Positions 1 through 64,000 of a stretch of 64,000 nucleotides of DNA are shown here, in pieces. The stretch is from Phormidesmis sp. (GTDB lineage Bacteria; Cyanobacteriota; Cyanobacteriia; Leptolyngbyales; Leptolyngbyaceae): assembly GCA_965248535.1 (NCBI GenBank), contig CBDFJR010000002.1, forward strand, positions 1,280,001-1,344,000, given 5' to 3'. A model generated the notes under the pieces. It was given only the letters and a program-made list of their open reading frames with translations, was not told the DNA's origin and did no database searches. Position 1 is the stretch's first letter; each line of letters starts with the position of its first letter. Both the position numbers and the translations under genes were made by a program.

Positions 1-283
1 AGCCTGTAGGAATAACGCGACGAAAGAAAATCCAATCATATTTGATGCGGGTAGCTTGTTCAATCCAAGCTTCACGGATAGGATAATCAGATTTTCCCCA
101 ACGAATTACATTACTTTTCAGGGTTGGTTGAGAGATCAATACTTCGCGTATTCGAGCTTCAGTAATTGATTCAGTCATAAATCCTGGAGAATAATATTCA
201 ACAACTATATTATTGACAAGTTGCATAACAACTAATATACCTACAAATATAGTGATAATTCCAGCAGCCACCTTGGACTTCAA
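1..283 (-). CDS. Hypothetical membrane-anchored protein, partial (runs off the window start); probable gene-cassette cargo
   Basis: Own translation: GAGG RBS, TTG at 283, MKSKVAAGIITIFVGILVVMQLVNN...; open to position 1; AT-rich; follows a GTTATGC core site at 376-370. Confidence 0.6.
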   Translation of the reverse strand, partial: MKSKVAAGIITIFVGILVVMQLVNNIVVEYYSPGFMTESITEARIREVLISQPTLKSNVIRWGKSDYPIREAWIEQATRIKYDWIFFRRVIPTG

Positions 284-397
284 ATCACTACCTCAGCGAT
301 AATATTAAGACAATTTAATTCTGAACACTGACAAGTATATTTTTAGCTAAGTCTTGATCAAAACTTGCGGCATAACTAAGCCTGTAATCTAAATACC

Positions 398-548
398 GCA
401 CTCGATTTTTGATGCGATCTCCCCAAGCCCTACAGCAGCTAGACAGTGTTTTCCTCAGCCTGAGCAGCTTGCATCTAAGCTAGTTTTCTAACCTACGATC
501 GTCAAGCAAAACTCAGAATGAGAAGTTTTTCGGAACACACTTAGCAAC
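398..548 (-). repeat. Conserved ~150 bp attC-adjacent leader, copy A
   Basis: Aligns with 1883-2027 and 2964-3059 (shared ccccaagccctacagcag and acctacgatcgtcaagcaaaa.tcagaatgag). Confidence 0.9.
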
Positions 549-634
549 ACCCAACGGCTAAGTTGAGCGGCGGCTAGTGTCCTTTGCATCCTCACCAAAA
601 TCTCTAGCCTGTCCGCGCCAACGTGCTGTTAGAC
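549..634 (-). other. attC-like integron cassette recombination site (86 bp)
   Basis: Minus strand: R'' GTCTAAC, L'' GTTGGCGCGG pairing with L' CCGCTCAAC (one extrahelical base), inner stem GGCTAG/CTAGCC, R' GTTGGGT (GTTRRRY). Confidence 0.8.
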
Positions 635-788
635 TGGGCTTTCGCGATAAGTTCACGACTCCTCTCCCGCCTTCCGCTTGCTGCTTTTGCAAATCAGCAA
701 AGATAGCTTTCAAATCATGATTGAATGAACGAGAATATTCTTCACGAATTCTGTGGATCTCTTCGACAATCTCATCTTGAAACATCAT
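558..788 (-). CDS. Small partner protein of the upstream PIN-domain gene (probable antitoxin); C-terminus reads through the attC
   Basis: DEIVEEIHRIREEY motif; start overlaps the PIN gene stop codon. Confidence 0.65.
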   Translation of the reverse strand: MMFQDEIVEEIHRIREEYSRSFNHDLKAIFADLQKQQAEGGRGVVNLSRKPSLTARWRGQARDFGEDAKDTSRRST

Positions 789-1261
789 TAACCTCCAAGA
801 AGTTCATAGGGTGTACAAAGAATCGGCAACTCGTATCCCAAATCAAAACTGATTTCTGCCAATTTTCTCTGAATTTGAGCGTTGGCAATGTGCTTACAAT
901 TCCAGGTCAGCAGGTAATCCATGCCGTGAACGGTTGCGGCTGCGATATGAATAGCGTCAACATCAGCTTTTGCGGGAAGGTTACTACGTCCCAAGAATTG
1001 TTCTGCTAAATCAAGTACAGACTGGTTCAAGTCGAGTAACGAAAAATTGCGAAGGATTTCTAGTCGTTGAGATGCGATCGCGGCATCGCCCTGAGAGGTT
1101 TCTTTCACGACTGCCTGAGAGGAATAGAGTTGGAAGTCGCTGCGGCGCGTATCCCACCACTCTCTCGTTATCTCAATACTTGCAGCCACAACAACGTCTC
1201 TGCTTGGTCGAGCAGTCAAGTAGCCTAAGATACTGGTTTCTATGTAGACGGTTTCACTCAT
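788..1261 (-). CDS. PIN-domain (VapC-like) type II toxin
   Basis: VYIETS, DAIHIAAA and LLTWNCKHIAN PIN motifs; ATG at 1261. Confidence 0.85.
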   Translation of the reverse strand: MSETVYIETSILGYLTARPSRDVVVAASIEITREWWDTRRSDFQLYSSQAVVKETSQGDAAIASQRLEILRNFSLLDLNQSVLDLAEQFLGRSNLPAKADVDAIHIAAATVHGMDYLLTWNCKHIANAQIQRKLAEISFDLGYELPILCTPYELLGG

Positions 1262-1288
1262 ACCCAGCAAATCGCAAGCCTCTTGATT

Positions 1289-1800
<512 letters not shown>

Positions 1801-1882
1801 TTCAGATTGAGTCCGGCTGTCAATGCACAGGTTCCCTAGACCGGAGATGTTCGCTTTAGCACTGAACGTGCTGTGATTGCTA

Positions 1883-2027
1883 CACTCGATTTTGACGCGA
1901 TCGCCCCAAGCCCTACAGCAGTTAAACAGCATTTTTCGCAGCCAGAACAGCCTACATTTAATCGATTCTGACCTACGATCGTCAAGCAAAATTCAGAATG
2001 AGAAGTTTTCGTAATACAGTCAGCAAC
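1883..2027 (-). repeat. Conserved ~150 bp attC-adjacent leader, copy B
   Basis: Aligns with copies A and C. Confidence 0.9.
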
Positions 2028-2114
2028 ACCTAACGGCTCAAATCAGCGGCGGCAGATAACCTTAAACTCACCACCAGAGGCTTTCAACCGTCTGCTGCAT
2101 TTGAATTGCTAGAC
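2028..2114 (-). other. attC-like site (87 bp) with one substitution in R''
   Basis: Minus strand: GTCTAGC ... CAAATGCAGC/GCTGATTTG (extrahelical G) ... GTTAGGT. Confidence 0.8.
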
Positions 2115-2188
2115 CGTGCCAAGCCAACAGTTGGAGCCACTAAGTGCACCATGATAATATCAGACAAATCGTTTCGACCTTGAGAAAA

Positions 2189-2443
2189 ATGGGGCTACAG
2201 ATCTCAATTTCTGACTCTATTGTGCAAGCTCTTCGCTTACCAGAACCGCGTATTGAGCAGGAATTACGTCGAGAATTAGCCATTGCGCTCTATACACAAG
2301 ACATTCTCTCCTTTGGTAAAGCACGAGAATTAGCTGAGATGGATAAATATGAGTTTGGGCAACTGCTGGCTCTTCGTGGAGTAGTGCGGCATTACGGTTT
2401 TACAGAATTAGATGATGATTTAAGCTATGCCCGTAGTCAGTAA
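2189..2443 (+). CDS. UPF0175 family antitoxin-like protein
   Basis: LAIALY..LSFGKARELA HTH-like motif; overlaps the downstream PIN gene. Confidence 0.8.
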   Translation: MGLQISISDSIVQALRLPEPRIEQELRRELAIALYTQDILSFGKARELAEMDKYEFGQLLALRGVVRHYGFTELDDDLSYARSQ

Positions 2444-2906
2444 CACTTCACCAATTCTCAATCTGGCGATCGTAAATCAGCTTATCCTCTTGCATCAGCA
2501 GTTTGGTGAAATTCTGGTTCCAAATGCTGTGTTGGATGAGTTAAAAGTTAGTGAAGAGCGACCGGGTTCTCAAGCAATTCGTGAAGCAATTTCGTCGGGT
2601 TGGATTCAGAGTCAAGAGGTAAGGAACGAACCCCTTGCTCAACTTTTGAAGCAAACACTGGATCGAGGAGAAGCTGAAGCGATCGCCCTCGCCATTGAGC
2701 TTAGGGCAGATTGGACGCTTCTGGATGAGCGTGAAGGCAGAAAAGTTGCCAAGTCTCTAGGATTGAGAGTAACGGGAATTTTGGGGATTTTGCTTCGGGC
2801 TAAACAGCTAGGTGAGATCGAATCATTACAGCTTGTTATTGACGACTTGATAAACAAAGCTGGATTTCGGATTGCACCAGAACTATTGACTCAAATTCTG
2901 ATGTAG
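2427..2906 (+). CDS. DUF3368 family PIN-domain toxin
   Basis: VVSNTSP, LDRGEAEAIALA, LLDEREGR and GILGIL motifs. Confidence 0.85.
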   Translation: MPVVSNTSPILNLAIVNQLILLHQQFGEILVPNAVLDELKVSEERPGSQAIREAISSGWIQSQEVRNEPLAQLLKQTLDRGEAEAIALAIELRADWTLLDEREGRKVAKSLGLRVTGILGILLRAKQLGEIESLQLVIDDLINKAGFRIAPELLTQILM

Positions 2907-2963
2907 TAAACTTTCATACATTTGGATAATTTATGATACTGGCGATGAGGACGGTTAGCACCT

Positions 2964-3059
2964 CGATCGCCACAGCAGTTAAACAGCGTTTTTCTCGGCT
3001 AGAACAGCCTACATTTAAGCGATTCTGACCTACGATCGTCAAGCAAAATTCAGAATGAG
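2964..3059 (-). repeat. Conserved leader, copy C (truncated); marks the array boundary
   Basis: Near-identical to copy B over ~95 bp; ends 8 bp before the GNAT start codon. Confidence 0.85.
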
Positions 3060-3067
3060 GCGCTTCA

Positions 3068-4255
3068 ATGGCTTCGGGTCAATTTGACTATCGCACATCA
3101 GCAGACTCTAGAGAAATGCAGCAGCTAGGATGGATTTTAGCGCAGTGCTTCAACAGTCCACCGATCCAGGAATCGGTCTACCTTAGCCGAATTGGGAGCG
3201 AAAACGTTCGCCTTCTCTACGATCGCGATCGCATAATCGGCGGACTGGGGCTGCTGCAACTAGGTCAGTGGTACGGTGGAGCGCGGGTGCCAATGGTCGG
3301 CATCGGTGCCGTAGGCATTGCGCCAGACTATCGGGGCAAAGGGGCCGCGATCGCGCTCATGCATAATGTGCTCAAAGAACTTCACACCACCGGAACGCCA
3401 CTTTCAGTCCTCTATTCGGCGGCTCAACCGCTCTACCGTAAAGCAGGCTATGAACAAGCTGGAACCCTCTGCACCTGGGAGATCCCCACTAGCAGCATTG
3501 AGCTTCGAGACGATGCCTTGCCGATCGAGCCAATTTCTCGCGACTCGACAGAGTTAGAGTTGGCGGCTCTTTATCCCCAGCAAGCCCGGTTAATCAACGG
3601 ACACCTCGATCGCAATGCTGCCATTTGGGAGGGGCTGCTAGACTGGCAAAAAGACGTTCCTCCCTATGCCTATCGACTGGGGACGGTAGTCCAGCCCGAA
3701 GGCTACGTCATTTTTCGGCAGCAGGGTGACGGCGATCACAGTCGGCTGGTGGTCAAAGATTGGATGCTGTCAACGCCTGCTGCGGTTCGACGATTTTGGT
3801 CGTTGATGGCGGCGCACCGTTCTCAAATTGAGATGATCGAGTGGCGAAGCGCCCCGATTGACCTGCTGACCCTCTTTTTACCAGAACAAAAGAAGTCCAA
3901 ACTACGATCGCTGACTCGCTGGATGCTGCGAATCGTCAACGTTCGGCAAGCCCTCGAAGCCCGCGGTTATCCGGCAGGCATTCAGGCCGAATTGCATCTT
4001 CAGATCCACGATCCGCAATTACCTGCCAACGAGGGCAAGCTCATTCTCACGGTCGCTGATGGCACTGGCACCGTTAGGCCTGGCGGACGAGGCGATTTGC
4101 AGCTTGAGGTCAGCAGTTTATCACCGCTCTATACCGGATTGTTTTCCCCGCAGCAGTTGCAAGGGTGCGATCGCTTAACGGCCACCGATTCTGCTCTGAC
4201 GATCGCGACTCAACTCTTTGCCGGGTCGCCTCCCTGGATGCCAGATACGTTTTAA
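3068..4255 (+). CDS. Eis-like GNAT N-acetyltransferase with C-terminal SCP2-like domain
   Basis: VGIAPDYRGKG acetyl-CoA motif, LYRKAGY, WMLRIVNV..AL..RGY. Confidence 0.85.
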   Translation: MASGQFDYRTSADSREMQQLGWILAQCFNSPPIQESVYLSRIGSENVRLLYDRDRIIGGLGLLQLGQWYGGARVPMVGIGAVGIAPDYRGKGAAIALMHNVLKELHTTGTPLSVLYSAAQPLYRKAGYEQAGTLCTWEIPTSSIELRDDALPIEPISRDSTELELAALYPQQARLINGHLDRNAAIWEGLLDWQKDVPPYAYRLGTVVQPEGYVIFRQQGDGDHSRLVVKDWMLSTPAAVRRFWSLMAAHRSQIEMIEWRSAPIDLLTLFLPEQKKSKLRSLTRWMLRIVNVRQALEARGYPAGIQAELHLQIHDPQLPANEGKLILTVADGTGTVRPGGRGDLQLEVSSLSPLYTGLFSPQQLQGCDRLTATDSALTIATQLFAGSPPWMPDTF

Positions 4256-4354
4256 CGCCTGTATGTTTATCCGATTAATTGTGATTTTAATAACAACCGG
4301 GGAACCCGTGTCTATGATATTCGTCTACGAGAAACGTTGTATAAAAGCTTCACC

Positions 4355-4903
4355 ATGCTAAGACCTCTTTTGTCTGGAGCGACGATCGCTAGTTTAACGA
4401 TCGTGGGCGGTCTAGGAATTTCTTCCGCCGCTCAAACCCGCGCCACCTTGACAAAACCGATACCAGCAGTGCCTTCTACAGCTTCGGTCAACTTGGTGGC
4501 TCAGGCAAACTTGACAACACAATCTCTTGAGCAAGCGGTCTACCAGCAAATTAATCAATATCGTGCCAGCAAGGGGCTTCCGGCTCTGACGATCGTTCCG
4601 GCTCTAACTCAGCAAGCCCGGCTCCACAGCCAAGATATGTCCACCGGAAAGATGCCCTTTGGTCATCAGGGGTTTGAGCAGCGAGTTAAAGAAATCGCCA
4701 AATCGGTTTCCTATCGTGGGGCTGCCGAAAACGTTGCCTACAACATCGGCTATCGAGACCCCGTAGACCAAGCGGTGCAGGGCTGGCTCAAAAGCCCAGG
4801 GCACTTGAAAAACATTCAGGGAAACTACGGGCTGACCGGGGTCGGGGTCAGTCGCAATGCCAAGGGAGAGATCTACTTTACGCAGATCTTTATTCGCAAA
4901 TAG
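4355..4903 (+). CDS. Secreted CAP/SCP domain protein
   Basis: Signal-like N-terminus; INQYRA, HSQDM, ENVA, WLKSPGH and YFTQIF motifs. Confidence 0.9.
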   Translation: MLRPLLSGATIASLTIVGGLGISSAAQTRATLTKPIPAVPSTASVNLVAQANLTTQSLEQAVYQQINQYRASKGLPALTIVPALTQQARLHSQDMSTGKMPFGHQGFEQRVKEIAKSVSYRGAAENVAYNIGYRDPVDQAVQGWLKSPGHLKNIQGNYGLTGVGVSRNAKGEIYFTQIFIRK

Positions 4904-4932
4904 GCAGAGGCATCACGGCTAAGGTTGCACCC

Positions 4933-4981
4933 TGGGAAGTCGTACTATGGGATTAAACGAACCCCATAGTACGACTTCCCA
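4933..4981. repeat. Perfect 19-bp inverted repeat with an 11-nt loop
   Basis: TGGGAAGTCGTACTATGGG (4933-4951) / CCCATAGTACGACTTCCCA (4963-4981). Confidence 0.9.
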
Positions 4982-4991
4982 CTTAGCTTAA

Positions 4992-5621
4992 ATGGAACCT
5001 AAAGACTTTCTGATTTGTGACGGTGATCTACCCACAGCCTGGTTAGAGCGTTATTTAGAAACTGATGCGATCGCCGTTGACACTGAGACAATGGGCCTGT
5101 TGCCTCAGCGCGATCGCCTCTGTCTGGTGCAGTTGTGCGACGGCGACGATCGCGTGGCCGTCGTGCGAATTGCTCAAAAACAAACGGCTGCGCCCAATCT
5201 CAAACAGGTGCTAGAAGCCCCGGCGATTACCAAAATTTTTCACTTTGCGCGGTTTGACATCACCACCCTGCGCCACCATTTAGACATTCACGTTACGCCT
5301 TTGTTTTGTACTAAAATCGCCAGCAAACTAGCCCGCACCTACAGTCCTAAGCACGGCTTAAAAGATCTGGTTCAAGAACTAACGGGGGTAGAGCTAGACA
5401 AAAGCGCCCAAAGCTCAGACTGGGGAAACGCCGCCAATCTGTCAGAAACCCAACTGCGATACGCCGCCAACGATGTTCGTTATTTGATCAGCGCTCGTCA
5501 AAAACTAATCGCGATGCTAGAGCGAGAAGACCGTTTAGACCTGGCCGAACAGTGTTTTCAATGTCTACCAACGTTTAGCGAGTTAGATCTGATGCAGTAT
5601 CAGGGCATTTTTGAGCACTAG
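4992..5621 (+). CDS. rnd: Ribonuclease D-like DEDD 3'-5' exonuclease
   Basis: AVDTET, FHFARFD, SSDW and YAANDV motifs. Confidence 0.85.
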   Translation: MEPKDFLICDGDLPTAWLERYLETDAIAVDTETMGLLPQRDRLCLVQLCDGDDRVAVVRIAQKQTAAPNLKQVLEAPAITKIFHFARFDITTLRHHLDIHVTPLFCTKIASKLARTYSPKHGLKDLVQELTGVELDKSAQSSDWGNAANLSETQLRYAANDVRYLISARQKLIAMLEREDRLDLAEQCFQCLPTFSELDLMQYQGIFEH

Positions 5622-5659
5622 AATTGGGTGTACTTTAGGTGTGAAGACTTGCAACGTTA

Positions 5660-6355
5660 ATGCTGACTCCTGCAATCCCCAATCTTGACTTCCCGCAGCC
5701 TCAAACCTTCTCGGCGATTCTCTATGATCTCGATGGCACTCTGGCAAACACTGACCCGCTGCACTTTCAAGCGTGGCAAGAGTCTTTGCAGCCCTATGAC
5801 TTAGAGATTGACGAAACCTTTTATAAGCGCCACATTAGCGGGCGGTTAAACCCCGACATTGTGGCCGATTTGTTGCCTCAGTTGACCTGTGAAGCAAGTC
5901 AAGCATTTGTCGATCGTAAAGAATCCCGATTCCGATCGCTGGCTCTGCACCTCACTCCGATTGCAGGGTTGCCGCGGTTGCTAGATTGGGCCGCTCGCCG
6001 CCCGCTCAAGCAAGCTGTGGTCACCAATGCACCGGGCGACAATGCGCGATTTATGCTCAAAGCGCTCAACCTAGAATCTGTCTTTGATCACCTCGTGCTC
6101 TCTGAAGACTTAGCGGCTGGCAAACCCGATCCGCTTCCTTATCTCCATAGTTTGCAGCTATTTGGATTGCAGGCTAGTCAAGCGATCGCCTTTGAAGATT
6201 CTCCGTCAGGGGTGAGATCGGCCGTCGCTGCGGGAATTTTCACCATTGGCATTGCCTCGACTCAAGACCCAGCCGATCTCTATGAGGTGGGAGCCGCGAT
6301 CGTAGTGCCCGACTTTAACGCGCCTGACCTGTGGAAACGGTTAGAAGGTCTTTAG
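5660..6355 (+). CDS. HAD family phosphatase (beta-PGM/CbbY-like)
   Basis: YDLDGTL, VTNA, KPDP and FEDS motifs. Confidence 0.9.
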   Translation: MLTPAIPNLDFPQPQTFSAILYDLDGTLANTDPLHFQAWQESLQPYDLEIDETFYKRHISGRLNPDIVADLLPQLTCEASQAFVDRKESRFRSLALHLTPIAGLPRLLDWAARRPLKQAVVTNAPGDNARFMLKALNLESVFDHLVLSEDLAAGKPDPLPYLHSLQLFGLQASQAIAFEDSPSGVRSAVAAGIFTIGIASTQDPADLYEVGAAIVVPDFNAPDLWKRLEGL

Positions 6356-6489
6356 GATCGTGGATTAAATAACCTGTAAAAGTTCTCTGATTTTTCAGCG
6401 CCGGGATTTTAGCCCTTGTATCTTGAGAGTGTAGTAGAGGCTAAAGCCGACCGGAACGCAGCGACAAAGACGGGTGTACCGTAGCTCTT

Positions 6490-6670
6490 TAGGGCGATCC
6501 CATGCATGAATCCTCCCCCACTTGCCTACGGCGAAGTGGAGGTGTCTTTACGCGATAGACTGAGCTTGTGAGAGCCAGAGTATCGACAAAGTTACCGGGA
6601 TTCTCGGTGCATCCTGAGAACTTTTGCTCAGGAATACCTCACTGCCATTTCTGCGAGTGAGTTTGTAGAA
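6490..6670 (-). ncRNA. Predicted TnpB omega/reRNA scaffold plus flank-derived guide
   Basis: Hairpins CTCACT/AGTGAG (6638-6661), CCTGAG/CTCAGG (6613-6632) and the right-end stem overlap the tnpB 3' end; position inferred from known TnpB systems. Confidence 0.5.
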
Positions 6671-7690
6671 GTGCCACTGGTGAAGAAGGCTAACGCTTTA
6701 TTGTGGCTTGGTCTTGCGACTTTTCCGCTTCCACCGTAGGCGTAGGCGCTGGTGTATTTGGGAATCACGTCATCGACAGATCCCCCAACCTCTCAAAACT
6801 TCTCTTCCGTGAAGGTTGCGATAGCGCGATGCAGCCATCCATTTGATGTTGGCACATTTGCGGTAGAGAGATTTGCAGAAACCTTTGTACAGGTTTTTAG
6901 TCTTCTTCGCCCTGGCTCTAATCCTTTGCAAGCGTTGATCACGGCGGTCTATGTCTCTTCCAGGGTGAATGAATTCACGATGGATTACAGTACCACTTGA
7001 ATTGATAGCCGTCACCGTTGCCGTTGTATTGATGCCTAAATCGACACTGACCACAACATCTTTATTCCCATACTGCTTATCGGGTTTAACCTCAAACGGA
7101 ACGGATAGATAAATGCTGCGATGATTGACGATTAGACTCGGTGAGCATTGCGTGTGAGTCTCTAGACCATGCCGTTTTCCCTGTTTTCCTAATGGGATTT
7201 CTACCCAGATCCAATCATTGCGATGAAAGACTTTAATCTCTACAGAGTTGGCGTGATACTTGATGCACTGACCCTTGTAGAGTGAGGGGTACACACCCGC
7301 TTCAGCATTCAGTCTGGGCGGTTTTGCCTGACGATGCTTTCTAATTCCTGATTGCCACTGAGCATATCGGGTGACGAAAGACAAAACCTGCCCTAGACAA
7401 AACGCAATAGCGCTGCGGCGATAGTAACTGGGGAACTTGGGGAATCTTTTCTCAAAATAAGCAGCGTACTTGGGAGCCGAATTTTGAGCAGTTCGGTGCA
7501 TCAGTTTTTCGACCTGTGGCACTTGCTGCTTTTGAGACAGAGAGCTTAAGTGATCCCAGTTAACGTAAATCACTCCAGTCAGCGCCCGAACGTAGGCTCT
7601 AAACGCAATCACGGTTGAACTGAGCGCCGATTTTGCGTCAGCACTGGGTTGTAATTCCCATCTGTCAGTTCTCATGATTGCGTTTTTCAT
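6548..7690 (-). pseudogene. tnpB: TnpB RNA-guided nuclease, disrupted (two frameshifting deletions and an internal stop)
   Basis: RuvC-I VSVDLGIN retained; frame jumps at ~6843 (..CANI / GWLHR..) and ~6672 (..FTSG / FYKLTRRN..PVTLSILW); TGA at 6793-6795. Confidence 0.85.
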
Positions 7691-7692
7691 GA

Positions 7693-7971
7693 CTAGATAA
7701 TGCTCAGAAAAGGGTGATTGAGCGGAACTGTCCACTCATTAAAATCAAACGACTTCATCGGATAGGGTTGATAGATTCCCCCAGACGAACCCTGCCTAGC
7801 CGTCAAGCAAACGTGAGTACCGTTGCACCATTTCACCCAGTACACCCGACCCGTGAACCGCACAACCCGACTTGAATAGTAAATCTCTTGAGGCGTTGGT
7901 TTGGGTGCAAGCTGTGGAGACATGAAGCCCGATGCTGGACGCAATGCTGTCCTATTTTGAGTAGCAACCAT
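7693..7971 (-). CDS. Hypothetical 92-aa protein inside the IS; stop codon 2 nt before the tnpB ATG
   Basis: AAGGA RBS, then ATG at 7971 (MVATQNRTAL...PFLSII). Confidence 0.6.
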   Translation of the reverse strand: MVATQNRTALRPASGFMSPQLAPKPTPQEIYYSSRVVRFTGRVYWVKWCNGTHVCLTARQGSSGGIYQPYPMKSFDFNEWTVPLNHPFLSII

Positions 7972-8030
7972 TTGTTTGTCCTTAAAACAGCGAAGCCAGC
8001 GCCCCCGGGTGCAGCGCTGGAAGGAGTTAG

Positions 8031-8198
8031 TTATTTTTTGGCTTCTTCGACAGCCTCTTTCTGAATGTCTTCCCACTCCTTGATCTTTTGGTCAGACTCC
8101 TCTTCGGTCGCGGGTCGTTCGTTTCCGTGTTCTTCGGTCACAAACTTTCCGCCCTCTCCGACATAAGTTCTGGCGTTATCGTCTTTTGGATCTGGCAT
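8031..8198 (-). CDS. Hypothetical 55-aa acidic protein inside the IS (absent from the ORF track)
   Basis: AGGAG RBS, ATG at 8198: MPDPKDDNARTYVGEGGKFVTEEHGNERPATEEESDQKIKEWEDIQKEAVEEAKK; followed by hairpin CCAGCGC/GCGCTGG. Confidence 0.65.
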   Translation of the reverse strand: MPDPKDDNARTYVGEGGKFVTEEHGNERPATEEESDQKIKEWEDIQKEAVEEAKK

Positions 8199-8327
8199 GA
8201 TCAATTGGCTCCTAGTTCGGTATGTACGGACGTTGGGGAAGTCGTCTTAGTGGAGTGCTGAAATCACTTCACTGGGGCGCATCTCATCAGATGCTAGACT
8301 ATTAAAATAGTAACATAGTGTCTAGAG

Positions 8328-8747
8328 ATGTCAAGGAAGTTAAAGCATTACGCTCACGCTGTTTGCGGCATTCAGATTCATATAGTGTTTTGCACTAAGT
8401 ATCGTCATCCAGTGATCACGGAGGCGATAGAGTTACGACTGAAAGCAATCATAGAAAAACTCTGCACTACCCAAAAATGCGAATTGATTGAGGCGAAAGC
8501 AGACCTAGAAAAGCGTGACCACGTTCACTTACTTATAGAAATAGCGCCTGATATTGCCGTCTCAAAACTGGTTAATATTCTCAAAACAATCAGTAGCCGA
8601 GAACTTCGCAAGGAATTCGCAGAACACCTAAAGCCCTACTATTGGAAGCCTGTCTTTTGGAAGCGAGGGTATTGCGCCGTTTCGGCTGGCGGGGCATCCC
8701 TCGAAGCTCTAAAGCAGTACATAGAAAGTCAGGGATATGACGACTAG
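8328..8747 (+). CDS. tnpA: IS200/IS605 Y1 (HUH) transposase
   Basis: HIVFCTKYR, DHVHLL, LKTISSR, FWKRGY and YIESQ motifs. Confidence 0.95.
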   Translation: MSRKLKHYAHAVCGIQIHIVFCTKYRHPVITEAIELRLKAIIEKLCTTQKCELIEAKADLEKRDHVHLLIEIAPDIAVSKLVNILKTISSRELRKEFAEHLKPYYWKPVFWKRGYCAVSAGGASLEALKQYIESQGYDD

Positions 8748-8892
8748 CGTTAGGGGAGAGTGGCGACTCCGCTACTCTCCCTCGTGAAGCGGGGCGAAGC
8801 CCTCGCCTCGCCCTTGACCCCCACTTGCTCCATTTCGCACCTCGCTACGCTGGTACTGCATTGCGCGAAGGGGGGAATGCGGACGACCTTGT

Positions 8893-9963
8893 TCAACAAG
8901 CTTCCAGCAACTGCCCAGTCGATGATAGCGGGTGCCATAGGGTCAATTCGGGTAACGCCAAGCCAAACCCTTGCCCCAAGTCAACGCCCAACTCACGGCA
9001 AAACTCAATATCATTTGAGTCTTCTAAGCCTTCTGCTAAGACCACGATCTCCATCTCGTGGGCAAAATTCAGCAGACTTTTGATCATCACCTGCTTGAGA
9101 GCATAGCGACTACAGCCATGAACTAACCGCCGATCGAGCTTGATCACATCAGGGCGAAACTCCATGCAGTAATGGTCACTCGAAACGTTGCTGCCTAGGT
9201 CGTCGATCGCGAGACCAAACCCCCAAGCGCGAATCTGCTCGATCAGCCCCCGCAAAGCCGGGTAGCGCCCTAACGCCTCGATCTCGGTGAGTTCAAAAAC
9301 GATCTGTTCGGGACGCAAGCCCAAGTCTAAAACCTGCTGAAAGTTGCGCTCTAGGGAACGGGGGTCACGCCCGATCGCATTGGGCAATACATTCATAAAA
9401 AAAGTTGCCGAACTCTCGGCAGACCCGACTTTTGAAGCCAGTTGGGCCACCGCTTGAAGGCACGACGATCGGGCGAGATCGTCAAATTCACTGGTTAAGC
9501 TCATCGACAGAGCAGCATCGATCAATTGTTGACCGTTAAACTGTCCCTGGGCAGTTTTGGCCCGTGCTAAACACTCGTGGGCAACCACTTGCCCCGATGC
9601 CAGACTAAAAATTGGTTGATACTTAAAAAACAGGCGTTGTCTGGCCAAAACCTGCAAAAACCAGGCATTTTTGATCAGCAGAGTTGTGCTGCTTAAGAGT
9701 TGAGCATTCAAAAACTCGACCAACAGATCCCTCGACGCTAAAGACGAGCGAGTCACCAAAAATCGCACCGAGGACTGACTTGCCTCTGGGATTGCTTGAC
9801 TGATCTGAGAGAGCAGTTCTGAAGGCTGACTATCAATCACAACCAGGTAGAGAAGTTGGGGCACTAGAGCTACCTTCTCAAAGCCCAACCCATAGAGATA
9901 GGCTGCTGTGGCTTCACTACCGGGCTGAATAACCAGCTTCAACAAGTTATCTAACAGGTTCAT
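8893..9963 (-). CDS. EAL-domain c-di-GMP phosphodiesterase-like protein
   Basis: YQPI, ECLAR, FELTE, AIDDLG, IKLD, AEGLE and GQGF motifs. Confidence 0.9.
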   Translation of the reverse strand: MNLLDNLLKLVIQPGSEATAAYLYGLGFEKVALVPQLLYLVVIDSQPSELLSQISQAIPEASQSSVRFLVTRSSLASRDLLVEFLNAQLLSSTTLLIKNAWFLQVLARQRLFFKYQPIFSLASGQVVAHECLARAKTAQGQFNGQQLIDAALSMSLTSEFDDLARSSCLQAVAQLASKVGSAESSATFFMNVLPNAIGRDPRSLERNFQQVLDLGLRPEQIVFELTEIEALGRYPALRGLIEQIRAWGFGLAIDDLGSNVSSDHYCMEFRPDVIKLDRRLVHGCSRYALKQVMIKSLLNFAHEMEIVVLAEGLEDSNDIEFCRELGVDLGQGFGLALPELTLWHPLSSTGQLLEAC

Positions 9964-10344
9964 AGTCCGCACGATCACCAGCTTCCTTCTATCGCCAAGT
10001 TTACGAATTGTGCCTAAAAACTGGAGTTACTCAGCCTGCTGACTGGCGTGATTTAAATCACAAACGGGGGAAGAAAATCTAGACCACCCAACCCCTGTTT
10101 GTTGTAACCTACCACATTCACTACTGAGTTTTAAGCGAGTCAGCTAACTGATGAGGTTGGGTGTATTTAAATCATTGTCTATGAGGGCCACTAGCCCCCG
10201 ATTGTAAGAATTAAGAAGAAAGTCAGGGTTTCATCACAATTACTTGTTCCTTATCTAGAGCGAAGAGATCTTTGAGACTCTAGCGATCGTGTTTAATCGC
10301 TAAAGCAGGGTGGTATAACTCAAGTCTCATCCTCAATTCCTGTC

Positions 10345-11400
10345 ATGTCTGTTGTAACTAATCTTTCTCATCGAGACCTTGAAGACACAGTAGGCTCTTG
10401 GTCAAGCTTGCTCCAGCAATTGCTCGATCGTCAGTCACTCTCGCCAGCCCAAGCGACAGCCCTCATGCAAGGCTGGTTAGCAGAGGCGGTTCCCCCTGTT
10501 TTGTCGGGTGCCCTCTTGGTTGCCCTCCAGTCAAAAGGCGTTTCGGCAGCGGAATTGGCAGGAATGGCGCGAGTCTTGCAGGCGGCTCCAGGGGCGATTG
10601 CCACCACGCCATTGATTGACACCTGTGGCACCGGGGGCGATGGCGCATCGACGTTTAACATTTCGACCGCTGTGGCCTTTGTGGCGGCGGCGGCTGGCGT
10701 TCGGGTGGCAAAACATGGCAATCGATCGGCCTCCAGTCGAGTTGGGTCTGCTGACGTGCTCGAAGCGTTGGGCATTAATCTGGGTGCCCCATTTGAAAAG
10801 ATTCGCTCGGCGGTGGAAGCCGTGGGTATTACGTTTCTATTTGCTCCAGGCTGGCATCCTGCTTTAAAGGCGGTTGCCCCGATCCGGCAGATGCTGAAGG
10901 TGCGGACGGTGTTTAACTTGTTGGGGCCATTGGTAAACCCGCTGCGACCGAGCGGACAGGTGATCGGAGTGTTTGATGCAGGGCTGCTAGAGACGATCGC
11001 TCAGGCATTGAACGAACTGGGCACCCAGCGCGCGATCGTGCTTCACGGGCGAGAACGGTTAGATGAAGCTGGGCTAGGTGACCTGACTGATCTAGCGATC
11101 TTGTCCGATCGGCAAGTGCGCTTAACAACGATCGATCCCCAAGCCCTCGGACTCGCCCCTGCACCCCTAGAAGCCCTACGGGGCGGCGACGTGCAGACCA
11201 ATGCAGAAATTCTGCGCGCTGTCTTGCAAGGAAAAGGCACTCAAGCCCAACAGGATGTAGTCGCTCTGAATGCGGCCCTTGCCCTCCAAGTCGGAGAAGC
11301 CACCCCTGACTATGCTCAAGGACTGGCGATCGCCCAAGAAATCTTGTCTACTGGGGCAGCCTGGAACACCCTAGAACGCCTCATAAAATTTCTTCGCTAA
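10345..11400 (+). CDS. trpD: Anthranilate phosphoribosyltransferase
   Basis: [20 protein letters not shown] and [10 protein letters not shown] motifs. Confidence 0.97.
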
Positions 11401-11421
11401 GAATTACAAACTTAATCCAGC

Positions 11422-11446
11422 GTACGGGCATGGCACCGCCGTGCCC
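11422..11446 (+). repeat. REP-like palindrome
   Basis: GTACGGGCATGGCACCGCCGTGCCC; four related copies in the window. Confidence 0.8.
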
Positions 11447-11494
11447 ATTGACTTTGCTATGACAGACAAGATTCAACCCACGCCCCCAAAGCAA

Positions 11495-12349
11495 CTACCC
11501 CCCACACTGCTGAAACTCAACGGTTTCCTGCTTAATCGAGAGGTCACAGCTACCAAAAAAGTCGTGCCCCAGCAGTCTGACGGGCCCGATCGTCACGGGC
11601 ACATTGCGAATGATGCGAGTGCCAACCCGAATAGATTTGATCAGCCCCACCGCGACTTCTGTCTGTCCGGCAGGGGTCATGGCGGTGGTCGTGCCGACAA
11701 TTTTCGCCCCCAATTCTTGAGCCATGTCAGGAGTGATCATCGTGCCCGATGCGCCCGTGTCTACCATCATCTCAAACTGACGGCTGCCGTTAAACAACAC
11801 ATCAATCACCGGAATGCGACTCTGACGATATTTGATGCGAGCGCGATAGACTCCCCCTGATCCCCCTGCATTGGCCTCAGCCGCTGCGTCTACCAGAGGG
11901 GTATCGACCACGATTTTAGACTCTAGGGTTTCACCGCGATCTTTCCCCGTCCGATCGGCGCGATTTTGGGCTGCGTCTAGACCGCGCTGATATTCGGCGA
12001 GTTTTTGATCGGCCAGCTTTTTGTTGGGGTCTGTTTTCGGCACCTGTTTGAGCAGGCTGATCGCCTGTTGCCACCGACTGGCTACCAGCTTCCAATCGTC
12101 GGCTGACTGCACCGATTGACTCATGCTTTTAGCGCTTTGAGCTTTGTCGATCGCTAACTGATAAGCCTCATTGGGCGGCTCTTTTTCAGGTTTTGCAGCC
12201 GGGCTAGAAACTGCCGCTGCCGAGGCTTTTGGCTCTGGCGAAGAACGTCCTTGACTGAGACTATTAGCACGACTGCACGCTAAATTGCCGATCGCCAAAG
12301 CACCTGCCAACAACCATAAGGAAACGCTAGATCGAGATGACTTCAGCAT
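11495..12349 (-). CDS. Retropepsin-like aspartyl protease, probable lipoprotein
   Basis: MVDTGASG and LLGHDF motifs; hydrophobic N-terminus ending in LAC. Confidence 0.85.
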   Translation of the reverse strand: MLKSSRSSVSLWLLAGALAIGNLACSRANSLSQGRSSPEPKASAAAVSSPAAKPEKEPPNEAYQLAIDKAQSAKSMSQSVQSADDWKLVASRWQQAISLLKQVPKTDPNKKLADQKLAEYQRGLDAAQNRADRTGKDRGETLESKIVVDTPLVDAAAEANAGGSGGVYRARIKYRQSRIPVIDVLFNGSRQFEMMVDTGASGTMITPDMAQELGAKIVGTTTAMTPAGQTEVAVGLIKSIRVGTRIIRNVPVTIGPVRLLGHDFFGSCDLSIKQETVEFQQCGG

Positions 12350-12569
12350 GAGTTGAGTGATTAAACAATGAAATGGACGATCGCGATCCTAGACTTCGGA
12401 TTATGAATTCACAGGATTGAATCCACCGTCTTAACATGCCCTGATGCTGGGATGGATGAATCCACTATCTCCGATCTGAACAAAAGCTTGGCAAAAGTGA
12501 TCAAGAACAGCGCAAGCAAAAAGACTCGTGCGATAATGCCAAAGATCTTTTGCTCACTCTTCTTAACCT

Positions 12570-13715
12570 ATGGCTCTCTCCGCTGCTCAACCCGCTCTAC
12601 TCGTGCTGGCAGATGGCACGGTCTATCAAGGTTTTTCGTTTGGTGCGTCTGGAACCACGATCGGAGAAGTCGTCTTCAATACGGGCATGACTGGCTATCA
12701 AGAAGTCCTGACTGACCCCAGCTATCGCGGGCAGATTGTGACATTTACCTACCCTGAGTTGGGAAACACGGGAGTCAACCCAGACGATGACGAATCGGCG
12801 GCTCCTCAGGTGCGAGGCGCGATCGCCCGCAACGTCTGCGATCGCCCCAGCAATTGGCGCTCAACTCAGTCGCTGTCAGACTATCTCAAGCACCACAACG
12901 TCATCGGCATCTATGGCATTGATACCCGCGCTCTGACGCGCAAAATTCGCTCGACGGGTGCCATGAACGGGGCGATTTCGACCGAAATTCTCGACTCTAG
13001 CGAGTTGCTAGAGCAGGTGCAAGACGCGCCCAGCATGACTGGGTTGAATCTAGTCAAGGAGGTAACGACTTCAAGCACCTATGAGTGGTCTGAGGTCACT
13101 TTGGCTGACTGGGAGTTTAGCCCCACTGTGACCCCGCCCGGTGGAGAGGTGTTTACAGTCGTAGCGATCGACTTTGGCATCAAGCGTAACATTCTGCGGC
13201 GGCTGGCTAGCTATGGGTGTCGAGTGGTGGTCGTTCCGGCTGATACGTCTGCTGAAGACATCCTCAAACACAACCCAGACGGCATCTTTTTATCTAATGG
13301 GCCGGGCGATCCCGCTGCCAATCTTGACGGCATTGAGACGACAAAAGCCCTACTTGCCTCTCAAAAGCCTGTGTTTGGCATCTGCATGGGGCACCAGATT
13401 TTAGGACTGTCGCTGGGGGCAGAGACGTTTAAGCTGAAATTTGGGCATCGTGGTCTCAACCAACCTGCCGGGTTGCGCGATCGCATTGAGATTACCAGCC
13501 AAAATCACGGCTTTGCGCTCTCTGCCGATTCTCTGCCCGACACCACGATCGAGGTGACTCACTTGAACTTGAACGATCGCACGATCGCCGGGCTGCGCCA
13601 CAAAACGCTGCCCATGTTTTCGGTGCAATATCACCCCGAAGCCAGCCCCGGGCCGCACGATGCCGACTATTTATTTGAGCAGTTTGTGACCGCGATGAAA
13701 GAACACAAAGTCTGA
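12570..13715 (+). CDS. carA: Carbamoyl-phosphate synthase small subunit
   Basis: [28 protein letters not shown] and [10 protein letters not shown] motifs. Confidence 0.98.
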
Positions 13716-13840
13716 ATTCAGCCAACCCCTTCCGAACAGCCCCCTCAAACCTAATAACTTCCTCAAATTAGTAGTAAACTCCCTGCAAAGGGTGTATACT
13801 GAAGCCTCAAATTCTTGGATTTTGGAGCTAGGAGGGTTCT

Positions 13841-14209
13841 ATTCCTGAGCCACTGAACCTAACTGTAAGCTTGAGAGGCACTCGCGAAGTTAGGGATATT
13901 TACCAGCTATTTCGCCTCACGGGCCTACTAGATGCGTTTTCAGAGCCAACCTTCCGTAAGGTGCTCACGAAATGTATTGAAGAAGGGCCTAAAAACGTTA
14001 TTTTGGATCTCTCGACGATTGACTTTGTTGATAGTTCTGGTTTAGGAGCGCTTGTGCAAATTGCCAAGAAAGCTCAATCTGCGACCGGAACTCTCCAGAT
14101 TGTGACCAATCCCCGCGTGACTCAAACCGTTAAGTTAGTTCGCTTAGAAAAATTCTTGGCGCTTCAAACCTCTGTCGATGTAGCGATCGAAAACGTCAAG
14201 GCGGCCTGA
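13841..14209 (+). CDS. STAS-domain anti-sigma-factor antagonist; probable ATT start
   Basis: DLSTIDFVDSSGLG motif; GGAGG at 13831-13835 five nt before ATT 13841; in-frame TAG at 13829. Confidence 0.85.
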   Translation: MPEPLNLTVSLRGTREVRDIYQLFRLTGLLDAFSEPTFRKVLTKCIEEGPKNVILDLSTIDFVDSSGLGALVQIAKKAQSATGTLQIVTNPRVTQTVKLVRLEKFLALQTSVDVAIENVKAA

Positions 14210-14396
14210 GTCAGGCTGCTGCTCGTTCTCCTGCTATCCAGGCTTATCTGGGTAGCAGATCTTTTGTGTCATGATTAGATTTGTTCATCGAACTTGACTT
14301 GATCTAGCCGTCAACCCCCGATGAGTTTGCTAGGATCAAAACCAGTCGATGTCACTCAATTGCAAAACAGTGCCATTGGCAAGGTGAACCCAGCGT

Positions 14397-14882
14397 GTGA
14401 CCTCAGACGAGCCAAAAGCCTCAGATGGTTTAGACAGCAGTTTGGCAGATTTAATGCTAGACCAAGGCACCTCTGAACCTCTCTCATTTGCCCAAGTGCA
14501 GCGTCTGTCTCCGGCGGCCTTGGCTTATGTGGGAGACGCGGTTTACGAGCTTCACGTTCGACGCTGCTATCTGTTTCCACCCAAGCGCTTAGAGAATTAT
14601 CATCAACAAGTCGTTGCCCAAGTGCGGGCCGAAAGTCAGGCAAGGCATCTACGATCGCTTCAGCCCTACTTAACCAGCCACGAGCAAGCGCTTCTCAAGC
14701 GAGGTCGAAATGCGGTCTCGACTCGCCATAAGCGGGTTGATCCCGAAATCTACCAGCAAGCGACTAGTTTAGAAACCCTCGTCGGCTATCTTTACCTTAC
14801 CGACTCAACCCGTTTATTAGAATTGTTCAGCCATCTAGACTTTGAAACTCCCTTAGCCAACCCGCAGACGGCAGACGGCTAG
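14397..14882 (+). CDS. mrnC: Mini-ribonuclease III
   Basis: LAYVGDAVYEL, RGRN and YQQATSLETLVGYL motifs. Confidence 0.9.
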   Translation: MTSDEPKASDGLDSSLADLMLDQGTSEPLSFAQVQRLSPAALAYVGDAVYELHVRRCYLFPPKRLENYHQQVVAQVRAESQARHLRSLQPYLTSHEQALLKRGRNAVSTRHKRVDPEIYQQATSLETLVGYLYLTDSTRLLELFSHLDFETPLANPQTADG

Positions 14883-14943
14883 GTTTCTCTAGCATTGGCC
14901 ACTCGCTCGACCGATCACTAAAGTTTGTCAGGAATTTAAACCT

Positions 14944-16431
14944 ATGTCTATCAAAAAACGCGATGCTGACGACCACGATCGGTCTAGCAGAGACTCTGTG
15001 AACAAGCCAAAACTTAAAGGCAAGCGCATCATCGCTGGAAGAAAAGGGCGGGCCTATACAAAGCCCGACTCAGACAGCGATCGTGGGCAAGATCGCCCAG
15101 CCAAGAAATTTGAGCGCAACGGAAAATTTAGACCCGAAAGACCCGCTCGCAGTGAAAACAGCCGACCAGAAGGGGGCTATCAGCGCCGCGAATACTCTTC
15201 AGACCGACGAGTTGATCGTCCTGAATCTCGCTCTGAAGGCGGCTATCAGCCCCGTGAGCAAGAGGGTGCAAAGCCAAAGCTGCGATTGGGTGAGCCTAAG
15301 CGATCGGACTTTAACCCTCGCGCCCCCAGACCTGACTTCAAATCCCGCGAACCCAGACGAGCGGACTCTAGATCTGACACGCCCAGACCCGACTTCAAAT
15401 CTCGCGAACCCAGACGAGCGGACTCTAGATCTGACGCACCCCGCCCCGATTTTAAATCTCGTGAACCTAGACGATCGGACAGTCCATCTAGTGCACCCAG
15501 ACGCAGCGATCGCGACACCGAGTTTAAGCAATCTGAACCCAGAACCGCAAAATGGTCTACCTATGGAGCAACCAAGTCTTCGTCCTATGGCGGAGAAGTT
15601 AAGCGATCGTTCTATGGGGCTGACCAAGTTGATCTGCCAGCGCCCGATGAAGAAGAAGGCACTGATCTAATTTATGGACGGCACACCGTTCTGGCGGCGC
15701 TTCAGGGCGATCGCTCTCTCAATCGGGTTTGGATCACGCCTCGCCTCCGCTATGATCCCCGCTTTCACACGCTGCTAACTGAGGCAAAAGCAAACGGCAC
15801 CGTGCTTGATGAAGTCGAACCCAATCGGCTTGACCAAATCACCCAGCGCGGCAACCATCAGGGCGTTGCGGCTCAAGTCGCCCCCTATGAATATGTCGAA
15901 ATGGGCGAACTGATTGAGCAAGCCAAGGCTAAGTCTGATCACCCCGTCATCGTCGTCGCCGACAGCATTACCGATCCCCACAATCTAGGCGCAATCATTC
16001 GCACGGCCGAAGCTCTGGGGGCGCAGGGACTTGTGATTCCTCAGCGGCGAGCGGTGGGAGTCACCTCCACCGTGGTGAAAGTGGCGGCGGGCGCGATCGA
16101 GAAGTTCTCAATCGCACGAGTCATCAACTTAACCCGTGCTCTCGAAGAGTTAAAAGAGGCAGGTTTCTGGATCTATGGCACCGCCGCTGAGTCTAGTCAA
16201 CCCATTCATACCGTTGATTTTGCCAAGGCAACTGTCTTGGTGATCGGGGCAGAAGGCGAAGGACTCAGCATGACGATGCAAAAAAGCTGTGATGTCTTGG
16301 TGTCCATTCCGCTGCAAGGCAACACGCCGAGCTTAAATGCCTCGGTTGCCGCAGGGATGGCGCTCTATGAAATCTATCGGCAGCGCTGGGCTAGCACAAT
16401 CCATCTAGATTTGTCAAAGAAGCCGATGTGA
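14944..16431 (+). CDS. rlmB: 23S rRNA (guanosine2251-2'-O)-methyltransferase with a long charged N-terminal extension
   Basis: [22 protein letters not shown] and SLNASVA SpoU motifs. Confidence 0.93.
15325..15495 (+). repeat. 3 x 57-bp coding tandem repeat in the rlmB extension
   Basis: [18 protein letters not shown](T/A) units at 15325, 15382 and 15439. Confidence 0.9.
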
Positions 16432-16533
16432 TTGAAAAACAAGAGGTAACCCAGTATAAAGAAGCTTGGGTGTTTGAATCTGCGTAATCAAAATGCAGGC
16501 AATCTTTGGCATGGTTGTTTATCGACGAAGCCT

Positions 16534-16812
16534 ATGAATGAGTTGTTGACGGATTTTTTAAGCTTTCTAGGGCTTGCCTGGTGGGTCGAAATCACAACGG
16601 ATAGCCCTCGCTGTCTTTATTACTTTGGGCCGTTTTCTAGCGATAGAGAAGCTAAAGCTCACCAAGGGGGATACGTTCAAGATTTAGAGCAAGAAGGCGC
16701 ACGAACCATTGTGGTGAAAATCAAGCGCTGTAAGCCCAAAGACTTGACGGTTTATGACGAAAAGAGCGATCGAGACATCCAAAAAACTCAGATTTCACGG
16801 GTTTTCAAGTAG
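16534..16812 (+). CDS. DUF1816 family protein
   Basis: WWVEITTDSPRCLYYFGPF and GYVQDLEQEGA motifs. Confidence 0.85.
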   Translation: MNELLTDFLSFLGLAWWVEITTDSPRCLYYFGPFSSDREAKAHQGGYVQDLEQEGARTIVVKIKRCKPKDLTVYDEKSDRDIQKTQISRVFK

Positions 16813-16838
16813 TCAGGGTTCGGCAGTGAGGGACGGGT

Positions 16839-17702
16839 TCACCAGGGCTTATTCCTCTCTGCTTGGAAATCTCGAACGATTCCAGGATGGTTGACTAACC
16901 AGCGATCGATATCGGCCAAAATTTGGTCAGGAATCTCCCAGGGCAGCAAGTGAGCCGTATTGGGATAGCAGTGAGACTCGCAGTTTGGCAGCGATCGCTC
17001 CATTTCGCGACTAGAAGCCGCCGTGATATGCCGATCCCGCTCTCCAGATAACACTAGGCAAGGGCACTGAATTTGGTCAAGCTCAGAGAGGCGATTATAG
17101 CCCTGCTGAAGGGCGACATTGAGCGATCGGGTTGCGGCTCCTGACGTTTTGAGATAGGCATAGAGGGCTTCATTAGCCAAATATTTATAAGCTGCGGGCG
17201 TGTGAGTCTGAACGAGATGACGAAACAGCGATCGCTTGCCAAAGGTGTCAATATTCCACTGCCAGCCCGGATTGAGTCGATTTAAAATCGCTGCAATTCC
17301 GGTATAAATATTGTCCTGCCAGCTAATCGGCGGATGGTCTCCCCAGGGGCGTGCCGACGTAGCAACTAAAATCAAGCCGCTCACCCGTTCTGGAAATTTT
17401 AGCGCTAGCTCGACGGCTAAGATCCCCCCCAGAGACCACCCCAGAACTAGACAGCGAGAGATGTTGTAGCGATCGAGAACCGCTTCTAAGTCTGTTAGGT
17501 GATCGATCATCAAAAAATCTTTTTGCGTTTGGCTGTCGCCATAGCCCCGCAAGTCAGGCGCGATCGTCTGAAATCGCTGGGATAAATGCTGGGTAAACAC
17601 CGATAAACTCCGTCCGGCTCCGGGGTGCCCATGCAGACACAAAATCGGAAACCCTCTACCCTCAGCCAAAACGTTGAGTTTAACCGCTTGTGTAGTGTCC
17701 AT
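16839..17702 (-). CDS. Alpha/beta fold hydrolase
   Basis: LHGHPG, DLRGYG, GWSLGG and a late His. Confidence 0.9.
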   Translation of the reverse strand: MDTTQAVKLNVLAEGRGFPILCLHGHPGAGRSLSVFTQHLSQRFQTIAPDLRGYGDSQTQKDFLMIDHLTDLEAVLDRYNISRCLVLGWSLGGILAVELALKFPERVSGLILVATSARPWGDHPPISWQDNIYTGIAAILNRLNPGWQWNIDTFGKRSLFRHLVQTHTPAAYKYLANEALYAYLKTSGAATRSLNVALQQGYNRLSELDQIQCPCLVLSGERDRHITAASSREMERSLPNCESHCYPNTAHLLPWEIPDQILADIDRWLVNHPGIVRDFQAERNKPW

Positions 17703-17878
17703 TCCAAATCTCCCTCAAAAGCAAATGGTTACGATCGTTTTGGCGCTAAATTTTGATGAATGGTTTTTGCCAAATGCCACCGTATCAACGGTATTCATCG
17801 TTTATCATAAGTTCACACGGGATTGAACCACAGTTCCATCCACGATCGACCCATTAGGAAAAGGACTCATTTTGAGCT

Positions 17879-18448
17879 ATGGCAGACCCAACAAACCAAA
17901 ACGAAGCTGGGGAAGTAGCTCCTAGCACCTCTTCGCCTGAAACCACCCCTATTCCCACGGCCAACGCACCTGATCCTACGGCGGTCAAGTCCAAGGCAGC
18001 CGCTACAACAGAGACTACTCCTAGCGAGGAAGCCATCAAGCCTGCCAAAGCCAAGAAAGAAAAAGCTCCTGCTCTCGAAGACAAACCTTTTAATGAATTT
18101 GTTCAGCAGGATTATCTCCCTGCTCTCAAACAAGGGCTTGCCAAGCTTGGCGTTCGAGATATCGATCTGTCCTTTGAGAAAAAGAAAATTTCTATCAAAG
18201 GCTATGAATCGAACGAGTCTTGGCAAATTATTGGGCAATGGCACGTCTCTAAACAGCCCAGACAATTTAATATTTACTTTTTTGACGAAACTATCAACGG
18301 TCTAAAAGGCTTCTCTTGTGCTGAAAGCACTGGCAGACCCAGCACGATGGAGTCTTTTTTAATTGACGAACGCAAAGTTACTTTAGACTTATTAATTTTT
18401 GGGGCAGTTCAGCGCCTAAATGGTCAGAAGTGGCTTGCTAAAAACTAG
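17879..18448 (+). CDS. ndhV: DUF2996 protein, probable NDH-1 subunit NdhV
   Basis: LEDKPF, ESFLIDERKVTLDLL and RLNGQKWL motifs. Confidence 0.65.
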   Translation: MADPTNQNEAGEVAPSTSSPETTPIPTANAPDPTAVKSKAAATTETTPSEEAIKPAKAKKEKAPALEDKPFNEFVQQDYLPALKQGLAKLGVRDIDLSFEKKKISIKGYESNESWQIIGQWHVSKQPRQFNIYFFDETINGLKGFSCAESTGRPSTMESFLIDERKVTLDLLIFGAVQRLNGQKWLAKN

Positions 18449-18490
18449 CGATCGGGCCCAATACAACCCGATATTCTCTAATTTGCGAGT

Positions 18491-18979
18491 CTAGAGTTCT
18501 TTAAATTCGTACACGACAACCCCGGTTTCTGGATGGTTGCCCACTTCAACATAGCCAGTTCTGACCATTCCTTGCAGGATCGCCTCGATCGTGGCAAACC
18601 CCAACCCCGTTGCCATCACTCCTTGGGTCACCGAAAGCCTGCCATTGCTTGCATTCGCCGCTTGCAGCAGTTGGATCAACACCTGACTCTGAGGAAGATG
18701 TAGAGGTGATCTTGACCCGTGCTGTCTCGATCGCGCCCTGAGTTCCGGACTCACTCAACGGCAAAACCTGAGGACGACTAGCCAGTTTTTTATTGTGGGT
18801 CTCAACCATGAACAGTGGGGAATAAACAGCAAGTCTGCTAGCTGCCCAACTCCAAACAGCCCACCGCTAAACAACCAGAGCAAGCCCGTCCAAATTTTGC
18901 CGTTGTAGAGGCGATGCAGTCCGGCTATCCCAAATAGTCCGCCTAGCCAAAGCACATAAGCAGTGCCAACTCTGTTCAT
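18491..18979 (-). pseudogene. TM2-domain membrane protein interrupted by two apparent compensating frameshifts
   Basis: TM2 motif GLHRLYNGK; middle part MVETHNKKL lies in another frame; C-terminal LSVTQGVMATG..GVVVYEF follows an in-frame TGA at 18755. Confidence 0.65.
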
Positions 18980-19245
18980 CAGAAACTCCTGATAGGTTTG
19001 GAAACTCAGCCCGATCGCGCCGCACTCTGACGGCTAACGTTGTCTACGATCGCCCCGTCGGACTAAAGCCTCTGTTGCAACTCTTAACGAAAAGCCCTAT
19101 TTTCATACCCATCTGGCTTGGTAGACTGAAAAGCGTATTCAAAATAGACTCCTGTATCAGCATAACGCCCCGGCGTGTTGAGATGCCTTTGCATCAGCGC
19201 CCCACCTGTAGACGCAGAAGTTAGACACAAGAGCGGTTATTACTC

Positions 19246-20322
19246 ATGGTAGATTCCCTTAAAAAACCTGGCTTTGAAGAACTCCGTCCTGGAATCAAGG
19301 TTCCAGCTAAAGAAACCATCCTTTCGCCAAAGTTCTACACCACAGACTTTGATGCCATGGCGAAGATGGATATTTCGCCCAACGAAGACGAACTGAGAGC
19401 CATCTTAGAAGAGTTTCGGGCTGACTATAACCGTCACCACTTTGTTCGAGATGCCGAGTTTGATCAATCCTGGGATCATATGGATTGGGACACTCGCAAG
19501 CAGTTTGTTGAGTTTTTAGAGCGGTCTTGCACCTCTGAGTTTTCGGGCTTTTTGCTCTATAAAGAACTCAGCCGCAAGCTCAAAGACAAAAGCCCACTTT
19601 TGGCAGAATGCTTTGGGCTGATGGCCCGCGACGAAGCTCGCCACGCTGGGTTTCTCAACAAGGCGATGTCAGATTTTAATCTGTCGCTAGACCTAGGGTT
19701 TTTGACGAAGAGCCGCAAATACACCTTCTTTAAGCCAGAGTTTATTTTCTACGCGACCTATCTCTCTGAGAAAATTGGCTACTGGCGGTATATCAGAATT
19801 TATCGTCACCTTCAAGCCAACCCCGATAAGCAGATCTACCCGATCTTCCGCTTCTTTGAAAATTGGTGTCAAGACGAAAACCGTCACGGTGACTTTTTTG
19901 ACGCGATCATGAAGGCTCAACCTCAATATCTCAACACCTGGAAAGCAAGGCTTTGGTGTCGGTTTTTCTTGCTGGCAGTCTTTGGCACGATGTATATCAG
20001 AGACACTCAAGAGCCTGGGTTTTATGAAGTGTTGGGCATTGACGCTCGTGAATATGAAACCTACGTGATTCAGAAGACTAACGAAACCGCAGGGCGCGTG
20101 TTTCCGGTGATGTTGGATGTCGATCGCCCAGAGTTTTATCAGCGCTTAGATGTGTGTGTGCAAAACAACCGCGATTTGGCCACGATCGTCGCTTCTAAAA
20201 CTCCCAAAGTTCTTCAGATTTTCCAAAAGTTGCCGCTTTATGCCTCCAATGCTTGGCAGCTTTTGAGACTGTATTTGATGAAACCGATCGCCTCTGCCCC
20301 GGCTCAGGGCATTGCTCGTTAA
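19246..20322 (+). CDS. acsF: Mg-protoporphyrin IX monomethyl ester oxidative cyclase
   Basis: [23 protein letters not shown] and [10 protein letters not shown] di-iron motifs. Confidence 0.97.
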
Positions 20323-20347
20323 GGTTTTAACTGTCCTTGGTTGATGT

Positions 20348-20374
20348 GGCTCTGTTTGATGCAGAGCCTTTTTT
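20348..20374 (+). terminator. Intrinsic terminator after acsF
   Basis: GGCTCTG-7nt-CAGAGCC followed by T6. Confidence 0.75.
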
Positions 20375-20399
20375 GTGGGAAGGAGTCAGAGCGCGCCGA

Positions 20400-21233
20400 A
20401 TGACCCAGAAGAGACGTTATAAAAGCTTTCGAGATCTGATTTTTTGCCTTCTGCTTCAAGTGGTTTTTGCTTTCAAGGCGCAAGCGATCGAGTCCCCGCT
20501 CTCGCGATCTGCGGAAGATCTAGTTCTGGGTGCCCCCTTGACTCTGAGCAACGCTGCCGATCTGGATGATCCAAAGAGCGATCGCCCAAACATCACCGCA
20601 GTTGCCGATCGATTTTCTGATCTCCGCCCGATCGCTGCCGCTCTCGACCTTGACCCTAAAATCATTAACAGCAGCCCTGTTCTTCAACGTTGGATGAAAG
20701 AAATCCCTAATGTGGCGGCTGATATTGCCAATGATCCGAGTTTTCGGGCCCGGATTCGGCTGCACTATTTCGGCGATCGAGACTCTCACCCCTTATCAAA
20801 CCTGAAGATTGGCATTGAAGAGATTAGGCTGGGTCACAGTCACGCCACCATTAGCGCCGACTTTCAGGGAGCGTCTAATCACCACGCTGAGTCTTGGGGC
20901 ACTGACGTACACTACTACGTCTATCCTCTAGGAAACTACGTCAACGTTGCTCCCGTCATTGGCTATCGACATTTAAGCGTTAACACTGACTCAACCAGTG
21001 GCGTGAATCTAGGCGTTCGCTTGCTGTTAGTTCTTTCACGCGGGGGCGGTGCTGATGTGAGCTTGACTCAGACGTGGGTTGCTCCTGGCAGCGACCACGA
21101 AGCCGGACTTTCGATTCTTTCGTTTGGCTACGCTCTCAGTCACCAAGTTCGGTTGTCTACCGAGCTACAGCGTCAAACCACTAGGCGGGGCAGCGATAAC
21201 CGGGTCGGCATTGGGCTGGAATGGATGCTGTGA
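20400..21233 (+). CDS. Hypothetical secreted protein, possibly with a beta-barrel C-terminus
   Basis: Signal-like segment, SPVLQRW motif, amphipathic strands, C-terminal GIGLEWML. Confidence 0.6.
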   Translation: MTQKRRYKSFRDLIFCLLLQVVFAFKAQAIESPLSRSAEDLVLGAPLTLSNAADLDDPKSDRPNITAVADRFSDLRPIAAALDLDPKIINSSPVLQRWMKEIPNVAADIANDPSFRARIRLHYFGDRDSHPLSNLKIGIEEIRLGHSHATISADFQGASNHHAESWGTDVHYYVYPLGNYVNVAPVIGYRHLSVNTDSTSGVNLGVRLLLVLSRGGGADVSLTQTWVAPGSDHEAGLSILSFGYALSHQVRLSTELQRQTTRRGSDNRVGIGLEWML

Positions 21234-21245
21234 GGGCGACGATCG

Positions 21246-21644
21246 TCAAGCCGTCATCACGCCTTCCACAAATTCACTGTCAACCGACTCATCTTTGGCT
21301 TGATCATCTCGAACAATATCTAGATCGATATCCAGCACCGTCATCTGCAACCCTGCCTTGGGCAGATTCCCAGCGCTTGAGATAAACGGATTGGGTTCGA
21401 CATTGCCCGTGCAGATAATCAATGACCCTTTTTTTAAGAACTGAAGCTTGCGCCAGGCGTAGGATTTTTCCCAGATGCTCAACGAAACGGTGAATGACTC
21501 GTCTCGATTTCGCGGTTTTTGAACGTATAGCGTAGCGTTGGCAACTTGGGCTTCTCTTCCATCTTTGAGGGTGACCATTTTCACCGTCACATCCGCACCT
21601 AAATTACCACTGACAATCCATTTATTGAGTCCAGCACTGGCCAT
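21246..21644 (-). CDS. Single-stranded DNA-binding (OB-fold) family protein, divergent
   Basis: NKWIVSGNLGAD and LKKGSLIICTG motifs; acidic tail. Confidence 0.75.
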   Translation of the reverse strand: MASAGLNKWIVSGNLGADVTVKMVTLKDGREAQVANATLYVQKPRNRDESFTVSLSIWEKSYAWRKLQFLKKGSLIICTGNVEPNPFISSAGNLPKAGLQMTVLDIDLDIVRDDQAKDESVDSEFVEGVMTA

Positions 21645-21784
21645 AAGATTTTCTCGATCGGGTGAACAATTTTTAGACACAGCGTTTGGCAGATAATGCG
21701 GTGTCTCCCTTACATTTCCCCCTGAATAGAAAAAAGGCACAGGTTGTTGAATAACGGGTGATTGTAGCGTGGGGTTTAATCTGG

Positions 21785-22910
21785 CTAGAAGCGGAGAATT
21801 TCTCGATCGAACCCTTCAGCGATCGGTTCCGTTTCCCAGACTAAGCCTTCTCCGGCTTCAAGCACGACCGCGATCGAGAGCACTTCAACCGCCGTTTGAG
21901 CGATCGCTTCATTGCCCTCAAAAGACTGCAAATCTTCGGTTAATAGTCTTAATTTGAATCCTCCTGGCACTAATCCGCCCGGAGCGGTGTTGCGAAGCTC
22001 AAAGCGCCAGCTATCAGCCTGCGGCATGACCTGCAACTCGTAGGTTTGACCCGCGATCGCTAATCGTCGTGACAACGCAGCAACCGGGACTGAAGAGTCT
22101 GAGCCGCGTGCGCCTGACAAAGCGGGTTGAAGCTCGATTTGCTCCCAGCCAAGCTGTTGAGCTAGGGCAGAAACGCCCGTCCGCATCCAGTCCAAGACGG
22201 AGGTTTGGGCGGGCAACCCTTGACGACGTTGAGCAAGCTGCTGTCGCCAGCCTCCATGCTCTAACAGTGCGCCCCAGAGTTGAAAGGGAATCGCTAGCCG
22301 AGGCACGATCGCCGGATTGGACAAGCGATCGAGCAAATTATTTGCCTGGCTCAAGCGACAGTGCCGAGAGTGGGGCAACGGCGGCGCGAGTCGGCTCTGG
22401 TAGGTTGAACTCGCGAGAGAGCCGCAGAATATTGAGATCTAAAATCAACTCGTCTTCGCTGAGAGCATAGGTACGATCGTCGGCATCATACTGCCCTTTT
22501 GTCTTAACCGTGTGATGGGTGGCATAGCCCCAAACCTTGACCCAGCCTTCATCGGGTTCGACTTGCACCGCTAGATAATAGTCGGCTGCCCAACTCGGCA
22601 GATCGACCCACTCTTGAGGAATGCGAAGCTCGTCATGGTCGATCGCTTCGGTTGGCATCACAACCCATCGCTGCCCGTCGAGGGTGAAAGCAGTGCCGTT
22701 GACCAAGGCCCAAATACTAGAAAGAGCAGAGGAATTTGTCCAGATTTTTGCTTGGGGTGACTCGGCTTGCAGCCAGGGCAGCAAAGCCGTTACGGTGAGT
22801 TGGTTGAGGTAGGCGTTCCAGCGATCGTGGGCAATCACAAAGGGCTGAGTTTGCCGCCAAATCTGCTGCGGGTCGGCTGCGGGAAGGTTGAGTAGAAGAT
22901 CAAGAGACAT
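21785..22910 (-). pseudogene. DUF1822 family protein split by a 1-nt frameshift near 22350
   Basis: IPQEWVDLPSWAADYYLAVQV..VWGY in 22338-22910 continues as QANNLLDRL..GFKLRLLTEDLQ in 21785-22378. Confidence 0.75.
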
Positions 22911-22959
22911 AGCTTAAGACAACTCCGAGCGTGGAAAATTTTTGAGTCAGTCGCGGGTA

Positions 22960-24144
22960 TCAGTTGGGTTGGTAGTGTTGTTGCAGCCACTCTTCGATCA
23001 CCAGACTCATAGATTGAAGTAGGGCTGAGGTGAGGGAGATATGCAGCGCGTCTTGACTCCAGATCGCTATTTGTTTAAGGAGTTGTTCTCTGGCTTTGGT
23101 GAGACGACGAGAAACGGTGTATTGCTTGACCTCTAGCTGTTGTGCCATTTGTTGCTGAGTGCAGCGTTCTTGATAATAAAGATGCAAAATGGTCTGAAGT
23201 TCAGGATCGAGTTGCCCGATCGCCGCTTCTAAAATCTGATTTAGCTGCGATCGCTGATCGTGTCGCGTCTGATCGTCTTCATCGGCAATCAGATCTGCAA
23301 GTAGCGATTCTCTAGGACTTTCTGGCACATCGTCGAGCAATTCTCCGGTATCTTGACCGGATTTTGGGGTGTTAATCGAAACGAGATGGGGATTTAAATA
23401 CGATCGTGCCGCTTGAGCGCAGCGATTGAGCCATTTTTCCAGGGTTTCGGGTTGGGCTACGGGTGAAGCAGGAGACCGATCGGCGTTGTAGCGTTGCGCG
23501 ATCGCGGCCCACGTTGCCTGATCGGGGCGGGGAAGTTTGCGCGTTGCAGTCTCTTGAGTGGGAACGTAGAGAGATTTAAAACAACTCCATGCCAGCGTGT
23601 AGTTCGCGATCGTCTCAGCAGACAATCCAGCGTTTTGCAAGGATTCAACTAGGCGTTTTTGGCTGACTTTTCTTAGCAGTGCCCAATTGGTGCAAATATC
23701 AACTTCTTGGCGTTGGCGAAGCGTGTCTCGAATCGTGCTTGCAAAGATGGCGCTAGCGTAATTTTTGAGGCTAAATCCCTGTTGGGGATTGAATCCATTT
23801 AAGATTTTTTGAACTTTAGCGATCGCCACCTGAAAGCAGTCTGGCAGCGTATATTGCATCAGGGCAAAACTGATCATCGTCTTCTGAGCTGACCAATAGC
23901 AAGTTTCTTGAAGATAGGCGATCAAGTGGGCTAACGAGTGGGGATAGTTCGCCCGATCGTCTTGCCAAATTTTGTACCAATAAAGCGCCCAAAAATTAGC
24001 CGACGTTTCAGGGTTAGGCGACTCGTTTAAACACTGCTGCATCCGGCGTTTGAGTCGAGCATCGATCGCCCAATTAGACACCCGATCGCCCTCAAATTGC
24101 AAAAACGTTGAAAAGATTTCTAAAAGGCTTTGACGAGAACGCAT
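22960..24144 (-). CDS. Cyanobacterial sigma-70-like factor (DUF1822-associated type)
   Basis: HLIAYLQETCYW, WALLRKVS and region-4 HTH TQQQMAQQLEVKQYTVSRRL. Confidence 0.8.
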   Translation of the reverse strand: MRSRQSLLEIFSTFLQFEGDRVSNWAIDARLKRRMQQCLNESPNPETSANFWALYWYKIWQDDRANYPHSLAHLIAYLQETCYWSAQKTMISFALMQYTLPDCFQVAIAKVQKILNGFNPQQGFSLKNYASAIFASTIRDTLRQRQEVDICTNWALLRKVSQKRLVESLQNAGLSAETIANYTLAWSCFKSLYVPTQETATRKLPRPDQATWAAIAQRYNADRSPASPVAQPETLEKWLNRCAQAARSYLNPHLVSINTPKSGQDTGELLDDVPESPRESLLADLIADEDDQTRHDQRSQLNQILEAAIGQLDPELQTILHLYYQERCTQQQMAQQLEVKQYTVSRRLTKAREQLLKQIAIWSQDALHISLTSALLQSMSLVIEEWLQQHYQPN

Positions 24145-24231
24145 AGGAGGAAGGTTGAGAGTTTTAACGCGAGTGCATAAACCGTCAGGCGTTGCCCTAG
24201 CAGTCAGTATTAACCCAAAGCAGGCACTTCG

Positions 24232-24849
24232 ATGAAATCTACACCAACAAAATTTATTCTTTTGGCAGGGTCTATTGCCTCCATGCTAACGGCGACGACT
24301 GTTAGGGCGCAAGACTTCGGCTTACCTCCGATACTTCTTCAGCAAAGTGAATCATTTCGCAATTCAGACAGTCAAATTGTGATTCGCATTCGCAATTTTG
24401 CCGATCGCGACTCAGCCTGCGGCAGTGGATTTAATGGGTCACGATCGGGCTTTTCCGACAGCTTTGACTTTCCGCACCCCGGCGGGTTGCTCTCTGAGTT
24501 TCCACGATCGGGGGCACGCTCTAATAATTTTGACTTTCCGCGTCCGGGTGGCTCGTCGCTCAACTCTTTTCAGTTGCCCAGTGGTGCAAGAAACCCTGAC
24601 ATTATTGGCTGCGTTGATAGCCAACGGAATATTTTGTTTATCACGATTATTCGTCCTCCCGTCAGAGAGCAGATTCCGCCTATTCAAACGCCGCCCATCC
24701 AAACACCGCCACCTGTGCAAACGCCGCCCAGAGAGCAGCCTAGCCCCTTAATTCCTCAGACCCAATCTCCATCTCTCCTCAATCAAGCTCCGGTTTATAA
24801 CCCAAACAATCCGGCGGGGTTCCCTTCGTCTTATCCTGTGATTAGATAA
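24232..24849 (+). CDS. Hypothetical secreted Pro-rich protein with internal repeats
   Basis: Signal peptide (..TVRA/Q); FDFP.PGG x2; QTPP x3. Confidence 0.6.
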   Translation: MKSTPTKFILLAGSIASMLTATTVRAQDFGLPPILLQQSESFRNSDSQIVIRIRNFADRDSACGSGFNGSRSGFSDSFDFPHPGGLLSEFPRSGARSNNFDFPRPGGSSLNSFQLPSGARNPDIIGCVDSQRNILFITIIRPPVREQIPPIQTPPIQTPPPVQTPPREQPSPLIPQTQSPSLLNQAPVYNPNNPAGFPSSYPVIR

Positions 24850-24873
24850 CAAAATCCTTTAAGCGATCGCACC

Positions 24874-25236
24874 ATGCACATCACCCAATTTCTTCACGCG
24901 GCGATTCTCGTGTCTGATCTCGCAAAATCTGAACACTTCTACGGCACCGTTTTAGGATTGACCAAGGTCGATCGAGTGCTCAAATTTTCGGGAGCCTGGT
25001 ATGAAATTAATGGAATGCAAATTCACCTAATTACAGATTCTGCGGCTCAATCAGATGTGAAAAACGTCGAAAAATGGGGACGCAATCGTCATCTGGCATT
25101 TTCTGTTGTGGATGTGAATGCAGCCAAAGATCAGCTTCTCAGCCACGGGTGTGAGTTTCAAATGAGCGCATCAGGACGATCGGCGCTGTTTGTTCAAGAT
25201 CCCGATGGCACTGTGATCGAGTTGGGAGAACGATAA
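24874..25236 (+). CDS. VOC (glyoxalase/bleomycin resistance) family protein
   Basis: HAAILVSDL, FYG.VLG, HLAF and DPDG..IE motifs. Confidence 0.9.
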   Translation: MHITQFLHAAILVSDLAKSEHFYGTVLGLTKVDRVLKFSGAWYEINGMQIHLITDSAAQSDVKNVEKWGRNRHLAFSVVDVNAAKDQLLSHGCEFQMSASGRSALFVQDPDGTVIELGER

Positions 25237-25276
25237 GCCAACTTAAACTAGAAGAGACTGCAACTCTGATAGCAAC

Positions 25277-26596
25277 ATGAAAATTATCGCGTATCTCTAC
25301 AGCGATCCGCTTTTAGAACTAACGCCCGATCGCTCACTGTGGGGATGGGAAATCGATCAGGTCTACCAAGATATCGCAACCGAAAAGGCAACCCGTCCGC
25401 AGTTGCAAAAACTTCTGCTCGATTGTCAAACAGAACCCGTCGATTATATGCTGGTGCGGCGACTCGAAGAGTTGGGCGACTCAGTGCCCGAAGTCAGCGA
25501 TCGGCTTGCCAATCTAGAAGCGATCGGCGTTCGGTTAGTCACGATCGAGCCATCTTCGGCGGTTTCTGATCGCTCGATCGGGGCGAATGCTGACCTGCTC
25601 AATCTGCTGCAAGAGTTGCAGACCAATCAACGCAGTCGCCGCATTCGGCAAGGGCACGCCCGCAATCGCGTTAAGGCGATGCCTCCGCCGGGCAAACCTC
25701 CCTATGGCTATCGGCGTAGCAAAAACCGCTATCTCGTCGATCGGGCAACCGCCCCCGTTGTTAAAGAATTTTTTGAGCAATTTTTGCTTTACGGCTCGCT
25801 GCGGGGTGCCGTGCGGCATCTAGAGAAGAAATATGGCAAAAAAATCTCTGTGTCTACGGGGCAGCGCTGGCTGACCAATCCCGTTTATCGCGGTGATCTG
25901 GAATATCAAACCGGAGACGTGATCGCCGATGCTCACGCAGGAATTATCTCTCGTGACGAAGCAGCTCAAATCGATCGCCTGCTGCGGCGCAACCGTCGCC
26001 TGCCTGCCCGCACTGCTAGCGCCCCCCGATCGTTGGCTGGGTTGGTGATCTGCGAAACCTGTCAGTCTCCGATGACGGTGACCCGCGTCGCACCTCGCAG
26101 CCCCCGCAAAGAGTCTAAAGAATATTTGTATCTGCGTCCGACTCGCTGCCCTGACAAACCCGCCTGCAAAGCGATCGCTTATGAGCAACTTTTGCAAGCC
26201 ACGATCGCGCGCATCTGCGAAGATCTGCCGCGGGCCGTTGCCAAAGTCACGATGCCCGACATGAACCAGATTAAACAGGGAATTGGGGGAGCGATCGCTG
26301 CCAAACAAGCGATTCTAAATCAGTTTCCTGGCTTGATCGACAGCGGCATTCTCGACTCAGAGAGCGCCGACTTACGCGCCTACACCCTTCGCACCGAGAT
26401 GGCTCAACTGCAAGCCCAACTCGCCCAACTGCCGCCCGTCAATTTAACGGCGATCGCTCAGGCCGTCTCTATTCCTCAGTTTTGGCTCGACCTGTCAGAA
26501 CCCGAACGCCGCTTTTATTTCCGCGAATTTATCAAGCAGATCGACCTGGTTCGTGACCTGGCTGACTGGAGACTCAAACTCGTCTTTATCTTCTAA
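25277..26596 (+). CDS. Large serine recombinase family protein with a degenerate catalytic domain
   Basis: PPYGY recombinase domain, LTNPVYRG, zinc ribbon LAGLVICETC..RC..C. Confidence 0.85.
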   Translation: MKIIAYLYSDPLLELTPDRSLWGWEIDQVYQDIATEKATRPQLQKLLLDCQTEPVDYMLVRRLEELGDSVPEVSDRLANLEAIGVRLVTIEPSSAVSDRSIGANADLLNLLQELQTNQRSRRIRQGHARNRVKAMPPPGKPPYGYRRSKNRYLVDRATAPVVKEFFEQFLLYGSLRGAVRHLEKKYGKKISVSTGQRWLTNPVYRGDLEYQTGDVIADAHAGIISRDEAAQIDRLLRRNRRLPARTASAPRSLAGLVICETCQSPMTVTRVAPRSPRKESKEYLYLRPTRCPDKPACKAIAYEQLLQATIARICEDLPRAVAKVTMPDMNQIKQGIGGAIAAKQAILNQFPGLIDSGILDSESADLRAYTLRTEMAQLQAQLAQLPPVNLTAIAQAVSIPQFWLDLSEPERRFYFREFIKQIDLVRDLADWRLKLVFIF

Positions 26597-26706
26597 AAAC
26601 CATGTTGCGATCTGTAGCAGATCAGCGACTGTCCATTCTGCTTTGGGTACGTTTGAGGAAAAGACTAGTGTGATATCACCCTCAACTCTCGCTTAGGAGA
26701 ACTCCC

Positions 26707-28113
26707 TTGCTTCGCAAAAAGCCCCTCTCGCGATCGTCCCACCCGGCTCAACCACCCCTAGAGTTTATCGCGCCAGATATCGATCTCAACGTGGTCAATC
26801 TAGTGCAGTTGGCGCTGCCGCTGTGGATGCGGTTTAAAACGCCGCTGACTCGCGTTGAAGCTAAAAATGTCGAGGCGCTGATCGATCTCTATCAGCAGTT
26901 TCAATCAGGCAAGGTGCGAGTGTTGTTGGCATTTCGTCATCCTAGCGTTCACGATCCGATTTGCATGGGCTATTTGCTCCATTATTTGCTGCCCAAAGTG
27001 GCTAAACAGCAGGGCATTCGACTTAAGACTCCGACTCACGCCCACTTTATCTACGATCGCGGCATTCCGCTTTGGGCAGGATCACTCGCGGGTTGGCTCT
27101 ATGCGAAACTAGGCGGCACCCCGATCCATCGGGGCAAGCTCGATCGCGTGGGGTTGAGATCGGCGCGTGACCTGTTTGCGAATGGGGCGTTTCCATTAAT
27201 GGCGGCTCCCGAAGGCGCGACGAATGGCCATAATGAAACCGTCAGCCCCCTAGAGCCAGGCATCGCGCAGATGGGCTTTTGGTGTGTCGAAGATTTAATC
27301 AAAGCAGGGCGATCGGAAAAGGTGCTGATCGTCCCGATCGGCATTCAATATCGCTATGTCACACCTCCTTGGAAAGCGATCGAAAAACTGCTCAGTGAGC
27401 TAGAAGCCGACAGCGGACTGGTCAGAACCGACGATGGACAAGAAGGTCATCTTTATCGGCGTTTATATCAGTTGGCAGAGCATTTATTGACCGAGATGGA
27501 AGAGTTTTATACGCGCTTTTATCACCAGGTTTTGCCGACTACAGGTGAGCGATCATCCGCGATCGCAGGCGTTGAGCCTGGCTCAAACGCAGAGTTCTCA
27601 GTGCGACTAGAGGCGTTGCTAAATGGAGCGCTGCAAGTAGCCGAACAATATTTTAATATTCAGCCAAGAGGCAGCGTCATCGATCGCTGTCGCAAACTCG
27701 AACAAGCCGGATGGGACTATGTGTTTCGCGAAGACTTGCATCTCGAAACGCTGTCACCGCTCGCCAGAGGCCTCGCCGATCGCATCGCCGAAGAAGCCAG
27801 TCTCCGTATCTGGCATATGCGCCTAGTCGAGAGTTTTGTTGCCGTCACGGGCAAATATGTCTTAGAAAAGCCCACCGCCGAGCGTTTTGCTGAGACGATC
27901 TTGCTGATGTGGGATGTGATTACCAAAATCAAAGGCGGCAATGCGTTTAAGCGGCCGAGGTTAGGTCAACAGTGCGGGCTAGTGACGATCGGGCAATCCA
28001 TCTCAGTCTCCGATCGCTGGGACACTTATCACAGCAATCGCCGCGCCGGGAAACAAGCCGTTTCTGACCTAACTCAAGACTTGCAAACTGCCCTTGAGAG
28101 CCTGATCATTTAG
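26707..28113 (+). CDS. Phospholipid/glycerol acyltransferase (PlsC-like)
   Basis: HPSVHD (Hx4D), APEG and VPIGI motifs. Confidence 0.8.
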   Translation: MLRKKPLSRSSHPAQPPLEFIAPDIDLNVVNLVQLALPLWMRFKTPLTRVEAKNVEALIDLYQQFQSGKVRVLLAFRHPSVHDPICMGYLLHYLLPKVAKQQGIRLKTPTHAHFIYDRGIPLWAGSLAGWLYAKLGGTPIHRGKLDRVGLRSARDLFANGAFPLMAAPEGATNGHNETVSPLEPGIAQMGFWCVEDLIKAGRSEKVLIVPIGIQYRYVTPPWKAIEKLLSELEADSGLVRTDDGQEGHLYRRLYQLAEHLLTEMEEFYTRFYHQVLPTTGERSSAIAGVEPGSNAEFSVRLEALLNGALQVAEQYFNIQPRGSVIDRCRKLEQAGWDYVFREDLHLETLSPLARGLADRIAEEASLRIWHMRLVESFVAVTGKYVLEKPTAERFAETILLMWDVITKIKGGNAFKRPRLGQQCGLVTIGQSISVSDRWDTYHSNRRAGKQAVSDLTQDLQTALESLII

Positions 28114-28124
28114 CCCAGTCAACG

Positions 28125-30014
28125 TTAAGGCGGCGGTGCCTGCTCTGGCGCTGCTTTGGGCTTGCTGCCTGTGTTGCGGACGTTGACAATCTTGCTCAAC
28201 AGATCAAACCAGAAGGGCGCACCCATGGCGATCGCGATCCCACTCAGCCCCCAACCGAGCAGCATCTTAAAGGCCTCCCAAGGGCGCACAAAGAAAATTT
28301 CTGCCATCAGTCCCATCTTCGCAAAGAATGAGAGGTCTCCAGCAGCTATCTGACGACCGGGTAAACAACTCGCAAACATCGTTGACCACTCTTGCTCACT
28401 AGTGACGTTTTCTTTGTTGATCGGCGCAGCCGGAGGACAGTCAAATTGCTTCGACAAATTTGCCGGATTCCAGCTAATCGGCAGCGCGACATTCCGCAGT
28501 GCAGAATCGGTCTGGTTGCGAATATCATCAAGCTCTTGACGCAAGGGCGGCCTGTTGGCATTGCCCGCCGGGACGACTTCGCCAGCCCGTTTGGTGATCA
28601 CCTCGCGCAAATTATCATCACTAGAAAGCCGATTAAACACATGAAAGGTATCAGAGTTAGTAAACGAAGCGATCGTAATGCCAATCAAAATAGCAACGCC
28701 TTTTGCATTGCGTTTATAAACGCCCGAAGCCCGTGACATAGAGCGATCAAACCAAAGCGAAACCTCTTCGCGCAGTTGGTTAATGTCACTCTCAGTTTGC
28801 TTTACTCTGGTCTGAGCGCGTCTCGCTAAAACGGCTAAACTTTCTCTCACCGAAGCCGGGAGTTTATCTAGCCCTTCCGAAATCTCGACATAGGATTGAT
28901 AGTCTTGATAAAGTGCGTATTCTTCTTCCGAAAGTTCTCTCAGTCCAGCATTACGAAACAGATCCTTCTGTTCATTAGTTAACTGATTCAACGTCAGATT
29001 CAAGGGTGGGTCTTCAGCGTTGTTAAAAGCATCTAATTGAGCGTTAACAGACGCATCAATTTTTGCATCGATCGGCGGTAGTTTTGTTTTAATCACTGCA
29101 TAGGCATCTGTGATTTCTCGATAGACATCACTGCTTTGATTCACCATATCTGCAATTTCAGACAGCGACGGTCTCAACCCACCTGAAGTCATCGCTCGCT
29201 CGTTATCGGCGGTTTCGCCAAAGACTCCCAGTTTAAATGACTTGAGCCGATCGCTACACAAGACCGTTTGTTCGCCAGGGTCAGCAGGCAAAAACGCCGC
29301 AATGAAGCGATCGAGGCTCTCTCCCATCCGCTCTACGCAGGTTTTTAACGTCGCTTGCTTGAGTCTAAAGTCTTTGAGAATATCGTGATAATCGGTGACC
29401 AAACTCACAAATCTTGGATCTGAACTCAAGTCTCCCTGGTTAGGGTTTGCTTGCTCGACCACGAGCCTGATTTTGCCTTTCTCCCAGTTGTCTTTGAGTT
29501 CTTGATCGGTCGGAATCTCAACGCCGCCACTGTCATTGACTTTATAAATCCCTACTAGCCGGGTCGCAAATTTTTCAAGTCTGACCTCGGTGAGCTTATT
29601 GGACAACTTTGAGATCCCTAATCGCTCTAAAAGAGAAGTCGCAAAGGTCTCCGGGGAAATATAAGACGGGCCCGTTGCGAGTTGTTCTCCATAGGCACCT
29701 CGGCGGTTGCCCGCAAATAATTTTGTGAACTGTCGAAACCAATGCGCGATGCCATCGGTGACTCCTTGATTCACGTTTTGCAGCAGGGGATCGTTATAGA
29801 GTTCATCCACCAAAGTCTTAACTTGCGTCTGATGATCAGAAAGCTCAACGCCGCCCCCCAAGAGAATCTCGATCGCATCTTTGAGATGTTTTGCCCGCCA
29901 TTGCAATAGGGTAGTGATCAGTTCTTGAACTTCAGACGCAAGCAAACTCAGAATTAAATAAATAAAGACTAAGCCGATCGCGACATCTAAAACAAATGGC
30001 AAATTCATGATCAA
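28125..30014 (-). CDS. Hypothetical membrane protein
   Basis: 629-aa ORF; LDVAIGLVFIY, WFDRSMSRASGVYKR and GAPFWFDLL motifs. Confidence 0.75.
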   Translation of the reverse strand: MIMNLPFVLDVAIGLVFIYLILSLLASEVQELITTLLQWRAKHLKDAIEILLGGGVELSDHQTQVKTLVDELYNDPLLQNVNQGVTDGIAHWFRQFTKLFAGNRRGAYGEQLATGPSYISPETFATSLLERLGISKLSNKLTEVRLEKFATRLVGIYKVNDSGGVEIPTDQELKDNWEKGKIRLVVEQANPNQGDLSSDPRFVSLVTDYHDILKDFRLKQATLKTCVERMGESLDRFIAAFLPADPGEQTVLCSDRLKSFKLGVFGETADNERAMTSGGLRPSLSEIADMVNQSSDVYREITDAYAVIKTKLPPIDAKIDASVNAQLDAFNNAEDPPLNLTLNQLTNEQKDLFRNAGLRELSEEEYALYQDYQSYVEISEGLDKLPASVRESLAVLARRAQTRVKQTESDINQLREEVSLWFDRSMSRASGVYKRNAKGVAILIGITIASFTNSDTFHVFNRLSSDDNLREVITKRAGEVVPAGNANRPPLRQELDDIRNQTDSALRNVALPISWNPANLSKQFDCPPAAPINKENVTSEQEWSTMFASCLPGRQIAAGDLSFFAKMGLMAEIFFVRPWEAFKMLLGWGLSGIAIAMGAPFWFDLLSKIVNVRNTGSKPKAAPEQAPPP

Positions 30015-30100
30015 TCACCCTAGAGCTACGTAGACGTTCAACCTGATACAGACAAGTCACTGTAATATACAAGCTTTTCCTAAAGTGGATTATTTCTGTT

Positions 30101-30136
30101 AAAAAAATTAAGCCCCCAATCACTGGAGGCTTAATT
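30101..30136 (-). terminator. Intrinsic terminator of the cta operon
   Basis: Minus strand AATTAAGCCTCCA..TGGGGGCTTAA followed by T7. Confidence 0.7.
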
Positions 30137-30157
30137 ATAGAGAGCGATAAAGGCATG

Positions 30158-30182
30158 GTACGGGCATGGCACTGCCGTGCCC
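30158..30182 (+). repeat. REP-like palindrome
   Basis: GTACGGGCATGGCACTGCCGTGCCC. Confidence 0.8.
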
Positions 30183-30204
30183 CAGGTCTATGCAGTCACC
30201 AAGA

Positions 30205-30831
30205 TCAGAAAATGTACAGCAGCAGAAATAGAATCACCCAGACAATATCGACAAAGTGCCAATAAACCTCAGCCGCTTCCACCCCAAAATGACTGCTGCT
30301 GCTGTAGCGATCGGGCTTCATCGATCGCCACAACACGCCCAAAATTAGCACCAGCCCAAACAAAACGTGCAGCCCGTGGAAGCCAGTTAAGACATAGAAC
30401 GTGCTGGCAAAAAGGTTAGTCGTCAGCCCAAACTCTAAGTGAAAATATTCATAGAGTTGACCTGACAGAAAGACAGCGCCCATCGCGGCAGTGACCGCAA
30501 ACCAGAGCCGCAGCCCTTTGACATCGTTCTTTTTAATGGCCGTGTCAGCGTTGTGAATGACTAAACTGCTGGCTACCAAAATCACCGTGTTGATTCCGGG
30601 CAGCAGCAATTCCAGTCGAGGCGTACCTTCGGGTGGCCACACAGGGGCCACCGATCGAAAGGTGAGATAGGCCATAAACAGGCCTAGAAAAATCATGCCC
30701 TCAGCCACCAAGAAGACAATGACACCCAATAGCCGAAAGTCGTGATGTTCTACACCGTGAGCAGCAACCACTTCTGCTTCATGGTGGTGATTGAGAACCG
30801 TTTTTGTAGAGTCGAGGGTTGAACCTGTCAT
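30205..30831 (-). CDS. ctaE: Cytochrome c oxidase subunit III
   Basis: FYVLTGFHGLHV and YWHFVD motifs. Confidence 0.95.
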   Translation of the reverse strand: MTGSTLDSTKTVLNHHHEAEVVAAHGVEHHDFRLLGVIVFLVAEGMIFLGLFMAYLTFRSVAPVWPPEGTPRLELLLPGINTVILVASSLVIHNADTAIKKNDVKGLRLWFAVTAAMGAVFLSGQLYEYFHLEFGLTTNLFASTFYVLTGFHGLHVLFGLVLILGVLWRSMKPDRYSSSSHFGVEAAEVYWHFVDIVWVILFLLLYIF

Positions 30832-30867
30832 GAATCTTGCGGTTTGGTAAAGGACAAAACGTGAACT

Positions 30868-32634
30868 CTAGCGGTTGTGGCTTTCGCCCACCCGATCGCT
30901 GGGGCTGACCGCAACCGCCGGGTCAGGCTTTGCCCGCAGAGCGGAATTAGGGCCGGCCGCAAGCACTGGGTCGCTAGCTTCTGACAGGGGAACGTTGACC
31001 TCAGTTGCGCGGCTGCCCATGCCATAGTCGTAGGGCCCAGTGGCTAGAACGGGATCTGCGTCAAAGTTTTCGACCGGGGGAGGAGAAGTAGTCATCCACT
31101 CCAGGGTCAAGCCGCGCCAAGGGTTGTCGCTGGCTTTCTCGCCATAAACCCAACTCCAACAAACATTCACCAAGAAGGGCAGTGTCGAAATAGCTAAGAG
31201 ATAGGCTCCGATCGTGCACAGCAAATTCAAAGCTGCAAATTTAGGATCATACTCCGCGATTCGGCGGTTCATGCCTTCAATCCCCAGCTTGTGCATCGGC
31301 ATAAACGCCAGGTTAAAGCCCACATAACTCAGCGCAAAGTGAACTTTACCCAGAGGTTCGTTGAGCATTCGCCCCGTCATTTTAGGGAACCAATGATAGA
31401 ACGCGGAATATAGCCCAAACACGCTGCCCCCAAACAACACATAGTGCAGGTGAGCCACAATGAAGTAGGTGTCATGAACGTGAATGTCAAAAGGCACAGA
31501 GGCGACCATCACACCGCTAATGCCGCCAATCACAAACAAAGAAATAAACCCCATCGCGAATAGTAGTGGGCTTTCGAGACGAAGTTTGCCGCCCCAGATT
31601 GTCGCTAGCCAGCTAAAGACTTTAATCCCAGTCGGCACAGCGATGATCATTGAGGTGATCATGAAAAACATCCGCAGCCAAGGCGGAGTGCCGCTCGTGA
31701 ACATATGGTGCGCCCACACGATCAGCCCCAACCCACAAATTGCCACACTGGAATAAGCGATCGCTTTGTAGCCAAAAATCGGCTTGCGCGAGTGCACAGA
31801 CACAATCTCTGAGATCATCCCAAACACTGGCAAGATCATGATATAGACCGCCGGATGGGAGTAAAACCAGAACATATGCTGATAGACCACCGGGTCGCCG
31901 CCCCCTGTGGGGTTAAAAAAGTTAGTCCCCACAATCAGGTCAAACGACAGCAAAATCATCGCCCCAGCTAGCACAGGCGTTGCGACCAGCGCCAAAAACG
32001 ACGTTGCCAGCATCGCCCAGCAGAACAAGGGCATCTGGTTTAGCCCCATTCCCGGTATCCGCATTTTGAAAATCGTGACGATGAAGTTCACCGCCGCCAA
32101 AATCGAAGATGTTCCCAGCAGCAAAACGCTGAGAATCCAAATCAGTTCGCCGGGCTTGCCGTTCATCAAGCTTAGAGGCGGATAAGAAGTCCAGCCTGAG
32201 CCAGGGGCACCGACGAAAAAGCTCGACATCAAGAGAATTCCAGCAGGCGGAATAATCCAGAAGGCGATCGCGTTGAGGCGAGGAAACGCCATATCTCGCG
32301 CCCCAATCATCAGGGGGATCAGATAATTGCCAAATCCACCTGTTCCCGCCGGAACAATCCACAAAAAGATCATCACCGTCGCGTGAACCGTGAATAAGCT
32401 GTTGTAGACTTCACGACTGACAAAATCAGATTCGGGAGTGGCCAACTCAGTTCGCACCATCGTCGCCAGCACGCCACCCACGAGATAGAAAATAAATGTG
32501 GTGACTAAGTACTGAATCCCGATTACTTTGTGGTCGGTGCTAAAACCAAAATATTTGCGCCAATCGCCTTGATCCGGCTCGGTGCCGCGGGCAGGAAGAT
32601 TGGCTTGTTCTTGAAAGTCTGCGGCTTGGGTCAT
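30868..32634 (-). CDS. ctaD: Cytochrome c oxidase subunit I
   Basis: DHKVIG, WFYSHPAVY, VWAHHM and HDTYFIVAHLHY motifs. Confidence 0.97.
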   Translation of the reverse strand: MTQAADFQEQANLPARGTEPDQGDWRKYFGFSTDHKVIGIQYLVTTFIFYLVGGVLATMVRTELATPESDFVSREVYNSLFTVHATVMIFLWIVPAGTGGFGNYLIPLMIGARDMAFPRLNAIAFWIIPPAGILLMSSFFVGAPGSGWTSYPPLSLMNGKPGELIWILSVLLLGTSSILAAVNFIVTIFKMRIPGMGLNQMPLFCWAMLATSFLALVATPVLAGAMILLSFDLIVGTNFFNPTGGGDPVVYQHMFWFYSHPAVYIMILPVFGMISEIVSVHSRKPIFGYKAIAYSSVAICGLGLIVWAHHMFTSGTPPWLRMFFMITSMIIAVPTGIKVFSWLATIWGGKLRLESPLLFAMGFISLFVIGGISGVMVASVPFDIHVHDTYFIVAHLHYVLFGGSVFGLYSAFYHWFPKMTGRMLNEPLGKVHFALSYVGFNLAFMPMHKLGIEGMNRRIAEYDPKFAALNLLCTIGAYLLAISTLPFLVNVCWSWVYGEKASDNPWRGLTLEWMTTSPPPVENFDADPVLATGPYDYGMGSRATEVNVPLSEASDPVLAAGPNSALRAKPDPAVAVSPSDRVGESHNR

Positions 32635-32655
32635 AGGAAATGTGAAGGGTTCTCT

Positions 32656-32706
32656 GTCATTCGTCACAGGTCATGGGTCACAGGTCATTAGCTAACGACG
32701 AATGAC
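32656..32706. repeat. Heptamer (STRR-like) tandem repeat with an inverted copy
   Basis: gtcattc gtcacag gtcatgg gtcacag gtcatta ... gacgaatgac. Confidence 0.6.
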
Positions 32707-32715
32707 GCATCACCA

Positions 32716-33735
32716 CTAGCTCATGGAAGGGTGATCAGAATGGAGTTGCTTCAGCGTGTCTGTGCTGATCCCGACTTCTTTGGCGTAGGGAGCGAGATAT
32801 TCAGCTTCAGTCATGGCGGCTGGGGTCGTAGCAATCGCTTTGCTCAGTCCTTCAGCGCTGGCAACTTGCTGACTCTGAATCCATTTTTGGACATCTTCAG
32901 CAGATTCAACAATCACTTTAGTGTTCATTGCGCCGTGGTAAGCACCACACAATTCAGCACAGATCAGAGGATATTCTCCCAATCGGTTGGCCGTAAATCG
33001 CACTTCAGTTTGCTGTCCGGGAACGGCATCCTGCTTAAGGCGAAACTGAGGCACCCAGAACGCATGAATCACGTCATTTGCAGTCAGGTTAACTAGCACT
33101 TTCTGGTTGATTGGCACATGCAGTTCACCCGCCACGACCTCAGTGCCAGGGTAAGTAAACAGCCAAGCATACTGCATTCCCGCTACGTTGACGACAAACT
33201 CAGGAGTTCCTGATTCTGCGCCGCCGATCGTGGGAGACACCACAGGCGCTGACGCATCATTGCTCTGAGCCAGATCTGCGGCATTAGCTTGGGCCATCAA
33301 AGTGCCCGCCATGGCCGATCCAGGCATAGTAGCCATCTGTTGATGGGCTTTGCCGTGGGCCATTGAGTGATCCATCGGGTCATTGCCCCCGTTTTCGTTG
33401 TAAATATCAAAACTCAGGATTGAGATGCCCAGAACCATAATGGCTGGGATCGCTGTCCAGAGGATTTCTAGGGGAATATTGCCATGAACGGGCGGCCCAT
33501 CTGACTCGTCGCCGTGATCCCGGCGAAACTTGAAGGCAGAGTAGACCAACACGCCGATAACGAGTAGAAAAATCCCCGTTCCGATCGTCATCATTAAATT
33601 GAAAAGGCTATCAATGCGGATAGACTCTACCGACGCAGAAACGGGTAAAAGATCATGATTCTGACCGTACCAGAAGCTGACCAGGGTCAGAGCGATACCA
33701 GCCAGCAGGGTTGTAATCTGACTTGGAATATTCAC
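32716..33735 (-). CDS. ctaC: Cytochrome c oxidase subunit II
   Basis: DVIHAFW and the CuA motif CAELCGAYHGAM. Confidence 0.96.
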   Translation of the reverse strand: MNIPSQITTLLAGIALTLVSFWYGQNHDLLPVSASVESIRIDSLFNLMMTIGTGIFLLVIGVLVYSAFKFRRDHGDESDGPPVHGNIPLEILWTAIPAIMVLGISILSFDIYNENGGNDPMDHSMAHGKAHQQMATMPGSAMAGTLMAQANAADLAQSNDASAPVVSPTIGGAESGTPEFVVNVAGMQYAWLFTYPGTEVVAGELHVPINQKVLVNLTANDVIHAFWVPQFRLKQDAVPGQQTEVRFTANRLGEYPLICAELCGAYHGAMNTKVIVESAEDVQKWIQSQQVASAEGLSKAIATTPAAMTEAEYLAPYAKEVGISTDTLKQLHSDHPSMS

Positions 33736-34167
33736 AGTTCGTCAAATCTCACAAACAACTGGGCGATCGCATCAGCGACCTAATGAGAACTATCGAAGGT
33801 GCCCTGAATTTTTTAGAGCTTGAATCTAACTTTAGAGGGTGTCTTGAGGTCGATACCTCCACCATACTGCACCTGAACAGTTTCAAGGTTTCAGGCTCAA
33901 AATTCACGGCTACTCGTTCGTCTAACTACACGGTAAGCTACCCATCTCGGTAGGGGGCAACCATTTAATTATCCTTAAGAATCTCTTTGGGATCTGGTTT
34001 AAAAGGTGACTGACTCCTCGCGTCCCTTTGGCTGCAATCGGAAGAAATTCCGAAAGCTGGTCACGAATTAGATTTGCTTCATTAAAGTAGACGCTAGAGT
34101 AGATACTCACTGCTTAGTTAACTTTTATTTTATTTTCATCAAGCATTGGAACAAAGGCTCTTACCTC

Positions 34168-35121
34168 ATGTCTGACTCTTTCCTGCATCAGCCCGCCGTC
34201 TCAACACCTGATCCCACCGTGGTTAGAACTTGGGTGACCCGTCTGGTGTTTGGGTTAGCGATCGCGACGCTCTTTTTAATGGCTCTCGGCAGCGCCACCC
34301 GCGTCATGAATGCTGGGCTGTCATGCCCTGACTGGCCCCTCTGCTACGGTGAGTTTGTCCCGCGTGACCAGATGAATCTTCAGGTGTTTTTAGAATGGTT
34401 TCATCGACTGATCGCCACATCCATGGGATTTGCCACAATTGGCCTAGCCGCCCTAGCTTGGTGGTATCGCCGCGCCCTGCCTAACTGGACTCCTTGGGCA
34501 GCGGCGTTTGCCCTATTCTTGGTCGTCGTGCAAGGGGTTTTGGGCGGGCTGACCGTCACGGAACTGCTGCGATTTGACATTGTGACCGCTCACCTCGGCA
34601 CCGGACTGCTGTTTTTCAGCACCCTAGTTGCCATTGGCACCACCCTAATTTCCCACAACGGAACGGGAACCGTGGGCAACCTCAAGTGGGTAGGGTTGGG
34701 CGCGGCGATTTTGGTCTACCTGCAAAGTATTCTGGGTGGGCTAGTCTCTTCTCAGTGGGCACTGCATCAATGCTTTGGCACTCAGCAGCTATGCATTGTG
34801 ATGAACAGTCATTTGGCTGGAGTGGTTCCGGCAACGATCGCCACTCTGACCCTGATCGTTCTCACCTGGCGAACTCCAGCCCTATCTCCGTCGCTGCGGC
34901 GCTGGGCCACTCTGGCAGGGCTTTGTCTCGTGCTGCAAATCGCCCTAGGAGTCGCCACCTTCCGTCTTCACCTTCAGGTTGAGCCGCTCACGGTTGCTCA
35001 CCAGGCAGTCGGGGCTTCCCTCCTCGGAACTTTAATTATCTTCACGGTTTTGGCATTTCGAGATGCTCCAGTTCTCAAGGGTCTGATCGAAGAAGTCTCG
35101 ATCGACGTTTCTGCATCTTGA
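34168..35121 (+). CDS. ctaA: Heme A synthase (COX15/CtaA)
   Basis: GLSCPDWPLC and EWFHR motifs. Confidence 0.92.
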   Translation: MSDSFLHQPAVSTPDPTVVRTWVTRLVFGLAIATLFLMALGSATRVMNAGLSCPDWPLCYGEFVPRDQMNLQVFLEWFHRLIATSMGFATIGLAALAWWYRRALPNWTPWAAAFALFLVVVQGVLGGLTVTELLRFDIVTAHLGTGLLFFSTLVAIGTTLISHNGTGTVGNLKWVGLGAAILVYLQSILGGLVSSQWALHQCFGTQQLCIVMNSHLAGVVPATIATLTLIVLTWRTPALSPSLRRWATLAGLCLVLQIALGVATFRLHLQVEPLTVAHQAVGASLLGTLIIFTVLAFRDAPVLKGLIEEVSIDVSAS

Positions 35122-35171
35122 CTGTTTGCCTCTTTTTTCCTCCTACTCTCCCCTTTCGGAACCTTTAGAGA

Positions 35172-36152
35172 ATGCAAAATACTGCGCTTCCTGGCATTTC
35201 TCGCCACAACCAAGATTTTCCCCACGTCATTCAAAGCTATTGGCAACTGACCAAGCCGCGGATTATTTTGCTGCTGCTAATCACCACCGCAGGCGGCATG
35301 TGGATTGCGGCTGAAGGACAAGTTGATCCCTTTTTGCTGATCATCACGCTGGTGGGCGGAGCGTTTTCGGCAGGCGCGGCCAACACGATTAACTGTTTAT
35401 ACGATCGTGACATCGACTACATCATGGAGCGCACTCGCCACCGCCCGCTGCCATCGGGTCGAGTCAGCCCTAGAGATGCGCTAATTTTTGCGACGATTCT
35501 GGCGGTGACTGCTTTTACTCTCTTGGCAGTTTTTGCAAATCTGCTTAGTGCAGGTCTCGCCATGTCGGGCATCTTTTGCTATGTCGTGGTTTACACGCAC
35601 TGGCTCAAGCGTCATAGCACTCAAAATATCGTCATCGGTGGGGCTGCTGGCGCGATTCCGCCGCTGGTTGGCTGGGCTGCGGTGACGGGCGATCTTAGTT
35701 GGGCGGCTTGGGTGCTGTTTGCGATCGTGTTTATGTGGACTCCGCCTCACTTTTGGGCGTTGGCGATCATGATTCGCGAAGACTATGCCAAAGTGGGCGT
35801 GCCAATGATGCCCGTGGTTGAAGGCAACGAATCAACCAGCTACCAGATTCTCTATTACACGCTGGCTTTGATCCCCGTGACGCTGCTGCTGGTCTACCCG
35901 CTGCATGTGATGGGGGCGGTGTATGCGGCGATCGCCCTCTTGCTCGGTGGGGTGTTTGTGCAAAAAGCCTGGAAGTTAGTTCAAGAACCGTCTGAACTAA
36001 TGGTAGCTAAGTCTTTGTTCAAATATTCGATTCTCTACCTGATGCTGCTGTGTGCAGGCATGGGAATTGACAGCTTGCCCATGACGCACCAACTCACAGA
36101 CACTCTTTTTTCTAACCTGCATACCCTAGTGGGGCTGATTTCTGGGCGCTAG
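35172..36152 (+). CDS. ctaB: Heme O synthase (protoheme IX farnesyltransferase)
   Basis: LTKPR, DRDID..MERT..RP and [10 protein letters not shown] motifs. Confidence 0.95.
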
Positions 36153-36267
36153 GAGGGGGATCATTGACGGACTGAATGACGATTGCACCCATTCAACTCG
36201 TCAATGCTCTCTACAATAAAAGAGAGCAGCGATCGAGATTTGTATCCCATTTAAGGGAGGAGTATTC

Positions 36268-37287
36268 ATGGCTCCTGCGGTTTTAATTGAACACCTTCAG
36301 AAACGCTATGGCGCGATCGAAGCGGTCAAAAATGTTTCTTTGCAGGTAGAGTCGGGCGAGATTTTTGGATTATTGGGCCCCAACGGAGCCGGAAAAACCA
36401 CGACTCTGAGATGTTTGTGCACCCTGACCGATCCTGACTCAGGACGCATCGAGGTCTCTGGGATCTCAGCGATCGAGCAGCCCCGTCTAGCCCGGCAGCA
36501 TTTGGGCTATGTTGCTCAAGAAGTTGCCCTAGACAAAGTTTTAACCGGACGAGAACTGCTAGAGCTTCAGGCAGCCCTCTACCATCTGCCTCGGCAGTCT
36601 ATCCGATCGCGAATTGCCGAAATTTTGACCCTGTTGGGATTGGATGAATGGGCAGATCAGAAATCGGGCACCTACTCCGGCGGCTTAAAAAAACGCCTGG
36701 ATCTAGCGGCTGGGCTGCTCCATCAGCCCGATGTGCTCATTCTCGACGAGCCAACAGTTGGGTTAGATATTGAAAGCCGAGTCGCCGTGTGGAGCTTTTT
36801 GCGCCAACTGCGATCGCAGGGAACCACTATTTTAATCACCAGCCACTATTTAGAAGAAGTGGATGCTCTGGCCGATCGAGTGGCCATTATCGATCGCGGA
36901 GTCGTGATTGCATCGGGCACGCCGTCAGAGTTAAAAGATCAGGTGGGGGGCGATCGGGTTACCCTGCGAATTCGCGAATTCTCTCCGGTGGAGGAAGCTG
37001 AACAGGCCAAGGTTTTGCTAGCAGCGTTGCCCCTGGTGCAGGACGTGATCATCAACCACGCTCAAGGAAACTCTCTCAATCTAGTCGTCGTTCCTCAAAG
37101 TGAAGCCTTGATGAGCATTCAACACGCCCTTCAGCAGGCTGGGCTACCCATGTTTGGCATTGCTCAAGCGCGTCCTAGCTTAGATGATGTCTATCTCAAT
37201 GCGACGGGTCGCACCCTTTTAGATGCCGAGCTTGCTGCGGCCGGAAATCGCGATCTCAAAGCCGAAAAAAAGCAAAATATGCGCTGA
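36268..37287 (+). CDS. ABC transporter ATP-binding protein (DrrA-like)
   Basis: GPNGAGKT, YSGG and LDEPT motifs. Confidence 0.92.
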   Translation: MAPAVLIEHLQKRYGAIEAVKNVSLQVESGEIFGLLGPNGAGKTTTLRCLCTLTDPDSGRIEVSGISAIEQPRLARQHLGYVAQEVALDKVLTGRELLELQAALYHLPRQSIRSRIAEILTLLGLDEWADQKSGTYSGGLKKRLDLAAGLLHQPDVLILDEPTVGLDIESRVAVWSFLRQLRSQGTTILITSHYLEEVDALADRVAIIDRGVVIASGTPSELKDQVGGDRVTLRIREFSPVEEAEQAKVLLAALPLVQDVIINHAQGNSLNLVVVPQSEALMSIQHALQQAGLPMFGIAQARPSLDDVYLNATGRTLLDAELAAAGNRDLKAEKKQNMR

Positions 37288-37317
37288 TTTCGTTGTCCCT
37301 CATTTCAAAATTGTCCT

Positions 37318-38202
37318 ATGAGTCGCACAATTACGCCTCCTCAGTCTGAATTTAAAAGCCCAGTCAGCCCGATCGCGCTCCCAAAATCTACGCCGTTGAG
37401 CGACTTTATTCAAGAAACGCTGGCGTTGACTCGTCGGTTGTTTATTCAGCTTCAGCGTCGCCCTTCGACCCTGGCCGCCGGAATTATTCAGCCGTTGATG
37501 TGGCTGGTTCTATTTGGGGCCTTGTTTCAAAACGCGCCTCAGGGGTTATTTGGAGAGAGCGCCAGCTATGGGCAGTTTCTCGGTGCGGGGATCATTGTCT
37601 TCACAGCCTTTGGGGGCGCACTAAATGCTGGGCTGCCCGTGATGTTTGATCGGGAGTTTGGATTTCTGAATCGGTTGCTGGTTGCACCGCTTGCCTCTCG
37701 CTTCTCGATCGTGATGGCCTCTGCCATTTTTATCACGACGTTGAGCTTGATTCAGACGGGGGCGATCGTGGCGATGAGTGCGTTTCTAGGGTCAGGGTTA
37801 CCCAACGCATTAGGGTTGGCGTTGGTCGGGCTAATTGTCTTAATGCTGGTTCTCGCAGTCACTGCATTGAGTTTGGGGTTAGCGTTTGCGTTGCCGGGTC
37901 ACATTGAGTTGATCGCAGTGATCTTTGTCACTAACTTACCCCTGCTGTTTGCGAGCACGGCATTAGTGCCCCTATCGTTTATGCCCCATTGGTTGCAGGT
38001 GGTGGCGACGCTGAACCCATTAAGCTATGCGATCGAGCCGATTCGCTATGTCTATTTGCACTCTGATTGGACTCTGAGCAGTGTCGTTGTGCAAGCCCCG
38101 TGGGGAGCCGTCACGATGGGCACCTCTCTGCTGATTTTGTTAGGGTTTAACGGAGTGGCGTTTTTGGCGATTCAGCCTTTGTTGAAGCGCACTTTAGCCT
38201 AG
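37318..38202 (+). CDS. ABC-2 type permease
   Basis: DREFGFL and LNPLSYA motifs; six hydrophobic segments. Confidence 0.9.
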   Translation: MSRTITPPQSEFKSPVSPIALPKSTPLSDFIQETLALTRRLFIQLQRRPSTLAAGIIQPLMWLVLFGALFQNAPQGLFGESASYGQFLGAGIIVFTAFGGALNAGLPVMFDREFGFLNRLLVAPLASRFSIVMASAIFITTLSLIQTGAIVAMSAFLGSGLPNALGLALVGLIVLMLVLAVTALSLGLAFALPGHIELIAVIFVTNLPLLFASTALVPLSFMPHWLQVVATLNPLSYAIEPIRYVYLHSDWTLSSVVVQAPWGAVTMGTSLLILLGFNGVAFLAIQPLLKRTLA

Positions 38203-38293
38203 AAGTCTAAAATAAGATTTTCAGGAGCAAATCATAGATTATTGCGTCTTGAGTAGAATTAGCAATAGAAACTCATTCAGAATTCAAATAGCA

Positions 38294-38692
38294 ATGAAAA
38301 CCAAATTTAAGCGTCAGTCTATTAATCGGCTTGCCTGGGTTGCGCTTAATCTTGTTGTGGGATTAGGCTTGGCTGCTTTGGTAGCCCGACCGTCGATCGC
38401 TCAGGTGACAAACGTCGATCCTTTTAAAGACACTCAATCAAAAGACGGGCTTTCTGACATTTTTTCTAACCGCAATGACGGCTCGACGAGCAGTGTGTTT
38501 GATTTAATGCAGCGCATCATCAGGGGTGGAACAAACCCGGCTGATTTTAAAGCACAACAGCAGCAAAACCTAGATGATGCAGCCGCCCAGTTTCGGGCCC
38601 AGCAGCGACAGCGAATCCAGGGGCAACCGCCCCAAACGGTGCCTTCAACACCTCAGATTGTGCTGCCTGCGGGGACGATTTCAACCCCGTAG
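38294..38692 (+). CDS. Hypothetical secreted protein
   Basis: Signal peptide ..PSIA/Q; Gln-rich C-terminus. Confidence 0.65.
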   Translation: MKTKFKRQSINRLAWVALNLVVGLGLAALVARPSIAQVTNVDPFKDTQSKDGLSDIFSNRNDGSTSSVFDLMQRIIRGGTNPADFKAQQQQNLDDAAAQFRAQQRQRIQGQPPQTVPSTPQIVLPAGTISTP

Positions 38693-38735
38693 TTTAACTG
38701 GCTGCCCCCATTAAAACATTTGAGGTGACAGTGAC

Positions 38736-39068
38736 GTGAGCACGTCTGCGATCGAGTTGCCGATGAATGCGATTGCTGAGTTTTGCGATCGCTGGCACGT
38801 CATAGAATTTGCCCTTTTTGGCTCTGTCCTACGTCAAGATTTTCGCCCTGATAGTGATATTGACGTGATGGTGCGATTTCACCCAGAGTCCCATCCCACT
38901 TTGTTTGACTTAGTTTATATGGAGGATGAATTAAAAATTCTCTTTGAGAGAGACGTTGATTTGGTGACTCGCAAAGGGATCGAGACGAGTCGTAACTATC
39001 TACGTCGAGAAGCAATTCTCTCGTCTGCTCAAGTAATTTATGGAACGCGATCTTCAATCTCTGCTTGA
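38736..39068 (+). CDS. Minimal nucleotidyltransferase (MNT) antitoxin
   Basis: LFGSVLR.DF..DSDIDV and VDLV motifs. Confidence 0.88.
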   Translation: MSTSAIELPMNAIAEFCDRWHVIEFALFGSVLRQDFRPDSDIDVMVRFHPESHPTLFDLVYMEDELKILFERDVDLVTRKGIETSRNYLRREAILSSAQVIYGTRSSISA

Positions 39069-39402
39069 TGTGTTGCAGTCTGCCCAAATCGCTACGGGGT
39101 ACGTGACTGGGCGATCGCCAGATCAGCTAATCACTGATCTGCAATTTCAAGATGCACTGATTCGCCGACTTTTGATCATTGGTGAAGCCTCAAAGCGAGT
39201 TTCTCAAGCAACTCGACAAACCTTAACGACTATTCCCTGGGCTGCTATTAATGGCATGAGAAACCGACTCATTCACGAATATGATGAAATCGACCTGGAT
39301 GTTGTTTGGAATACAGCAGTTAACAGCTTACCAGCCTTGATTTTAGCTCTAGAGAAAGTATTTCTTAGTGAGCAGCCTGAGTTACCCAAGGAAGAAGGCT
39401 AA
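39040..39402 (+). CDS. HEPN/DUF86 RNase toxin
   Basis: IIGEA and MRNRLIHEY (Rx4H) motifs; overlaps the MNT gene. Confidence 0.88.
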   Translation: MERDLQSLLDVLQSAQIATGYVTGRSPDQLITDLQFQDALIRRLLIIGEASKRVSQATRQTLTTIPWAAINGMRNRLIHEYDEIDLDVVWNTAVNSLPALILALEKVFLSEQPELPKEEG

Positions 39403-39403
39403 C

Positions 39404-39584
39404 TTAGATCTTGCACTTCTGGCAACAACCGCCAAGAATTGAAGTTCGTGACTCATCGCTCAAACCCATTGAAATAGGTTGAAATCTTTTCCCAGTCCTC
39501 TTCAGAGGACTTTTGCTGCTATTAGCCCGAATTTTAATTCAGGATGGGCGATCGGGAAATCGTTGAGACTGGTGCAAGATCTGA
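39404..39584. mobile_element. MITE-like ~180 bp element
   Basis: Terminal inverted repeats AGATCTTGCAC (39406-39416) / GTGCAAGATCT (39572-39582); internal palindrome AGTCCTC-TTCA-GAGGACT. Confidence 0.65.
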
Positions 39585-39590
39585 CCTAAG

Positions 39591-41081
39591 TTAGATTTCT
39601 TCGGTTAAAAGCTCTTCGGATTGCAAATTGCCGGGCACGGCTTTTGATGACAGTAGTGATTTGATCACTTGTCCGATCGAGGGCCCGCGCTTTTCGTGCA
39701 CAAACACGAGAGGCAGCAGCGCGAGCAACCGCACCACACTAGAAAGGGCAAAGAGTCCCGGTATGCCACCATAGTCAGCAAATTGAGCCAGATATCCGCC
39801 AGCAGTGGTTCCTAACGCGCCACTAACCCCCGCGATCGCGGCCGCTACTGCAAAATAAGTTGCCTGATGTTTAACCGACGCGATGCCTAGTTGAATGTTG
39901 TTGTTACACAGGTCGATCGCGGCCCAAGTGCCGCCGCTAAAAAGGTGCAATAGCGGTAGCCACAGCCAGATCGAGACGGCGTTTGCCCCTGTTGCCAGCC
40001 AAAAGAGCGGCGTAACGGCGACCAAAACTCCGACTAGCAGCAGCAGCGCTCGATTGCCAAACCGATCGGCGAGTTTGCCCCAAAAAAGCATCATTACTAG
40101 GTTTGCCCCAGCCGTCAGACTGTTGTAGGCCGTCACCCCAGCCACGTCGATCGCCAGATTATCCAACATATATAAGTTAAAAAATGGCGAACTCAAATTG
40201 ACGGCAAACATCCACAGACTAAAGTAGACCAAGAAGCGCAAAAAATTTCCGTCTTGCAAAATGGGCGAGGCAGTTACCCAGTTGATTCCAAACGGCTGAT
40301 CCTCCACGATCGCCGAGTCTTTAGCCGTGACCTCGGCCAATTGCTTTTGAACTTGTGGATTGATATCTGCCATCAACCACTGATAGCCCAGACTCACCAG
40401 CCCCGCAATAATGCCCAGCAGCAAGACTAACCCATAACCCTCAATGGTGCCACGGGGATAAGTAGAGACGATCACCCCTGCGATCGGCACAGCAATCAAG
40501 CAAGTCAAACTAGCGGCGCTGTTGCGAATCCCAAAATAGCGGCCTCTCAGTCGTCGCGGCACTAATGCCGCCAGCCAACTCAGCCAGGCAGCGCTTCCCA
40601 AAGCTCCTAAGACGTGGGTGGCACAGACGATTAGCAGCGTCCACTGCACGAGCAGGTGTGACTCTAGCTGTCCCCAACTCGCGATCGCGATGCCGATCAC
40701 CAGCAGCAGCCAGATTAACCGAGCCGGGGCGTAGATCCAAAAACAATACATGTGGCGGCTGCGAGTGCGATCGCTCCAATAAGCCCCCAGAGGCTGCATC
40801 AAATTTGCCACCATCGGAATCGAGGCCGACAGCCCAATCTCAACCGGAGTAGCGTGTAGCTCTACTAAAAAGTTACTGAGCAGCACGCCCCCAACAATAT
40901 TAGAAAAAATCGTCGCAAACACGCCATCGATCGTCGAGGCTCTTAAGCTATTGCGAACGTCCTGTTTAGGCGTTTTAGAATCTGGCTCAGTCACCACAGG
41001 CAGCAGAGACTCAGTGCCCGCGATCGGTTCTGGAGACCCTTGAGGCGGGGAAGTGAGTGTTTTGATCGTCCCTAAATCCAC
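39591..41081 (-). CDS. MFS transporter
   Basis: About 12 hydrophobic segments; WGKLADRFGNR motif. Confidence 0.88.
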   Translation of the reverse strand: MDLGTIKTLTSPPQGSPEPIAGTESLLPVVTEPDSKTPKQDVRNSLRASTIDGVFATIFSNIVGGVLLSNFLVELHATPVEIGLSASIPMVANLMQPLGAYWSDRTRSRHMYCFWIYAPARLIWLLLVIGIAIASWGQLESHLLVQWTLLIVCATHVLGALGSAAWLSWLAALVPRRLRGRYFGIRNSAASLTCLIAVPIAGVIVSTYPRGTIEGYGLVLLLGIIAGLVSLGYQWLMADINPQVQKQLAEVTAKDSAIVEDQPFGINWVTASPILQDGNFLRFLVYFSLWMFAVNLSSPFFNLYMLDNLAIDVAGVTAYNSLTAGANLVMMLFWGKLADRFGNRALLLLVGVLVAVTPLFWLATGANAVSIWLWLPLLHLFSGGTWAAIDLCNNNIQLGIASVKHQATYFAVAAAIAGVSGALGTTAGGYLAQFADYGGIPGLFALSSVVRLLALLPLVFVHEKRGPSIGQVIKSLLSSKAVPGNLQSEELLTEEI

Positions 41082-41237
41082 TGCATACCTCTGAGTGCTT
41101 AGACAGCGCCAGACTTTGTTGCTTCCACAAAGTTTAGCGCGATCGCTGGGTTAAGCTTAAGCAATTCTCAAGGTTTGCTAACTCTCCTTTTGAAGGATTT
41201 CTCAGGAGAGTCGCCAAGATCGGTCTTTCGGAGACTT

Positions 41238-41657
41238 TTACCAGCCTCTTAGCACAGGTTCTCTGAGCAGTTCGCGCTGACCCTTGGTAACCGTGAGCAC
41301 GTTTCCTTTAGGCGTTTTCGCTAAAACATATTCAACATCTTTGTTGACGGCGTGAAAGTAAGTCCCTTTCGGATCAAAATCTTTGAGGGGCACCCGAATG
41401 TTTTGACGGCGATCCTTCTTATTGACCCCGACATAAGTGTTGGGATTATCTCCGCCGCAAATGCTGATCCAGTAGCTCTTGGTTTCCATCGTCAAAAAGG
41501 TGCTATCCCCACGACGACAGTAGTTAGGAATCTTTTGGGCAGCGGTTGGCGAGGTCTCTGCCAACACCGGGGATGCAGCTAGGCACAAGGCTCCTAGCGC
41601 GATCGAGACGCGGTTTAAAGCGGACAGATGCAGGGATCGAGATTGAATTGAGGTCAT
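41238..41657 (-). CDS. Hypothetical secreted protein
   Basis: Signal peptide ..VLA/E; ETKSYWISIC motif. Confidence 0.65.
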   Translation of the reverse strand: MTSIQSRSLHLSALNRVSIALGALCLAASPVLAETSPTAAQKIPNYCRRGDSTFLTMETKSYWISICGGDNPNTYVGVNKKDRRQNIRVPLKDFDPKGTYFHAVNKDVEYVLAKTPKGNVLTVTKGQRELLREPVLRGW

Positions 41658-41807
41658 TGTTAGAACTCTGTGTAAAAAAGTACTTCCAAGAAATCCATTA
41701 AACCGCAAAACTACGAATCAGAATCAAGAATTTATGATGAAGAGAGTGCTTACACTGAAGGTACGATCGGCGAAAGTTCTTTTTTCTCTTTTTCTGAGAT
41801 TATTGGC

Positions 41808-43211
41808 ATGGATTTAGTTGACTTAGCCTTTACGTCCGCTTTAGATCAGGCTCGACTGATTCGCAATCAAGATATTTCTCCCCTCGAATTGACCCAACTC
41901 TATTTAGAACGCATTCAGCAGCTAGACCCGCAGCTAGGCAGTTTTTTCACCGTGACTGCTGATCGAGCGATCGCCGATGCCAAAGCCAAAACTGAGCGGC
42001 TAACGGGCGATCGCTCGGAGTTGCCGCCGTTTTTTGGGGTGCCGATCGCGATTAAAGATCTCAATCCCGTAGCTGACCTGCCGTTTTCGGGTGGGGTGAA
42101 AATTGCCCTGCAAAGAAATATTGCCAAACAGGATGATTTGGTCGTAACCAAAATCAAGCAAGCAGGTTTTGTGATTCTGGGCAAGACAGCCACCTCTCAG
42201 CTTGGCTCCTTTCCTTACACAGAGCCGCCTGGCTTTCCACCAGCCCGCAACCCCTGGAATTTAGACTACACGCCCGGTGGCTCTAGCGGGGGGTCGGCCG
42301 CGGCCGTCGCCGCAGGCTTGTGCGCGATCGCTCAGGGTTCTGATGGGGGTGGGTCGGTGCGTGGCCCGGCTGCCTGCTGTGGTCTGGTGGGGCTAAAGCC
42401 GTCTCGCGGCCGCATTTCTAATGCCCCAGTGGGCGACTATTTGGGCGGCTGCTCGGTGAATGGAGTGCTCACCCACACGGTTGCCGATGCGGCGGCGTTT
42501 TTAGATGTGACCGCAGGCTATGTGACCGGAGATCCCTATTGGCTAGCTGACCCTGACCCCTCTTTTTTAGCTGCGACCCACCGAGATCCCGGCAAGCTGA
42601 GAATTGGCTGCATCACGTCAATTTTGCCGATCGGGGACGCTGATCCGGTTTATCAAAAGGTGACGCTTGAAATGTCCCACTTGCTCGAAGGACTAGGCCA
42701 CACGATCGAGCCAATTACCCCAGACTTTAGTGACTTAATCACGCCCTTTGTGGCGGTTTGGCGGGCCCAAACAGATGTCGGCATTCCGCCATTTTTTTTA
42801 GAGCGGGTCAATCGCTGGCTGTGGCTAAGAGCGAGGTTTACTAGGGCAAGTCAGCATATACGATCGCTGCATCAACTTCAGCGCTTTGCCCGCCAAGTGG
42901 TCGAGATGACCAACCCCTTTGATGTGCTGCTGACTCCCACTTATTTTCATCCCACAATTCGAGTCGGTGAATGGGCTAGGCTGAGTTCGGCTCAGACGAT
43001 CGAGAAGATTATTCAGTGGATCGCCCCTTGCCCGGCCTTTAACGTTAGCGGACAGCCCGCCATCTCGCTACCCGCCGGATTTGATGCCAACGGGGTGCCT
43101 TTGGGCATTCAGCTAGTGGGTCGCCCTGCCGATGAAGTGACGATCTTAGCCTTGGCAGCCCAGATTGAGTCCGTTCAGCCGTGGATTGGAAACCGCCCCA
43201 AGGTGAACTAA
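41808..43211 (+). CDS. Amidase-signature family enzyme
   Basis: GVPIAIKD, PGGSSGGSAAAVAAG and GSDGGGSVRGPA motifs. Confidence 0.93.
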   Translation: MDLVDLAFTSALDQARLIRNQDISPLELTQLYLERIQQLDPQLGSFFTVTADRAIADAKAKTERLTGDRSELPPFFGVPIAIKDLNPVADLPFSGGVKIALQRNIAKQDDLVVTKIKQAGFVILGKTATSQLGSFPYTEPPGFPPARNPWNLDYTPGGSSGGSAAAVAAGLCAIAQGSDGGGSVRGPAACCGLVGLKPSRGRISNAPVGDYLGGCSVNGVLTHTVADAAAFLDVTAGYVTGDPYWLADPDPSFLAATHRDPGKLRIGCITSILPIGDADPVYQKVTLEMSHLLEGLGHTIEPITPDFSDLITPFVAVWRAQTDVGIPPFFLERVNRWLWLRARFTRASQHIRSLHQLQRFARQVVEMTNPFDVLLTPTYFHPTIRVGEWARLSSAQTIEKIIQWIAPCPAFNVSGQPAISLPAGFDANGVPLGIQLVGRPADEVTILALAAQIESVQPWIGNRPKVN

Positions 43212-44119
43212 TCTTGCGGCTCTTTGCGAATTGAGCAACGATCGAACCAGCCTTGATATAAATCGAAATGACTGGGGTCTTCTACCTCAATTTCAATGCG
43301 GATCTTTTTGCAGCTATGGTGAGCTTGATGGGCGATCGAGTCAAGCAACCAGGCACCCGTCTGAGGCGAATCGAATTCTCCGCTAACCCTTAAAGAATTG
43401 TCGCCCGTTGTTAACTCATGGGATTGATAATTCTTCAGTTCTAACCCATCGATTTCGCCGTTGCCCAAATCGATTTCTGCTAACTGTTTATAGGTAGGAC
43501 TGATCTGTTCGACAATTAGCTTTTCGCGCCGAACTGGAACCTGAATGATGCGAGTTTCAATCTCTTTGCGAACGATCACTTCGCCAATTTTTTGCTTGCT
43601 GTAATCAACCGCTATTCGCTCTTCTAAAAGTCGAATGGTCTCTTCTTGCACCACTTCCCCTGAAACGGATTTGGGTAAGTTTGTGTAGTCAGTTAATGCT
43701 TTTGGGCTGACGGCGGTCGGCTGATCGTTTAACCCTTCTAGAGAGGTCAGATCGATCGCGTTAGAAACTGGCTCATTGGAAGGTTGCATAAGCGGCTGAT
43801 AGTCAGGGAACAGTCTGATATTGGATTGAGTAAGCGTAATTGAGAGTGTGTGGGCCCGCGATCGCACCCAACTCACCACTCGACTAGGAATTAAGAACAA
43901 ACGCTGCCCCTGATCAACATCTGGCTGAGAAATGAGCAGATGCAATCGCCGCTGATCGTCGAGAATTAAATCACTGACTTCCCCGACAAATCGCCCCTCT
44001 GCGTCGATCACCGCAAAGCTTTTTAGTTTCATTTTTAGTTGGTCTAGCCTTAGCGCTAGCCGCCGAGCCACGATCGCGCTGGTTGGCTGCGCTTCAGCAG
44101 AAGAAAGTTCACGATTCAT
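43208..44119 (-). CDS. PRC-barrel plus DUF2382 (YsnF/AvaK) protein
   Basis: GEVSDLILD; IRLLEER..GEVIVRKEIET..VPVRREKL. Confidence 0.8.
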   Translation of the reverse strand: MNRELSSAEAQPTSAIVARRLALRLDQLKMKLKSFAVIDAEGRFVGEVSDLILDDQRRLHLLISQPDVDQGQRLFLIPSRVVSWVRSRAHTLSITLTQSNIRLFPDYQPLMQPSNEPVSNAIDLTSLEGLNDQPTAVSPKALTDYTNLPKSVSGEVVQEETIRLLEERIAVDYSKQKIGEVIVRKEIETRIIQVPVRREKLIVEQISPTYKQLAEIDLGNGEIDGLELKNYQSHELTTGDNSLRVSGEFDSPQTGAWLLDSIAHQAHHSCKKIRIEIEVEDPSHFDLYQGWFDRCSIRKEPQD

Positions 44120-44248
44120 AGGGATATATCAATAGGGCTGATTTTGCGTAGAGGCGTGGGCAGAGCCACAAATAGCCCTGCCCCTTTAAGCGCTAAACGT
44201 TCATCCCTTAGGGACTGCTACGTTTGACGACTGTCTTAGATACGAGTC

Positions 44249-45220
44249 TTAGATGCGAGACGGAGCATCGCCTTCAACAACCGGGCGGCCCTGGGTGTCG
44301 ATGTCGAGTTCTTCACGACGAATTTGCTCTTCAGCGTTTACGACATCTTGGTCAACGACTTTTGTCACGCGCACTTCTTCACGCACAAAGGCTTCTTTGT
44401 GGATATCAGGCGTTTCTTCATAAACTTCCATGCGAGCCACTTCGCCTTCCTGAAACGCTGTGCTGCCTGGAGTGACAGCCGTGGTAGCGGTTGGGGTGCT
44501 GCGCTCAATCACGACCCGCTCTTTTTCGACGGGCACCGACACTCTAGCGGTTTCAGTTTCGATGTGCTTGCCGATCGTCACTTCGCCCGTTTTTTGGCGG
44601 CTCTTGTTAGCCACGAGACGCTCTTGATAGAGTTTGAGGCTAGGATTTTTGCTCTCGTCGATGTCATAAAGGTCTGCATCCATCCCATAGTGGTAGGTGT
44701 CACGATCGTAGCTGTGGCGATCATAGTCAGGCACAACTGCACCCATCGAAGACCCTGTGTAAGCCATGCCATCAACCGGGGAAATGGAACCCAGTCCAGC
44801 CGAGGTTTCTAGGGGCGCAGCATCTAGAACGCCAGCCCCCATGGATGCACCCATTGCAGCGCTTGCGGCAGAGGGACGATAGACGTTACGCACTTGCTCT
44901 TCGTGCTCATAGTCGAGGTTGAGGTCGTCTGTGAGTTCTGGTAGGGCCTCAACTTGCTGCCGGGTCAGACCGTCTGCGTAGACGCGACGATCGTTGTAGT
45001 CAATGCGAGCACGCCCGATCGGAAGCATCACTTTTTTGCCAAAAATCCAGGCACCTGTGCTGATGACTAAGTAGCGAAACTTCCCGTCTTCGTCCACTAA
45101 AACGTCATTGACTGACCCAATTCTTTCATCTCCAGAATAGAGGTCTAAATCTTTAACATCTTGGCCATCAAAATGATCGCGATAGTCTGGGTCAAAGTCT
45201 TTGATTTTATGAAGTGCCAT
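44249..45220 (-). CDS. PRC-barrel plus DUF2382 (YsnF/AvaK) protein
   Basis: IGSVNDVLVD..FRYLV; LYQERL..GEVTIGKH..VREEV. Confidence 0.88.
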   Translation of the reverse strand: MALHKIKDFDPDYRDHFDGQDVKDLDLYSGDERIGSVNDVLVDEDGKFRYLVISTGAWIFGKKVMLPIGRARIDYNDRRVYADGLTRQQVEALPELTDDLNLDYEHEEQVRNVYRPSAASAAMGASMGAGVLDAAPLETSAGLGSISPVDGMAYTGSSMGAVVPDYDRHSYDRDTYHYGMDADLYDIDESKNPSLKLYQERLVANKSRQKTGEVTIGKHIETETARVSVPVEKERVVIERSTPTATTAVTPGSTAFQEGEVARMEVYEETPDIHKEAFVREEVRVTKVVDQDVVNAEEQIRREELDIDTQGRPVVEGDAPSRI

Positions 45221-45457
45221 GTTAATTTCCTCAAGCTATATATTCTCTCGCTTTGGTATCAACAATAGAGACTTCTCTCTCTAGTTCCATCTTTCCAACG
45301 ACTTAACCAGCTTCTTTCTAATGGCTGAGTTCTGGTTGCTGTAAGGGCAAACTAACTATTTGTTCAATAATGGATTAAAAGGCGATTAACTTTGGTTTAG
45401 GGGGTCGGGCAGTGGGCGAAAATGAGCATTCTGCTGGTTTATAGCCCTTGTAATGAA

Positions 45458-46117
45458 ATGAAGACTCAATCTTGGTTGACGATCGTGGCCCAACAGCGAG
45501 CGATCGCCGTGATTCGGGCCCCTGAGTTTGAACTCGGCAGGCAGATGGCTAGAGCCGTTGCAGCAGGCGGCATGAAGATCCTCGAAATCACCTGGGACAG
45601 CGATCGTCCGGCCCGGTTAATTCACCAACTTCAGTCAGAGTTGCCAGACTGCACGATCGGCACCGGAACCGTGTTGACGCTTTCACAACTGCAAGCGGCG
45701 ATCGCCGCAGAGGTAGCGTTTGTGTTTACCCCCCATGTTGATGTCAATCTGATTCGTCTGGCGGTCGATCGGGCAGTTCCGATCATTCCGGGGGCATTAA
45801 CGCCGACTGAAATTGTCACAGCGTGGCAAGCAGGAGCCAGCAGCGTCAAGGTTTTCCCGGTTCAGGCGTTGGGCGGCGCTAGCTATATTCGCAGTTTGCA
45901 GGCCCCGATCGGGCAGATTCCTTTAATCCCCACGGGGGGCGTGACTCTTGAGAATGCTGCCGCGTTGATCGAGGCCGGAGCGATCGCGATCGGGCTTGCC
46001 GGAAGCTTGTTTCCTCAAGACGCGCTGCACGCTCAAAACTGGGCCGCCATCACTCAGCAAGCTAAAACTCTGATGGCCCGATTAAACGTCTCGCCAGATT
46101 CACGGAATCTGATTTGA
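45458..46117 (+). CDS. eda: KHG/KDPG aldolase
   Basis: EIT, GTGTV, PGALTPTE, VKVFP and PTGGV motifs. Confidence 0.92.
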   Translation: MKTQSWLTIVAQQRAIAVIRAPEFELGRQMARAVAAGGMKILEITWDSDRPARLIHQLQSELPDCTIGTGTVLTLSQLQAAIAAEVAFVFTPHVDVNLIRLAVDRAVPIIPGALTPTEIVTAWQAGASSVKVFPVQALGGASYIRSLQAPIGQIPLIPTGGVTLENAAALIEAGAIAIGLAGSLFPQDALHAQNWAAITQQAKTLMARLNVSPDSRNLI

Positions 46118-46304
46118 GAGCGGTGTAGCTTATTTCATCTGCCTCGATCGACGCGACAAATGTGCATGAGGGCAAGACGACAGGGAAGATCTGCCCTCTT
46201 TTTATCTCTATCAAAAGGCTTGCCCTGCCTGAGATTTAGCCTTAGGGCAGGGTTGCATTTACGACTATTCAAATAGTATTAAATTAAGAGGATGGGAGGG
46301 ACTG

Positions 46305-46838
46305 ATGATCAAGTACCTCGTTGAGAGTCGTTGGTTACACAACGCTAGACTTGTAACTTTTGCAACACTAGCGATCGCTTCTTTGAGTGTTTTTGCAGCG
46401 CCTGCTTTATCGCAGATTCCACCGACTGCGATCGCACGATCGGCCAATCCGCTTAAAGGAGCGATGACGCAGTTGAAAAAATCTAATCAACGCTGGATAG
46501 AAATTGATTTAACCCGACAGCGATTAACTGCCTGGCAAGGAAACGATCCGTCTTATGCCGTGATTGTTTCAACAGGCAAAGACTCTACGCCAACGCTCAC
46601 AGGAATCTTTAAGATTCAGTCAAAGCTTCAAGTAGCGCGGATGAGGGGCGACGGATACGACATTTCAGATGTGCCGTTTACGATGTATTATTCGGGCGGC
46701 TATGCGATTCATGGCGCTTATTGGCACCGCAGTTTTGGCACCCCGGTGAGTCATGGCTGTGTCAATGTGGCAGTTGATCATGCAGAACGGCTGTTTGATT
46801 GGGCGGCGGTGGGCACCCCGATCGTGGTGCATGATTAG
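46305..46838 (+). CDS. L,D-transpeptidase (YkuD family)
   Basis: VSTGK, AIHG and SHGCV motifs. Confidence 0.92.
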   Translation: MIKYLVESRWLHNARLVTFATLAIASLSVFAAPALSQIPPTAIARSANPLKGAMTQLKKSNQRWIEIDLTRQRLTAWQGNDPSYAVIVSTGKDSTPTLTGIFKIQSKLQVARMRGDGYDISDVPFTMYYSGGYAIHGAYWHRSFGTPVSHGCVNVAVDHAERLFDWAAVGTPIVVHD

Positions 46839-46875
46839 AGGAAATGAATAACTATTGGTTGGGTGCATGGGCCTT

Positions 46876-46900
46876 GGGCGCGGCAATGCCGTGCCCTTAC
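46876..46900 (-). repeat. REP-like palindrome
   Basis: Minus strand GTAAGGGCACGGCATTGCCGCGCCC. Confidence 0.8.
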
Positions 46901-46955
46901 GATGCTGTGGCCTGAGTCTAGGCGATTTTAGGGTTTGGGAAGATTAGAGCGATCG

Positions 46956-49262
46956 CTACATATATCCGCGCACGCGCTCGACCCGTTTGGGGGCCTCCAT
47001 CTCGGTAAACAATCGGATCGCTCGATAGAAATGGATGCGGCTTTCTTCGGCTTGGTGCATCGTTTTGTGGGTGATGGCAAGCTGCAAGTGAGCTTCAGCG
47101 AGGTCACATTTGGCCCCAATTTTACCTAAGAGCTTGATCGCTTGCTGGTGATGCGCGATCGCAGGTTCAAACGCTTGTTGTTCACGATAGAGTTGAGCAA
47201 TGCCGTGAAGAGAGTTGGCTTTAATTTGGGTGAAGTGTTTTGCTTCAGAATACAGCGTGGTTTTTTGATAGAGGGTGAGCGATCGGGCAATCTCTCCCAC
47301 ATTTCGATAGGTTGCGGCTAAATAGAGCAAGCTATAACCCGCTCCCCAGGCCGAGAGTTGACCGAGCAGCGCTTCAGTATCGACCTGATTGGCAAACTCT
47401 AACGCCATTGACTCTTGCCCAGTGCTGGAATATAAATAAGCCAAACAGCATTGAGAATAGACTAAATAATTTGAATGCACAGTGTCTTGTTGGCTCATTT
47501 CATAAACCTGATTGAAATATGCGATCGCCTCTTCAACTTCCCAGAGATCTTTTTTGCAAAGCCCTAAGTTTAACAGGGTCGAAGCTTTGAACTGGTCTTG
47601 ATTAAAGGTTTCTGAAATTTCTCCGGCTTTTTGATGACACTCGATCGCTTGTTGAAAGTTTCCGGCTAGCCGATAGATATAGCCGAGTAAGTTATAGAGC
47701 ATTCCCGATCGATGATCAGAGGTAACATTATCGATAATGCGGTTAATGGCAGACACCATTTGTTCCATTAATCCCAATCGATAAAACAGCCACCCTAAGG
47801 GAATCTCTTCACCCCACTGGCTGTCTTTAAACTCAACAATCACATTACAAGCTCGCTCAAAATTGCCAATTTCTAAATAGTGATGATAGGCTTCTAGCGC
47901 TCTTAAAGCATCTCCTACGGTGTTAACAATTTGAACACTTTGCATCCAAAACTCGGCAGCATTTTGATGGGTAATCGTCCATTCATCACTCGATTTAAGC
48001 TTGGCGATCGCCATCGCTCTAATCACGGGGTGCAGCCAATATTTTTGTTCACGTCGCCCTTCTAGCAGCGATCGTTTTTGCAGCGATCGAATCACCCGTC
48101 TATGTCGTTCTAAAGGCACATCCCACAGCAAACACAAAACACCTTCTGTAGAGATATAAGAAATGTCTTGATAGCGATAACACCCCAATCGACACAGCAA
48201 CTGATAGGCATCGATATCGACCGTTTGCAATCGCGTAAATTGACTAGCTACTAAATGATTTAGCTCTTGTTCAATCAGCAGGTCATCTTTGTTTTCTTGC
48301 CAATAAGACTCGATATCTCCATCAGAGTCGGTCAAAATCGCGCCACTGAGAATCTTCATTGCCTTGGCATTGCCGCCATAAGAGCGCCACATCTCAGACA
48401 AAGCCCCAGACTCAGTGCGAATCTGACGACTGCTAAAAAACTGCCTCCAATTCTCTTCGCTTAGGCTGTCGGGGCAATAGAGTTGCACGTTGACGTTTGG
48501 CTCATACAACCGCTCTCGACTGGTGATTAGGGTCACCGATCGCACCGAAGAATCAGCCAACACTCGCAGCAAATCAACATAGAGACGACGAGTGTCTATA
48601 AATCGACCTTCCCCGTTTAGGGCCGATTCTAAGTTGTCGATCAGCACCCCAATGCGGCGATCGGGGTCTCGCAATCTGCGCCGCAGTCGCTCTAGGTTAA
48701 TGCCAAAGTCTCGTTCGGTTTCTTCGTTAAAATTTTTGCGAAGCCATTCTTCGACAACGCTTTCGGCCGGGGTGATGCTCTCTTGCTCGGTGGGCATCCA
48801 CAGTTCTAATTGCAGGTCAAACCCTTGAGTGTCAAGATATTTTCGGGCTAGGGTCGTTTTTCCGAGGCCGCCTTCGCCTTGAATGACAATGATTTTTGCG
48901 CCCTGATTAACAAACTGATTGAGATCGGCGATCGCCTGTTCTCGACCCATAAAATCAGCACTGGCCGCGATCGCCAAGGGCGCAGACGCGGGGGTGCAAT
49001 CGGCTCGATATCGCCGAATCAGAGGGGCCTTAAAGTTTGATTTGCTGACACTTTCGCCGAGGGCCTGCGAGAGTTTGTTGAACAAACATGAACCGACATA
49101 GCGAACATAGCTTTCGTCATAGCCTAGATCTTGTGCAATCAGCTCATATTTTTTCCCGTCCCAAACTCGTCTAAAAATTTCTTGTGTTAGGTCGTCAAAA
49201 TGCTCTCCGATCGTGCTAAATACTAATGCGTCTGCAAACTCTAATACTTCGTCAACACCCAT
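46956..49262 (-). CDS. STAND (NB-ARC-like) NTPase with N-terminal HTH-like domain and C-terminal TPRs
   Basis: FMGRE, GEGGLGKT, LIDNLE, LITSRE and LHP motifs; TPR helices. Confidence 0.88.
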   Translation of the reverse strand: MGVDEVLEFADALVFSTIGEHFDDLTQEIFRRVWDGKKYELIAQDLGYDESYVRYVGSCLFNKLSQALGESVSKSNFKAPLIRRYRADCTPASAPLAIAASADFMGREQAIADLNQFVNQGAKIIVIQGEGGLGKTTLARKYLDTQGFDLQLELWMPTEQESITPAESVVEEWLRKNFNEETERDFGINLERLRRRLRDPDRRIGVLIDNLESALNGEGRFIDTRRLYVDLLRVLADSSVRSVTLITSRERLYEPNVNVQLYCPDSLSEENWRQFFSSRQIRTESGALSEMWRSYGGNAKAMKILSGAILTDSDGDIESYWQENKDDLLIEQELNHLVASQFTRLQTVDIDAYQLLCRLGCYRYQDISYISTEGVLCLLWDVPLERHRRVIRSLQKRSLLEGRREQKYWLHPVIRAMAIAKLKSSDEWTITHQNAAEFWMQSVQIVNTVGDALRALEAYHHYLEIGNFERACNVIVEFKDSQWGEEIPLGWLFYRLGLMEQMVSAINRIIDNVTSDHRSGMLYNLLGYIYRLAGNFQQAIECHQKAGEISETFNQDQFKASTLLNLGLCKKDLWEVEEAIAYFNQVYEMSQQDTVHSNYLVYSQCCLAYLYSSTGQESMALEFANQVDTEALLGQLSAWGAGYSLLYLAATYRNVGEIARSLTLYQKTTLYSEAKHFTQIKANSLHGIAQLYREQQAFEPAIAHHQQAIKLLGKIGAKCDLAEAHLQLAITHKTMHQAEESRIHFYRAIRLFTEMEAPKRVERVRGYM

Positions 49263-49581
49263 TTGCCAGCCAGCTATATTTTTTTTCTTTATTGTAATGA
49301 CAAGCGACAAGCAAGCAGACAGTCCTCAGGGGCAATGGCTCGATTCGCTGCGCGATCGCCCTCTGACTGAATAGAAAAATCGAACCTATCCAACGTTTTC
49401 CAACAAAGCGATCGCTTCTAACGTTTTCCAACACGAGCAGGGTTTGAGCATCATACAGAATCAAGCGGCACAAATTTTAGACTTGCGAGATGATGTCTGT
49501 GTGAGGTGCCCCAAACGCCTCAGCCCAGCCAAAGTGAGGAAGATTCTGTCACGCTTCAAACCTTTAGCAGGAGTTGCACCC

Positions 49582-50019
49582 ATGCGCCATCTAAACCCTC
49601 AAAAAACCTCTTCATCTTCTACTCAAGCTGATACTTCAACTCCGTGGATTTCGTCAGAAATGGCAAAGGCGATCGCTCTTCTAACCGCGCAAAATAACCT
49701 GCTTCAAGCTCAGTTACAGACCGTGCAAAATCGGTTGGATGTGATAGAAGAGATGGCTGCCCCCATCAATCGTCGCTATCGGGCCCCTGACCCTGAGAAC
49801 ACAATTTATAGCCCGATCGTCAAACTTTCTTTCAAGGCGATGAAGCTGTTGTTTCTGTTTATGGCGGGGTTTGCGTTAGCCTACGTTTTGGCTGGAGGAT
49901 TGGGAGCCTCAAATGTCATGGAGGTTTTGCAAATTCTCATGTCGGTTTGGCTATTGCCCCTGATGGCGCTGACTTTTTGCATTATCGCTCTGGCCACGAT
50001 CGTAGAATCGTTCAAGTAG
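49582..50019 (+). CDS. Hypothetical membrane protein (coiled coil plus two TM segments)
   Basis: AGGAG RBS before ATG 49582. Confidence 0.6.
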   Translation: MRHLNPQKTSSSSTQADTSTPWISSEMAKAIALLTAQNNLLQAQLQTVQNRLDVIEEMAAPINRRYRAPDPENTIYSPIVKLSFKAMKLLFLFMAGFALAYVLAGGLGASNVMEVLQILMSVWLLPLMALTFCIIALATIVESFK

Positions 50020-50077
50020 CCTATAGAAAAAACGGTGCGAGGATTTGAAGAAGTGGAGATTCTAAGCGTCAAGGTAA

Positions 50078-50683
50078 ATGCAATCAACCCCTAAAATTTC
50101 TAACAGATCTCTAAGCGCGATCGTCCTCGCGGGTGGACAAAGCTCTCGCATGGGTCGCGACAAAGCGCTGATCGAGATTTCAGGGGTTCCTCTGCTGAGA
50201 CGAGTCTGTGAGGCGGCTCTGGGCTGCACCGATCAGGTTTATGTGGTGACAGCCTGGGGCGATCGCTATCGCGCCATTGTGCCGCCCAGTTGTCATCTGA
50301 TCGCCGATCTTCAGCAAGGGCCGTTGGTAGGCTTTGCTCAAGGATTGATCCCCATTCAAACCGATTGGGTGCTGCTGCTAGCGTGTGATCTGCCGCGACT
50401 GCGAGGTGAAGATCTGCAATCCTGGACAGCCAAATTAGAGCCAATTTCACCGGACGCGATCGCGCTATTGCCCCGCAGTCAAAAAGGCTGGGAACCGCTC
50501 TGTGGATTTTATCGCCGCACCTGCTTACCGGATTTAGAGGCGTTTATTGACCAAGGCGGACGATCGTTTCAAGCCTGGTTAGCCAACCAATCGGTTCAAG
50601 AATTGCTGTTAGAAAACCGAGAAATTTTATTTAACTGCAACACGCCTCAAGATTTAGAAGATTTTAGTCATGGCACTCGCTAA
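50078..50683 (+). CDS. mobA: Molybdenum cofactor guanylyltransferase
   Basis: LAGGQSSRMGRDKA, GPL, ACDLP and NCNTP motifs. Confidence 0.93.
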   Translation: MQSTPKISNRSLSAIVLAGGQSSRMGRDKALIEISGVPLLRRVCEAALGCTDQVYVVTAWGDRYRAIVPPSCHLIADLQQGPLVGFAQGLIPIQTDWVLLLACDLPRLRGEDLQSWTAKLEPISPDAIALLPRSQKGWEPLCGFYRRTCLPDLEAFIDQGGRSFQAWLANQSVQELLLENREILFNCNTPQDLEDFSHGTR

Positions 50684-50713
50684 ACTCAAAGGCGGCGAGT
50701 TTGTGAGATAGTT

Positions 50714-51454
50714 GTGACTCAATTTCTATTAGTGACAGATTTAGATAACACCTTGGTCGGCAACGATCGGGCCCTTGACCAACTCAATCAACGCTTAACG
50801 CAATGTCGTCAAGTCAGTGGACTCAAACTGGTTTATTCGACGGGGCGATCGCTCACGTCTTATCAGCAGCTATTAACCAAAGTCACGTTGCTAGAACCAG
50901 ATGTGCTCATCACCGCCGTTGGCACTGAGATTTATTATCCTGGCAACATCTTGGATCAAACCTGGGCAGACCAATCATCGGTCGGCTGGAATCGAGATAC
51001 AGTGGTTGCGATCACCCAACAATTTCCTCAGCTTGTGCCGCAGCCAGATTCTGAGCAGCGGGCGCTCAAAGTCAGCTTTTTGCTGGATGCAAAAGACGCA
51101 CATATTTTGCCAGACCTCGAAGCCAAAATGCACCATCAGGGCGTTGACGCTCAACTGATCTACAGCAGCCACAAAGATCTCGATATTTTGTCTAGCCGAG
51201 CCAATAAAGGCAACGCCCTAAACTACATTCGGCAAGTGTTGGAGTTTGACCCCGATCGCACGATCGCCTGTGGCGATTCGGGCAACGATATTGCGCTATT
51301 TGAGCAAAAAACCCTGGGGGTGATTATGGGCAATGCCCAACCAGAACTATTGCAGTGGCATTACCAAAACCCAAGTGACGATCGCTATCTCGCTCAGGGG
51401 TTTTGTGCCGCCGGAATCTTAGAGGGCTTACAATACTTCGGCTTCTTAGAATAG
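50714..51454 (+). CDS. spp: Sucrose-phosphate phosphatase (HAD IIB)
   Basis: [18 protein letters not shown] and CGDSGND motifs. Confidence 0.88.
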
Positions 51455-51488
51455 AAGCAAGACAGTTTGCCCTCTCAACTTCATCTTC

Positions 51489-52115
51489 ATGATTGGCTAT
51501 CTCAAAGGAACGATCGCAGGCATTCAAAAAAACAGCAGCAATCGCGTCACCCTCACCCTAGAGGTGAATCAAATCGGCTATGACCTGCAAATCGTGCCGC
51601 GATTGCTGCAACAACTCCCCCAAGTCGGCGAAGATGCTCAAATCTTTACTCATCTCAACGTGCGAGAAGATCAGGTGACGCTGTTTGGGTTTAGCTCATC
51701 GGCCGAGCGCGATCTGTTTCGGCAACTCGTGAGCGTAAGCGGCATCGGCCCGCAACTGGCGCTAGCCTTGCTCGACACCCTCGGACTGCAAGATCTTGTT
51801 CAAGCGATCGTGGCGGGCAACACCCGTTTACTTTCTCGCACTCCCGGCGTAGGCAGCAAAACCGCCGAGCGCATCGCCCTAGAGCTAAAAACTAAACTGG
51901 CTGAATGGCGACAGCAGGCAGGCATCGCCATCGCCCCCGGAGCCGGGCCCGCCACCAATATTCTTGAAGATGTCGAAATGACCCTACTAGCTTTAGGCTA
52001 CACCGATCAGGAAATCACTCAGGCATTGCAGGCGGTTGGACAAAGCTCGACGCTCTCAAAAACAGACGACACCGAAGCCTGGATTCGGCAATCGATCGCG
52101 TGGCTCAGTCAATAA
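51489..52115 (+). CDS. ruvA: Holliday junction branch migration protein RuvA
   Basis: VRED..LFGF, VSGIGP, PGVG.KTAERI and LGY motifs. Confidence 0.96.
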
Positions 52116-52125
52116 CCCACGCCCG

Positions 52126-52986
52126 CTAGCCTTGAAGGGCCGTGATCTCTTCTGGAGTCTCGTTTTGAATCTCTTCTTGAATCAGAGCTTGAAATCTGGC
52201 ATCTTCGCGCAGGGTTTGAAAATTGATGTCTGTGGTCGCCATGCCCTTAATCACATAAGGCGATAGCTGAATCGCTCGCTCCAAATTTTCTAAGGCTTGA
52301 TCAAGCTTTCCTTGCAGCGCATAGATCCCCGCTTTTCCATACCAAGCGCTGGCGCTGCGATCGTTTATTTTTAAGCAGTTATCAAAACTGACTAGCGCCT
52401 CACTATAGCGGCGCAGCTTATTGAGAATTAGGCCTCTGTAGTTCCACACATAGTCACAGTTCGGTTTGATTTTCAAGGCCACCTCCACATCAAGCAGAGC
52501 CGCTGGCTGGCGGTTTAAGCACGAAAGAGCAATGCCCCGGTTATACCAGGCTTTGTGACTGTCTGGATTGAGGATCAGCACCCGATCGAAGCTGGTGATC
52601 GCCTCGGTGTAGCGAGAAAGATAGAGCAGAATTTTGCCGTGATTTTGCCAAGTGCGATAGTCGTTTGGCTCAAACTTGAGGGCCTGATAAAAGCTAGTTA
52701 GCGCTTCTGCATAGCGGCAGAGTTTACCCAACGAGAGACCTCGCCCTTGCCAGGCTAGCGACCATCGAGGCCGCAGGACGATCGCCCGTTCAAAATTGGC
52801 GATCGCGTCTTCGTAGTGCCCTATCTTTTCGAGAGCATAGCCGCGGCAAACCAGCGCGTCGGTGTTGTCAGGCTCAACCGTCAAGATCTGCTCATAGATT
52901 GCCGCCTGCTGCCCATAGGCACTGAGCAACCCTAGCGATCGTCCCCACCGATATCTAGCTTCTCGCGCATCCTCCTCAAGTTGCAT
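52126..52986 (-). CDS. TPR repeat protein
   Basis: Repeated W..RG..L..L.RY.EA motifs. Confidence 0.88.
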   Translation of the reverse strand: MQLEEDAREARYRWGRSLGLLSAYGQQAAIYEQILTVEPDNTDALVCRGYALEKIGHYEDAIANFERAIVLRPRWSLAWQGRGLSLGKLCRYAEALTSFYQALKFEPNDYRTWQNHGKILLYLSRYTEAITSFDRVLILNPDSHKAWYNRGIALSCLNRQPAALLDVEVALKIKPNCDYVWNYRGLILNKLRRYSEALVSFDNCLKINDRSASAWYGKAGIYALQGKLDQALENLERAIQLSPYVIKGMATTDINFQTLREDARFQALIQEEIQNETPEEITALQG

Positions 52987-52998
52987 ATCGCGCTGCGC

Positions 52999-53835
52999 TT
53001 ACGCCTCTCCTGGATATCGAGCCGTCAGCAGCGATAAAAAGCGCTCATCTTGCCGGAGTTGGTTAAAGTCGGCGTTGGTTTGAGCAATCTCGCGATATTC
53101 GCCAGGGTTGAGTTCGATCGCCCGCTCTAGGTGCTCGAAGGCCAGATCGAGTTCGCCTTGAAGGGCATAGCAGCAGGCTTTGTTATACCAAAGGGTGGGG
53201 GTGTTTGGCTTGAGTTCTAAGGCTCTGTCATAGCTGGCGATCGCGGCTTCGATCTGCCCTAGGTGATAGAGGGCGTTGCCTCGGTTTGTCCACGACTCTT
53301 CAAAATCGGGTTTGAACTCAATCGCTTTGTCGTAGCTGGCCACCACTTTTTCGAGCTTGCCCAATTTGCGAAGGGCCAACCCTCGGCTATACCACGCCCA
53401 GTGATAGTCAGGTTTAAACTCAATGGCCCGATCGTAGCTGTCTACCGCTTCTTGATAGCGCTCTAGGTTTCTCAGTGAGATGCCCCGGTTGTACCACGCC
53501 CAGTAGTAATTGGGTCTGAATTTAATCGCCTGGTCATAGCTGTGGATGGCTTCTTCATAGTGGTAAAGCTCATCTAAGGCGTTGCCCCGGTTATTCCACG
53601 CTTCTGGGAACCCTGGCTGATAGTCGATGGCTTGGTCATAGCTCTCGATCGCCTCTTCATATTTTTTGAGGTGATAGAGAGCATTGCCCCGGTTATACCA
53701 GGCATCAGAGTAATCGGGTTTGAGATTGAGCGCGGCTTCGTAACTGTGGATTGCAGTTTCGTAAGCTTTTGTCTTGTTTAGATACAGTCCCTTCTGAAAG
53801 AAGAAGGTCATCTCAACGTCTTGGGTTTGGCTCAT
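52999..53835 (-). CDS. TPR repeat protein
   Basis: AWYNRGNAL repeats; terminal WYNKACCYA. Confidence 0.9.
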   Translation of the reverse strand: MSQTQDVEMTFFFQKGLYLNKTKAYETAIHSYEAALNLKPDYSDAWYNRGNALYHLKKYEEAIESYDQAIDYQPGFPEAWNNRGNALDELYHYEEAIHSYDQAIKFRPNYYWAWYNRGISLRNLERYQEAVDSYDRAIEFKPDYHWAWYSRGLALRKLGKLEKVVASYDKAIEFKPDFEESWTNRGNALYHLGQIEAAIASYDRALELKPNTPTLWYNKACCYALQGELDLAFEHLERAIELNPGEYREIAQTNADFNQLRQDERFLSLLTARYPGEA

Positions 53836-53980
53836 CGCCTGGGTTTGTTTAACCTAAAGTGTCTTCGTTAAGATTCCCAGGACATGAAGCCAATCACCAC
53901 AAAGTGCAAAGAAAATTTATACGACTCGGTGAGGAAAAATCAACAAAGTGTGCATTTTTCTCAAGTTCACCGTCACCGTT

Positions 53981-56917
53981 TTATTTAGTGTCCATCCAAT
54001 TTTGGCCCGCGTGAATTTCAACCAGCAGCGGCACACTTAGCTGAACGGCAGTTTCCATTTGAGATTTGATTTGTGGCTGCAATTCTTCCCACGCATCGGG
54101 GGCGACTTCAAACACCAGTTCGTCATGCACTTGCAGCAACAAACGGGCATCATATCGCTTGAGCAACTCGTGCAGTGTCACCATTGCAATCTTGATAATA
54201 TCGGCACTCGACCCTTGAATCGGGGCGTTAGCGGCGGCTCTCAAAAGCTGTGCGTCGAACTGGTCGCGGGTTTTGACTTTGCTCAAGTCGATCGAGTCAG
54301 GATTGACACCGCGCAACTGCTTGAGCGAGTCGCTGGCAAAGTTGAAATAACGCCGCCGACCGCGAATCGTTTCGACATAGCCGTTGGCGATCGCTTCTCG
54401 CTGCATCTGCTGGAGATAGGCAAACACGCGAGAGTAGCGATCGTTAAACTTTTCAATAAATTCTTTAGCGACCGAAGATTTGACTCCGGCTTCTCTGGCA
54501 AAGCGCTGGGCACCCATGCCATAAATCACGCCGAAGTTGATGATCTTCGCTAACCGCCGTTCTTCAGAACTGATGTCGTCTTTTTCGAGCAATAGTCTAG
54601 CCGTCAGCGTGTGTACGTCCTGATTATTGCGGTAGGTGTCGAGCAACACAGGTTCTTGACTGAGGTGTGCGAGAATTCTCAACTCGATTTGCGAATAGTC
54701 TGCCGCCACCATCAGCCAGCCTTCGGCGGGGATAAAGGCTTTGCGAATCTGACGGCTAAAGGCAGTCCGAATGGGGATGTTTTGCAGGTTGGGGTTAGAC
54801 GACGACAGCCGACCCGTTGAAGTGGCTGCCTGGTTAAAGTCAGTGTGAACCCGATGCGTGTCAGAGCGTACCAGGTTTGGCAACGCATCCACATAGGTTG
54901 ATTTGAGTTTCGAGAGGGTGCGATGTTCGAGAATTAAGTCAACCACGGGATGATCGCCCTGCAACTTCTCTAGCGTTGCTGCATCGGTTGAGAATCCGGT
55001 TTTAATTTTGCGAGATTTCTTGCGATCGAGGCCCAAGCGATCAAATAACAATTCGCTCAATTGTTTGGGAGAGGCGAGACTAAAAGTTTCATCAGCAGAT
55101 TCATAAGCACGTTGCTCTAAGGATTGTAGATCGCGTTCTAACGTTTTTGAGAAAGCGTGTAGATACGATTCATCAATCCGTACTCCGCAGGCTTCGGCTT
55201 CGGCTAAAACGGGTTCTAACGGCTGTTCAACTTCTAACAACAATTGCTGTAGTTGGGGAATCGGTTCGAGTAGCGATCGTAGCTTGGGCACCAGATGAAA
55301 CGTGCTATAAACATCCATACCGCAATAGTCAGCAACGGCCGCAATCTCAATCTCTGGCAGGGTTTTGCCTTTGGTCACGAGGTCGGTGTAGTCGAGCGCT
55401 CGAATGCCTAAATAAGTTTGGCTGAGATCGCCCAGTTTGTGACTGCCTTCGGGATTGATGATGTAGCTGGCCAGCATCGTGTCAAAAACCACGCCAGCGA
55501 GGTGAATGCCCTGAAATCGCAGCACCAAGCGATCGTACTTAGCATTTTGCAATGACTTGGGATAGTTGGCGCTTTCTAAAATCGGCCGCAGGGATTCGAG
55601 TACCAGAGTTTTATCTAAGTTCTTGCCCGACAAATGCCCGATCGGAATGTAAGCCAGCGTGTCTTTTTCGGCAGCCCAACAGCAGCCAATGCCAACTAAA
55701 TTTGCGTCTCGTGGCTCTAGGGATGTGGTTTCGGTATCCCATGCGACGGGAGTTTTTGCATCGGTGCAGGTTTGCAGAATGGCAACCAGTTCGCTGAGTT
55801 TCTCAGGCGTATCGATAATGTGAGGCGAGAGAATAACAGGCTGGATTTTCTCAGCATTGGCCGTGTCTTCGGCACTAAAAAACCACAGATCGTCGCTTTC
55901 GCCATAGCGAGGAGCCGGGTTTTGAATCGGAGCGGTTTCGGCGATCGCCGCGATCGTGCCCTCAGTTTCAGACAACTCGGTGCCATCGCTAAGTTGATAG
56001 CGCCACTTTTTGACCTTGTTGAGAAACGATCGGAACTCAAATTTCTCTAACAGAGCGGTGACGTGTTCTTCATCAAATCCTTGGAGCCTGCACGCGGCGG
56101 GATCGATGTCGATCGGCACATCTAGATGAATCTGCGCCATCCACTGCGAATGACAGGCTGCATCGCGGCCGTCTTCGAGTTTTTTCTTGACGGCTCCTTT
56201 GATTTCGGCGATCGAGTTATAGACGTTTTCTAACGATCCATAGGTCGTGAGCAGTTGCACGGCCGTCTTTTCGCCGATGCCTTTCACACCCGGAATGTTG
56301 TCTGACGGGTCGCCGCACAGCGCTTTAAAGTCCACGACTTGCGACGGCAACACGCCCATTTTGTCTTTGACTTCCTGCACGCCAAACTCTCTCGGCGGCT
56401 GAGTTCCGCGCCCATAAACGGTGCTCATATAGAGAATTTTGATGTGATTTTCGGCATCGACTAGCTGAAATAGATCCCGATCGCCGCTCAGAATCTTGAC
56501 ATCAAATCCTTCTCGCCGGGCTTTGTGGGCCAACGTGCCGATCACGTCATCTGCTTCATAGCCGGGCTTGACGACGATCGGCAGATTCATCGCTCTGAGC
56601 AATTCCTGAAGATTTTCTAAATCGGGGATGAAATCTTCGGGCGTTTCGGGGCGATCGGCTTTATAAGTCTCGTCTGCGTCGTGGCGAAAGGTCGGGCCGC
56701 CTAGGTCGAACGCGATCGCGACATACTCTGGCTTTTCTAACTCGACCGTTTCTAACAGCGCTTTGAGAAACCCATAAGAGACGCTCGTCGGGATGCCCGT
56801 TGAGGTGCGAAGCCCACCGTCTCGCCCTTTGGCAAAGGCAAAATAAGAGCGAAACGCTAGGGAATGACCATCAACAAGAACGATTTTTGGGGGGGTTGTG
56901 GCAGTCAAAGTAGGCAC
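53981..56917 (-). CDS. polA: DNA polymerase I (start at GTG 56917 or ATG 56944)
   Basis: LVDGHSLAFR, EADD, DTET, TGRLSS.NPNLQNIP, DYSQIELR and QVHDE motifs. Confidence 0.97.
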   Translation of the reverse strand: MPTLTATTPPKIVLVDGHSLAFRSYFAFAKGRDGGLRTSTGIPTSVSYGFLKALLETVELEKPEYVAIAFDLGGPTFRHDADETYKADRPETPEDFIPDLENLQELLRAMNLPIVVKPGYEADDVIGTLAHKARREGFDVKILSGDRDLFQLVDAENHIKILYMSTVYGRGTQPPREFGVQEVKDKMGVLPSQVVDFKALCGDPSDNIPGVKGIGEKTAVQLLTTYGSLENVYNSIAEIKGAVKKKLEDGRDAACHSQWMAQIHLDVPIDIDPAACRLQGFDEEHVTALLEKFEFRSFLNKVKKWRYQLSDGTELSETEGTIAAIAETAPIQNPAPRYGESDDLWFFSAEDTANAEKIQPVILSPHIIDTPEKLSELVAILQTCTDAKTPVAWDTETTSLEPRDANLVGIGCCWAAEKDTLAYIPIGHLSGKNLDKTLVLESLRPILESANYPKSLQNAKYDRLVLRFQGIHLAGVVFDTMLASYIINPEGSHKLGDLSQTYLGIRALDYTDLVTKGKTLPEIEIAAVADYCGMDVYSTFHLVPKLRSLLEPIPQLQQLLLEVEQPLEPVLAEAEACGVRIDESYLHAFSKTLERDLQSLEQRAYESADETFSLASPKQLSELLFDRLGLDRKKSRKIKTGFSTDAATLEKLQGDHPVVDLILEHRTLSKLKSTYVDALPNLVRSDTHRVHTDFNQAATSTGRLSSSNPNLQNIPIRTAFSRQIRKAFIPAEGWLMVAADYSQIELRILAHLSQEPVLLDTYRNNQDVHTLTARLLLEKDDISSEERRLAKIINFGVIYGMGAQRFAREAGVKSSVAKEFIEKFNDRYSRVFAYLQQMQREAIANGYVETIRGRRRYFNFASDSLKQLRGVNPDSIDLSKVKTRDQFDAQLLRAAANAPIQGSSADIIKIAMVTLHELLKRYDARLLLQVHDELVFEVAPDAWEELQPQIKSQMETAVQLSVPLLVEIHAGQNWMDTK

Positions 56918-57031
56918 GATCGGGTGAGAAGGACAGACCACCATTGTAGCGAGTCTAGGGTATACACACGGCGTTGCTCGATTCGTCGTGGCTGTGATCT
57001 GGGTAGACACGATTAGGTTCAGGGAGAGATA

Positions 57032-57262
57032 CCAGGACTCGTGAGCGAAGTGCAACAACTCACGATCGAGAGGCAAAGACTCATCAACCAGGCATGGAAA
57101 CTCATGAACCGAGTGCAAAGACTCACGGGAGGCAATCAAGGACTTACAGGAGGCGATCAAAGACTCGCGGGAGACAATCAAGAACTCGCGGGAGAGATAC
57201 AGAGACTCGTCAAAGCAGAGTTAAAACTGGTGAGCGAGAAGATCTTCCTCGTCAATGAGTAG
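57032..57262 (+). repeat. Degenerate 11 x 21-bp tandem array; may encode a 73-aa heptad peptide (57041-57262)
   Basis: Units such as caaagactcacgggaggcaat and caaagactcgcgggagacaat; Leu at every 7th codon. Confidence 0.8.
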
Positions 57263-57314
57263 TGATCCTCAGTTGGGGGGATCGAGAACGGCTTCAGCCC
57301 GATCTCCAATCGCG

Positions 57315-58394
57315 TTACGCAGGTTGAAAATAGAACGCCGCGCCCAAAATCACATAGGTTGCTAACAAGAGTACGCCTTCTAACCAGTTCGATCGTCCGT
57401 CTAGACTAATCAGATTGGCAACGATCACCGCAACAGCGACAGCGACCACTTCAAACGGGTTAAAACTGAGATCCATTGGCTGCCCGATCGCTTGTCCGAC
57501 TAGCACCAACATCGGAGCCATTAATAACGCGACAAGCAAGCTAGAACCCATCGCAACGGATACCGATAGATCCATGTTATTTTTAACCGCAACGCCAACA
57601 GCCGTGACATACTCAGCAGCACCGCCCACCAACGGTAATAAAATCACTCCGGTAAACAGTGGTGTTAATCCTAATCCTTTTGTAGCCTCTTCAACCACGC
57701 CTACAAAAATCTCAGACTCATAGGCAACCGCCACCGTCGAAACGAGCAAAACGCCCAGCCAGAGCCACAGATTAGGCTGGTGAGTGGTGCCATCACTGTC
57801 TGTTTCTAATTCAGAAATGCCGACTTCATATAAATAATTATGAGTTTTGAGCGAGAAGATTAGCGTCATTACATAAACCACGATGAGCACGATCGCCACC
57901 GTCACCGAGAGTTCTTTAACGGGCAGAGTTTCGACTTCTCCAGAAAAATAAAACGCCATTGAGGGCAGCAAAATCGCAATCACCGCCAGCGTCATTGATG
58001 AGCCATTGACTCGCGCCACGATCGGCTTAAATTCTTGCTCTTTAAACCGCAGCCCACCAAAAAACATTGACATCCCCATTGCCAGCAGCAAGTTGCTAAT
58101 AATCGTTCCGGTAATGCTGGCTTTCACGATGTCGATCAGTCCGGCTCTGAGGGCAACTAGTCCAATAATCAGTTCAGTCGCGTTGCCAAACACGGCATTG
58201 AGCAACCCACCCACTGAGGGGCCCGTGACCACCGCCACTTCTTCGGTCGCAGTGCTTAACCAAATCGCTAGGGGCACGATCGCTAGAGCCGAAGTCACAA
58301 AAACCGTCATGCTTCCCCAGTCTAGTTTCTCGGCGGCGATCGAGATCGGCACGAAGATCAGCAACCCGATCGACAAAATCTTTTTAAGGGACAT
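57315..58394 (-). CDS. cax: Calcium/proton exchanger
   Basis: GGLLNAVFGNATE, GAAEY and SNWLEG motifs. Confidence 0.92.
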   Translation of the reverse strand: MSLKKILSIGLLIFVPISIAAEKLDWGSMTVFVTSALAIVPLAIWLSTATEEVAVVTGPSVGGLLNAVFGNATELIIGLVALRAGLIDIVKASITGTIISNLLLAMGMSMFFGGLRFKEQEFKPIVARVNGSSMTLAVIAILLPSMAFYFSGEVETLPVKELSVTVAIVLIVVYVMTLIFSLKTHNYLYEVGISELETDSDGTTHQPNLWLWLGVLLVSTVAVAYESEIFVGVVEEATKGLGLTPLFTGVILLPLVGGAAEYVTAVGVAVKNNMDLSVSVAMGSSLLVALLMAPMLVLVGQAIGQPMDLSFNPFEVVAVAVAVIVANLISLDGRSNWLEGVLLLATYVILGAAFYFQPA

Positions 58395-58433
58395 AGCAAA
58401 TCGCTCAAGGTCAAAAACTATAGCCATCCTAGT

Positions 58434-58453
58434 GTAAGGGCATGGCAGTGCCC
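58434..58453 (+). repeat. REP-like palindrome, internally deleted
   Basis: GTAAGGGCATGGCAGTGCCC. Confidence 0.6.
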
Positions 58454-58519
58454 ACTGTCTCAGTCAGTCACCGATAGGATTTAATCTACGATCGTTCAAG
58501 TCTGTAATTTCTCAAGCGG

Positions 58520-59146
58520 TCATCGCTGAACGGGGTGTTGACCATAAAACGGCAGCACCTCTGACCAGTCGCCATAGTCTTTTTTTTGCCAACGCTGGTA
58601 GGCCAGCTTCAGCACAGAAGCGACTCGCTCCCCTTGGTCTGCTTCCGCTTCAATCAATTGGTAGGGCGTGTCCCACGCTGAGAGCCTCTGCTGCCAAGCC
58701 TCCCCAGTCACCACCATTTCTGGCAGCAGCGCCGTTAACCCGTCCGCAGACTTCTGATAGATGGCAGCGTATAGCTCTCCGCGCTGGGCGGGCATTTGAA
58801 CGGCGATCGTGCCTTCAGTTGCAGGATGATCGGCAGCGATCGCCGCTAAACTTGACACCCCTAATAATGGAATCTGCAATTGCTGCGCCAACGTTCTAGC
58901 TGTGACGACTCCGATCCGCGTTCCGGTAAAGCCGCCGGGCCCAGTGGCAACTGCGATAAACGCCAGATCTGACCAAGTTTGGGGAGCTAAAAAATCGGCC
59001 AAAATCTGATGCAGATGAGTGGACAAATCTCGACCTAAGGGCCAAACCTGTTGGCGCGAGTCTGTAGCAAAATTGGCGATCGCTAACCCTAAATCAGGAC
59101 TGCTGGTGTGCAGGGCGATGCCATAAATGGATTGAAGATTTGACAA
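58520..59146 (-). CDS. tsaB: t6A biosynthesis protein TsaB
   Basis: GPGGFTGTRIG motif; C-terminal LPFYGQHPV. Confidence 0.92.
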   Translation of the reverse strand: MSNLQSIYGIALHTSSPDLGLAIANFATDSRQQVWPLGRDLSTHLHQILADFLAPQTWSDLAFIAVATGPGGFTGTRIGVVTARTLAQQLQIPLLGVSSLAAIAADHPATEGTIAVQMPAQRGELYAAIYQKSADGLTALLPEMVVTGEAWQQRLSAWDTPYQLIEAEADQGERVASVLKLAYQRWQKKDYGDWSEVLPFYGQHPVQR

Positions 59147-59276
59147 GGGAGGGATTGATCTTGGGTGATTTGATCGTCATTGTCTCATTGGAGTTGCCAT
59201 TCTCAAATTTTTTAATCCGCGTTATTAATCTTTTTAGAGTGTGGATTAAATTTTATGCGTGATCGGCATGGGCAAT

Positions 59277-59301
59277 GGGCACGGCAGTGCCGTGCCCGTA
59301 C
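59277..59301 (-). repeat. REP-like palindrome
   Basis: Minus strand GTACGGGCACGGCACTGCCGTGCCC. Confidence 0.8.
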
Positions 59302-59319
59302 ACAGATCTGGGGGTGGCC

Positions 59320-60738
59320 TTAGTTTGAAAAGATGACCTCTTTCAGTTCTCCTGGTTCTCCAAATACCCGATCGGGCTTTTGATTAAACGAAACCCTCAA
59401 AGCGCCCGCGTTGCCTGCCCGCAGAATAATTTGTCGATCGGCTGTCCAAGTTCTGCGAGTTCCGGCTGCTAAAACGCCCTCAAATTCGAGCTTTCCATCC
59501 ACCTCGATCGCCGCCCAAGTAGAATCAGTCACCCAGATCGAAACCGTGACTGGCTCTTGAGGAACCACGATCGGGTCACGCGGATTCGGGAACTTGACAA
59601 ACCCCGGAGGATGATGACGCGACGACGAAACAGCACTCAAAACGCTGGTCAAAAACACAGGCAAACTCAACACAATCAGCGTCGCCGGAAACGACCAATT
59701 GCTGAGTCTCAAATGTCGGCGCGAAGCCAATCGACTCGTCGCCCGTTTTGAAGTTGTCAAAGGCTTGGCTGGCTCGACATCCAGCGCGATCAAAGGATTC
59801 ACCAAAGCTTCGGCAATGGTTTTCCAGGGCGGCGGCTCAGATTTGGGCACCTCGGCTAACGGCGGAGTCGGTGATAGATCAGCGATCGCCGCCTCCGCCG
59901 ATCGATAGCGGCGATTGGTGGCACTTTCTAAGAGATTATCTAAAACGGTTCCTAAGCGATCGCCGACGGGAGCGGTCAAATAATCACGCCAGATCCATTG
60001 CCCCTCAGTGCCATCAAACAGATCAAACGGGGACATTTGGGTAAGAAGATGAATGCACGTCACGCCCAAACTATAGAGATCGCTAGAAAACTCTGCTTTG
60101 CCTCTAATCTGCTCTGGCGCAGTATATTCAGCACTGCCGATCATCGTCCCCGTTTTGAGCAACGCCGTTCCACTGGCAAATTTCGCCGCTCCTAAATCGA
60201 CTAAAACCAGGCTACGATCGCTCCTACGCCGAATAATATTGGCAGGCTTAACATCGCGATGGATCACATGATGCTGATGAACAAACTGCAAAACAGGCAG
60301 CAAATCTTGCAGGAGTTGATGAATCTGATCTTCAGTAAACGCCCCGGCTGCCAACTCTTGTTCTAACGTCTGTCCATCGATCCATTCTTGGACTAAATAT
60401 TGATGATGATCTTGTTCTAAATAAGCCAGCAGCGCCGGAATTTGGGGGTGATGCCCTAACTGCTCTAGGCGCTGTGCCTCGCGCTCAAAAAGCTGAGACG
60501 CAGTTTTGAGTAGCTTGGAGTCTTGCTGCTGCGGAAAAAACTGTTTAATCACACAGCGAGGTTTTGATGGCTCGGCTTCGTTGACGGCTAAAAACGTTCT
60601 GCCAAACCCGCCTTGAGCGATCGGGTGAATGGCTCGATATTGGGCCTGCAATCGCACGATCGCGCCACAGTGATGACAGATTTCGGCTTCACTGAGATTT
60701 TGCGGGTCGGCGCAGATGGGATTTAAGCAATAGCTCAT
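59320..60738 (-). CDS. Hanks-type Ser/Thr kinase with N-terminal 4-Cys motif, one TM segment and a RodZ-like (DUF4115) C-terminus
   Basis: YCLNP.C, QGGFG, HRDVKPAN, DLG, APE and LRAGNAGAL motifs. Confidence 0.9.
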   Translation of the reverse strand: MSYCLNPICADPQNLSEAEICHHCGAIVRLQAQYRAIHPIAQGGFGRTFLAVNEAEPSKPRCVIKQFFPQQQDSKLLKTASQLFEREAQRLEQLGHHPQIPALLAYLEQDHHQYLVQEWIDGQTLEQELAAGAFTEDQIHQLLQDLLPVLQFVHQHHVIHRDVKPANIIRRRSDRSLVLVDLGAAKFASGTALLKTGTMIGSAEYTAPEQIRGKAEFSSDLYSLGVTCIHLLTQMSPFDLFDGTEGQWIWRDYLTAPVGDRLGTVLDNLLESATNRRYRSAEAAIADLSPTPPLAEVPKSEPPPWKTIAEALVNPLIALDVEPAKPLTTSKRATSRLASRRHLRLSNWSFPATLIVLSLPVFLTSVLSAVSSSRHHPPGFVKFPNPRDPIVVPQEPVTVSIWVTDSTWAAIEVDGKLEFEGVLAAGTRRTWTADRQIILRAGNAGALRVSFNQKPDRVFGEPGELKEVIFSN

Positions 60739-60893
60739 AGCAACACCCAAACGTTGACAAGACTGTCTTGATCTTAATTCGAGGGGCGCGAACACCTATG
60801 GTGCAGGGAACCTGTGCGCAATCCGCAGAATTTATCTTAGAAGACCTCATCACTCATGCAAACAGCAGCCAACCTTTCTGAATAGTTGAAGCC

Positions 60894-60979
60894 ATCTAAC
60901 GTTCCCAATCAGTGGCGACAGAGATGACCGAAACGAAGCGCAAAGTCTCTGTACATCGGCTGCATTGGGGTTGTGATGC
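60894..60979 (-). other. attC-like site (86 bp) downstream of the Rpn gene
   Basis: Minus strand GCATCAC..CCCAATGCAG/CTGATTGGG (extrahelical G), ACAGAGA/TCTCTGT, R' GTTAGAT. Confidence 0.7.
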
Positions 60980-61010
60980 CGCACTTTCACGAGCAACTTT
61001 TTGCACAGGA

Positions 61011-61187
61011 TCACGTTGAGCTTTGTGCAGACTCATTGATTTGCTGTTGGAGTTGTTGAACGTCCTCGATCAATAAACCTGTTGAAGATGCAATGAGATT
61101 GATGTCCACGCCTCCTCGTAAAAGATTGAGCGCGATCGCCCGCGTCTTTTCATCCTGAATGGAACGGTAAATCACAGATTCTTGCAT
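61011..61187 (-). CDS. Predicted intragenic small protein (RpnS-type antitoxin), 58 aa
   Basis: GGAGG (61198-61194) six nt before in-frame ATG 61187. Confidence 0.55.
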   Translation of the reverse strand: MQESVIYRSIQDEKTRAIALNLLRGGVDINLIASSTGLLIEDVQQLQQQINESAQSST

Positions 61188-61764
61188 GATGTCCCTCCGC
61201 ACTAAGCTATAAATCACGTCTTCCTCTAATCGTAACCCAGCTAGAATCGCTGAGGCTGCCATCAAATTTGCTTGGGTTGTGGGTTCTTCAATCTGATCCA
61301 CAATTTGAGTTACTTGTCGCAACATCTCGGCTGGATTCTCGCTTTGTCCCAGTGCAGCAAAGGGCAGCAGTCCAGGATACTGAAGAAATAATGAGGCAGG
61401 TTGCTCCCATAGTCGAATGACCTGAAAATCATGACGGGTGTTTTCCAGCATGAAGCTGGTCTGATGTACAAGTTCAGAGGTTGTGGGTTTGAGATAAATC
61501 ACCACTTGCCGCATCGCTTTGTCTTCATAACGTCGATGCCCTCGAACGCGATAATCCAGCATCCGAAATGGAATTTTCTTCTTCGGCAGCGTTTGAAACT
61601 CGATGTGGAGGATGGATTCATCGGATTGGAGCAGAATCATGGCATCGGCTCGAATCGGCTCTAAAGAGAGTTCGGAGGGTTTGAGTTCTGTCATCATGAC
61701 AGGCTCTCCAAGTAGCCAACTTGCGAAGTCGGCGGAGAAGTGTTCGGCAAGTATCGTCATACAT
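61011..61764 (-). CDS. Rpn family PD-(D/E)XK nuclease; 5' microdeletion, alternative in-frame ATG at 61760
   Basis: IRAD, LHIEFQT, FRMLDY, IRLWEQ and MQESVIY motifs. Confidence 0.8.
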
Positions 61765-61854
61765 GAGGAGATTGTACGACTTATGATGCCGATTTAATTA
61801 TGCTCGAATTCAAAGAGAAATTAATTATCTTCACATAAGGTTTTAAGATTTTAA

Positions 61855-62958
61855 TCAATGCAGTAATTTCTTAAACTCTTCGTCTTCTTTAATCAGGTTA
61901 AAATCCGAATCCTCCGCTGCTAATTCTTTTGCCTTCAATGGAGCAAGATTAATAGCTTTCTCTAAGTTTTCTAAGGCTTTTTTAGAATCATTTAGAAACG
62001 CACAATAACACGCTTTATTATACCAAGCTCTAGGATAGTTAGGTGCAATTGAAATAGCCTCATCAAAGCATTTAATTCCTTCTCTAATTCCCTCTTTTTC
62101 ATCGGTATATAACCTTCTATGCACAAGCCCTTTATTAACTAGTGCTACAAAAGGAAGGCGTTCAAGCTGGATAGCGCGATCGTAGCATTTGATAGCTTCC
62201 CCATAATCTCCTAGCATTCTGAGCGCATTTCCTGAACCCAGCCAAGCATAGTAAGTTTCCTTAACTCCAATTGCCTCGTCATACTTTAATATCGCTTCTT
62301 TATATTGTGCAATAATTTTCTTGTCCTTACCTATACGACTTGAAATACTTATTTCATTAAACCAAGAATTAGTTGATTTGTAAGTGGCTAGCACTTGATA
62401 ATTTGCTAGATAGAATAAGCTGTCTCCCCATTTTGTATAGTCTTCAAATGTTAAATACAATCTAGAGTTTTCTACTCTAAGTGATTGAAGTTTAGTTATC
62501 AATTCTTGCAACATTGATTTAATCTCAGGCTTAATTTCCTCTTGAAAAAATGAGCTTGTCGAGGGCAGGAAATTTGAAATTTCTTGAATAATCTCATCTT
62601 TTTGTCTTTGGGATGCCAGATCGTTTTTCAAACTTTTGAGTTCTTCATCAAAATCTTCCTTGAACTGCTTCCTTAACTCAGTTTGTAAACTATTAATTAC
62701 GCTCTGTCGTAGAACCCACACAGAAGTACCGATTAAAAATACTGCGAAGTTGAATTGAGTAAAAAATCTGGTGTATGAGCGATCGACTTCTTTCTCGATT
62801 GTGTCTCTGATACTTGTTTCTGCACCTTCTCTGAGATTGAGCATTAGGTATGAACTAATCCCAAAGGTTATACACATCATCAGTAGATAGAGAGTAATGG
62901 CGCACTTCAAAAGATTGGAAAAATTATTCTGCTCGCTCTGCGGGTTTTGGTTTTGCAT
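61855..62958 (-). CDS. AT-rich membrane-anchored TPR protein
   Basis: Two hydrophobic segments, coiled coil, TPRs, terminal WYNKAC. Confidence 0.75.
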   Translation of the reverse strand: MQNQNPQSEQNNFSNLLKCAITLYLLMMCITFGISSYLMLNLREGAETSIRDTIEKEVDRSYTRFFTQFNFAVFLIGTSVWVLRQSVINSLQTELRKQFKEDFDEELKSLKNDLASQRQKDEIIQEISNFLPSTSSFFQEEIKPEIKSMLQELITKLQSLRVENSRLYLTFEDYTKWGDSLFYLANYQVLATYKSTNSWFNEISISSRIGKDKKIIAQYKEAILKYDEAIGVKETYYAWLGSGNALRMLGDYGEAIKCYDRAIQLERLPFVALVNKGLVHRRLYTDEKEGIREGIKCFDEAISIAPNYPRAWYNKACYCAFLNDSKKALENLEKAINLAPLKAKELAAEDSDFNLIKEDEEFKKLLH

Positions 62959-63078
62959 ACTGGTGGTGTAAGATACTAAACACAAAATCCTACACAGGAG
63001 AAACATAGTTTTCCAGATTGTTTGCAAAAACAGACATCTTGTAAGTCACTGCTACCACTCTGAATCAATGCGACCTAA

Positions 63079-63375
63079 TTATTCTTTCTGCTGAATCTGC
63101 ACGATCGCTTGTCTAAAACCCAACACAACCAGAATATTAGAAAGGGTCAAAAACGATTCTGCACTGCCGTGTAGCCAGTCTATGTTGGCTAACTGATCGT
63201 GATAAGCCACCTGAGCATAAATGCCTGCGGGAATCGTGACCGCAACAAACACGAGCGTCATATAGAAGCCAATCAGCGCTAGACGAGGGGTGGTTTTAGA
63301 GCGAGTCAGAAACCACAAAAACGCGAGATAGGGAAATAGCGAAAGTCCAAACAGGGTTTCTTTAGAGAGCTGCAT
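63079..63375 (-). CDS. DUF3593 family membrane protein
   Basis: SLFPYLAFL and LANIDWLHGSAE motifs. Confidence 0.85.
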   Translation of the reverse strand: MQLSKETLFGLSLFPYLAFLWFLTRSKTTPRLALIGFYMTLVFVAVTIPAGIYAQVAYHDQLANIDWLHGSAESFLTLSNILVVLGFRQAIVQIQQKE

Positions 63376-63633
63376 AGAAACGAGACCCCATCTTACGGGT
63401 CAAATCCGCTAATTTTTGGCATCCATACGGCATAATCTTCTCACAAAGCGTGCTGCCTTAATCACCAAAGAGTTCACAGGCAGAAACATTTGAAAGCTAG
63501 AGCTTAAGCATTAGAGTTGTGACCGAGTAAAACCGGATTGATCTCTATCACAGGTGAAGTGTCTAACAACAACGTTTAAGTCTCCTTGCCCAGTTTGAAT
63601 CTCCTCTATCGTGTTGCCCCCACGGAGAAAACT

Positions 63634-64000
63634 ATGCAAAAGCCTCTCTCGACTGCACTTAGAATCACTCTTCTCGGCTTGTCATTGCCTCTGTTATTCA
63701 CTAGCAATGCCTGGGCGAAAACCTGTACGGAAAAGGAAATCGAAACCTACATCAGCAACAAAAACCGACCTGCGATCGTTGACTGCGGGGCAGAAGCGAT
63801 TCCTAATTTGCTCAAAGCTCTGAAAATGGGTGGAACAACAAGCGAGTTTGCTGTTTCAGCTTTGGAATATATTGATACAGATGGTAAAACCATTGTTCCT
63901 GAATTGATTGAAGCTTTTAAGAGCGGAACTCAGAATATTCGCAGAAGCGCTGCTTGGGCTTTGGTGACTCAGGCTAAGAAGGATGAAGCCAAAGAAATTG
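63634..64000 (+). CDS. Secreted HEAT-repeat protein, partial
   Basis: Own translation: MQKPLSTALRITLLG..AWA/K, AIPNLLKAL, VPELIEAF..IRRSAAWAL; open to the window end. Confidence 0.7.
   Translation, partial: MQKPLSTALRITLLGLSLPLLFTSNAWAKTCTEKEIETYISNKNRPAIVDCGAEAIPNLLKALKMGGTTSEFAVSALEYIDTDGKTIVPELIEAFKSGTQNIRRSAAWALVTQAKKDEAKEI

Follow-up and report, generated by a model that had tools for sequence, protein, structure and literature searches.

An IS605-type element with two additional genes

The stretch of Phormidesmis sp. DNA analysed here (64,000 nucleotides, hereafter the window) carries an IS605-type element of 2,389 bp at positions 6506–8894. On the minus strand its order is left end (LE), tnpA pointing toward LE, a leader, orf55, a hairpin, orf92, a tnpB remnant and right end (RE). 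Elements of the IS200/IS605 family such as IS605, IS608 and ISDra2 combine a Y1 transposase, TnpA, with TnpB, transcribe the two genes divergently and end in subterminal hairpins, and IS605-type elements are usually described without genes beyond these two. The first-pass annotation had reported two small ORFs between divergent tnpA and tnpB genes, both inside the element ends. We confirmed this layout, with tnpA on the plus strand (8328–8747), tnpB on the minus strand and the ends at 6506 and 8894.

The tnpA gene encodes an intact Y1 (HUH) transposase of 139 aa, which matches PF01797 (Y1_Tnp) at E 2.4e-39 and NF033573 with 136.8 bits against a cutoff of 55; its dN/dS is 0.07 against L049, a 92%-identical copy of the element from a metagenome. 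The tnpB gene of the window (6575–7690, minus strand) is a pseudogene. Its first 306 codons are open (7690–6770) and are followed by an internal deletion, frameshifts and an in-frame stop. A tblastn comparison with an intact sister TnpB placed residues 21–311 in frame, 361–427 in a second frame with a stop and 444–465 in a third, and the match to NF040570 covers only profile positions 58–253 of 389, with 34 bits. The deletion, between 6842 and 6843, removed 142 bp (2140–2281 of L049 have no counterpart in the window), and the lost stretch carries the RuvC-II glutamate in relatives. Contigs from all four of four metagenome runs have 140–145 extra letters at this site. In L049, tnpB is intact (443 aa), scores above the cutoff of PF01385 and reaches 94.6 bits against NF040570, for which the cutoff is 100. 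Its D, E and D motifs can be seen, and its stop codon is just 42 nt away from the end of RE. Zinc-finger cysteines are absent from TnpB of this lineage. Judged by their reading frames, tnpB is dead in the window and intact in the metagenome copies.

To place the element ends, we compared two copies of the element and an empty site. Similarity between the window and L049 spans 8904–6506 of the window and ends there. Position 6506 is also the point at which contigs from runs X3, X6 and X21 diverge, with different flanks in X3 and X6, and comparison with the empty sites L038 and L040 put the other junction at 8894/8895. RE (6506–6560, minus strand) consists of an imperfect subterminal hairpin and, between it and the junction, a short tail; it is near-identical in the window and L049 up to the last common base, beyond which the flanks are unrelated. 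LE occupies 8748–8894 (minus strand). Its outer 60–80 nt resemble sequence about 140 nt upstream of three of the many TnpB-only copies in the same genome, with 76–79% identity of window 8818–8897 to C5:776684, C5:2307392 and C1:46855. No terminal inverted repeats were found, the end sequences are not repeated inside 6000–9200, and no target-site duplication is evident, the flanks not being duplicated at the placed ends. In this family the guide (omega/re) RNA overlaps RE and the 3' end of tnpB; an Rfam search of 5500–10500 at E≤1 gave no match. The Y1 TnpA, the TnpB gene and subterminal hairpin ends without inverted repeats or target duplication are those of an IS605-type element, as in IS605, IS608 and ISDra2. 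Unlike these, the window element holds about 640 bp of extra DNA between tnpA and tnpB (leader, two conserved genes and hairpin), has tnpB as the third cistron of a predicted operon, belongs to a lineage whose TnpB lacks the zinc-finger cysteines, and carries a tnpB that is itself dead.

orf55 and orf92 are conserved genes in a probable operon with tnpB

orf55 (8198–8031, minus strand) encodes an acidic protein of 55 aa with 17 D/E against 9 K/R and a pI of 4.5, and an AGGAG motif lies 10 nt ahead of its ATG. A conserved motif lies at its centre, and its C terminus is an acidic stretch. orf92 (7971–7693, minus strand) encodes a basic, aromatic-rich protein of 92 aa (13 F/W/Y, pI 9.8) with AAGGA 7 nt ahead of its ATG; the N-terminal ~25 aa are variable, and an all-beta core of ~65 aa is conserved. 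The TAG stop of orf92 (7695–7693) lies 2 nt from the tnpB ATG (7690–7688). Composition, ribosome-binding sites and this spacing were thus as first annotated. Values of dN/dS were 0.06–0.20 for orf55 and 0.10–0.40 for orf92; together with the conservation, they rule out chance ORFs and indicate that both are real genes under selection. The first-pass annotation had named ORFs that are unconserved, unselected or a one-off insertion as grounds for abandoning its proposal. This is not the case, since the ORFs recur in sister elements, at dN/dS 0.06–0.40, and form an apparent operon with tnpB.

A predicted sigma-70-like promoter for this operon lies at 8307–8334 (minus strand) and overlaps the first codons of tnpA. 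It comprises TTGACA, a 16-nt spacer and a TG-extended TACTAT, and is a consensus match only, with 10 of 12 positions matched and two sites found against 0.5 expected in shuffled sequences. A conserved 5' UTR of ~90 nt with a hairpin follows (8199–8290, minus strand); its invariant core, AAGACGACTTC at 8248–8238, is confined, among 72 loci, to those of cargo-bearing elements, and the leader has no Rfam match. The distance from the tnpA start to the orf55 start is 124–132 nt in five of five loci. Directly after the orf55 stop, the annotated GC hairpin between the two ORFs was recovered at 7996–8020 (minus strand). All six of six aligned relatives keep it; 90.7% of cells in the alignment are paired, two of nine pairs show a compensatory change, and a T-run lies 8–10 nt past the hairpin; possibly it is an internal attenuator or an RNA-stability element. 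In all six loci that keep tnpB or a remnant of it (the window, L049, L050, L037, L036 and L051), the orf92 stop and the tnpB start are 0–3 nt apart or overlap.

Neither protein has a family in Pfam, NCBIfam, PHROGs or PADLOC. In a protein atlas the top score for orf92 was 0.86, under the lead level, and a PDB sequence search with orf55 gave nothing below E 0.16. The best PDB sequence match of orf92, to 2p84_A 'ORF041' (E 0.002), was set aside because it was surrounded by antibody noise. P0011, P0012 and P0014–P0017 are distant orf92 relatives; the representative search also gave P0018, a repeat protein of 1189 aa, which we discarded because its repeats probably caused a spurious match. The structure model of orf92 has a pLDDT of 77, about 90 in the core. 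The core (residues ~25–92) superposed on 5dma_A, 1m1g_A, 6ijo_E, 6a7k_B and 4l5g_A with rmsd 1.9–3.0 Å over 46–53 residues, 4–15% identity and Z 5.0–5.9, of which even the best lies in the range of common arrangements, below the informative level of the tool. These structures are the PcrA/UvrD C-terminal Tudor domain, NusG KOW, PsaE, NdhS and CarD, respectively. The best 50 fold matches of the full model were Tudor, KOW, PsaE and NdhS-type barrels and no known toxins, and Foldseek returned no match at E≤0.001. orf92 is modelled as a generic SH3/Tudor/KOW-like barrel; it has no sequence relation to the superposed proteins, and a shared function does not follow from the match. Complex prediction for orf92 with orf55 scored 0.01 and carries no information on binding.

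The pair recurs between different transposase and nuclease lineages

Relatives of orf92 were found in ten distinct loci, all with orf55 or a remnant of it upstream and seven linked to tnpA and/or tnpB. The pair lies between three TnpA lineages (25–42% identical) and three TnpB lineages. L050 and L036 share 87% identity in orf55 and 66% in orf92, against 25% in TnpA and unalignable TnpB; the window and L050 share 61% in orf92 and 35% in TnpA, with no TnpB alignment, and TnpB of L049 and L050 are 26% identical over 163 aa. Between lineages, nucleotide similarity is limited to 8268–7687 of the window, the block spanning leader through orf92. In a neighbour-joining tree (without support values), the TnpAs of cargo-bearing elements formed three groups interleaved with cargo-less TnpAs from the same genome, and a sister IS in the same genome, whose TnpB is 46% identical to that of L049, has neither the pair nor the leader.

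The pair is intact despite a broken tnpB in the window, L036 and L037, as is orf92 in L051. A nonsense codon interrupts orf55 at codon 41 in L034 and at codon 25 in L051, and in L035 the gene is deleted; orf92 is open in all three. In the Nostocales, Brasilonema (L055) and Scytonema (L056) carry orf55 followed by an orf92-like fusion, the two genes overlapping, and no tnpA or tnpB was present among the neighbours examined. The proposed linkage to tnpB held for the loci that keep tnpB or a remnant, in six of six of which orf92 directly precedes tnpB, and did not extend to these two. Locus L058/L059 carries an orf55-like gene related to orf55 (95% probability in the comparison). It was not counted as having the pair, since the 92-aa ORF after that gene was not significantly like orf92 (hhalign E 0.065). 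Neither viral contigs searched with alignments A5 and A1 nor a plasmid collection searched with orf92 yielded a relative. Of the suggestion that the two genes are captured phage-like cargo, captured cargo gave the best fit; a phage origin found no backing in the viral contigs or among PHROG families.

The interval before tnpB holds different cargo in related elements

Within one TnpA lineage, at least three other contents fill the slot that is bounded by the conserved leader on its upstream side and by the tnpB start on its downstream side. In L060, which belongs to the TnpA lineage of L050 and has a 92%-identical TnpB, a lipobox protein and a 104-aa ORF replace the pair; similarity to L050 is lost 8 nt into the first gene and returns at the stop of the second. 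In L087 (TnpA 86% identical), a leader variant precedes an acidic ORF of 70 aa and then one of 145 aa, whose end is 2 nt from tnpB; ORFs with signal peptides occupy the slot of L086 (TnpA 80%) and L075, and L088–L090 (TnpA 66–67%) have no cargo. These alternative cargo types were read by eye from ORF lists, with base-by-base comparison for L060. Homologues of the L060 cargo pair neighbour each other in L080, a non-IS locus, with the same leader upstream and one other ORF between it and them. An order-level scan with a loose leader pattern gave nine new places, of which four (L075, L080, L081 and L085) were inspected; the other five (L073, L074 and L082–L084) may be chance matches.

Comparison of these sequences makes it very probable that orf55 and orf92 are a conserved, swappable cargo inside the insertion sequence. 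The lineage swaps, the other contents of the slot and the transposon-free Nostocales copies lead us to regard the pair as such cargo and not as established to be specific to TnpB.

Alternative explanations for the pair

The first-pass annotation had proposed a system dedicated to TnpB, in which orf55 and orf92 would be co-evolved accessory factors that might inhibit TnpB, mimic nucleic acid, or regulate either TnpB or its guide RNA. Such a role would account for the strongly acidic and strongly basic products, for a modelled orf92 barrel whose fold is frequent among binders of RNA, DNA and RNA polymerase, and for the start of tnpB directly after orf92 in all six loci across three TnpB lineages; every IS-linked copy has the pair right before tnpB, as a TnpB-linked function predicts too. 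It fits poorly with TnpB partners that are 26% identical or unalignable while the pair is 50–87% identical, with unrelated genes in the same slot of L060, L075, L086 and L087, and with a sister IS of the same genome that does without pair and leader. The pair also remains intact and selected where tnpB is broken and occurs without tnpB in L055 and L056. We consider a dedicated TnpB system improbable, and portable cargo looks likelier, on these comparisons, than a helper of the transposon's nuclease.

Persistence after tnpB decay and portability between mobile contexts would also be expected of a toxin-antitoxin-like addiction module that stabilises its carrier, with acidic orf55 neutralising basic orf92. 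Like type II toxin-antitoxin systems, the pair is a small two-gene operon, portable between mobile elements, with a small acidic product encoded upstream and a small basic one downstream, and the genes overlap in L055 and L056. Unlike those systems, it lacks a family match in Pfam, NCBIfam, PADLOC and PHROGs, no DNA-binding domain of the antitoxin kind can be recognised in orf55, and the putative toxin orf92 stays open in L034, L051 and L035 although its partner is broken or deleted there; nor are known toxins among the best 50 fold matches of orf92. An addiction module thus appears slightly less probable still than a TnpB accessory. That host genes were trapped between separate IS200-type (tnpA-only) and IS1341-type (tnpB-only) insertions is hardly credible. 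The flanking tnpA and tnpB lineages vary between loci and the genome has many TnpB-only copies, as this would predict, but the entire 2.4-kb unit is common to the window and L049, at 83–92% identity and between unrelated flanks on both sides. In addition, the 2-nt gap between orf92 and tnpB leaves no room for a left end, the end sequences do not recur inside the unit, and the tnpA and orf55 starts lie 124–132 nt apart in five of five loci.

A model for cargo carriage by IS605-type elements

Taken as a whole, the observations are probably best explained by an IS605 element with a cargo slot, in which a leader-led operon has tnpB as its last cistron. The promoter overlapping the tnpA start would drive the structured leader of ~90 nt, orf55, the hairpin, orf92 and then tnpB; given this order and the 2-nt gap after orf92, TnpB would be produced from the final cistron of the cargo operon. 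The tnpA-tnpB interval is presumably the sole place where an IS605 element can accommodate additional DNA, since neither of its ends nor the guide-RNA region at the tnpB 3' end may be disrupted. Cargo may be swapped by recombination, with the leader and the first few codons as one anchor and the tnpB start as the other, a proposal that draws on one breakpoint pair (L060 versus L050).

What the pair does can be addressed tentatively. One possibility is that the two proteins work as a self-contained pair, in which orf92, a basic SH3/Tudor-like barrel, would contact nucleic acid or the transcription machinery and acidic orf55 would mask or tune it, to the benefit of the carrier element and not of TnpB catalysis. 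It is unlikely, though conceivable, that cyanobacteria harbour a cassette-carrier sub-group of IS605, with a slot bracketed by leader RNA and tnpB start through which small two-gene modules move among otherwise unrelated tnpA/tnpB backbones, and that the orf55/orf92 module was kept for acting on the element's own life cycle. The two proteins might, for instance, adjust read-through into tnpB and the guide RNA or associate with the single-stranded ends. A TnpB/TnpA transposon would then, for the first time, have a pair of protein cofactors.

Rare cargo-carrying TnpB transposons have been noted before (Altae-Tran et al., PNAS 2023, PMC10691335). The example branch named there is linked to a serine recombinase (Ser-3), whereas the transposase of the window element is Y1; compared with that branch, the present elements have a defined slot, a conserved leader, coupling to tnpB and one cargo in three TnpA/TnpB lineages.

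If there is indeed a defined, expressed cargo slot before tnpB, it would show how elements this small can carry genes along. IS200/IS605 elements, the source of compact genome editors, are regarded as minimal units made up of tnpA, tnpB and guide RNA; the slot would provide a natural example of an operon in which upstream cistrons and a conserved leader govern the output of TnpB. It would also bring to light several unannotated small-protein families, namely orf55, orf92 and the alternative cargo pairs, and their repeated capture by transposons suggests functions in mobile-element conflict or element maintenance.

Results

Limits and gene layout of the element

The IS605-type element spans 6506-8894, as set by the limits of its match to L049 (a 2,768-bp metagenome contig holding a copy with an intact tnpB), by an empty-site junction, and by the break at 6506 of contigs from the metagenome runs X3, X6, and X21. 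Nucleotide identity to L049 was 92% over 8904-6843 and 83% over 6840-6506, and the flanks were unrelated beyond 8904-6506. The EAL-domain gene neighbouring the tnpA side is present without the element in two same-genus genomes, and a three-way comparison placed the tnpA-side junction at 8894/8895; the insertion supplied the new stop codon of the EAL gene (TAA to TGA, the latter partly element bases). On the tnpB side, similarity to L049 stopped at 6506, right after an imperfect hairpin, and contigs of three of the four metagenome runs (X3, X6, and X21) part from the window exactly there, with flanks that differ between X3 and X6. The element is single-copy at the DNA level in its genome.

Well within these ends, tnpA (8328-8747, plus strand; Y1_Tnp, E 2.4e-39; NF033573, 136.8 bits against a cutoff of 55) is followed on the minus strand by orf55 (8198-8031; 17 D/E, 9 K/R, pI 4.5; AGGAG 10 nt before the ATG), orf92 (7971-7693; 13 aromatic residues, pI 9.8; AAGGA 7 nt before the ATG), and the tnpB frame, which starts at 7690, 2 nt beyond the orf92 stop. 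The first-pass annotation had noted the acidic and the aromatic-rich ORF with their ribosome-binding sites, the 2-nt spacing, a GC hairpin separating both ORFs, and their position inside the element, all of which were confirmed, the hairpin at 7996-8020. A promoter-like site of the sigma-70 type (consensus match) lies directly upstream of the leader that precedes orf55 and overlaps the tnpA start.

The window tnpB is dead. Compared with an intact sister TnpB of the same genome (C2:711977-713389), it is in frame over sister residues 21-311, lacks about 50 residues after residue 311, and continues in two further frames including an in-frame stop. Relative to L049 the gap is a 142-bp deletion, and the contigs of all four metagenome runs are 140-145 letters longer at this site. 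The L049 TnpB (L049 1292-2623) has 443 aa with visible D, E, and D motifs, and its NF040570 score of 94.6 bits is slightly below the cutoff of 100. The lineage of these two intact proteins (443-470 aa) retains the RuvC D/E/D residues and has no cysteines at the usual zinc-finger positions. The genome is TnpB-rich: the TnpB family model matched 36 times, with 27 matches exceeding the curated cutoff, as compared with 5 tnpA matches.

The outer tnpA-side end (8818-8897) matches at 76-79% three stretches of the same genome (C5:776684-776765, C5:2307392-2307453, and C1:46855-46916), each lying about 140 nt upstream of one of three identical 407-aa TnpB-only copies; a shared left end would give such a match. 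Because of this likeness, the intact window tnpA might mobilise these copies in trans. Same-genus synteny is broken on either side of the element (8885-8904 and 6352), and the EAL and HAD genes were adjacent in none of the relatives searched. Just outside the right end, a sequence of about 130 nt (6349-6477), flanked by the element and the stop of the HAD-hydrolase gene, has partial repeats of 21-57 nt (86-100% identity) at a dozen further sites on C1, C2, and C5; it may represent a small repeat or MITE-like family.

orf55 and orf92 are selected genes that recur as a pair

orf55 and orf92 are real, selected genes. The first-pass annotation had proposed conservation and purifying selection as their test, and both were found: the pair occurs at several loci, and pairwise dN/dS was 0.06-0.20 for orf55 and 0.10-0.40 for orf92, resembling tnpA (0.07-0.12) and the open part of tnpB (0.09). 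Relatives of orf92 form 6 clusters among 5.8 billion proteins; its profile gave 10 matches among 1.84 billion cluster representatives, one of which was dropped as a repeat artefact. Within the order it occurred in 5 of 90 genomes, all of the genus Phormidesmis, and a class-wide sample of 401 genomes had it in 2. For orf55, 2 close clusters were found, and a profile gave 14. Neither protein had a family match in Pfam, NCBIfam, PHROGs, or PADLOC. The last ~65 residues of orf92 are strongly conserved and the first ~25 variable; its predicted fold (17-sequence alignment) is a small all-beta barrel (pLDDT 77, ~90 in the core), with the PcrA/UvrD Tudor domain, PsaE, NusG/Spt5 KOW, NdhS, and CarD as the best structural neighbours (Z 5.0-5.9), a likeness of the model that points to a generic SH3-like arrangement.

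Ten distinct loci hold an orf92 relative, each with orf55 or its remnant directly upstream: orf55 is intact at the window's own locus, L049, L050, L036, L037, L055, and L056, carries a nonsense codon in L034 and L051, and is mostly deleted in L035. A divergent tnpA lies upstream at six loci, and in the five intact cases 124-132 nt separate it from the start of orf55. At six loci, tnpB or its remnant starts 0-3 nt past the orf92 stop or overlaps it. Among pair-bearing loci, tnpB is intact in L049 and L050 and broken in the window, L036, L037, and L051. In L034, a contig of Phormidesmis priestleyi ULC007, orf92 is directly followed by an HNH endonuclease ORF (6635-6910; PF01844, E 8e-14), in the place held elsewhere by tnpB; in L035 the following gene is hisG. 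The pairs of Brasilonema (L055) and Scytonema (L056) have unrelated neighbours, and their orf92 carries an additional, fused C-terminal domain; no tnpA or tnpB was seen within ~2 kb either side. Two contigs of one Leptolyngbyaceae MAG (L058 and L059, ~4990-5380) hold an orf55-like gene of 50 aa (hhalign probability 95%) overlapping a 92-aa ORF without detectable similarity to orf92, between genes for a DNA-polymerase exonuclease-domain protein and a 5'-3' exonuclease; this replication-module-like context is present twice.

Judged from sequence comparison, the pair is a module and not a lineage trait. Between L050 and L036, orf55 is 87% and orf92 66% identical, against 25% for TnpA, and the TnpB parts are unalignable. 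Between the window and L050, the values are 61% for orf92, 54% for orf55, and 35% for TnpA; the truncated window TnpB gave no alignment to that of L050, and the intact L049 TnpB aligned at 26% over 163 aa. Across lineages, the nucleotide sequences resemble each other only over 8268-7687, a stretch running from leader to tnpB ATG. In a neighbour-joining tree without support values, cargo-bearing TnpAs formed three groups interleaved with cargo-less TnpAs of the window's genome. In the sister IS, with a TnpB 46% identical to the L049 protein and 42% to the open part of the window's, the tnpA-tnpB gap is 76 nt and lacks the leader; gaps in the other three divergent tnpA/tnpB pairs of this genome are ~70-150 nt.

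A conserved leader frames an exchangeable slot

About 90 nt preceding orf55 are conserved across lineages. Besides the ribosome-binding site, they include AAGACGACTTC as an invariant core and a hairpin in which three pairs are compensatory; among the 72 loci compared, the core was found only in loci of cargo-bearing elements. L060 (genome G063) has an L050-type tnpA and a TnpB 92% identical to that of L050. Its slot is bounded by the same leader and the same tnpB start but is filled by a gene for a lipobox protein and an ORF of 104 aa; 8 nt into the first of these genes the similarity to L050 ends, and it returns at the stop of the second. Within the L050-type TnpA lineage, L087 (86%) has a leader variant, an acidic 70-aa ORF whose first seven residues (MPDPRDS) are identical in the L034 orf55 homologue, and a 145-aa ORF whose end is separated from tnpB by 2 nt; L086 (80%) and L075 have signal-peptide ORFs, and L088-L090 (66-67%) have no cargo.

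The same leader motif precedes signal-peptide ORFs at L080 (G073:C38), L081, and L085 (both G074), loci with no tnpA or tnpB. Homologues of the L060 pair (33% and 32% identity) are adjacent downstream of the leader in the non-IS locus L080, and an XRE-type HTH gene lies upstream in place of tnpA in L080, L081, and L085, so the leader and gene pairs belong to a pool common to IS and other contexts. The motif has no Rfam entry and may act in cis as a regulatory leader, so far undescribed, of mobile genes in Leptolyngbyales.

Discussion

The cargo-bearing IS605 element is a real feature, and it agrees with the IS605-type of IS200/IS605 save for the usual description of such elements as having no other genes. 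The promoter-like site, the conserved leader, two selected cistrons separated by a conserved hairpin, and a tnpB start that adjoins the stop of the second cistron are consistent with a single transcript across orf55, orf92, and tnpB, in which the hairpin would lower or stabilise what reaches orf92-tnpB and TnpB would be translated by coupling. Since IS605 family elements need their ends and the 3' region of tnpB (guide RNA) intact, the tnpA-tnpB interval is probably the one site tolerating extra DNA, which would explain the constant position of the cargo. The breakpoints between L060 and L050 suggest that cargo is exchanged by recombination via the leader and the tnpB start.

Our best guess, held tentatively, is that the two genes encode a self-contained module, a basic barrel with an acidic partner, which would act on nucleic acid or on the transcription machinery to the advantage of its carrier. 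A role dedicated to TnpB is unlikely, since the slot is swapped, loci such as L055 and L056 have the pair without tnpB, and the pair survives beside a dead tnpB. That the two genes form a toxin-antitoxin system is quite improbable, because orf55 is broken beside an open orf92 in three loci. Rare TnpB transposons with cargo have been noted by Altae-Tran et al. (PNAS 2023; PMC10691335). For the leader-framed slot or proteins of the orf55/orf92 type, no description was found in the literature searched, the figures and supplements of that paper aside. So far as this literature shows, both the slot and its small, portable gene pairs are undescribed, and they are open to direct test.
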